Below are positions 1 through 24,276 of a stretch of DNA of 24,276 bases, piece by piece; within the stretch, counting starts at the first letter, position 1; the number at the start of each line of letters is the position of its first letter. The notes below the pieces were generated by a model, which worked only from the letters and a program-made list of their open reading frames with translations, did no database searches and was not told where the DNA came from. Source of the DNA: Nitrospirota bacterium (GTDB taxonomy: Bacteria > Nitrospirota > Nitrospiria > JACQBZ01); assembly GCA_016198945.1 (NCBI GenBank), contig JACQHO010000048.1, positions 1 to 24,276 of the forward strand. The letters are read 5' to 3'. The translations under genes were made by a program, and so were the position numbers.

Positions 1-341
1 GCCCACTGCCGCGTTAACTCGGCCGCTCTCAAATCCTGCCAGCTGATTGCGGGAGCAAGGGGCCGGCCGGTATTTTTATCCCAGAGAATGATCGTGGACC
101 GTTGGTTGGCGATCCCCAGGGCCGCAATGGAATCTTTTTTTCCGATGGAATGGATCAGCTGCTTTGCCGCGCCGAGCTGGGAATTCAGAATCGCTTTCGG
201 ATCCTGTTCAACCCAGCCGGGCCGGGAACGGACCGATTTCAACGGGACGATCGCCTGTCGCGCGACCCTCCCCTTACGGTCCGCCAGGACCGCCTTCGAA
301 TGGCTGCTTCCCTGATCCAATCCCAATAGATAGTCCGTCAT
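1..341 (-). CDS. FGGY-family carbohydrate kinase, glycerol kinase-like (N-terminal part; runs off the left edge)
   Basis: Not in the ORF track. Manual translation from ATG at 341: MTDYLLGLDQGSSHSKAVLAD...PGWVEQDP...IAALGIANQRSTIILWDKNTGRPLAPAISWQDLR. This matches the FGGY/GlpK N-terminal motifs (DQG, PGWVExDP, NQR, WQDxR). An in-frame ATG also exists at 350. Confidence 0.9.
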   Translation of the reverse strand, partial: MTDYLLGLDQGSSHSKAVLADRKGRVARQAIVPLKSVRSRPGWVEQDPKAILNSQLGAAKQLIHSIGKKDSIAALGIANQRSTIILWDKNTGRPLAPAISWQDLRAAELTRQW

Positions 342-348
342 GCGGCGC

Positions 349-377
349 ATGGTAGAGAAACCGGACGGACTTGTCAA
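349..377 (-). promoter_or_regulatory. sigma70-type promoter for the FGGY kinase
   Basis: Minus strand TTGACA (377-372), 17-nt spacer, TACCAT (354-349). The ATG at 341 follows after 7 nt. Confidence 0.65.
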
Positions 378-399
378 ACGAGACGGTCGCTGATAGGAT
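371..399 (+). promoter_or_regulatory. sigma70-type promoter for the MFS operon
   Basis: TTGTCA (371-376), 17-nt spacer, TAGGAT (394-399) with extended -10 TG at 391-392. The ATG at 406 follows after 6 nt. Confidence 0.6.
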
Positions 400-405
400 G
401 CGCCC

Positions 406-1629
406 ATGACCGCACGCGATCAATCGACCCGGAACCGCCGGCTCGTCGGGATTCATGGAAACGTACTTCTGCTGGGCGTCGTCAGTTTCTTCAACGACGC
501 GGCCTCGGAGATGATTTATCCTCTCCTGCCCCTCTTTTTGGCGACCGTTCTCGGTGCCGGCCCGGCCGCGCTCGGCATCATCGAAGGGATCGCTGAATCA
601 ACCGCGTCTTTTCTAAAGCTGGCTTCGGGTTTCATCTCTGACCGCGTGCATCGCCGGAAGAACTGGGTCGTGGGCGGATACATTTTATCAAATGCCGCGC
701 GTCCGCTGATCGGACTAACCACGATCTGGACCGGCGTGCTTGCGCTTCGGTTCATCGACCGCATCGGCAAGGGCGTTCGCACCTCGCCCCGGGACGCCTT
801 GATCGCCGAGAGCACTCCCTTTGAATTTCGGGGTAAGGCCTTTGGCTTTCATCGCGCGGCGGACCATGCCGGCGCGGTCGTCGGACCTCTGATCGCGACG
901 CTGCTGCTGGCCGTCTTCATGTTGGATCTAAAGACGGTCTTCCTTTTGTCGGTTATCCCGGGTCTCATCACCGTCGCCGTTCTTTTGATCGGCGTGCGGG
1001 AAATACCGATTGAAACGCGGCCGGCCGCGCGCCATGAACCGCTGAAAATCCGCCGGGCCTGGCGGGAGATGCCGATCCCCCTTCGCCGGTTCGTGCGGGT
1101 TCTATTTCTTTTTACGCTCGGAAACTCGACCGACGCATTTCTCCTTTTGAAAGCACAGCAGCTCGGCGTCTCGGTCGCGCTGATCCCCGTTCTCTGGACG
1201 GCACTTCACATCGTCAAGATGGGAAGCTCGTTGCCCGGAGGAATCGCATCGGACCGGTGGGGAAGAAAAGGCGTGATCGTGACGGGCTGGATGGTTTATG
1301 CGCTGACCTATGCCGGTTTCGCGATTGCCGACGCGGCCTGGCAGGCCTGGGCGCTGTTTGCGGTCTACGGACTTTATTTTGGCCTGACGGAAGGAGCCGA
1401 GAAGGCGTTGATCGCCGATCTCGCCCCGGCGCATCTACGCGGCTCGGCCTTCGGCCTTTATCATCTCATGATCGGGATCGGCGCGCTCCCGGCCTCGCTC
1501 CTGTTCGGCTGGGTGTGGCAGGTCTACGGCGACGCGGCCGCCTTCAGCATGGGGGCGTTCCTTGCGCTGACCGCGGCGCTGCTGCTCGGGTCGGTCCGGT
1601 GGATCTCCACCCCGGGGGAACGACGATGA
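406..1629 (+). CDS. Major facilitator superfamily transporter
   Basis: 407 aa with about 12 hydrophobic segments. MFS motif A-like sequences occur in both halves ([12 protein letters not shown]; [12 protein letters not shown]). Other motifs: [19 protein letters not shown] and [12 protein letters not shown]. Confidence 0.93.
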
Positions 1630-3101
1630 GCACCGGCCCGGAATACATATTGGTGGCGGTCGCGGTGCTGCTGCTGTTGGGTGTGCTGGCGAGCAAGGCC
1701 TCTCAGCGTCTCGGGATCCCGGCGCTGCTGCTGTTCCTGGCGCTCGGCATGCTCGCTGGCTCGGAGGGGCCCGGCGGCATCTACTTTGACGACGCGCACG
1801 CTGCGCAGCGGCTCGGAATCGTGGCGCTCGCATTCATTCTCTTCGCCGGAGGTCTCGATACGTCGATGACGGACATCCGCCCCATGCTCCGGAGCGGCGT
1901 GGCGCTGTCGACTTTGGGCGTGCTGCTGTCGGCGCTCGCGATCGGCTGGTTTGCAACGGTCGCGCTCGACTTCTCCTGGCGTGAAGGCTTGCTGCTCGGC
2001 GCCGTCGTCTCGTCGACCGACGCCGCGGCGGTCTTTGCCGTGCTGCGCTCGCGGAACGTGGGGTTGCGAAAACCGCTGACCCCTCTTCTCGAGTTCGAAT
2101 CAGCAAGCAACGACCCGATGGCGGTCTTTCTCACGCTCGGAATGATCCGACTGGTGTCCGATCCCGCGCTTTCTCCCGCGGCGCTCATTCCGATGTTCCT
2201 GCAGCAAATGGCCGTGGGCGGACTCTTGGGCTATGCGCTCGGCCGTACGGCGCTGGTCGCGATCAATCGGCTGCGACTGGAGTACGAAGGTCTCTACGCC
2301 GTCTTCACCTTGTCGCTGGTATTGCTGGCCTACGGCCTGGCGGCCGCGCTCGGCGGGAACGGCTTTCTCGCCGTCTATCTGGCCGGGCTGGTATTGGGAA
2401 ACGGCAGCTTTATCCACAAGCGCAGTCTGATTCGGTTTCACGACGGTCTCGCCTGGCTGATGCAGATCGCCATGTTCCTCACGCTCGGGCTGCTTGTGTT
2501 CCCGTCGCGCCTCGTCCCGGTGATGGGAATTGGCCTCGTGCTGTCGGTCTACCTGATCGTGGTCGCGCGTCCGGTCAGCGTGATGCTCAGCCTGGCGCTG
2601 GCGAAGGTGAGCGCAAGGGACAAACTCGCGGTCTCATGGGTGGGGCTGCGCGGGGCGGCGCCGATCATCCTCGCCACCTTTCCGATGGTCGCGGACATCG
2701 GCAATGCCGAAATGATTTTCAACCTGGTTTTCTTCATCGTCCTCACCTCGGTAGTGTTGCAGGGCCCCTCGATTCCGGTCATCGCGCGCTGGCTCGGCGT
2801 TGGGGCGGGACCGGACGAGCGCATGCGCTACCCGCTTGAGTTCGAACCGGTTCCCGGCAGCGGGAGCGAGTTGGCCGATCTGAAGGTCCCGCACGATTCG
2901 GCCGCGGTCGGCCGGCGGATCGTCGACCTCGGCCTGCCCCGGGGAACGCTGGTGGTCCTCATTCACCGCGGCGGCGAGTTCATCGTCGCCAGCGGCGGGT
3001 CCGAAATACAGGCGGGCGATTCGCTCCTGGTGCTCGGCCCGTCCGACGGGATCGCGGCCGTGCGCAGGTTGCTGGCGATGCAACGGCCGGTCGAATCATG
3101 A
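1626..3101 (+). CDS. cvrA: Potassium/proton antiporter (CPA1, CvrA/NhaP2-like) with C-terminal RCK_C (TrkA-C) domain
   Basis: True start is MSTGPEY at 1626 (ATGA overlap with the MFS stop), not 1257. Motifs: [39 protein letters not shown]. Soluble C-terminal RCK_C-like region ([20 protein letters not shown]...GDSLLVLG). Confidence 0.88.
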
Positions 3102-5662
3102 CGTTCCAAGACACGCCGAGAGACCGACTGCCGACGGCTTCACTTCCGATCACACCGCTTCTCCCCTCGCTGCGTGAAGCGCTCGCCTCGCATGCGGCCG
3201 CCGTGCTTCAGGCGCCGCCCGGCGCCGGCAAGACCACGGTCGTTCCGCTTTCGCTGTTGGATGAACCCTGGCTTGCGGGTCGGTCCATACTGATACTGGA
3301 ACCCCGCCGGCTGGCCGCACGCGCGGCCGCGGCGCGAATGGCATCCCTGCTGGGCGAATCCGTGGGCGAGACGGTCGGTTATCGCATCCGGTTTGATTCA
3401 AAGATTTCGGCGAGAACACGCATCGAGGTGCTGACGGAAGGAATCCTCACGCGGCGGCTCCAGTCCGATCCCGGCTTGGAGGGCGCGGGGCTTGTGATCT
3501 TCGATGAGTTTCATGAGCGGCATATCCATTCGGATCTGGCTCTGGCGCTCTGTCTTGACAGTCAACGGACCCTGCGCGAGGATCTTAAGCTCCTCGTGAT
3601 GTCCGCAACGCTCGATGGAAAGGCCCTGGCCGCTCTCCTCGGCAACGCGCCGTTGCTCACGAGTCACGGACGCAGTTTTCCGGTGGACGTTCGTTATGCC
3701 GCGCGCGATCCGGAGGAAACCGAAAAGCGACTTCCGGAGACTGTGAAACAGGCCGTGCTGAATGCGCTAAAACATGACAAAGGCGACCTGCTCGTGTTTC
3801 TTCCCGGCGCATGGGAAATACGCCGAACGCAGGAGCTGCTGGAGGCCGCATTGACTCAAGACGCCGTCGATCTTTTCCCCCTCTACGGCGATCTTCCGTG
3901 GGAGGCGCAGGACCGCGCGATCCAACCGTCGCAACGTTCGCGGCGCAAAGTCGTTCTGGCCACGCCGATCGCCGAGACGAGCCTCACGATCGAAGGGATC
4001 GGCGTCGTGATCGACTCGGGCTTTGCGCGGATTCCCGAATTTGATCCGCGGAGCGGTTTGACGCGGCTGACGACACGGCGAATCTCGCGCGCCTCGGCCG
4101 AGCAGCGCGCGGGCCGGGCCGGGCGGCTCGGTCCCGGCGTCTGCTGCAGGCTCTGGACGGAAGCGACGCAGCGCGGGCTGGTCGCACGGCCCATTCCGGA
4201 AATACGCGCGGCCGATCTGACACCGCTTGCGCTCGAGCTTGCGCAATGGGGCGCGCGCGACGCAGGCACGCTTTCGTGGCTCGATCCCCCGCCGGCGGGC
4301 GCGCTGGCGCAGGCCCGACGATTGCTGACCGATCTCGGCGCGCTGGACCCGGAAGGCGTCATCACGCCGGCAGGACGCGCGATGGCCGCGCTGCCGCTCC
4401 ATCCGCGCCTTGCGCATATGGTGCATGCCGCCGATGCGCTCGGCCTCGGCCGTCCGGCCTGCGATATCGCCGCGCTGCTCTCGGAACGGGATATTCTTAC
4501 CGGTGATCGAAAGCGCTCGGTCGATTTTCTGGAGCGGGTCGAGGCATTGCGCGCCTTCCGCGCGCGGGGACGCGCGGGAGATCAGTCGTCCGGCGCTGAT
4601 CCGTCCGCCTGTCAACGCGTCGAGCAGGCGGCGCGTCAATTTCATCGTCTGCTAAGAAGCCGGGAGACCGAGGCCCCGCATCCTGCCGAGGCGGTCGGCC
4701 TTCTTCTCGCGCTCGCCTACCCCGACCGGATCGCGCTCCAACGGGCGCCGGGCGATCTCCGCTATCTCCTCGCATCCGGTCGCGGCGCCCGGTTGCCGAG
4801 GCATGAAAATAAAATGCGTCCGCACTGTCTTGTGGCGGCCCATCTTGATGCCGGCGAAACGGAGGGGACGATCCATCTCGCCGCGGCGGTGGATATCCAT
4901 GCGTTGCGCGATCAAATAGCCTCCCGGTTTCGTACGAACGACATCATCCGTTGGGACGCGCAACTTCAAAGAGTCGTCGCGCAGCGTGAAGAGCGGTTGG
5001 GCGAACTCCTCATCAGCAGCGGCGCGATTCCCGATCCCGATCCGGAAAAACTGCTCGCGGCCGCACTGGAGGGCGTTCGAAGCCTGGGCCTATCGGCGCT
5101 TCCATGGTCGCGCGAGGCGCGCGACTTTCAAACGCGCGTGCTGTCGCTGCAACAATGGTTGCCTCAAGAGAACTGGCCGGATCTGTCCGATCCCGCGCTG
5201 AGGGAGTCGCTCGAAGAATGGCTTGGGCCGTATCTCGGCGGCGTCACCCGCCGCGAACATTTCAATCGGCTGGACCTGCTCGCGATCCTGAAGGCGCGGC
5301 TGGATTGGGCGCTTCAACAACGTCTGGAGGAAGGCGCGCCGACGCATCTGGCCGTTCCCTCCGGATCGCGACTGCGGCTTGAATACCGGCCCGGCGAATC
5401 GCCGGTGCTGGCCGTGAAGCTTCAGGAGATGTTCGGACTGGCCGACACGCCGCGCGTCGCATGGGGAAAGGTGCCCGTGACGCTGCATCTTCTCTCCCCG
5501 GCCCGCCGTCCCATCCAAGTCACGCAGGATCTTCGCGGATTCTGGGAGCGGACCTATGCCGAGGTCAAGAAGGAATTAAAAGGCCGCTATCCCAAGCATC
5601 CCTGGCCCGATGATCCCTGGAAGGCCGTCCCGACCGCCCGCGCCAAACGGCATTCGCGTTAG
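3098..5662 (+). CDS. hrpB: ATP-dependent DEAH-box RNA helicase HrpB
   Basis: Motifs [45 protein letters not shown]. HrpB-type C-terminus AVKLQEMFG...[19 protein letters not shown] overlap with the upstream stop. Confidence 0.95.
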
Positions 5663-5691
5663 TTGACATATTTTTTGAAGAGGATTATACA
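5663..5691 (+). promoter_or_regulatory. Possible sigma70-type promoter for the metallopeptidase gene
   Basis: TTGACA (5663-5668), 17-nt spacer, TATACA (5686-5691) in an AT-rich intergenic gap. The -10 lacks the final T. Confidence 0.4.
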
Positions 5692-5700
5692 GACAGGGAA

Positions 5701-6726
5701 ATGGAACACGCCTCATTGCTCGCCGCCGCCCGAACCCATCTCCGCGACACCATCACGCTGGCCCTCGGCCATACTCCCGACCGAAGAGCGCTTCTGGTGT
5801 ATGATGAACAATCAAGCCTCGCAACGCTGGTTGCGGAGGGGTATCGCGCCATCCTGCCGGACGCCGCCGCGTTGAATTTCGATGAAGCGACGGCGGAGGA
5901 AATCCTGCGGGCCGTGGACGCGCTTTCGCCGAAGGACTTGGTGATCTTCGTCCAGTCAACCCGCTTCCGACTCAATGAATTTCGGTTTCGAATCGAGATC
6001 TTCAACCGCAACTTGAAAGTGATCGAGCATCCCCACCTTGCGCGGATCCGCGAAGAGGAGTTTTCAACATATATCGACGCCCTGGCATATGACCCGGCCT
6101 ATTACCGCACCATCGGACCGGCGCTCAAGAAACGCCTCGACCGCACGCGTCATGTCAAGGTGATCTGTGAAGGGACCGAGCTCGTCTACGATACCCCCTT
6201 TGAAGATGCGAAATTGAACATCGGGGACTATTCCGGGATGAAGAACATCGGAGGACAGTTTCCGATCGGCGAGGTCTTCACCGAGCCGAAGGAAATCCGC
6301 AGCGTGAACGGGACGATCAAGCTTTTCGCGTTTGGCGATACCGATTTTTCAGTGAACGCGACCGAAAAACCATTTTCCGCAGCGATTGAACAGGGGATAA
6401 TGGTCGCCGCGCCCGATGCGCCGGAGGCCTTCCACGTCGTGCTTGAGCAAATCCGCGCCGATGAGGGCGTGATATGGGTGCGAGAGTTGGGTTTCGGTCT
6501 GAACCGCGCGCTCACCCGTGAGCGGCGCGTGAGCGATATCGGCGCGTATGAGCGGATGCTCGGCGTCCATCTCTCCCTCGGCGCCAAGCATGCCATGTAT
6601 ACGAAGGCGGGGTTCCCCAAAAAGCACCGATTTCACGTGGATGTCTTCGCGGCCGCCGAGCGCGTGGAGGTGGATGACGAAACAATCCTTGAGGGGAAGA
6701 GGTATACGCTCGGATCACCGCGTTGA
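5701..6726 (+). CDS. Thermophilic metalloprotease (M29/aminopeptidase T)-like protein
   Basis: The C-terminal half keeps the M29-fold metal-ligand pattern: FPIGEVF, RELGFGLN, YERMLGVHLSLG, HVDVF. The N-terminal half is divergent. Confidence 0.7.
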   Translation: MEHASLLAAARTHLRDTITLALGHTPDRRALLVYDEQSSLATLVAEGYRAILPDAAALNFDEATAEEILRAVDALSPKDLVIFVQSTRFRLNEFRFRIEIFNRNLKVIEHPHLARIREEEFSTYIDALAYDPAYYRTIGPALKKRLDRTRHVKVICEGTELVYDTPFEDAKLNIGDYSGMKNIGGQFPIGEVFTEPKEIRSVNGTIKLFAFGDTDFSVNATEKPFSAAIEQGIMVAAPDAPEAFHVVLEQIRADEGVIWVRELGFGLNRALTRERRVSDIGAYERMLGVHLSLGAKHAMYTKAGFPKKHRFHVDVFAAAERVEVDDETILEGKRYTLGSPR

Positions 6727-6752
6727 CAACCGGCCGGCGGATATGATAGTTT
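6723..6752 (+). promoter_or_regulatory. sigma70-type promoter upstream of the fluoride riboswitch
   Basis: TTGACA (6723-6728, containing the upstream TGA stop), 18-nt spacer, TAGTTT (6747-6752) with extended TG. The predicted start near 6759 lies just before the aptamer. Confidence 0.6.
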
Positions 6753-6763
6753 GAAATCAGATA

Positions 6764-6823
6764 GAGGCGATGGGGTTCGCCGAAACCGTCCTGAAACGAT
6801 TCTTCGGGACTGATGACCCCTAC
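6764..6823 (+). ncRNA. Fluoride riboswitch (crcB motif) aptamer
   Basis: Sequence GGCGATGGGGTTCGCCGAAACCGTCC...GGACTGATGACCCCTAC matches the crcB consensus. P1: GGCGA (6766-6770) with TCGCC (6777-6781). P2: 6788-6795 with 6803-6810. Pseudoknot: GGGG (6772-6775) with CCCC (6817-6820). Confidence 0.95.
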
Positions 6824-6852
6824 TCCAGTTAGAAAGCGAGTAGGGGTTTTTT
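6816..6852 (+). terminator. Intrinsic terminator forming the riboswitch expression platform
   Basis: 10-bp stem ACCCCTACTC (6816-6825) with GAGTAGGGGT (6838-6847), followed by TTTTT. The left arm overlaps the pseudoknot strand, so terminator and aptamer are mutually exclusive. Confidence 0.9.
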
Positions 6853-6906
6853 GTTGCCCGATGAAAGCCTGCAACGATTAAATTTTCGCCGAAGGAAATC
6901 ATCGAC

Positions 6907-8109
6907 GTGGAAAACAATCTTCTGATCGCGATGACCTGGTTCATACTGGCGCTCGCGGCTTCTCTGATCTCGATACGGATCGGCGTCTCGGTCGCACTGG
7001 TCGAGATCCTGGTCGGCACACTGGGCGGGAACTTCATCGGCCTTCATCCCAACGACTGGATCAATGTGCTGGCCGGTTTCGGAAGCGTCGTGCTGACCTT
7101 CCTGGCCGGGGCTGAGCTGGACCCCAAGGTGCTTCGGCGAAAATGGAGGGAGAGCCTCGGGATCGGATTCGCCTCGTTCTTCGCGCCGTTTCTCGGCGCG
7201 ATGGCCTACGCCTATTGGATCGCGGGCTGGTCGCCGGAGGCGTCCCAGATCGCGGGCATCGCGCTTTCGACCACTTCGGTGGCCGTGGTCTATGCCGTGA
7301 TGATCGAGCGGGGGTATAATCAGACCGAGCTGGGTCAGGTGATTCTCGCGGCCTGCTTCATCACGGACCTGGGCACCGTGCTGGCGCTGGGACTGCTGTT
7401 TGCAAGCTACGATCGCTGGCTGCTGGTTTTTGTGGTTGTGCTGGCCCTCTCTCTTTGGCTTCTTCCGCGGACGACTCCATGGATCTTTGCCCGCATGAGA
7501 AGCCACATCAGCGAGCCGGAAACGAAATATCTTTTAGTCGTCCTGTTCGGCCTCGGGGCCCTGTCGATGGCCGCAAAGAGCGAGGCGGTGCTTCCGGCCT
7601 ACCTCATCGGGATGGTTCTGGCGCCGGTCTTTCTTGCGAATCGTACGCTGGCTCAGCGGCTGCGCGTGATGACCTTCACTCTGCTGACCCCGTTTTATTT
7701 TCTGAAGGCCGGCGCCCTGGTGAATCTGCCGGCCGTCACGACCGGCGCGGCCTTGATCGGCGTCTTTCTGGCGGTGAAGATCGGTGCTAAATTTATCGGC
7801 GTCTGGCCGCTGACGCATTTTTTCCGCTTTGGGAGACGGGAAGGGATGTACACCACGCTGCTGATGTCCACGGGACTGACGTTCGGCACCATTTCCTCGC
7901 TGTACGGGCTGACGAATCATCTGATTGACCAGAGCCAGTACACGGTTCTCGTCACGGTCGTTATCCTCACCGCCGTCGTGCCGACCTTCTTCGCCGAACG
8001 CTGGTTTGATCCCAATGGAAAGACTGCAAACGAAGAGCAAGCATCCATGAAGTCACCCCAACAGAAACTTGAATCCGCCGCACCTGTCCTTAAAAAAGGA
8101 GAATCGTGA
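6907..8109 (+). CDS. Cation:proton antiporter (CPA2/Kef-like fold), fluoride-riboswitch controlled
   Basis: GTG start with GAAGGA upstream. 400 aa with about 13 hydrophobic segments. Motifs FLAGAELD, ALSTTSVAVV, ITDLGTVLALG, VKIGAK. Confidence 0.85.
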   Translation: MENNLLIAMTWFILALAASLISIRIGVSVALVEILVGTLGGNFIGLHPNDWINVLAGFGSVVLTFLAGAELDPKVLRRKWRESLGIGFASFFAPFLGAMAYAYWIAGWSPEASQIAGIALSTTSVAVVYAVMIERGYNQTELGQVILAACFITDLGTVLALGLLFASYDRWLLVFVVVLALSLWLLPRTTPWIFARMRSHISEPETKYLLVVLFGLGALSMAAKSEAVLPAYLIGMVLAPVFLANRTLAQRLRVMTFTLLTPFYFLKAGALVNLPAVTTGAALIGVFLAVKIGAKFIGVWPLTHFFRFGRREGMYTTLLMSTGLTFGTISSLYGLTNHLIDQSQYTVLVTVVILTAVVPTFFAERWFDPNGKTANEEQASMKSPQQKLESAAPVLKKGES

Positions 8110-8531
8110 TGTTTTCAAAAATCCTCGTTGCAGATGACGGCTCGGAGGGAGCGAAGAAAGCGCTGGGCGTTGCGATCGATCTGGCCAAGCGTTATCAGGC
8201 CGAGCTGCATACCCTCTCGGTGGAGGAACACCTGCCGCATTACGCCGCCACGGTCGGCGAGGTGGTGGAGGCGCACGCCGAGGCGGACGACTATTTTAAA
8301 AAGATCACGAAGGAGGCGAAGGCTATCGCAACCCAGCAGGGCGTCGCGCTTCATGCCCATGTCATGCCCGGTCATGAGGTCGAGACGGTCGTGACCTTTG
8401 CCAAGGAAAAGGGCTTCGATCTTTTGGTGATCGGTTTCATGGGCCATTCCAAAATCTTCGGCCGGATCTGGGGCAGCACCTCGCAAAATTTGACCCGATT
8501 GTCGCCCTGCACCGTCCTGGTGGTAAAGTAA
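8109..8531 (+). CDS. Universal stress protein (UspA family)
   Basis: KILVADDGS at the N-terminus and DLLVIGFMGHS...WGSTSQNLTRLSPCTVLVVK at the C-terminus. TGATG overlap with the antiporter stop (alternative GTG at 8106). Confidence 0.92.
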   Translation: MFSKILVADDGSEGAKKALGVAIDLAKRYQAELHTLSVEEHLPHYAATVGEVVEAHAEADDYFKKITKEAKAIATQQGVALHAHVMPGHEVETVVTFAKEKGFDLLVIGFMGHSKIFGRIWGSTSQNLTRLSPCTVLVVK

Positions 8532-8548
8532 GCTCCCAAAAGAGCGTC

Positions 8549-8577
8549 TTGTCAAATGTCCCCTGCCGTGCTATATT
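8549..8577 (+). promoter_or_regulatory. sigma70-type promoter for the NUDIX operon
   Basis: TTGTCA (8549-8554), 17-nt spacer, TATATT (8572-8577) with extended TG. This implies the ATG at 8556 is not transcribed and the start is 8607. Confidence 0.6.
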
Positions 8578-8606
8578 GTCCTACCGGTTTGACCCTATTG
8601 ACACCC

Positions 8607-9053
8607 ATGAAAACCAAAAGCGCGATACACCAGATTTCATCCGGCGGCGTGATTTTCCGCCAGGGCGGCGGTGGGATCGAGGTCGCACTGATCCGCAAAG
8701 CGCTCAAAGGCGGAAAAAGGATCTGGTGTCTTCCCAAGGGATGGGTCGAGCCCGGTGAAAGCCTGGAGGATGCGGCCGTCCGGGAGGTCCGTGAAGAGAC
8801 CGGACTGGACGGTAAGATCCTCCGAAAGATCGGAGAGACCGCATACCATTTTTATTCCAAAGAAAGCCGGGCCAGGATCGACAAAACCGTCCATTTCTAT
8901 TTGATGAACTATCTCCGGGGAAACACGGCCGATCACGATCAGGAGGTCGAAGCCGCGGCCTGGTTTCCGCTGGAGGAAGCCGAACCGCTCGTCGCCTACC
9001 CGACCGAGAAAGAAATCGTGCGGAAGGCCCGCGAACTTCTCACACTCGTTTAG
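8607..9053 (+). CDS. NUDIX hydrolase (Ap4A hydrolase-like)
   Basis: Complete Nudix box [23 protein letters not shown], preceded by SSGGV and WCLPKG. The start was moved from 8556 to 8607 on promoter grounds. Confidence 0.9.
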
Positions 9054-9060
9054 GATTGCA

Positions 9061-9972
9061 ATGCGAACAGGCGTGGTCGAAATCGTTATCGGGCTGGCGA
9101 TCCTCGCAACCGGCTGCGTTTCATCCTCCATCCACCAAACCGCGCTGATGGACCTTTCGGAAACGCGAGACCGCCTCGACCGGGCCAAAGAGGAGAACGC
9201 CGCCCTGAGAGCGGATCTCGCGGCCCGGGACGCCGTTCTCCAGGATCTGCGCCGGCAGATCGCGGAGTTTCAGAGCACCGGGCACCTCCAGTCCGAGGAT
9301 GCGGACCGGATGGCCAAGCGAAACCTCGAACTGTCGGGTGAAAATGCGAATCTCGCAAGCCAGAACCGGGATCTCTCCCGGATCCTGGAAGCGCGCAATC
9401 AGGAATTTCAAGAGCTGCGCGATCGCCTCGCGGAAGAAGCGAAGGCCAAGGAAGCGGAGGTCGCCCGTTTGAAATCCACCTATGACAAACTGGTCGGCGA
9501 GCTTCAGGAAGAGATCAAGAGGGGGGATATCACGGTCACCCGGGTGATGGACAAGCTTTCGGTGAATCTGGTCGAAAAAATCCTGTTTGATTCCGGAAGC
9601 GCCGAGATCAAACCCGAAGGCCTCAAGATCCTGGATCGCGTCGGCGGGATCTTGAAATCAGTCACGGACAAGCAGATCCGGATCGAGGGATACACCGACA
9701 ACGTCCCCATCGGGTCCCGCCTGACGGAAACGTTCCCGACCAACTGGGAGCTGTCGGCCTCCCGTGCGGTCAACGTGGTTCGGTACCTGTCCGGCCCCGT
9801 CGGCGTCCCCTCCCGTCTGCTATCGGCCGCCGGTTTTGCGGACAATCGTCCCGTCGCATCAAATGAAACAAAGGAAGGCCGGTCTCAAAACCGGCGGATT
9901 GAGATCGTCCTTCTTCCGTCCGATATGGATCAAGTGCTTCAGGAACTCAAATCACCCTCACCTTCTCCCTGA
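9061..9972 (+). CDS. Lipoprotein with long coiled coil and C-terminal OmpA/MotB-like peptidoglycan-binding domain
   Basis: Signal peptide ends in LATG-C. Heptad-rich region covers about aa 30-150. C-terminal motifs: ILFDSGSAEI, IRIEGYTDNVP, NWELSASRA, NRRIEIVL. Confidence 0.85.
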   Translation: MRTGVVEIVIGLAILATGCVSSSIHQTALMDLSETRDRLDRAKEENAALRADLAARDAVLQDLRRQIAEFQSTGHLQSEDADRMAKRNLELSGENANLASQNRDLSRILEARNQEFQELRDRLAEEAKAKEAEVARLKSTYDKLVGELQEEIKRGDITVTRVMDKLSVNLVEKILFDSGSAEIKPEGLKILDRVGGILKSVTDKQIRIEGYTDNVPIGSRLTETFPTNWELSASRAVNVVRYLSGPVGVPSRLLSAAGFADNRPVASNETKEGRSQNRRIEIVLLPSDMDQVLQELKSPSPSP

Positions 9973-9979
9973 GGAAACC

Positions 9980-10408
9980 ATGCCGAACAAACGCCGAAAC
10001 GCGAAAACCGTCAAGACTCCGAACAAACGCCAGGAAACACTGCGGGACATTCTCCTGAAGGCAAGGCAGGAGGTGACGCGCAATCTGGAGGAGCAGATGG
10101 GGCACCAACTCAATACCGATCTCCAGCAGCGCATCGACCATGTCCTGGACAGCGGTGATCAGGCGACGCTGGACATCGCGGAAGAGCTGGACCTGTCGCT
10201 TCTCGAGATGCGGAACAAAAATCTGAAGGCGATCAATGACGCGCTTCAACGCCTCAAAGAGGGAACCTACGGAATCTGCGAAGAATGCGGCAGTGAAATC
10301 CCGGAAAAGCGGCTGAGGGTGATGCCGTTTACTCCGTTTTGCGTCGCCTGCCAGGAAAAGCAGGAAACGCTTGAGAAGATCGACAAAGAGGAAGATCGCT
10401 TCAAGTAA
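9980..10408 (+). CDS. DksA/TraR family C4 zinc-finger protein
   Basis: Start MPNKRR at 9980 with GAGGA upstream. Coiled-coil tip motif DSGDQA (DxxDxA). Zinc finger YGICEECG...PFCVACQ. Confidence 0.88.
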   Translation: MPNKRRNAKTVKTPNKRQETLRDILLKARQEVTRNLEEQMGHQLNTDLQQRIDHVLDSGDQATLDIAEELDLSLLEMRNKNLKAINDALQRLKEGTYGICEECGSEIPEKRLRVMPFTPFCVACQEKQETLEKIDKEEDRFK

Positions 10409-10420
10409 ACGAATCCCTCT

Positions 10421-10852
10421 ATGAAAAAAATCATCCTCATCGTCATATTCCTCGTTCTGGGATGGCTCGGCTTCTCTTATGTCTCGGCCGCCTGGACGAG
10501 AGAGCAGTTCACCCAGGAGGTGGACTCTCTTCTTGCATCGCCGCGCGACCTCACCGAAACCGGCCTCCCCCCGCTGATCCTCAACAAGGCGGGCCAATTC
10601 GGGATCGAACTTCTTCCGGAGGACATCCGGATCGAGATCCTTTCGGCCGATCGAGAGACCACCACTTCAAGACTGCTCGAAAGCAAAGGATTTAAAACCG
10701 ACACCCGAATCCTGACACTGCATATTCAGTATCGTCAGTCCGTCCTTGGAACTTCCCGCCTTTTCACCCTGGATCGCGAGCGGTCATTTACGGCCCAGAT
10801 CGGCCCGTCAGCGCCGCGCCCGGATGAGCGGATGGAAGTTCCGGCCGAGTAG
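10421..10852 (+). CDS. Hypothetical protein with N-terminal membrane anchor or signal peptide
   Basis: 143 aa starting MKK plus a hydrophobic stretch, 12 nt after the DksA-like stop. No family recognised with confidence. Confidence 0.7.
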   Translation: MKKIILIVIFLVLGWLGFSYVSAAWTREQFTQEVDSLLASPRDLTETGLPPLILNKAGQFGIELLPEDIRIEILSADRETTTSRLLESKGFKTDTRILTLHIQYRQSVLGTSRLFTLDRERSFTAQIGPSAPRPDERMEVPAE

Positions 10853-10885
10853 CCGGAAAGCCAAAATCATCAAAAAATCATGCCG

Positions 10886-10914
10886 TTGACAATCTTGCAG
10901 GCATTGATTACAAT
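10886..10914 (+). promoter_or_regulatory. Near-consensus sigma70 promoter for the FHA-kinase operon
   Basis: TTGACA (10886-10891), 17-nt spacer, TACAAT (10909-10914). Confidence 0.75.
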
Positions 10915-10927
10915 GAAAATTGAACGC

Positions 10928-10967
10928 TTCGACTCGCGCCTCACTGTGGATGCCGAGCGCAGTCGAA
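10928..10967. repeat. REP-like inverted repeat pair in the 5' UTR
   Basis: TTCGACT-c-GCGC-c-TC (10928-10942) pairs with GA-GCGC-AGTCGAA (10955-10967): 13 bp with two single-C bulges. Confidence 0.6.
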
Positions 10968-10989
10968 CGGATCAAAATAGCGGGATGGT

Positions 10990-12378
10990 GTGTCCAAAAT
11001 GCCCCCAGTCCAGTTGCCACAAACAAAAACCATTTTCAGTCACCGTCCCTACTCGCCCGGCGTCATCGATTCCCTCGTTGAATTGATCAAAGGTCAAACC
11101 GGCCCTTCCGGCTGGATCCTTCTGGCCGAGCACCAACAAAACCGCCTCCTCCTCTTCATCCTGCAGAACAGCCCTTATGCAGCCGCCCAACTCATCGGAG
11201 ACCGGTTTAAGACTTTAACCCTCCGCGACTACTTTCAAACACTGTCCGGCCAGAATCAGCCCCTGTTGACGCTTCTGGCGACCAACCCGGTCCTCTTTAA
11301 ATGCCTTCTGGTGACGGCTCAAAAACTCCCGACGACGACCGGGACGACCGATCTGCTCAATATCGACTCCCTCCTACAGCAAATCAAATCCTCGGGCAAG
11401 GAGGTCGTGGTCGCGCTGAACCGCGCCGAGGAGATCAACCTGTTTTACTTCGTGAAGGGAGCGCTCCAGGAAACCTTCTTTGCGAATCCCGGCCTGGTCT
11501 CCAAGGACAGCTCGGCCGAGGAGCAATTTCTCGAGTACGCCTATTCCGGAAAACCTGCGGCCCCGATCACCGTCCAGGCCTACTATGATGCCCAGGTGAA
11601 GCCCGCCGAGGATGCCGACCTGGCCTGGCAGGAATGGACCGGAGGGATCGTCGAATATTTTTTGAGGCCCCGTCCCGAGCTGGTCTTCCTCGCCGGCGGA
11701 GAATCGGTCGAAAAAAAGGTGATTGCGAAGAGCCGGTTTTTAATCGGTCGCAATCAGGAATCCGACCTCATGATCAACGACACGATCGCCTCCCGCGACC
11801 ACGCCGTCATCCGTGAAAGCCGGGGCCGGTTCATGCTGGAGGATTTAAAAAGCCGGAACGGGACGATGATCAACGGCAAGAAGATCTCCACCGCCACGCT
11901 CGCGGACGGGGATGAGATCCGGATCGGCGATTGCCGGATCATGTTCGTCGAGAAATCGCAGGAGCCGTCCCGTAAAGAAAAAACCCGACTCGAACAGATG
12001 GATACCACCGTCATGAAGCTGGACGAGGCCCTGCTTCAGGAAGCCGCGGCCGCGATGGCGTCTTCATCGGTCCCGACGGGAAAACAGGCCGTCCTGAGCC
12101 TGGAAATGGTGGAGGGAAAATCGGTCGGGACGCGTTACCCCCTCAAGGATAAAACGGTCATCGGACGTTCCAAAACCGACGTCAATACAAACGATCCCAA
12201 GACGTCCCGCCACCATGCCGCCATCGAGCGAAAAGAGGACGGATACTACTACATCGACTTGAAAAGCACCAACGGCAGTTTCATCAACGGCCAGGAAGTC
12301 CGCACCCGGCGCCTCGCCGTGGGAGATGTCATCAAAATCGGTGATTCGGCGTTCAAGGTCATCGAGGTCCCTCCGTGA
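10990..12378 (+). CDS. Double FHA-domain protein with uncharacterised N-terminal domain
   Basis: Two FHA domains keep the pThr-binding motifs: IGR..SRDHA..DLKSRNGT and IGR..SRHHA..DLKSTNGS. Start is GTG 10990 or ATG 10999. Confidence 0.9.
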   Translation: MSKMPPVQLPQTKTIFSHRPYSPGVIDSLVELIKGQTGPSGWILLAEHQQNRLLLFILQNSPYAAAQLIGDRFKTLTLRDYFQTLSGQNQPLLTLLATNPVLFKCLLVTAQKLPTTTGTTDLLNIDSLLQQIKSSGKEVVVALNRAEEINLFYFVKGALQETFFANPGLVSKDSSAEEQFLEYAYSGKPAAPITVQAYYDAQVKPAEDADLAWQEWTGGIVEYFLRPRPELVFLAGGESVEKKVIAKSRFLIGRNQESDLMINDTIASRDHAVIRESRGRFMLEDLKSRNGTMINGKKISTATLADGDEIRIGDCRIMFVEKSQEPSRKEKTRLEQMDTTVMKLDEALLQEAAAAMASSSVPTGKQAVLSLEMVEGKSVGTRYPLKDKTVIGRSKTDVNTNDPKTSRHHAAIERKEDGYYYIDLKSTNGSFINGQEVRTRRLAVGDVIKIGDSAFKVIEVPP

Positions 12379-14825
12379 CCGGACCGCTCCCACAGGCCGC
12401 ATGGCTGCTGCGAACCGTCAGCCTGCAGGTCGATCAGGAACAGATCAACTCTATTCTGGACCGCCTGAAGAACATTCTTGCCGTCGCCCAGGAAACCCTT
12501 CAAACCTTCGACAAAACCACCGTGGCCGGCCTGATCATCGCGCTGGTCGTCATGATCGTGGTCGTCCGGATGCTTCAGAAGCTTTTCAGCGGCTCCGTCG
12601 GAGCCGGTCGTTTGGAAACCGGCGCAATCCGAAAGGACGCCAAACGGGCGAAGCGGGAGGGAAATTTCATCCGGGCCGGCGAGCTCTACGAGCTATCGGA
12701 AGATTTTGATGACGCGATCAAGATGTATCGCGAGGGACAGGCGTATGGACCGCTGGGCCGCTTGTATGAACGGCAGAAGAACTGGGTCCTCGCCGCCGGC
12801 GCCTATGAAAGCGCCCGCGACCACGAACGGGCCGGGGGAATGTACCAGCGGGCCGGTCAGTACGGCAAGGCCGCCGAAGTCCTCCTGGCCGGGAACAAGG
12901 AGCTGATGGCGGCCGAACTGTTTGAGAAGGCCCGGAACTTCGGGGAGGCCGCCCGTCTCTATGAAAAATCCGGCTACCTGCAGAAAGCGGCCGGCTGTTA
13001 TGAACGGACGCAGAATTACGCCAAGGCCGCCGACCTTTTTGAAAAAAATTTCCTTCAAGAAAACGTCCGAATGAAGGCTTCCCTGTCCACCGCGGAGCAG
13101 AAACAGGCCGTGACTGCATTCGCTCAACAAAGCGGCCGGTTGTACCTCAAGGCCGCCGATCCGGCGAAAGCGGCCCGAATTTTCTCCATGGGCGGTTATC
13201 TGGGCGATGCCGCCCAGGCCTACATTGCCATGAAGGATTACCCAAAAGCGGCCGACCTCTACTACGAGGGGAAACAGTATCTCAAAGCGGCCGAACTGTA
13301 CAAACAGATCGGAAACACAAAAAAAGCCTTCACCGTCAGCGCCGAAATGTACCTCGATGAGCGGAACTATCTCGAAGCCGCCCGGATGTTCGAAAAAGCC
13401 GAGGATTTTCTCCAGGCCGGCGACCTGTACGAGAAGGCCGGGCAGATCAAAAAGGCCGGCGAGATGGCGATGAAGGGAGGCGATTTCGCCCGGGCCAATG
13501 AGATCTTTATCTCAAGCGGCGACCCGTTGATGGCCGCGCAGGCCCTGGAAAAAGCCAAACGGTTCAAGGAAGCGGCGGAGCTTTATCTCAAGGCCGGCGC
13601 GTTTGAAGTGGCCGCCCGTCTGCTCGAGGAGAGCGGTGATTATTACGAGGCCGGGATGATCTTTCATAAGCTGGGCCGGCTGGAAGACACCGTGGCCTTC
13701 CTCCAAAAGGTGGATGCCCAGTCGGAAAATTATTATGCCGCGTCCCTCGTCCTCGGACAGATTTTCATGGACCGGGGCATGCTGGACGCCGCGCGTGAAC
13801 GATACAAGAAACTGATCAGCAAGCGGGACATCGGGCCACAAACGGTCGAGCCTTATTACAACCTCGCCCTGATTTACGAAAAAAACCGCGAATACCAGAA
13901 TGCACTGCTTCTGTTCGAAAAGACCCTGGCCGAGAATTACAACTACAAGGATGTCCAAAGCCATATCGAACGGGTCAAGGAAGGCCTCCGCCAGGAAAAG
14001 GCGCTGGCCGAAAGCCGGAAGACCACCGATTCCAGCGGACCGAAAGGACGGTACAAGCTGTCCAAAAAACTGGGCCAGGGCGGAATGGGCGTCGTCTATC
14101 TCGCGGAGGACACGGTCTTAAACCGGGTCGTCGCATACAAAGTGCTTCCCCCCAGCGTGAAAGACAATCCGCAGGTCCTTGAAAATTTTCTCCAGGAGGC
14201 CCGCGTCGCGGCCGCCATCAACCACCCGAACATCGTGACGATCTACGATACCGGCTCCGAAGGGGTCGAGCCCTACATCGTCATGGAATTCGTGGACGGA
14301 ATCAGCCTGAAAGAACTGCTGGAAAAAAACCCGTCGGTTCCGATCGCCGATCTCGTGGCCATCAGCAAACAGATCTGCCAGGGGCTGGAATACGCGCACA
14401 ACAAGAACGTCATCCACCGGGACATCAAACCGGCCAACATCATGCTCAACAAAGACAACATGGTCAAGATCATGGATTTCGGTCTGGCCAAAATATTATC
14501 CGCGACCGAGGCGGAAGGCACCGGCGTGAAGGGCACGCCGCTGTATATGTCCCCGGAGCAGATCCAGGGAAAACGGGTGGACCATCGGACGGATCTCTAC
14601 TCGCTGGGCTGCACCCTCTACCGCCTGGCGACCGGCCGGCCGCCGTTTATCGAAGGCGATGTCTACTATCACCACTTGAACACCCCTCCGGCGCCCCCGC
14701 GATCCCTGAATCCCAAGATCCCCGAAACCCTCGACCGGATCATTCTGAAATGTCTTGCCAAAGATCCCGATCAGCGATATCAGCGTGCCAGGGACATTCT
14801 CGCGGATCTCGAAGCGAAGGGGTAA
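12375..14825 (+). CDS. Membrane-anchored Hanks-type Ser/Thr protein kinase with helical repeats; kinase domain at the C-terminus
   Basis: TM segment at aa 50-65, about 24 repeats of 13 aa, then TPR-like units. Kinase motifs from nt 14049: LGQGGMGVVY, VAYK, HRDIKPAN, DFGLAK, GTPLYMSPEQ, DLYSLG. GTGA overlap with the FHA gene stop. Confidence 0.93.
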   Translation: MTGPLPQAAWLLRTVSLQVDQEQINSILDRLKNILAVAQETLQTFDKTTVAGLIIALVVMIVVVRMLQKLFSGSVGAGRLETGAIRKDAKRAKREGNFIRAGELYELSEDFDDAIKMYREGQAYGPLGRLYERQKNWVLAAGAYESARDHERAGGMYQRAGQYGKAAEVLLAGNKELMAAELFEKARNFGEAARLYEKSGYLQKAAGCYERTQNYAKAADLFEKNFLQENVRMKASLSTAEQKQAVTAFAQQSGRLYLKAADPAKAARIFSMGGYLGDAAQAYIAMKDYPKAADLYYEGKQYLKAAELYKQIGNTKKAFTVSAEMYLDERNYLEAARMFEKAEDFLQAGDLYEKAGQIKKAGEMAMKGGDFARANEIFISSGDPLMAAQALEKAKRFKEAAELYLKAGAFEVAARLLEESGDYYEAGMIFHKLGRLEDTVAFLQKVDAQSENYYAASLVLGQIFMDRGMLDAARERYKKLISKRDIGPQTVEPYYNLALIYEKNREYQNALLLFEKTLAENYNYKDVQSHIERVKEGLRQEKALAESRKTTDSSGPKGRYKLSKKLGQGGMGVVYLAEDTVLNRVVAYKVLPPSVKDNPQVLENFLQEARVAAAINHPNIVTIYDTGSEGVEPYIVMEFVDGISLKELLEKNPSVPIADLVAISKQICQGLEYAHNKNVIHRDIKPANIMLNKDNMVKIMDFGLAKILSATEAEGTGVKGTPLYMSPEQIQGKRVDHRTDLYSLGCTLYRLATGRPPFIEGDVYYHHLNTPPAPPRSLNPKIPETLDRIILKCLAKDPDQRYQRARDILADLEAKG

Positions 14826-14845
14826 TCCTGCTCTCATGACCGGAT

Positions 14846-15352
14846 TCATCCATAAAGTGTCACGGCCGCTTTTTTGTCGGCGGCCGCCCCTTTTTTCTTT
14901 TTAGGGGTCACCGACTTGGCTTCTCCCCGCACCGTCAGGACCGGACAGGAAGACATCCGGACCACTTTTTCGGCCACGCTTCCCAGCAGGAGATGCTCCA
15001 CCCCGGTCCGTCCGTGGGTTCCCATCACGATCAGGCCGGCCTTCGCGCGGACGGCTTTCTGCAAAATCTCGCGGTGGGCCGGCCCCGTCAGAAGATCCGT
15101 TTCCACCGACACCCCCTGCCGAGCCAGTTTCTTCGCGGCCTGATCGAGCAGCGGTTTCGCGATCGCTTTAAGGGTGGTGTAATGGTCCACCAGGTTGAAG
15201 GTCTCGGTCATGGAATAGGTGTACGGCTCGATGACATGGACCAGGAGGATGCGGGCCTTGAAGATTCGGGCCAGGGTCGCCGCGTACTGCATCGCCTCGT
15301 CCGAGCCGTCTGAAAAGTCCGTGGGCGTGAGAATCGTTTTGAGCGGTTTCAT
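14846..15352 (-). CDS. Universal stress protein (UspA family)
   Basis: ILTPTDFS, LIVMGTHGRTGVEHLLLGSVAEKVVRMSSCPVLTV. Strong SD AAAGGAGG upstream. Lys/Ala-rich tail. Confidence 0.93.
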   Translation of the reverse strand: MKPLKTILTPTDFSDGSDEAMQYAATLARIFKARILLVHVIEPYTYSMTETFNLVDHYTTLKAIAKPLLDQAAKKLARQGVSVETDLLTGPAHREILQKAVRAKAGLIVMGTHGRTGVEHLLLGSVAEKVVRMSSCPVLTVRGEAKSVTPKKKKGAAADKKAAVTLYG

Positions 15353-15382
15353 CGAAGCCTCCTTTCTCCGTCGTTCCCTGAA

Positions 15383-16798
15383 TTATTCGATCTGGTGAAG
15401 CTTGATCATGTTCGTCGGCCCTTTTTGCCGGATCGGAAAACCGAAGACGATGACGAAACGATCTTTTTGCCGGGCCAGGCCTTCGTCCATCAGGATGCGC
15501 TCCACTTCGGTGATCAAGCGGTCCGCCTCGTCGATCGGCGGCATAAACCTCGGCTCGACCCCCCAATAAAGCGCCATCCGGTTCCGGACCGCTTCGGAGG
15601 AGGCAAACGCGACGATCGGCACCGCGGGGCGGAACTTGGAGATCAGCCGGGCCGTGGAACCGGACTGGGTGAAGGCCACGATCGCCTTTGCCCCGATCTC
15701 CATCGCCGCATGGGCCGCGGCCTCGCACGAGGCCTCCGGCAGGGAACCGGCGCCGTGCCGTTCCTCCTTTCGGATCCGGCGCCACTGGATCGAACGCGAC
15801 TCGGCCGACTCCACAATACGGTGCATCATCGAAACCGCCTCGACCGGAAAAAGGCCGATCGAGGTCTCGGCCGACAGCATGACGGCGTCCGTTCCGTCGA
15901 AAACGGCGTTCGCCACATCCGATGCCTCGGCCCGGGTGGGGCGCGGGTTATGGGTCATGGATTCCAGCATCTGCGTGGCCGTAATGACGATGACATTGTT
16001 CCGATTGGCCTTCTCAATAATCTCCTTCTGAACCAGCGGAACCTCTTCGGGCTCCATTTCAATCCCCAGATCCCCGCGGGCGATCATCACCCCGTCCGCG
16101 ACCTCCAAAATCGAGTCGAGCCGCCGCACCGCCTTGGGTGTCTCAAGTTTGGCGATGACGGACACCGGTTGCCGATCGCCTTTCATGAGTTGTTTCGCGG
16201 CCTGGACATCCTCCGGACCTTGGACAAACGAGACGGCGATGTAATCCACGCCCTGATCCAATCCGAACGCGATATCGTCCCGATCCTTCTCCGTCAGGGA
16301 TTCACGATGGAAGTCCACCCCCGGAAGGTTCACGCCTTTATGATCGGACAGGGTCCCGCCATCCACCACGTCACAGATCAGGTCCGTATCGGTCGCCTCC
16401 GTCACCCGAAGCTGGATCAACCCATCCGCGATGAAGATGCGGTTGGAGGGCCTCGCCTCCTTGATCAGGGCGGGGTCGTTGACCGAAACCTGCCGTTGAT
16501 CGCCCGGCACGGGCCGGGACGTCAGGGTAAACCGATCCCCCCGGCGGACCGAAACCGTCCCGTCCCGGAATATCCCGAGCCGGATGCGCGGCCCCTGTAA
16601 ATCCTGAAGGATCGCGATCGGTTTTCCAATCTGTTTGGACGCATCGCGGATGAAGCCGATCGTCTCGGCGTGCTCGCCGTGCGTCCCGTGGGAAAAATTC
16701 AGACGGAACATATCCGCTCCGGCGAGGATGAGTTCGGCGATCTTCCCGGCCGATCGTGTGGCGGAACCGATGGTGCAGACGATTTTGGCGCGACGCAT
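15383..16798 (-). CDS. pyk: Pyruvate kinase
   Basis: Motifs KIVCTIG, RLNFSHG, DLQGPRIR, AKLE, DGVMIARGDLG, ATQMLESM, PTRAEASDVANAVFDGTDAVMLS. Start set at MRRAK (16798), which has AGAGGA upstream. Confidence 0.96.
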   Translation of the reverse strand: MRRAKIVCTIGSATRSAGKIAELILAGADMFRLNFSHGTHGEHAETIGFIRDASKQIGKPIAILQDLQGPRIRLGIFRDGTVSVRRGDRFTLTSRPVPGDQRQVSVNDPALIKEARPSNRIFIADGLIQLRVTEATDTDLICDVVDGGTLSDHKGVNLPGVDFHRESLTEKDRDDIAFGLDQGVDYIAVSFVQGPEDVQAAKQLMKGDRQPVSVIAKLETPKAVRRLDSILEVADGVMIARGDLGIEMEPEEVPLVQKEIIEKANRNNVIVITATQMLESMTHNPRPTRAEASDVANAVFDGTDAVMLSAETSIGLFPVEAVSMMHRIVESAESRSIQWRRIRKEERHGAGSLPEASCEAAAHAAMEIGAKAIVAFTQSGSTARLISKFRPAVPIVAFASSEAVRNRMALYWGVEPRFMPPIDEADRLITEVERILMDEGLARQKDRFVIVFGFPIRQKGPTNMIKLHQIE

Positions 16799-16808
16799 GA
16801 AAATTCCT

Positions 16809-17597
16809 CTAGCGGTCATCCTCCCCTTTTCTCAACCACATCTCCCAGAGCGGGATCAGGAGCTGTGCCGCGAGGGCCGCCCCCATCAAGGCGCCCCCGA
16901 TGATCACGGTGTAGGCGAAGACCGGCTGGTACTTTGTGAACCACCAGGAGCCGATGTCCATCCAGATCGCAATGAACGGAAGCGCGATGATCGCCAGCCT
17001 CAAATATTGATTGACCTCGCTCAACGCAAAGATCATCCCGGTCAACAGGAAAATGAAACTCATCCCGAACAGATGGATATGGGTCACGCGGGAAAGCGCG
17101 CGGATGGACTGGCCCAGGTCCAGCTCAGCCAGCCGGACGACATCCTCGTAGGTCGTCAAAGGGGCGACGGCATATCCCGAATCCTTGCTGTGACAGGAGA
17201 CGCAGTTCTTCTCAAACAGCGGCCGGATATTCTCATATCCCTCCTCGGTCGCGCCGGCCCGGATCCACTTCACCACCTCGGCCTTTTCGGCCGGATCGAT
17301 CATCTCGGCCATCACGCCGTTGAGCGCGGCCTCCAGACGGGTATTGCCGCGGTTGCCGTAATACTTGACGATCGTCGCCTCGACCAGGCCCAGGCCCATC
17401 TTCCGGTGCGGTTCCACCTCCAGGAGAAACAGGTAAACCAGCGCAAAAAGATAACCCAGCCCGATGGTCAGAAGAAAAAAGCTGAACAGCCACCGAAACG
17501 TCAGCGGCAAACCGCGGAGCGTCAGCCGCCTGCGGTTGACGGTCGATTCGTTGGGATTCATACGTCCGATCTCGGACCGAGCATCTCCGTCCTCCAT
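16809..17597 (-). CDS. Integral membrane c-type cytochrome (4 TM, one CxxCH), function unknown
   Basis: CVSCH at 17190-17204 lies in a soluble loop between TM1 and TM2. THIHLFG lies in TM2. Start is 17597 or 17561. Confidence 0.75.
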   Translation of the reverse strand: MEDGDARSEIGRMNPNESTVNRRRLTLRGLPLTFRWLFSFFLLTIGLGYLFALVYLFLLEVEPHRKMGLGLVEATIVKYYGNRGNTRLEAALNGVMAEMIDPAEKAEVVKWIRAGATEEGYENIRPLFEKNCVSCHSKDSGYAVAPLTTYEDVVRLAELDLGQSIRALSRVTHIHLFGMSFIFLLTGMIFALSEVNQYLRLAIIALPFIAIWMDIGSWWFTKYQPVFAYTVIIGGALMGAALAAQLLIPLWEMWLRKGEDDR

Positions 17598-17600
17598 CGT

Positions 17601-17963
17601 CTACTTGGCCGAATCGTCCTTCTTCTCCTCCGCTTTTTCTTCTTTCATCATCCCCTTGCCCTTCATCATTTCCTGGTGCTGTTTCATCATCTCGTCCATC
17701 TGTTTCATCATCTCGTCCATTTTCTGTTTTGTGGGAGGGTCCTGGGCCATCCCCTTCATGCTCTCCATCATCCCGTGCATCATCCCCATCATCTCGTGCA
17801 TCATCCCGCCCATCATGTCACGTTTCATTCTCTTCTGGTCCCGGTCCATCTTCTTCGTCTGGTCGCCCTTCATCATCCCGTCGCCCCCCATTTGAGCCGA
17901 GGCCGCGGAACCGATCAGAAGGATCGCCGCGAGCAGACAAGCCCCCATCGTTTTGATCTTCAT
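17601..17963 (-). CDS. Exported methionine-rich low-complexity protein
   Basis: Strong SD GGAGG, signal peptide ending ASA-Q, 29 Met in 120 aa, MMH and MDEMMKQ repeats. Confidence 0.8.
   Translation of the reverse strand: MKIKTMGACLLAAILLIGSAASAQMGGDGMMKGDQTKKMDRDQKRMKRDMMGGMMHEMMGMMHGMMESMKGMAQDPPTKQKMDEMMKQMDEMMKQHQEMMKGKGMMKEEKAEEKKDDSAK
17679..17720. repeat. Perfect 21-bp tandem duplication inside the Met-rich gene
   Basis: CTGTTTCATCATCTCGTCCAT twice (17679-17699, 17700-17720), encoding MDEMMKQ twice. Confidence 0.95.
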
Positions 17964-18030
17964 TTTTATCCCCTCCGGTTTGTTTTTGGATCATCCATCT
18001 TAGTCCATCCGTCCCGCGGTTACAAGAGCA

Positions 18031-20730
18031 TTATGACGATACCGTCTCTTTCCGGATAAACCGCTTGCGGAATTCTTCCAGGACCAGCATTCCGGCGGCG
18101 AAGGGAATCATAAAAAGCCAGACCTCCGGCACAATCGGGGCCGTGCCGAAAATCTGATTCCCCCACGGCGTGTAATCAATCAGCAGGATCAAACCGATCT
18201 CGGCCGCGATCCCCCACAGGATGAACGGGTTGCTGAAGAACCCGAAAGAGAATACCGATTCGTGATCACTCCGGCATAAAAAGACGTTCACGACCTGCAT
18301 CACGATGATCGCGGAGAGACAGGCCGTCGTGGCCTGTAAATAAAGGGGATCATTCCAGGCCAGCGCCTGTCCGAATTGCCACCCGCCCCGGTGAAGAACA
18401 AAGAGGAAGGCCGCCATGGCTGCAACGGCCTCCAAGACCCCCAAAAAAAGATACGCCCGAAAGATCAGCGCCCGGTTCCACAGACGCTCCTTGGAAGAAC
18501 GGGGCGGCCTCTTCATCAGCCCGGGCTCGGGCTTCTCCACCCCCAGTGCGAGGGCCGGCAGCATGTCCGTTCCCAAATCCACCGCCAGGATCTGTATGAT
18601 CGTCAGGGCCAATGGCAACTTGACCAGCGCAAAGGCCAGGTACGGCGCCAGCTCGGGAATGTTGGAGGTCAGAATATAGGTGAGAAATTTCCGGATATTG
18701 GAAAAGACGGCGCGGCCTTCTTCAATCGCGCCGACGATGCTGGCGAAGTTGTCGTCCAGAAGGATCATATCGGACGCTTCCCGCGCCACATCCGTTCCCG
18801 TGATTCCCATCGCAATCCCGATATCGGCCCGCTTCAGCGCCGGCGCATCGTTCACCCCGTCTCCCGTGACGGCCACGACTTCCTTCTTGCGTTTCAAGGC
18901 CTCGACGATCCGCATCTTCTGATCCGCGCCGACGCGGGCGAAAATAATCTCAGGAGCATCCAGGGCCAACTGGAGCTGGGCGGGGGAAAGCCGCTGGAGC
19001 TGATCCCCGGTAATGATCGTCGGCAACGCGGATTTGACCAGACCGATCTCGCGTGCGACGGCCAACGCGGTATGGGGATGGTCACCGGTCACCATGATCA
19101 CCTTGATCCCGGCCTCTTCGCATTTCCGAATCGCGCCGGGCACCTCCGGGCGGGGAGGGTCCTCAAGCCCCACGAGCCCGGTCAGGATCATCTCTTCCTC
19201 CAGATGGAGACGGTCATGCCCCTCTGAAACGGGACGGCAGGCAAAGGCCAGAACCCTCAAGCCACCGGTCGCCATCGTCTCCTCGGCGCGTAGGAAGCCG
19301 TCTTTCAAATCCGGGGTGAGGGGTTGAATATCTCCATTCCGCAGAACCCGACGGCAGAGCGGAAGAACCGTTTCCAGCGCGCCTTTTGTATAAAGAACCG
19401 ATCCGGGAGATTTCTTATGAAGAACGGAAAGCCTTTTTCGATCCGAATCGAACGGAACTTCGTCCAACCGAGGATAGTCCTCAAGAACCGGGATCGCCTT
19501 TTTGGCCATCTCGACCAAAGCGACCTCCATGGGATCCCCCGACAGTTCCTCCCTTCCATCTTTTTCGATCTTTTTGAGGTTGTGGCAGAAGAGCGCTGTT
19601 TCAAAAAATTGTCGGTGGGTATCCTGTAGGGGCGCACGGCCGTGCGCCCCTACATCGGAAGGAACATAAAACCGATCATCGAGATAAAGCCTTTTCACCG
19701 CCATACGATTCATTGTGATCGTACCCGTTTTATCGGTACAGATCACCGTGGCCGATCCCAATGTTTCCACGGACGGGAGATGTCGGATCAAGGCGTTTCG
19801 TTTCGCCATTCGTTGAGAGCCCATCGCCAGGGCCAGGGTGACGGTCGGAAGCAGTCCCTCGGGAACATTGGCGACAATGATGCCGATCGCAAAGATGAAG
19901 TTCTGCCAGAACGAGAGTCCGAGGGCCTGCCCGATAAAAAAGAAAGCAACGCCCAGGCCCGTCGCCAGCAGGGCCACCATGCGGCTCAGGCGAATGATCT
20001 CCTTCTGGAGGGGGGATGGGACTTCTCCCTGGGTCTGGGTCAGGTGGGCGATCCTGCCGAACTCGGTATGCATCCCGGTGGCAAAAACCAGGGCCCGGGC
20101 CTGGCCCGAGACAACCGAGGTGCCGGCCAGCAGAATGTTTTTGCTCCGGATCAGTTCTTCTCTATCGCTGGGATGGATCTCCCGGGCCTTCGGCAACGAT
20201 TCGCCGGTGATCGTGGCATTGTTCACACGGACCCCGAAACCCTGGACCAACCGGCAGTCGGCCGGAATCGCATCCCCTTCCGCCAGAAGAATCAGGTCGC
20301 CGGGGACCAACGCCGCCGCCGGGACCTGGATCACCTTGCCGTTTCGGAGCGCCTTGACCTGATGGGGAAGAATCTTTTGAAGGGCCGCAATCGCCTTCTC
20401 GGCCCGATATTCCTGCCAGAACGAGAACAATCCGTTGATCAGGATCACGCCCAGGATCGCAAAGCCCAGCGTCATCATCCCTTTTCCCGGATCATTCCAT
20501 TCGGCTATAAAGGCCAGACCTGCCGCGAGTAAGAGGATCACGGCAAAAAAATGGGTGAAGCCCTTCAAAAAACGGAGGATCAGAGGCTCCGCCCGTATTT
20601 TCTCGACGCGATTCGGACCGAACTCCGTCAACCGCCGGGCCGCCTCCTCCGTCGAAAGGCCTTCGGGACCGCTGTGGAGACTCTGAAGGGCCTCCTCCAC
20701 TGTGAGATGATGAATTTTCATCGCCGTCAC
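18031..20730 (-). CDS. Cation-transporting P-type ATPase, P2C (Na,K-ATPase)-like
   Basis: Motifs [58 protein letters not shown]. Start is GTG 20730 (GTGA overlap with the hydrogenase stop) or ATG 20721. Confidence 0.93.
19625..19654. repeat. Perfect 30-bp GTAG-type REP-like palindrome inside the ATPase coding sequence
   Basis: TGTAGGGGCGCACGGCCGTGCGCCCCTACA is its own reverse complement. It is read in frame as [10 protein letters not shown]. Confidence 0.85.
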
Positions 20731-22037
20731 TCAGACTCATAATGCAGTCGCAGAAAATGCGTCGCGCATGAGATGCACGGATCGTAATTGCGTATAGTTT
20801 GCTCGCACCGCAGTCCCAATTCTTCCTTGGACAGGCCGATATTCGACTGCACAAACCGCCGCAGATCGCTTTCGATCATCGCCTGATTCTGCGACGTCGG
20901 CGGAACGATCTTCGCTTCCTGAATGATCCCGTTCTCATCCACCCGGTAACGATGATACAGAATGCCGCGCGGGGCCTCGGTGCAGCCGGCGCCCGTTCCG
21001 GCACGGGGCCGGACCGGAACCGCCGGCGTCTCCGGCATTTCGTAGCCCCCAATGATTCGAAGCGCCTCGTCACAGGCATAGAGGATCTCGACGGATCGAA
21101 CGACGACGCTGCGGAAGGGATTGCGACAGACCGGTGAAAGGCCGGCCGACCGGGCCGCCTCCTGCGCGAGCGGCGAGAGCCGGTCAAAGTTGAGGCTGTA
21201 ACGGGCCATCGGGCCGACCAAATAGCCGCCCTGCCCGTCCGGCAGGCGGGCCCGGTTCTTGAACCGGGAATGCATCGCATGGCTGTGCGGCACCTGTTCC
21301 TCGATGAACTCATTCTCGTAGTCCCGCGTCGAAATCGTCAGACCCCGGTTCGAAACAAGACGGCCTTCGTTAAACGGATATTCGAAGGGATGGCGCAGCG
21401 ATACGAATTCATAGTCCTGTTCGAATTCCGGGAACGGCAGCACGGCGGTCCACCGAACCAATTCAAGAGCGGCGTCCCGCGCCCACTTGAGCCGCTCCGA
21501 AAGCGGGGCGAGCTCGCGTTTTGTCGGAACTTTATAGAACCCGCCGACACGGACATTGATCGGGTGGACTTCCCGCCCGCCGAGAAGCGCGATGATTTCG
21601 TTCCCCGCCTCCTTCAGCCGGAGTCCCCGCTCGACGACCCCGGGATGGTCCTTCGCCATTTTGAAGCCGTCGGGATAGCCCAGAAAGTCCGGGGCGTGAA
21701 GCATGACGACATGAAGCGCATGACTTTCGATCCACTCGCCGCAGTAGATCAGACGGCGAAGCGCGCGGAGCGGACCCCCCACCTCGATGCCGAAGGCGTC
21801 CTCCATCGCATGGACCGCGCTCATCTGGTAGGCGACCGGACAGATGCCGCAGATCCGGGCCGTGATGTCGGGGGCCTCGGAAAAGGACCGCCCCCGCAGC
21901 AGCGCCTCGAAAAAGCGCGGCGGCTCAAAGATCTCCAGCCGGACATCCACGACCGTGCCGCCCTTGATCTTCAGATAGAGCCCGCCCTCGCCCTCGACAC
22001 GGGCGAGGCCGCCCACCTTAATCGTTCCGTTTTTCAT
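20727..22037 (-). CDS. hyhL: Group 3b [NiFe]-hydrogenase large (alpha) subunit
   Basis: Start MKNGT at 22037. Motifs ARVEGEG, L1 [23 protein letters not shown]2 DPCISCATH followed by a 9-aa C-terminal extension. Confidence 0.95.
21230..21268. repeat. Two adjacent hairpins inside the hydrogenase large subunit gene, one a REP-like 21-bp element
   Basis: CCTGCC-CGTCC-GGCAGG (21230-21246) followed by CGGG, then CCCGGTTC-TT-GAACCGGG (21251-21268, perfect 8-bp arms). Bases 21231-21251 encode ARLPDGQ. Confidence 0.65.
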
Positions 22038-22806
22038 GCTTTTCACTTTCTTTGCGAAACGCCTCGGCATGGGCGTTGACGCCGCGAAAGACTTGCATGA
22101 TTTCCCGTTCACCCGCGCCGAGACGGCTCCATCCCCGGCTCAACGCGGCCGTGTTCGGCGTCTCCTTCGGGCCGAAGCAGCCGTAACAGCCGCGGTCATA
22201 CGACGGACAGATCGCGCCGCAGCCGGCATGGGTGACGGGGCCGAGGCAGGGCGTGCCGTGCGCCACCATTACACAGACATTTCCTTTGAGTTTGCATTCG
22301 ATGCAGACGCTGTGGGCCGGCACATTCGGCCTGCGTCCGTTCAGCAGGGCGACGATCACTTCAAGCAATTGCCGTTTGTCGATGGGGCAACCGCGGAGTT
22401 CGAAATCCACGGGAACGTGATCCGCGATCGGCGTGGAGGTCTCGAGCGTCTCGATATAGTCCGGACGGGCATAAACGATCGAAACAAATTCCTTGACGTC
22501 CTTGAAATTCCGGAGTGCCTGGATGCCGCCGGCCGTCGCGCATGCGCCGATCGTAATGAGGACCTTTGATGCGCGGCGGACTTGCTGAATACGCTTGAGA
22601 TCCTGCGGCGTCGTAATCGAGCCCTCCACCAACGAAAGATCATACGGACCCTTCACCACCGCGCGAGAGGCCTCGAGAAAATGGGCGATCTCGACCCGTT
22701 CGACCAGGGCCGGCAGCTCGTCCGTGCAATTGAGAAGACTCAACTGGCAGCCGTCGCAGGAGGCGAATTTCCAGACGGCAAGTTTCGGCTTTTGATTTTT
22801 CCTCAT
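22018..22806 (-). CDS. hyhS: Group 3b [NiFe]-hydrogenase small (delta) subunit
   Basis: Motifs [26 protein letters not shown], and distal cysteines [19 protein letters not shown]...CYGCFGP. Confidence 0.94.
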
Positions 22807-22807
22807 C

Positions 22808-23638
22808 TCAAATCTCGCTGGTTCCGAACCATTCCTTGATCCGATCGTACCGGAGCACCGGCCCGTCCTTGCAGATGAAGGCCGGCCCGAACTGGCAATG
22901 CCCGCAGAAACCGACGGCGCATTTCATGTTTCGCTCCAATGACAGATAGATCCGGCCCTCGGCCAGTCCCTGCGCAAGCAGGTCCCGCACCGCATGCCGC
23001 ATCATGGTCTCCGGACCGCACATCATCACGATGCTTCTATCGGGGTTGATGCGAACCTGCCGGAAAAGATTCGTGACCACGCCGACATTGTATTTCCATT
23101 CACGGTCCGGATGATCCACGGTAAGGTAAACCTCCGTATCCGGATGTTTCTGCCAGGCATGAAAGCGCGCGCGGTAGAGCAGATCCTTCGGGGTCTTGAC
23201 CCCGTGGAAGATCTTGAGATTGCCGTAGCGGTCGCGCCGGTTGGCGACATAATTGATTACCGAGATGACGGGGGCGCAGCCCAGTCCGCCCGTGACGATC
23301 ACGACATCCTTGCCCGCGGCCTCTTCCAACGGCCATGAGCTCCCGTAAGGCCCCCGGAGGCCGACCGTATCGCCTTTTTTCAGGCCGACGAGAGCGGCCG
23401 AGACCTTCCCGACGATGCGGATCGTGTGGTCCAGAACTCCCGATTCGTCCGGGTCCGAAACGATCGAGATCGGAACTTCCCCCGCCCCAAAGACATAGAG
23501 CATGTTGAACTGCCCCGACCGAAACCGATAGGATCGCCGGACCGCTTCATCCCGGAGGCGAAGACGCAACGTATGCACCCGCAGGGCCTCCCGGCGCTTC
23601 CCGATCACCTCCGCCGCATGGGGAATCCACAGGTTCAT
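22808..23638 (-). CDS. hyhG: Group 3b hydrogenase gamma subunit (FAD/NAD(P)-binding, [2Fe-2S])
   Basis: True start MNLW at 23638 (ATGA overlap with the beta stop). Motifs [53 protein letters not shown]. Confidence 0.93.
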
Positions 23639-24276
23639 TTCTTTGTCTCCCGGATGGCGCGGACCTCTTCGGTGATGTCGATCGCGACGGGACACCACGT
23701 GATGCACCGGCCGCAGCCCACGCAGCCCGATGTCCCGAACTGATCGATCCACGTCGCCAGCTTGTGCGTCATCCATTGGCGGTAGCGCGACTTGACTGAG
23801 GGCCGGACGGTCCCGCCGTGGACATACGAGAAATCCGACGTGAAGCAGGAGTCCCACTTCCGCCAGCGCTCGGCATGCTCTCCGGTCAGGTCCGTCACGT
23901 CCTCCACCGTTGAACAAAAACAAGTCGGACAGACCATGGTGCAGTTTGCGCAGCTCAGACAGCGCGTCGCGACCTCATCCCATCGCGGGTGTTCCAGATT
24001 TTGATACAGCAGGTTTTTGATATCGGTCGTGTCCAGAGTGCGGCCCATTTGAGACGCCGTCGCCGCCACAATGCGCTCGACCGCCGCACGATCCTTCTCG
24101 GTCGCTTCGGTATGCGGCAGGTCGCGAAGCACCTCCGCGCCCCGTTCCGTACCGGCTTCGACCGTGAAGGTGTGCCGGCCGGACTCCAGAACCTCGGTCA
24201 GCGCGAGATCAAATCCGGCCGTCGCCCTGGGTCCTGTTTTCATCGAAACGCAGAAGCAGGTTCCGCCGGCCTGACC
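23635..24276 (-). CDS. hyhB: Group 3b hydrogenase beta subunit, 2x[4Fe-4S] (C-terminal part; runs off the right edge)
   Basis: The frame stays open to 24276 ([12 protein letters not shown]...). Motifs [40 protein letters not shown]. Confidence 0.93.

Follow-up and report, generated by a model that had tools for sequence, protein, structure and literature searches.

A PF27139 membrane cytochrome c of a Nitrospirota bacterium with a haem module in apparently rotated class I order

In class I cytochromes c, the N-terminal helix with its CxxCH motif comes first, followed by the methionine ligand and then by the C-terminal helix. A haem unit in which the methionine comes first has a solved precedent, as the inner unit of the nested dihaem cytochrome FoxE, a soluble Fe(II)-oxidising cytochrome c of Rhodobacter ferrooxidans SW2 (PDB 5MAB): haem I is held by Cys37-Cys40-His41 and the far C-terminal Met208, and the ligating methionine of haem II precedes its CxxCH (PMC10654088). 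An engineered circular permutant of cytochrome c555 has been published as well (Oda et al. 2018, as cited in PMC8565734). Periplasmic haem c on the inner membrane is also carried by NapC, CymA and NrfH and by the membrane-anchored c_y and CcoP, with genes beside porin-cytochrome or oxidase genes, and the route of electrons from outer-membrane Fe(II)/Mn(II) oxidases to the inner membrane is still poorly known (PMC12442390). Here we describe a protein of the PF27139 family that we consider, with rather more conviction than doubt, to be an inner-membrane monohaem c-type cytochrome with a rotated class I haem module, exchanging electrons between periplasmic cytochromes and a site in its membrane core. 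It would resemble NapC/CymA/NrfH, c_y and CcoP in its location and gene setting, but those proteins have one transmembrane (TM) helix, 1–4 haems in normal order and no homology to its 4-TM core.

The window, which is the whole stretch of 24,276 nucleotides that we analysed (contig JACQHO010000048.1 of assembly GCA_016198945.1), carries at 16809–17597 on the minus strand an open reading frame whose translation is 262 aa long; the start codon of most homologues is the equivalent of M13 (ATG 17559–17561). As judged from the assignment of PF27139 (Aq_1264_TM; Pfam 38.1, precomputed) to all 120 homologues listed, including one 95% identical, the protein is a member of this family, and the nearest ESM Atlas clusters likewise carry PF27139. 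Local Pfam and NCBIfam searches with the protein itself gave sub-threshold matches around the CxxCH only. PF27139 is catalogued without an assigned function, and no paper naming the family or aq_1264 was found in the literature library searched, which is incomplete. The automatic name “elongation factor-1 alpha” on some Atlas clusters we take to be a misannotation. An exhaustive HMMER search returned 896 clusters (50% identity) at E ≤ 1e-3 and 424 at E ≤ 1e-10, and a pattern scan of species-level genomes confirmed at least 583 loci in Nitrospirota (the closest, including Manganitrophaceae), Zetaproteobacteria, Gallionellaceae, Thiobacillus, Methylococcales, Methylophaga, Bradyrhizobium, Xanthobacteraceae and others. 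In the extensions of ten longer members no Pfam domains were found, and therefore no informative fusion.

An AlphaFold2 model built from 65 diverse homologues (mean pLDDT 93.6, pTM 0.82) has four long helices at residues 32–66, 165–190, 197–221 and 225–254 and a helical domain of about 100 residues between helices 1 and 2, in agreement with the initial annotation, which had placed a haem domain between TM1 and TM2 of a four-helix protein. TM1 (residues 32–66; 17400–17504) is preceded by RRRLTLRGL and appears to be an N-in signal anchor; because of this Arg-rich start, the N-terminus is predicted to be cytoplasmic and the TM1–TM2 loop periplasmic, which is the side required for haem attachment. 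Like the CxxCH of class I cytochromes c, which lies in an extracytoplasmic segment, the CVSCH motif of the protein (residues 132–136, with C132, C135 and H136; 17190–17204) sits in this predicted periplasmic loop. It is conserved at about 100% (257–259 of 259) in the set of 269 family members over which conservation was counted. The organism's genome, 69% complete, holds three Cytochrom_C_asm genes, of the CcmF, CcmC and CcsA types.

The protein has the core traits of PF27139, namely four TM helices, an HxH on TM2 and Asp/Trp on TM3. TM1 ends at its periplasmic side with a widely conserved histidine, H64, and is followed by a loop helix of the core (residues 67–85, GLxxxxIxKYYG; 17343–17399). 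TM2 (residues 165–190; 17028–17105) carries H173-I-H175 (17073–17081) near the periplasmic face; this motif, which the initial annotation had already located on TM2, opens the helix and is nearly invariant (H173 in 252 of 256 and H175 in 253 of 256). The periplasmic end of TM3 (residues 197–221; 16935–17009) has W212, D214 (16956–16958), W218, W219 and K222, and TM4 (residues 225–254; 16836–16925) has FAY (227–229), G235 and Q245; D214 is kept in 238/248 members, W218 in 233/247 and G235 in 240/241. M96, CxxCH, HxH and D214 are thus all 96–100% conserved among the 269 relatives. Among the same 269 members, the half of the bundle that faces the cytoplasm has no His, Met or Cys that is conserved.

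A comparison within the organism's own genome separates the core from the haem module. Contig C100 encodes a PF27139 paralogue of 165 aa (L081, 3767–4264, minus strand) that has no CxxCH and keeps the loop helix with its YxG, an HFH on TM2, the D..W..K of TM3 and the FAY of TM4. The part that it lacks corresponds to residues 86–159 of our protein (17121–17342), so that, from this sequence comparison, the 74-aa haem module has been inserted into a 4-TM core with redox associations; the core is common to our protein and the haem-less paralogues, and the haem insert is present in only part of the family. Haem-less paralogues retain the HxH too, which assigns this motif to the membrane core and makes it an unlikely ligand of the c-type haem; it may instead bind haem b or copper, as the initial annotation had suggested, or a quinone. 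The paralogue stands in an operon (2838–6490 of the same locus, minus strand) that runs from a gene for a 233-aa protein through an ApbE+FMN_bind fusion (517 aa) and the paralogue to two Cupredoxin_1 proteins, and the order ApbE/FMN_bind, PF27139, cupredoxin recurs in 8 of the 8 genomes examined (our own and 7/7 relatives, down to 58% identity). Judged from gene order, then, the PF27139 core consistently accompanies periplasmic one-electron carriers, and this operon is a candidate for a new flavinylation-linked periplasmic redox system.

Genes for haem-bearing relatives tend to lie near other genes with a CxxCH. In the neighbourhoods of 80 loci, whose open reading frames were called crudely and whose gene boundaries are approximate, CxxCH occurs in 17.7% of the genes within 2.5 kb vs 3.7% of those further away (Fisher p = 5e-11, a value that ignores genome relatedness), and 36 of 71 loci have a CxxCH-bearing neighbour within 2.5 kb. 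Neighbours that were checked against Pfam include an MtrB_PioB porin with a decahaem cytochrome, Cyc2-like proteins, Rieske proteins with cytochrome b, a bd-like oxidase, NapC and small cytochromes c; no neighbour conserved across the whole family was found. In Methylococcaceae (L056 and L058) the order is decahaem MtrA-like, MtrB_PioB porin, family member. One Nitrospirota locus (L005) reads MtrB_PioB porin, universal stress protein, Cyc2-like, cytochrome c, family member, Rieske, cytochrome b/c, and another (L003) reads cytochrome c, Cyc2-like, family member, with divergent cytochromes c and a bd-like oxidase subunit I. In Bradyrhizobium (L021) a normal-order PSCyt1 cytochrome precedes the family member, and a NapC-like protein, a 16-haem protein and an MtrB-like porin are encoded nearby. 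Several zetaproteobacterial loci have the order family member, monohaem c, dihaem c, HemN-like, and in several Nitrospira loci the family member is followed by a 155-aa cytochrome c.

In our window, no cytochrome gene neighbours the gene. It lies between the gene for a methionine-rich protein and that for pyruvate kinase, which overlaps its 3′ end by 11 nt, and downstream of the gene for a type II P-type ATPase. Elsewhere in the genome are three genes for Cyc2-like cytochrome-porin fusions, on contigs C23 (L082, 838–2067, minus strand), C162 and C224, all short; their proteins have an N-terminal AWARKY..C..CH, a length of about 410–450 aa and a C-terminal Phe. From their sequences, these genes suggest a capacity for Fe(II) or Mn(II) oxidation at the outer membrane. 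A search of this genome (69% complete) for MtrB/PioB found none. The ATPase, of the Ca/Na,K-like kind (18031–20730), is an unusual partner in a hydrogenase operon: at 18031–23923 on the minus strand, genes of a group 3b-type [NiFe] hydrogenase (FAD/NAD-type subunit, 22808–23923; small subunit, 22018–22806; large subunit, 20727–22112) run with a 4-nt overlap into the ATPase gene. Genes for cation transporters abound in the window, among them two for Na_H_Exchanger of which one has TrkA_C, as do genes for universal stress proteins (1257–3101, 6907–8109, 8106–8531 and 14846–15352); universal stress protein genes flank the clusters of Cyc2-like genes and family members in L003, L005 and L012 too. 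A 341-aa open reading frame at 5701–6726 on the plus strand matches no Pfam family at E ≤ 1e-5.

This setting bears on the main rival to our reading, that the protein handles copper or another metal. The His/HxH/Asp cluster would then bind copper, with the haem c acting as reductant of Cu(II) or oxidant of Cu(I), or else copper would be handed to periplasmic proteins, together with the methionine-rich protein and P-type ATPases. The gene 3 nt upstream of ours (17601–17963, minus strand) encodes a secreted protein of 120 aa without a family match, of which 24% is Met in MxxM and MM runs, and its sequence makes it a possible Cu(I)-binding partner. Similar Met-rich secreted reading frames lie within 4–6 kb of the family member at only 2 other loci (L003, 12762–13502; L004, 9465–9872), Cu-type P1B ATPases are encoded near the gene in three Nitrospira loci (L004, L010 and L015), and cupredoxin genes are always found downstream of the haem-less paralogue. 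Against this, no more than 3 of 81 loci have Met-rich genes close by, P-type ATPases in the neighbourhood belong to mixed classes (type II in the window, L009, L011 and L017; H+-type in L029), the protein itself lacks Met-rich and CxxC copper motifs, and cytochrome c neighbours are far commoner. We therefore regard a role in copper handling as unlikely and favour electron exchange with periplasmic cytochromes.

The haem module itself has the order opposite to that of class I cytochromes c. Residues 86–159 run as a helix, a GxM loop, a C-type helix with WIxxGA, an N-type helix, CVSCH, a loop and a short helix with PLTTYEDV. The positions given in the initial annotation are correct by codon: MAEM (M96–M99) at 17301–17312, WIRAGA (17250–17267) ending at 17250, and CVSCH and HIH where we place them. 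Its observation that a Met segment and a WxxxGA helix stand ahead of the CxxCH was borne out, and the conservation of GxM and WxxxGA, which it proposed to check, holds in the family, with M96 (17310–17312) kept in 239/244 members (98%) and W111 in 246/249. It had named a second Met as well; M96 alone is conserved and M99 varies, and we propose M96 as the distal (sixth) ligand. With class I cytochromes c (PF13442 Cytochrome_CBB3 and PF00034; H. thermophilus c552, A. aeolicus c555) the module shares a CxxCH N-helix, a GxM-type Met loop and a helix, ending in WIRAGA, equivalent to the C-terminal helix with its conserved aromatic residue 15–16 residues past the Met. It differs from them in that the halves are swapped, the profile scores lie under the cut-offs and the module forms part of a polytopic membrane protein.

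Several sequence comparisons bear on whether this order is a true rotation. In native order the protein scored 15.7 bits against PF13442 and PF00034, vs cut-offs of 27 and 21.3. In a search of PDB sequences, the loop-domain profile matched hydrazine synthase alpha in two halves (CxxCH half 644–669, WIxxGA half 747–766) that stand in the order opposite to the query; further matches ran over the junctions between units of an engineered cytochrome c555 trimer and, without a break, along the 96-aa c555-derived chain 5Z25. In hhalign, family columns 118–143 followed by 66–117 were set against 16 ordinary monohaem cytochromes encoded beside family members: the re-ordered profile scored 37.8 over 59 columns and the native order 30.5 over 16, and none of 60 shuffles of the first-half columns reached the observed score (mean 30.7, sd 0.6, maximum 33.9). 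When the 74-aa module was rotated stepwise, the aligned columns rose from 26 to 61–64 solely at cut points 113–125. Of the 68 positions of PF13442, 5–68 aligned with the re-ordered sequence of our protein (20.0 and 21.7 bits; cut-off 27) and 5–21 or 5–27 with the native order (17.3 and 19.2 bits). When ordinary cytochromes were scored with a re-ordered HMM, the gain reached as much as 11 bits and 58 matched positions. Re-ordering brings only a small gain (2.5–7 units). Simple rotation of the whole 109-residue loop gave none in hhalign; it appears once the 74-aa module is delimited or the head and tail are removed. All cytochrome c profile matches stay below the Pfam gathering scores (maximum 21.7 vs 27 bits). 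Four sequence tests, each modest and mutually concordant, thus speak for a module circularly permuted with respect to class I cytochromes c. The original proposal of such a permutation is partly supported: the halves stand in the order that it described, and re-ordering them gives an end-to-end profile match, below the Pfam cut-offs. The PSCyt1-like type that it took for comparison is not supported, as PF07635 has no match at E ≤ 10 on the window protein and the best profile is PF13442, below its cut-off.

Sequential structure searches are nearly blind to permutation. Foldseek gave no match in the PDB for either the full model or the domain model, and VIA-align of the full model returned nothing beyond generic 4-helix bundles. 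With the domain model, VIA-align ranked FoxE (5mab_A) first among 48,161 chains (Z 4.7, rmsd 3.0, 65 residues aligned, 31% identity), a weak match that lies within the chance range for small helical domains. The match pairs residues 36–101 of the model with 115–218 of the chain, over which FoxE has about 38 extra residues. The model side starts one residue before M96 (model 37) and takes in the CxxCH (model 73–77), and the FoxE side starts at the axial Met (~116) and takes in the CxxCH (~169–173), 5MAB numbering being about +22 relative to the FoxE residue numbers cited above. By these aligned ranges, rather than by a residue-level alignment, M96 would fall at the axial Met of FoxE haem II. 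In the PDB sequence search with the loop-domain profile, FoxE gave no match at E ≤ 10. The likeness to FoxE haem II lies in the axial Met before the CxxCH and in a helical domain of His/Met type, the ligation in our protein being predicted; FoxE is soluble and dihaem, with the Met-first unit nested in a normal-order unit, whereas our protein has a lone unit in the loop of a membrane protein. The chain 5Z25 is presumably the c555 permutant of Oda et al., judging from its entry length and naming. It and the covalent c555 trimer 9L08 resemble the module in that the C-terminal helix leads into the N-terminal one, with the CxxCH after it; they differ in being man-made and soluble and in having an inserted linker helix.

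An arrangement without any permutation would explain part of these results. The stretch ahead of the CxxCH would then merely look like the C-terminal portion of class I cytochromes and the loop would fold in its own way; with a histidine (H64, H173 or H175) as distal ligand, the haem would be bis-His and lie at the membrane surface. Such an arrangement would fit the blank Foldseek searches, the cytochrome models of Pfam that all stay below cut-off, and the behaviour of the first half alone, which matches H. thermophilus c552 weakly (E ~0.8), co-linearly and with M96 at most 1 residue from the axial Met, and which gave no Pfam cytochrome match in 43 members. On the other side, the highly conserved M96 is part of the insert that is absent from the haem-less paralogue, which retains the HxH; several independent comparisons align over the full length after re-ordering, at a score that no shuffle attained; and the Met-first arrangement exists in the solved FoxE structure. 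Taken together, these points make an unpermuted domain with bis-His ligation quite improbable, and we retain the rotated module with His/Met ligation.

Some longer proteins show the module in other combinations. In the planctomycete-type relatives P0182 (646 aa), P0190 and P0225, its two halves are multiplied separately, with three Met/WxxGA halves in a row and then three CxxCH halves ahead of TM2–4, so that most of them would have to pair non-contiguously. The multihaem protein P0261 (887 aa) begins with two tandem copies of this Met-first module (75 aa), followed by MtrC/c7-like multihaem regions, which, as far as sequence tells, indicates that the module is mobile and works outside PF27139.

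Based on these findings, we propose the following mechanism for the rotated cytochrome. The module would place helix 3, the Met loop and the C-terminal helix first and the N-terminal helix with the CxxCH second, as in FoxE haem II. Its haem is probably attached in the periplasm by a Ccm/Ccs system, with H136 and M96 as the predicted ligands. The haem domain probably trades single electrons with soluble periplasmic cytochromes c, which in the relatives could be fed by Cyc2-like or MtoAB-like outer-membrane modules, and it would pass electrons to, or take them from, a site on the periplasmic side of the core, where the conserved polar cluster of His (end of TM1), HxH (TM2), Asp/Trp/Lys (TM3) and Tyr (TM4) might hold a quinone or a bound metal. 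NrfH/CymA and DsbB have periplasmic-side quinone sites, and a quinone pocket in this core may be imagined purely by analogy with them. Since a conserved redox ligand is absent on the cytoplasmic side, electrons would not be carried across the membrane. It is very improbable that the protein instead serves a terminal oxidase or bc-type complex (bd-like in Nitrospirota, cbb3 elsewhere) as an accessory or electron-entry subunit, in the manner of CcoP or cytochrome c_y and with a core lacking a redox site of its own: L003 and L005 do adjoin bd-like oxidase with membrane cytochromes c and Rieske with cytochrome b/c, respectively, and Zetaproteobacteria have mono- and dihaem cytochromes c and a HemN-like gene after the family member, but such oxidase and bc neighbours are lineage-specific, and a polar cluster retained in haem-less paralogues that are paired with FMN and copper proteins argues for a site of the core's own.

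No description of a natural stand-alone permuted cytochrome c was found in the literature library searched, which is incomplete. If the rotated order holds, the protein would be such a stand-alone natural cytochrome c, an arrangement otherwise known as the nested haem II of FoxE and from engineered permutants; the order is of interest for the part of duplication and excision in haem-domain evolution and for the maturation of a CxxCH placed after its distal ligand. The PF27139 family is widespread in lineages relevant to Fe(II)/Mn(II) oxidation and in several of them lies between Cyc2-like or MtoAB-like genes and bc-type or oxidase genes. A broader proposal, which we put forward tentatively and regard as doubtful at present, is that PF27139 is an unrecognised inner-membrane module that would couple periplasmic one-electron carriers, whether its own haem c or FMN proteins and cupredoxins, to the quinone pool at the HxH/Asp site. 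The haem-bearing form may then supply the inner-membrane acceptor that is missing from the Cyc2/MtoAB-type pathways of Fe(II)/Mn(II) oxidation and electron uptake in Nitrospirota, Zetaproteobacteria, Gallionellaceae and methanotrophs.

Follow-up and report, generated by a model that had tools for sequence, protein, structure and literature searches.

The palindrome carried by a cation-transporting ATPase gene of a Nitrospirota bacterium is very probably a 28-bp 'double-foot' GTAG REP of the class tied to subclass 2.4 TnpA-REP/group 4 RAYT (HUH-Y1) transposases, which lies in frame in a loop of the protein, entered the gene early and has been renewed repeatedly since then. The element was found in a window of 24,276 nt (the whole stretch of DNA analyzed; GCA_016198945.1, contig JACQHO010000048.1, positions 1 to 24,276, forward strand; GTDB lineage Bacteria; Nitrospirota; Nitrospiria; JACQBZ01), which belongs to a MAG of 69% completeness (G000). 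Specialists will see nothing unusual in the find itself, since in-frame GTAG REPs and double-foot subclass 2.4 REPs have both been published. What seems to be new is the persistence of a REP at the same codons, with repeated exchange of its centre, across related genera.

Results

The host gene is a stop-free ORF of 899 aa on the reverse strand (18031..20730; protein P0001). Its sequence indicates an intact gene for a P2-type cation-transporting ATPase: the best NCBIfam models, TIGR01106 (5.7e-193) and TIGR01522 (5.8e-179), both remained under their curated cut-offs, TIGR01494 scored over its cut-off, comparison with PDB sequences gave the Na,K-ATPase alpha (3.9e-168), and full-length P2 similarity was accompanied by the P2 motifs DKTGT (phosphorylation motif, aa 333-337; 19720..19734, reverse strand), TGD and one further 10-residue motif. 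Identity to orthologues reached 65-91%. The REP supplies codons 360-369 (19624..19653, reverse strand), a 10-residue peptide read in the VGA....PL frame that begins 27 codons after the catalytic Asp333, exactly as the first-pass annotation had it, and from the intact ORF alone we infer that this peptide is translated. The structural mapping proposed at that stage placed it, in an AlphaFold2 model, in a loop that links strand 353-355 to helix 373-381, with a pLDDT of 60 for the block 361-370, below 50 for residues 363-365 and 83-90 for the flanking blocks; in sequence alignment it falls in a variable N-domain loop of the Na,K-ATPase alpha. The peptide is thus predicted to map to a low-confidence surface loop at the start of the N domain, and in all likelihood it is carried along as a passenger and contributes no function itself.

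The perfect 30-bp palindrome reported at 19625-19654 (TGTAGGGGCGCACGGCCGTGCGCCCCTACA) is indeed its own reverse complement and lies within the intact ORF. It is the sole long perfect palindrome of the window, the runner-up among inverted repeats within 60 nt having 16 nt at 88%, and a chance origin had rightly been judged very unlikely, as about 2e-5 perfect 30-bp palindromes are expected in a random 24-kb sequence (24276 x 4^-15). The unit of the family is 28 bp long (19626-19653) and consists of GTAGGGGCG, the palindromic 10-bp centre CACGGCCGTG and CGCCCCTAC, bounded by GTAG...CTAC and reading identically on either strand, and the 30-bp palindrome is this unit plus one flanking T/A pair that is complementary by chance. 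The outer pair is peculiar to the ATPase copy, the flanking bases being different in other copies and in the orthologues. Moreover, the points where contigs from public groundwater runs diverge from the window are precisely 19622-19624 and 19653-19655, and these loose ends confirm the edges of the unit. The 28-bp size, the copy-specific pair and the divergence of the contigs at the edges together mean that a length in multiples of three, which had been ascribed to the element, is not one of its properties, and the unit is unable by itself to preserve a reading frame. Its stop is a TAG in one frame only, a limit that is the same on both strands because the REP is palindromic, so that four of the six frames are open, and the peptides encoded in them are Gly/Ala/Pro-rich and of the form VGA....PL or.RG....APT. 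No second copy forming an inverted REP doublet (REPIN) was found in the window, the ATPase holding a single unit. An inverted repeat at 6816-6847 (10-nt, containing GTAGGGG) was rejected as a family member, because the hairpin is terminator-like and a T run comes after it.

The ATPase element matches exactly the pattern of a dispersed family, in which the foot and stem base form a constant 9-bp arm on each side and the palindromic 10-bp centre varies. Rather than standing alone, it is one of 37 copies in the source genome (at most one mismatch per arm, 1.6 Mb), four others of which have the same centre, and further copies were found in 20 of 31 relatives, where the reversed control pattern gave 0 matches, bearing out the assignment to GTAG-type REPs. 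Copies with exact arms numbered 18 in the source genome and 0-21 per relative. Additionally, at least 120 loci were recorded over Cyanobacteria, Chloroflexota, Bacteroidota, Planctomycetota and other phyla, and 91 of the 127 multi-phylum copies had perfectly palindromic centres. The genome-wide count of the intragenic fraction, suggested in the first-pass annotation, gave four robustly intragenic copies out of 37, the ATPase copy included, and the remaining 33 agree with its statement that such REPs are normally extragenic; several occupy spacers or the stretch immediately before a start (e.g., atpG-atpD, purD), and a few form adjacent or composite pairs (at C109, C141, and C228). Flank logos of 18 source-genome copies and of the 127 multi-phylum copies contained no conserved target sequence, only a weak pyrimidine preference at -1 and -2. 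In the literature, the papers listed for the 9-mer arms were all unrelated.

According to the accessible text of Quentin et al. 2018 (PMC6006769), subclass 2.4 REPs have a 5' GT[AG]G, a 3' C[TC]AC and three G-C pairs at the base of the stem and occur in many phyla, and their tnpA-REP genes encode proteins of about 194 aa with NH[IFV]H, WQ, and YIxNNP, often with a REP in frame between HuH and Y. The foot and stem base of the ATPase copy (GTAG-GGG-CG ... CG-CCC-CTAC) fit this description, and the family as a whole matches the features published there for the double-foot GTAG REPs of subclass 2.4 (Bertels group 4 RAYTs). Y1 genes with subclass 2.4 motifs and a REP in the ORF were present in the relatives G002, G005, G009, and G012 as genes of about 170-196 aa in open frames of 170-213 aa, with MPNH.H/NH(L/I/C)H, WQRNYYE(H/R) and YI(L/A)(N/E)NP (YI..NP), the REP being read in the.RG....APT frame after the HuH motif. 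The idea of a RAYT gene flanked by the same REP therefore held as to the presence of such genes in relatives and failed as to the arrangement, the REP lying inside the ORF. These genes score under the NF047646 cut-off, and a phmmer search of PDB sequences with a subclass 2.4-like protein returned nothing at E <= 0.01. In the 69%-complete MAG no complete subclass 2.4 gene was found; the opening 34 codons of one are assembled at C45:8930-9033, where the contig end cuts the gene, and show 88% identity to the gene of G002. Four complete Y1 genes of the MAG (C131, C83, C216, and C208) were considered as the cognate enzyme and rejected, because they lack flanking REPs and their motifs (NHVH/NHYH/NHSH, RY[IV]..NPV) fit or resemble those of subclass 2.1, a subclass not associated with REPs. 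Among the 31 genomes, the number of NF047646-type genes showed no correlation with REP copy number.

About 20 lineages were sampled for the codon-exact ATPase site. In several genera the orthologue has a REP at exactly the same codons with arms at the family consensus, although identity at third codon positions is only about 50%; freely varying synonymous sites, raised at the outset as the expectation under which the REP reading would fail, are not seen in the arms, whose nucleotides are kept. The centres differ even between sisters, comprise at least five types among the perfect copies and are interleaved on the ATPase gene tree, where well-supported (starred) branches imply at least four separate placements of GTTCGCGAAC; the same centre occupies the ATPase site of a relative in public runs X3 and X4. 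For every copy at the site, further REPs of its subfamily occur at other places in the same genome. Between G000 and P0011, whose overall nucleotide identity is 74% (52% at third codon positions), the REP is identical at 28 of 28 positions, and between G003 and its sister P0005, at 86% overall with flanks of 27/30 and 26/30, the REP agrees at 15 of 28. In the pairs G000-P0011, G003-G007, and G003-P0003 the identical block begins at exactly the first REP base and the upstream flank is not shared.

Relics of the REP were detected at the site in G005, G043, G032, P0002, P0005, and P0029. Such copies, with one to five mismatched pairs, stand at the same codons in many lineages, and their occurrence beside sisters with perfect copies indicates residence and decay. 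Protein P0027 has VGATGRSPLQ as its site peptide. An alignment of orthologues had been expected to reveal an empty site, and no clean one was found among them: the REP-less genes are two codons shorter or equal in length and have an unrelated loop sequence, so insertion as such is a proposed event. Overall, the history of the site points to repeated renewal bounded by the REP edges, with a contribution from short allelic recombination in some lineages.

Discussion

Our proposed explanation is that a REP entered a loop-coding stretch early in the Nitrospirota ATPase clade, possibly through a single-strand hairpin intermediate handled by a Y1 transposase, and that the gene could tolerate it, given a site that codes for a loop and a frame that remained open. 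The resident REP would then have been overwritten repeatedly by other family members, either by transposase-mediated replacement or by short gene conversion or template switching between hairpins, while short patches may have been swapped between ATPase alleles in some lineages and the copy would have decayed neutrally between renewals. More tentatively, and as a possibility to which we give somewhat less than even weight, intragenic REPs may be long-lived 'landing pads', in which a resident hairpin is the preferred target for overwriting by the Y1 transposase or by hairpin-guided template switching.

The interleaved centres could instead reflect homologous recombination in short patches among the ATPase alleles of Nitrospirota lineages that occur together, with the REP perhaps acting as a hot spot, rather than paralogous REP replacement. 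P0003 and G007 are identical over the 12 nt immediately upstream of the REP (CGGCCCGATGAG), P0023 has 11 of these 12, and all three carry the same REP type although they belong to different clades, which indicates that part of the interleaving is due to allelic recombination. With an overall identity of 80%, P0003 and G007 have an identical run of 26 nt upstream and 34 nt from the REP start, and over the 90 nt from this start the identity of P0003 is 0.88 with G007 and 0.81-0.82 with its sisters G000 and P0002, so that G007 is the nearer. However, the three blocks that begin at the first REP base without the upstream flank argue against this process as the general one, as do the match of site copies to subfamilies at unrelated loci of the same genome and the occurrence of the same turnover in the intergenic atpG-atpD spacer and in the DabA loop, and as a replacement for the REP-bounded renewal we regard it as rather unlikely.

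Independent insertion of a REP in each lineage into an empty hot spot, with nothing old at the site, would agree with the atpG-atpD spacer, where close relatives differ in presence (G000 and G007, with different centres) and absence (G001, G002, and G003). For the ATPase it is an improbable account, given the relics at the same codons in many lineages, a REP-bearing clade in which the orthologues include no clean empty site, and the lack of a conserved target sequence in the flanks of the copies. It is still less probable that the hairpin is kept for the benefit of the gene, whether as an mRNA stem (ribosome pause at the P-to-N domain boundary, stability) or as a DNA site for a host factor. 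A position fixed across genera, perfect palindromy, a 12-13-bp stem in the RNA and the folding of the 101-nt region (MFE -37.2 kcal/mol, z = -4.2 vs. shuffles) speak for such a function, but in several lineages the gene is intact although its REP has decayed or is absent, the sequence is that of the family consensus throughout the genome and is not specific to this gene, and the centres are exchanged wholesale with no steps of compensatory drift. A chance palindrome outside any repeat family, for which nothing speaks except a GC content of 58%, is refuted by an expectation of ~2e-5 per window, the 37 copies in the genome, the hundreds elsewhere and the empty reversed control.

An element that enters early and is then renewed also has to be set against the systems already described. 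In the part of PMC6006769 available to us, REPs are described near or inside tnpA-REP genes, whereas the present copy is in a housekeeping-type ATPase and could be followed across orthologues, and the same text contains no mention of a constant 9-bp arm with swappable palindromic centres or of renewal at a single site. The kind of find is known, as Di Nocera et al. 2013 (PMC3733652) reported, in the sections accessible, single or dimeric GTAG and CGTC REPs that are read in frame within genes of known proteins, where they are presumed to lie in loops or linkers, as exemplified by Pseudomonas putida peptides starting with VGAG. Their supplementary list includes no P-type ATPase, and the available text does not follow orthologous sites through evolutionary time, as could be done for the ATPase site. 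Different REP classes at the same orthologous position of related strains were reported in Pseudomonas/Stenotrophomonas by Nunvar et al. 2013 (PMC3686654), but their site is an intergenic flank of RAYT genes, whereas ours is codon-exact, inside an unrelated coding gene, and its arms are unchanged.

The parallel drawn in the first-pass annotation with Rickettsia palindromic elements (RPEs) stood as a functional likeness and not as membership. As in-frame palindromic repeats that add peptide segments to functional proteins, the RPEs resemble the ATPase element, and the accessible part of PMC3733652 equates RPE-4 and RPE-6 with CGTC-type repeats and describes RPE-1 as a longer palindromic insertion. 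Judged from the sequence of the ATPase REP and from the literature, there is no sequence relation, and the GTAG foot and the spread of the family over many phyla place the element outside the RPE families, so that the likeness is best read as an analogy. We know of no RAYT link for the RPEs.

The added value of the site lies in a natural series at one codon-exact position, in which perfect copies, decaying relics and blocks of identity starting at the REP edge provide rare comparative evidence on the persistence, replacement and decay of REPs. To our knowledge, there has so far been no in vivo demonstration of these dynamics. Even for the TnpA-REP of Escherichia coli, dissemination is still termed poorly understood (PMC8266576). 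For the present family, the polymorphic presence of the spacer REP and the turnover at the ATPase site may be indirect signs of mobilisation by the transposase. If intragenic REPs do act as landing pads, the site would have been held at the family consensus far longer than neutral DNA while repeatedly swapping its subfamily, short tracts of recombination between orthologous alleles might start from it as well, REP spread would become testable with comparative data, and a transposase-linked process would continually rewrite ten codons of otherwise conserved proteins.

Besides, these 28-mers break MAG assemblies, and they can yield 10-aa Gly/Ala/Pro-rich loop inserts in many proteins across phyla. 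A search for CheB orthologues as a second intragenic site retrieved only paralogues of 35-37% identity. In addition to the ATPase, the source genome has in-frame REPs in DabA, in a Kelch/Big_5 protein and in the linker of CheB, and in other phyla they were found in GltB, RibD, AcrB, a PKS, and TonB.

The coding palindrome and its repeat family

The sequence TGTAGGGGCGCACGGCCGTGCGCCCCTACA at 19625-19654 is its own reverse complement, and the window has no other long perfect palindrome. A simple calculation predicts about 2e-5 perfect 30-bp palindromes in 24 kb, in agreement with the first-pass annotation, which considered a chance origin very unlikely. The palindrome is indeed coding, as had been proposed, and lies within the intact 899-aa ORF of a P2-type cation ATPase (18031-20730, minus strand), for which the best NCBIfam models, TIGR01106 and TIGR01522, do not reach their curated cut-offs and which has PDB hits to Na,K-ATPase alpha chains (3.9e-168). 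Since the DKTGT motif occupies residues 333-337 and the REP-encoded 10-residue peptide residues 360-369 (both read from the minus strand), the peptide starts 27 codons past the catalytic Asp, as annotated.

The metagenome-assembled genome containing the window (G000; 1.6 Mb, 246 contigs, 69% complete, 58% GC) belongs to Nitrospirota, judging by the names recorded for the closest ATPase homologues. When up to one mismatch is allowed in each arm, it carries 37 family copies matching GTAGGGGCG ... CGCCCCTAC; nearly all are 28-bp units whose 10-bp centre forms a palindrome of its own, chiefly [CTA]ACGGCCGT[GAT], GTTCGCGAAC or TATTGCAATA. The bases immediately beyond GTAG...CTAC differ from copy to copy, and therefore the ATPase palindrome is a 28-bp unit plus a pair complementary by chance; the original assignment to a GTAG...CTAC repeat family holds, while the 30-bp unit length does not. 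Public groundwater metagenome contigs heap up on 19603-19664 (in two runs the summed word depth there is ~4,100-9,700, compared with some 0-400 in the neighbouring flanks) and part from the window sequence at 19622-19624 and 19653-19655, the same unit boundaries. Because several G000 contigs start or finish at a copy, the count of 37 probably falls short of the true number. Contigs C90, C190, C187, C87, C201 and C65 end less than about 200 bases from a copy (within about 50 bases in C90, C190 and C87), and the assembly apparently breaks up at the 28-mer.

Composite elements at C141:1069-1122 and C228:2353-2406 of G000, with outer feet GTAGGGGCG / CCCCTAC around two different inner hairpins (GGCGCCATGCATGGCGCC and a second one), look like hetero-dimers or nested REPs. 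Copies at C69:9748, C103:2805 and C169:18511 show a compensatory change in the foot, GCAG...CTGC for GTAG...CTAC, and bear two different centres. Although GTAGGGG is present at window positions 6816-6847, this element was rejected as a REP, and its 10-bp stem (ACCCCTACTC / GAGTAGGGGT), with a T run behind it, resembles an intrinsic terminator.

Probable renewal of the REP at the orthologous ATPase site

Orthologues were collected from related genomes (G numbers) and from metagenomic proteins together with the coding DNA (P numbers). Perfect REPs occupy exactly the same ATPase codons in G000 and P0011 (centre CACGGCCGTG), in P0003, G003, G007 and P0023 (centre GTTCGCGAAC) and in G016 (centre TATGGCCATA), and GTTCGCGAAC is also the centre found here in a relative from the groundwater runs X3 and X4. 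Near-perfect copies were found in P0008, P0010 and P0046, decaying relics in P0002, P0005, P0029, G005, G043 and G032, and fainter ones in G045 and G093. Across 121 compared ATPases (the window's protein and 120 listed homologues), VGA....PL is intact in about ten and some fifteen have a relic-like loop. The empty site for which an orthologue alignment had been suggested was not found in clean form among the ATPase orthologues compared, the proteobacterial loops being unrelated and two residues shorter. As a separate observation, the P0011 locus (L205, a JGI contig) has a second P-type ATPase gene (903 aa) directly after the orthologue with a 4-nt overlap, and contig C11 of the related genome G029 carries two adjacent ATPase copies.

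The best reading of these sequence comparisons is that the resident REP would have been overwritten again and again by other family members and would decay between overwritings; this could be the work of the transposase, of short gene conversion or of hairpin-to-hairpin template switching. Nucleotide identity between G000 and P0011 is 74% overall and falls to 52% when third codon positions are taken by themselves, while the REP is identical at 28/28 positions and the run of identity starts at its first base. For G000 and G016 the values are 70% and 48%, with 18/18 in the arms. G003 and its sister P0005 are 86% identical overall, with 27/30 and 26/30 in the flanks but only 15/28 in the REP. Moreover, centre types are interleaved on the ATPase gene tree (site masked), whose well-supported (starred) branches require that GTTCGCGAAC was placed on at least four separate occasions, and every copy at the ATPase site has identical REPs elsewhere in its own genome, at unrelated loci.

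In some lineages, recombination of short tracts between alleles of the ATPase also contributes, as indicated by the 12 nt upstream of the REP shared by P0003 and G007 (P0023 differs at one of them) and by the locally G007-like sequence of P0003, but in G003 and in the G000-P0011 pair the tract begins at the REP boundary itself. Gene-specific selection for a hairpin in the ATPase leaves unaccounted for both the replacement of entire centres by those of other family consensus sequences and the decayed copies in intact genes. Plain vertical descent with neutral drift was rejected, as a 28-bp palindrome would be erased at the observed divergences.

Other sites behave as the ATPase site does. A variable loop of DabA holds REP relics with different centres in several genera, and comparison of the atpG-atpD spacer (loci L180 and L213-L216) revealed REPs with different centres in G000 (C151:1985-2012) and G007 and a compact junction lacking the REP in G001, G002 and G003, hence a presence/absence polymorphism among close relatives. 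A precedent is the change of REP class at orthologous positions in RAYT flanks of Pseudomonas and Stenotrophomonas (PMC3686654), whereas the Nitrospirota case lies within the ATPase gene. Overall, the first interpretation of the element was essentially right, and the comparative series at the ATPase site is informative on how REPs persist and are renewed.

In-frame copies and the encoded peptide

In-frame REP copies are a known, general feature, GTAG and CGTC REPs having been described within genes of known proteins in the report of Di Nocera et al. (2013; PMC3733652). Given that in-frame GTAG/double-foot REPs are already published, the ATPase copy is a further member of a described kind, while the history of its site goes beyond what these accounts describe. 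Only one reading frame of the REP contains a TAG stop and, the REP being palindromic, this holds for both strands, leaving four of six frames open, which encode VGA....PL or.RG....APT. The intragenic fraction, which had been singled out for counting, is robustly 4/37 in G000: the P2-type ATPase, DabA (inside its only PF10070 match), a Kelch/Big_5/TIG protein and a CheB (in the linker joining receiver and methylesterase domains). Judged by ORF length, other copies look intragenic as well, but they are better interpreted as preceding the actual start, as with atpD and purD. In other phyla, the same 28-mer is in frame in GltB (inter-domain linker), RibD, AcrB, a PKS acyltransferase domain, TonB and others.

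In an AlphaFold2 model built from 54 homologues (mean pLDDT 75.9), where the peptide was mapped as had been advised, residues 360-369 fall in a loop where the N domain begins, with strand 353-355 before it and helix 373-381 after it. Block 361-370 has a pLDDT of 60 (below 50 at residues 363-365), against 83-90 in adjacent blocks, and Na,K-ATPase alpha has a variable loop at the aligned position. Most likely the disordered loop simply tolerates the peptide as a passenger. As RNA, the REP is predicted to form a 12-13-bp stem with a 4-nt loop (MFE of the surrounding region -37.2 kcal/mol, z = -4.2).

A palindrome-containing 22-mer, CCTGCCCGTCCGGCAGGCGGGC, at 21230-21251 in the hydrogenase large subunit gene (20727-22112, minus strand), has 8 copies in G000 at up to 2 mismatches and 27 at up to 4; it is a dispersed repeat family unrelated to the 28-bp REP that can also be coding.

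Distribution and transposase association

The genome-wide search for other copies that had been recommended was positive beyond G000: exact arms separated by N10 occur 1-21 times in 20 of 31 related genomes, among which a reversed control pattern gave no matches. A scan of one genome per species recovered at least 120 loci, the matches listed including Cyanobacteria, Chloroflexota, Bacteroidota, Planctomycetota, Acidobacteriota, Desulfobacterota, Omnitrophota, candidate phyla and others; among these, the centre is perfectly palindromic in 91 of 127 copies and identical centres reappear in different phyla.

According to Quentin et al. (2018; PMC6006769), TnpA-REP subclass 2.4 corresponds to Bertels group 4 RAYTs, has the motifs NH[IFV]H, WQ and YIxNNP and a mean length of 194 aa, is scattered across many phyla, and is associated with long REPs having three G-C pairs at the stem base and with 'double-foot' REPs (5' GT[AG]G, 3' C[TC]AC). 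REPs that lie in frame within tnpA-REP genes, between HuH and Y, are likewise described there. The 28-bp family fits that description of double-foot REPs on every point. Y1 genes of the related genomes G002, G005, G009 and G012 (open frames of 170-213 aa with MPNH.H, WQRNYYE(H/R) and YI..NP) contain the 28-bp REP right behind the HuH motif in the frame.RG....APT, and degenerate versions occur in G001 and G006. G000 itself has, at C45:8930-9033, the opening 34 codons of a gene of subclass 2.4 type, 88% identical to that of G002 and reaching the contig end, where the assembly probably broke at the internal REP. Thus, the expectation of a RAYT flanked by the same REP was borne out as to RAYT-type genes in relatives, but the REP lies inside the gene and only this fragment is assembled in G000. 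The four complete Y1 (PF01797) genes of G000 (L001-L004, on contigs C131, C83, C216 and C208) were rejected as REP-associated, as their motifs fit or resemble subclass 2.1, described as lacking REP association (PMC6006769), and no REP flanks them. The C-terminal stretch of the C208 gene product (323 aa) matches the DnaA C-terminal DNA-binding region (TIGR00362 positions 332-436, E 8.8e-11).

Follow-up and report, generated by a model that had tools for sequence, protein, structure and literature searches.

A putative 21-bp hairpin-forming mobile element inserted in frame in a [NiFe]-hydrogenase gene of a Nitrospirota bacterium

The hydrogenase operon and its 21-bp insertion

The window analyzed here is a stretch of 24,276 nucleotides from a 1.6-Mb Nitrospirota MAG (G000), the right-hand part of which carries a hydrogenase operon on the minus strand. 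The large (alpha) subunit of a group-3b-type cytosolic [NiFe]-hydrogenase is encoded at 20727..22037 (436 aa from the ATG at 22037), inside a longer open reading frame at 20727-22112. The upstream partner genes of the same operon (22018..24276, assigned with Pfam and the list of open reading frames) encode the small subunit (22018-22806, Oxidored_q6), the FAD/NAD-binding gamma subunit (22808-23923) and the Fe-S beta subunit (23635-24276), which is cut by the end of the window. The large-subunit gene is intact and has both CxxC nickel-binding motifs; RICGICP and DPCISCATH were invariant in an alignment of 32 homologues (A1). Its product matched Pfam NiFeSe_Hases at 3e-27, and its top NCBIfam matches, ShyA and HydA, had scores under the equivalog cut-offs, which makes it related to ShyA/HydA without being an equivalog. 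The nearest solved relatives were the alpha chains of sulfhydrogenase 1 (SHI; 9nez and 5yxy, about 4e-64). Judged from the sequence, the N- and C-terminal CxxC motifs, the relatedness to SHI/SHII alpha chains and the small/gamma/beta operon agree with a group 3b [NiFe]-hydrogenase large subunit.

At 21230..21250 this gene contains an imperfect 21-bp palindrome, CCTGCCCGTCCGGCAGGCGGG on the plus strand, which is read on the minus strand as ARLPDGQ (residues 263-269 of 436). The boundaries are uncertain by 1-2 nt because the flanking letters are G/C, and the position 21231-21251 given in an earlier sequence-only reading is equivalent. The CCTGCC/GGCAGG fold described in that reading was found as a 6-bp pairing; an alternative fold has a TCCGG loop and arms of 8 bp that include one G-T and one C-A. 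The hairpin by itself is unremarkable (RNA fold of 21215-21285, z = -1.45). The perfect 8-bp hairpin reported to abut it is likewise present (21251..21268, CCCGGTTC-TT-GAACCGGG) and consists of the host codons S-R-F-K-N-R. At the empty site, G006 has part of this second palindrome and G003 and G007 have none of it, and on these comparisons we assign it to the native coding sequence, outside the element.

Multiple alignment of homologues bore out the clean in-frame insert of seven codons that the sequence-only reading had proposed: the seven residues were missing from all 32 homologues in A1 (73-91% identity) and from the solved SHI alpha chains 9nez_D and 5yxy_A, and a codon-level DNA alignment with the orthologues of G003, G006 and G007 had a single clean 21-nt gap. 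Hydrogenase orthologues at 81-90% identity were without exactly these 21 bases, and a groundwater contig with about 95.6% identity across 21103-21600 (run X3, record 18) had exactly 21 letters fewer at the site; the environmental runs X1, X2 and X4 span the site in fragments only and are uninformative on the insertion. The seven residues might instead be a native, lineage-specific hydrogenase loop, whose likeness to other DNA arose by chance or by convergent selection for a functional motif. Indeed, the loop is variable, and unrelated insertions of 4-14 residues occur 1-2 residues downstream in homologues P0020, P0026, P0034, P0040 and P0107. However, the 21-mer is letter-identical at unrelated loci, against a calculated chance expectation of about 6e-6 copies, and it is absent from orthologues at 88-90% identity and from the environmental allele at about 96%. 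We regard a native loop as scarcely credible.

The AF2 model was mediocre (mean pLDDT 66.9), with the insert segment non-regular (pLDDT 45-58), and around the insert it was too weak for placing it relative to the Ni-Fe site. The hydrogenase presumably keeps working, since homologues accommodate other insertions in the loop concerned.

A repeat family in the genome and its relatives

CCTGCCCGTCCGGCAGGCGGG proved to be the plus-strand master sequence of a family which we name E21, with the pattern CCHGCCYG-NCCGG-CRGGCRGG (8-bp arms, 5-nt loop). The short dispersed repeat suspected from the letters alone was recovered by genome-wide search: G000 contained three exact copies of CCTGCCCGTCCGGCAGGCGGG against about 6e-6 expected (calculated from base composition), 18 copies with at most three mismatches against one in the control, and 14 matches to the degenerate pattern against none in the reversed genome. 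The excess over chance lies in the repetition, not in the hairpin itself. Genome-wide repeat searches also agreed that the family is distinct from the GTAG palindrome 1.6 kb away. One three-mismatch candidate, C95:5636, was rejected as a copy, being a native ClpB motif (GRLTDGQGRTVDF).

Within the class, 13 of 41 genomes carried E21, with a maximum of 26 copies, and the controls were near zero (one match in 82 control cells); G006, which is 99% complete, had 16 copies and G007 had 26. G014 was another high-copy genome, and the close relatives G002-G004 were free of E21. About ten copies of G000 lie in frame within real genes. Pfam-verified hosts were IspH, RecG, GatB, AroA, an Lpd-like enzyme, LptF/G, a GAF histidine kinase, a VWA protein and PolA; ileS was likewise among the host genes here, and alaS was found in other genomes.

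Comparison of orthologous sites revealed filled and empty states at the same positions. The gatB site was filled in G000, G006 and G007 and empty in G001-G003, the aroA site was filled in G000 only, and among relatives the ispH site was seen empty, with a single copy and with a nested double copy, a series repeated at recG. Nine more clean indels of 21 bp or about 42 bp separated G006/G007 from G000. The net insertion at orthologous sites was exactly 21 bp (or 42 bp when nested), and no target flank was duplicated. Nested copies of G000 were located at C14, C93 and C163, and about 20 of 56 Nitrospirota copies were nested. Some filled sites were common to G000 and the genus g4, yet empty in the closer relatives of G000, G001 and G002, a pattern that requires either that the element was precisely lost or that it inserted more than once at one site.

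Reading frames of the genic copies

With its length of 21 nt and no stop codon in any of the six frames, E21 never disrupts the reading frame. A frame tally based on ORF length is unreliable in the GC-rich Nitrospirota because long ORFs overlap on both strands; frame statistics were taken from low-GC genomes, and at GC-rich Nitrospirota loci only Pfam-verified genes were used. About half of the copies in low-GC genomes were in frame inside genes. Among 55 genic copies, RLPDGQ (21), PARPAGG (16) and PPAGRAG (12) prevailed over LPVRQAG (3), PACRTGR (2) and CPSGRR (1); this concentration of surviving copies in three of the six frames points to translation and filtering by selection. Two of the three dominant readings in many environmental genomes were peptides already named in the sequence-only reading, PARPAGG and (A)RLPDGQ; for the third type that it had named, LPTGQAG, readings of the LPAGQAG type were found in gatB and lpd of G000. 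Both orientations relative to the host gene were common.

Insertion sites

Across the family, E21 prefers to insert at midpoints of local dyad symmetry. Such sites are its own loop and the loops that GTAG REPs or other hairpins form; in other phyla, heptamer tandem arrays are included. Insertion in the centre or loop of a hairpin was observed for 10 of 56 Nitrospirota copies against 1.0% of random positions, for 16% against 0.9% across phyla and for 27% against 1.9% in a Bacillota MAG (G046). E21 was found inside GTAG REP loops at C10 and C152 of G000, at loci L072 and L192 and in about 20 of 79 copies in G046, and inside the loop of an NTS-like hairpin in Elusimicrobia (L130). Heptamer tandem arrays held E21 in other phyla (L093, L164, L178, L190, L207 and others); this embedding was not seen in G000.

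The sequence-only reading had suggested that insertion is directed to the foot of stem-loops already in place. No such enrichment was found: an adjacent perfect stem of at least 6 bp accompanied 3 of 56 Nitrospirota copies against 2.1% of random positions, and the neighbouring hairpin in the hydrogenase consists of host codons that are not conserved as a palindrome in G003 and G007. The hydrogenase copy does not itself sit in the middle of a hairpin, since its flanks form a stem of just 3 bp. Flanking direct repeats of at least 6 nt accompanied 17% of copies and 4% of controls. Junctions were R^Y in 82% of cases in the Bacillota MAG, and C^C was commonest elsewhere and occurs in this window; since the preference differs by lineage, either the targeting rule is statistical or the boundaries are inexactly known.

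Distribution across phyla and phages

The exact 21-mer occurred in at least 120 genome stretches, which among the matches listed represent about 18 phyla. Cultured carriers, Bacteroidota among them, included Mucilaginibacter sp. PPCGB 2223 (30 copies) and Flavivirga sp. 57AJ16 (9 copies), and per-genome counts of 30, 9, 4, 83 and 10 were obtained. The genome with 83 copies is the Bacillota MAG G046, where 82 of them match the master sequence letter for letter, pointing to faithful copying from that sequence; one Saccharibacteria genome had five copies. E21 was also present in 19 viral contigs, and prophage structural genes carried about one copy per kb. A literature search for the 21-mer or its peptides returned just one unrelated word match.

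Several features of the sites and the copies bear on an explanation with no dedicated transposase, in which host enzymes make breaks at the tips of hairpins or at slipped repeats and repair then draws on an abundant E21 hairpin oligonucleotide or an ectopic copy, by capture or by templated copying. The targets (hairpin loops, cruciform centres and heptamer arrays) are prone to breakage, no target duplication occurs, and a partner gene was not found in three tests. However, repair of this kind would leave unexplained why a single imperfect 21-mer is shared unchanged, down to its two stem mismatches, by about 18 phyla among the matches listed, and likewise the source of the free copies and the 82/83 identity in G046. 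We infer that such an origin is rather unlikely.

Comparison with known repeat systems

The obvious candidate for a known system is an ordinary REP/REPIN, multiplied by a RAYT (a Y1 HUH enzyme) that recognizes the folded hairpin on single-stranded DNA. REPs and REPINs are short hairpin repeats that act as non-autonomous mobile DNA (Bertels and Rainey 2011, PMC3116915), and E21 resembles them as a repeated imperfect palindrome in the 20-40 bp range (21 bp, 14 copies against none). G000 itself hosts REP/RAYT-type systems. It has four Y1_Tnp genes, two of them flanked by their own palindromes in the manner of a REPtron, so the REP machinery exists in the cell. Moreover, E21 is often placed in GTAG REP loops and might travel along with REPs, and intragenic REPs are on record (PMC3733652). 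REPs, however, bear a GTAG or CGTC terminal tag and lie mostly outside genes (Di Nocera et al. 2013, PMC3733652), whereas E21 ends in CCYG...CRGG with no terminal tag of either type, CGTC being present only inside the loop region of one subtype, and it makes nested copies instead of inverted doublets. No cognate flanked Y1 gene was found: E21 was absent within about 1.2 kb of the four Y1 genes of G000 and of 15 Y1 loci in G001, G005, G006, G007, G014, G016 and G023, Y1 genes were present in 37 of 41 relatives irrespective of E21, and no Y1 match was obtained in G046, with its 83 copies, or in the five-copy Saccharibacteria genome. The identity of E21 across phyla also contrasts with REP-RAYT pairs, which passages of one source describe as lineage-specific and vertically inherited (10.1101/2022.05.22.493013). 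We therefore think it unlikely that E21 is a REP multiplied by a RAYT.

Ssn nucleases are small, specific for ssDNA and paired with 20-50-nt hairpin repeats, NTS/dRS3 (Chenal et al. 2025, PMC11893778); E21 is without a 5' CGTC tag and had no flanked GIY-YIG gene in G000, G007, G014, G041 or G042. The Ssn/GIY-YIG link was rejected, as no small GIY-YIG gene was found in G000, G007 and G014 and none adjoined E21 in G041 and G042. MITEs have terminal inverted repeats and a target-site duplication and are typically 50-500 bp long, and E21, with no duplicated flank, differs from them.

With regard to insertion in genes, the Rickettsia palindromic elements (RPE) are 100-150 bp long and specific to Rickettsia (MITE review PMC10969869; PMC3733652), and the hosts of intragenic GTAG/CGTC REPs include DNA repair/replication genes and tRNA synthetases (PMC3733652). 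E21 shares with both the in-frame insertion in housekeeping genes, where it would be read as extra loops; it differs from RPE in its 21 bp and its many phyla, and from intragenic REPs in being untagged, cross-phylum and self-nesting.

Compared by described features, the closest published analogue appears to be the small dispersed repeats (SDR) of cyanobacteria. In 2008, Elhai et al. reportedly described SDRs of 21-27 nt that fold into hairpins, nest in themselves and lie in heptamer tandem arrays. We know of no transposase of their own and of no established mechanism for them. A route by reverse transcription has reportedly been proposed for them, and E21 might similarly spread via an RNA intermediate. 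The size, hairpin, self-nesting and heptamer arrays that E21 has in common with SDRs fit such a route, as do the many copies in transcribed regions; against it, both orientations relative to the host gene were common, and no RVT_1 match was obtained in eight genomes of family f1 (including G006 and G007) or in G014, G016 and G023. We consider an RNA route very improbable. The likeness to SDRs nevertheless extends to a 21-nt length with a predicted hairpin, to nesting in its own copies (ispH, recG, C14, C93 and C163) and in GTAG REP loops, and to the heptamer-array embedding in other phyla. The differences are in breadth and location: passages of PMC5861425 describe SDR5 as inserted into the short palindrome HIP1 and SDRs as confined to Nostocaceae, whereas E21 was detected in about 18 phyla among the matches listed, in cultured Bacteroidota and in prophage contigs, about half of its low-GC copies are in frame in genes, and the E21-rich Nitrospirota were without reverse transcriptase.

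Discussion

Positions 21230-21250 of the window are probably one copy of E21, a mobile element of 21 bp that is non-autonomous and forms a hairpin; E21 looks to be among the smallest mobile DNA elements known. As part of the same explanation, comparison with orthologues makes it likely that the element entered the hydrogenase large-subunit gene recently and would be read as a seven-residue extension of a variable loop. The term mobile rests on comparative patterns and not on an observed event, because no mobilizing gene was found; a search for candidate enzymes in the E21-dense prophage contigs recognized structural genes, a Dam-like/GNAT protein and an antirepressor, and nothing else.

Regarding the mechanism, we suppose that E21 moves as a folded single strand and that the single-stranded tip into which it would be joined is exposed by a hairpin extruded on the lagging-strand template or by a cruciform; taken jointly, these two steps seem to us plausible, at somewhat less than an even chance. 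The work would be done by a trans-acting enzyme, possibly phage-borne and other than a classical RAYT, reverse transcriptase or Ssn nuclease, a proposal on which we are evenly divided. Later copies settle within the loops of earlier ones, which produces the 42-bp nested forms. The whole proposal, that a 21-nt mobile element identical in about 18 phyla among the matches listed and in phages is moved by a previously undescribed, structure-directed joining of a folded hairpin into hairpin tips, with no element-encoded or RAYT-type transposase, is put forward tentatively.

The multiplication of very short palindromic repeats is a long-standing question, and E21 is unusually well suited to its study. 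The master is a fixed 21-nt sequence, the same codons are found empty, filled once or filled with a nested copy in related genomes, one genome has 83 copies, and both dense prophage contigs and cultured hosts exist. For this window, the practical message is that the hydrogenase gene is intact and that a permissive loop of its product has recently received an insertion, probably a selfish one. Essential enzymes (hydrogenase, IspH, GatB, AroA, RecG, AlaRS) appear to gain the same heptapeptides repeatedly, which matters for annotation, for alignment-based phylogeny and for the evolution of protein loops. If the whole proposal is true, no broadly distributed mobile DNA smaller than E21 would be known, and essential proteins would have in E21 a general source of inserted loops seven residues long.

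The 21-bp insert in the hydrogenase large subunit

The copy of E21, a 21-bp hairpin repeat, lies at 21230-21250 (CCTGCCCGTCCGGCAGGCGGG) in the [NiFe]-hydrogenase large subunit ORF (20727-22112, minus strand, Pfam NiFeSe_Hases), where it reads ARLPDGQ, and is directly followed by the palindrome CCCGGTTC-TT-GAACCGGG at 21251-21268. The protein reading, the 21-mer and the abutting palindrome named in the sequence-only reading are all present in the window DNA, and its proposal of a clean 7-codon insert was borne out by homologue alignment: the seven residues are missing from all 32 of the nearest database homologues (73-91% identity), the best of which read HSRFKNR-GAYLVGP at this position, and solved SHI alpha chains have an 8-residue gap there. 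One clean 21-nt gap, codon for codon, was found in the orthologues of comparison genomes G003 (88-90% identity), G007 (81-83%) and G006 (80-81%). Moreover, a groundwater contig (run X3, record 18) differed by 21 mismatches across 21103-21600 and was without exactly 21 letters at the insert; because this allele is without them, the insertion must be younger than ~4% DNA divergence. The hydrogenase insert is thus best read as a recent, presumably translated, copy of a 21-bp hairpin element.

The top NCBIfam matches of the large subunit were ShyA and HydA (sulfhydrogenase alpha subunits), the closest solved structures were the Pyrococcus/Thermococcus SHI alpha chains 9nez_D and 5yxy_A (~4e-64), and genes for the small subunit, the FAD/NAD-binding gamma subunit and the Fe-S beta subunit lie upstream, an operon whose gene content indicates the group 3b four-gene layout. 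In the AlphaFold model (mean pLDDT 66.9) residues 263-269 form a non-regular, low-confidence segment. The loop tolerates additional residues, since the more distant homologues P0020, P0026, P0034, P0040 and P0107 carry unrelated insertions of 4-14 residues close by, 1-2 positions downstream.

The E21 family in the genome of the window

The 21-mer had been suspected to belong to a short dispersed repeat, and it is not unique: in G000, the window's own MAG (1.6 Mb, 69% complete), it occurs exactly three times (contigs C14 and C93 and the window), 18 sites have at most 3 mismatches (1 in the control), and the E21 pattern CCHGCCYG-NCCGG-CRGGCRGG, built of two 8-nt arms around a loop of 5 nt, has 14 matches compared with 0 in the reversed genome. 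One of the 18 near-matches, in clpB, was discarded because a conserved protein motif resembles E21 there by chance. Pfam scans of the ORFs spanning E21 copies placed in-frame copies, besides the hydrogenase, in ispH/lytB, recG, gatB, aroA, a dihydrolipoamide-dehydrogenase-like gene, lptF/G, a response-regulator/GAF histidine kinase, a 1021-aa VWA protein and polA, and other copies lie at the 3' end of ileS, between two sulfatase genes and upstream of obg.

E21 is also, as had been proposed, a family distinct from the GTAG palindrome of the neighbouring ATPase gene, and several unrelated palindromic families were found in G000. The GTAG-type REP palindrome, at 19625-19654, lies within, and is translated with, the P-type ATPase gene (18031-20730, minus strand). 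Other families were GGGGACAGATTTSAAATCTGTCCCC (~26 copies), GTAGGGGCGYACGGCCGTRCGCCCCTAC (~20), TCCGCCTNAGGCGGA (~17), AAGGTGACAGGCACCT (~15) and GGGGCGGTTCGCGAACCGCCCC (~13), with example loci at C131:3215, C131:5148, C83:2482 and C83:3238.

Presence and absence at orthologous sites

In gatB, LPAGQAG is present at the identical codon in G000, G006 and G007, and the site is empty in G001-G003; in ispH, G001-G003 are empty, G007 has a single 21-bp copy and G000 and G006 have a nested 42-bp pair; in recG, G001 has neither copy, G006 has an older E21-like copy, and G000 and G007 have a second copy within its loop; and aroA is filled in G000 only. When the flanks of 38 additional E21 loci of G006 and G007 were aligned to G000, nine extra clean presence/absence cases were obtained, in which a single copy accounts for 21 bp and a nested one for ~42 bp. 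In polA, G000 has the outer copy and G006 a nested pair. The flanks were unduplicated in every filled/empty pair compared; therefore, there is no target-site duplication in these pairs. By these comparisons E21 behaves as mobile DNA would.

The pattern was found in 13 of 41 sampled genomes of the class with a very uneven spread (G007 26, G014 20, G006 16, and the congeners of G000, G001 and G002, 1 and 0), and the controls of this survey were near zero, with one match among all genomes. Among the sites compared, those in gatB, ispH, recG, VWA and polA are filled in both G000 and g4, the genus of G006 and G007, and empty in the closer relatives G001 and G002, which would imply either precise loss, genome-wide in one lineage, or recurrent insertion at identical positions.

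Distribution across phyla and phages

When each species was represented by a single genome, a scan for the exact 21-mer matched at least 120 genome stretches. [quoted passage not shown] Mucilaginibacter sp. PPCGB 2223 carries 30 copies, Flavivirga sp. 57AJ16 carries 9, an Elusimicrobia MAG 10, a Saccharibacteria genome of 0.6 Mb 5, and the Bacillota MAG Th196P1bin11 (3 Mb) 83, of which 82 match the master sequence exactly. E21 is also present on 19 IMG/VR contigs, and the prophage contigs of Th196P1bin11 (L242, IMGVR_UViG_2820306284_000004, and its sisters L228, L229, L232, L233 and L241) carry ~1 copy per kb within terminase, portal, tape-measure and sheath genes.

Translation and choice of frame

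The 21-mer has zero stop codons over six frames and a length divisible by three, so any gene that E21 enters stays open and in frame. ORF calls are dependable in genomes with less than 50% GC; there, among the matches listed, 55 of 106 copies lie within long ORFs, and their readings are RLPDGQ (21), PARPAGG (16), PPAGRAG (12), LPVRQAG (3), PACRTGR (2) and CPSGRR (1), which departs from equal use (chi-square ~38, 5 degrees of freedom). Hardly any of these 55 use the two Cys/Arg-rich readings, which the ten Pfam-verified genic copies of G000 likewise avoid. Such a skew is what selection on the translated peptide would be expected to produce, and it speaks against excision of the insert from the transcript. 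In the Chitinophagaceae and Mucilaginibacter MAG records L174 and L202, PARPAGG splits SFGD^YFK (caret, insertion point) at the same position of ~920-990-aa ORFs, which by this motif we take to be alanyl-tRNA synthetase. A 359-aa ORF of a Sphingobacteriaceae MAG (L191) holds E21 three times, once in each of three repeats and at corresponding points (gv[yf]r/yy[dn]-ARLPDGQG-k), from either duplication of an E21-bearing repeat or recurrent insertion.

Target preference

The suggested targeting of the base of existing stem-loops was not supported: a perfect stem of at least 6 bp abuts 3 of 56 Nitrospirota copies (5%), compared with 2.1% of random positions, and the hairpin adjoining the hydrogenase copy, which encodes S-R-F-K-N-R, is missing from the empty sites in G003 and G007. 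Ten of the 56 lie at a dyad centre (after removal of the 21-mer, flanks forming a perfect stem of at least 6 bp with a loop of at most 6 nt) compared with 1.0% of random sites. About 20 of the 56 are nested in another, often imperfect, E21 copy, and GTAG REP loops are also among the hosts; in G000 the GTAG-type REP centre GGGGCGGTT^CGCGAACCGCCCC is filled in 2 copies and empty in 13. The hydrogenase site, with a flank stem of 3 bp, is not a dyad centre.

Across phyla, among the matches listed, 16% of copies lie in local hairpin loops (0.9% in the control) and 17% have flanking direct repeats of at least 6 nt (4%), with short, mostly heptamer, tandem arrays; other recurrent contexts are E21's own loop and the TC^CGCC position of TCCGCC-N3-GGCGGA hairpins. 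This last junction occurs in L095, L137, L145, L175, L194 and L208, mostly within the full hairpin, in records spanning Saccharibacteria, Chlorobiaceae, Planctomycetia, Gammaproteobacteria and Zixibacteria, and the two families interleave. In Th196P1bin11, one GTAG REP, GTAGGGGCGGATAWTA^TCCGCCCCTAC, holds about a quarter of copies at the point where its loop meets its stem, 82% of junctions are purine^pyrimidine, and flanking bases are complementary in 65% (25% expected), whereas C^C is the commonest junction elsewhere, window included. Since junctions differ in this way, the targeting rule appears to be statistical and to differ between lineages. In an Elusimicrobia MAG (RA.bin92, L130), two copies occupy the loops of CGTCATTCCCGCGAAA^GCGGG(G/A)ATCC hairpins, which match a Neisseria NTS/Ssn-related motif, and a Y1 gene lies 2.3 kb away.

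Candidate enzymes and known elements

Two of the four Y1/RAYT genes in G000 are flanked, in REPtron fashion, by palindromes other than E21, of the GGGGACAGATTTSAAATCTGTCCCC and AAGGTGACAGGCACCT families. Y1/RAYT is an unlikely partner of E21. Neither these four genes nor the 15 Y1 loci of seven relatives are flanked by E21, 37 of the 41 relatives carry Y1 genes whether or not they have E21, and the 83-copy Bacillota genome gave no Y1 match. No RVT_1 match was found in eight genomes of f1, the family of G000 (including G006, 99% complete), or in G014, G016 and G023. Ssn-type GIY-YIG nucleases, a known partner of hairpin repeats (PMC11893778), were not found in G000, G007 or G014, and in two Bacteroidota isolates none lies beside E21.

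In-frame palindromic repeats are established as Rickettsia RPEs and intragenic GTAG/CGTC REPs (PMC3733652, PMC10969869), as are REP-RAYT systems (PMC3116915). E21 departs from each of these in defining features: it lacks the terminal tag and the REPtron, duplicates no target and is of the wrong size. Its closest counterpart is the SDR family of Nostoc. SDRs, from Elhai et al. 2008, are reportedly 21-27 nt long, form hairpins, nest within themselves, lie inside HIP1 or heptamer arrays, and have a mechanism said to be unknown. E21, unlike SDRs, is identical across phyla, present in phages and cultured Bacteroidota, frequently genic and, in the genomes searched, without a reverse transcriptase. 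SDR features are also summarised in PMC5861425. Neither the 21-mer nor any of its peptides occurs in a paper of the literature searched. From the target pattern, the absent target duplication and the copy fidelity, we propose that E21 may move as a folded single strand, which a trans-acting and possibly phage-borne enzyme would join into the open tip of a second hairpin.
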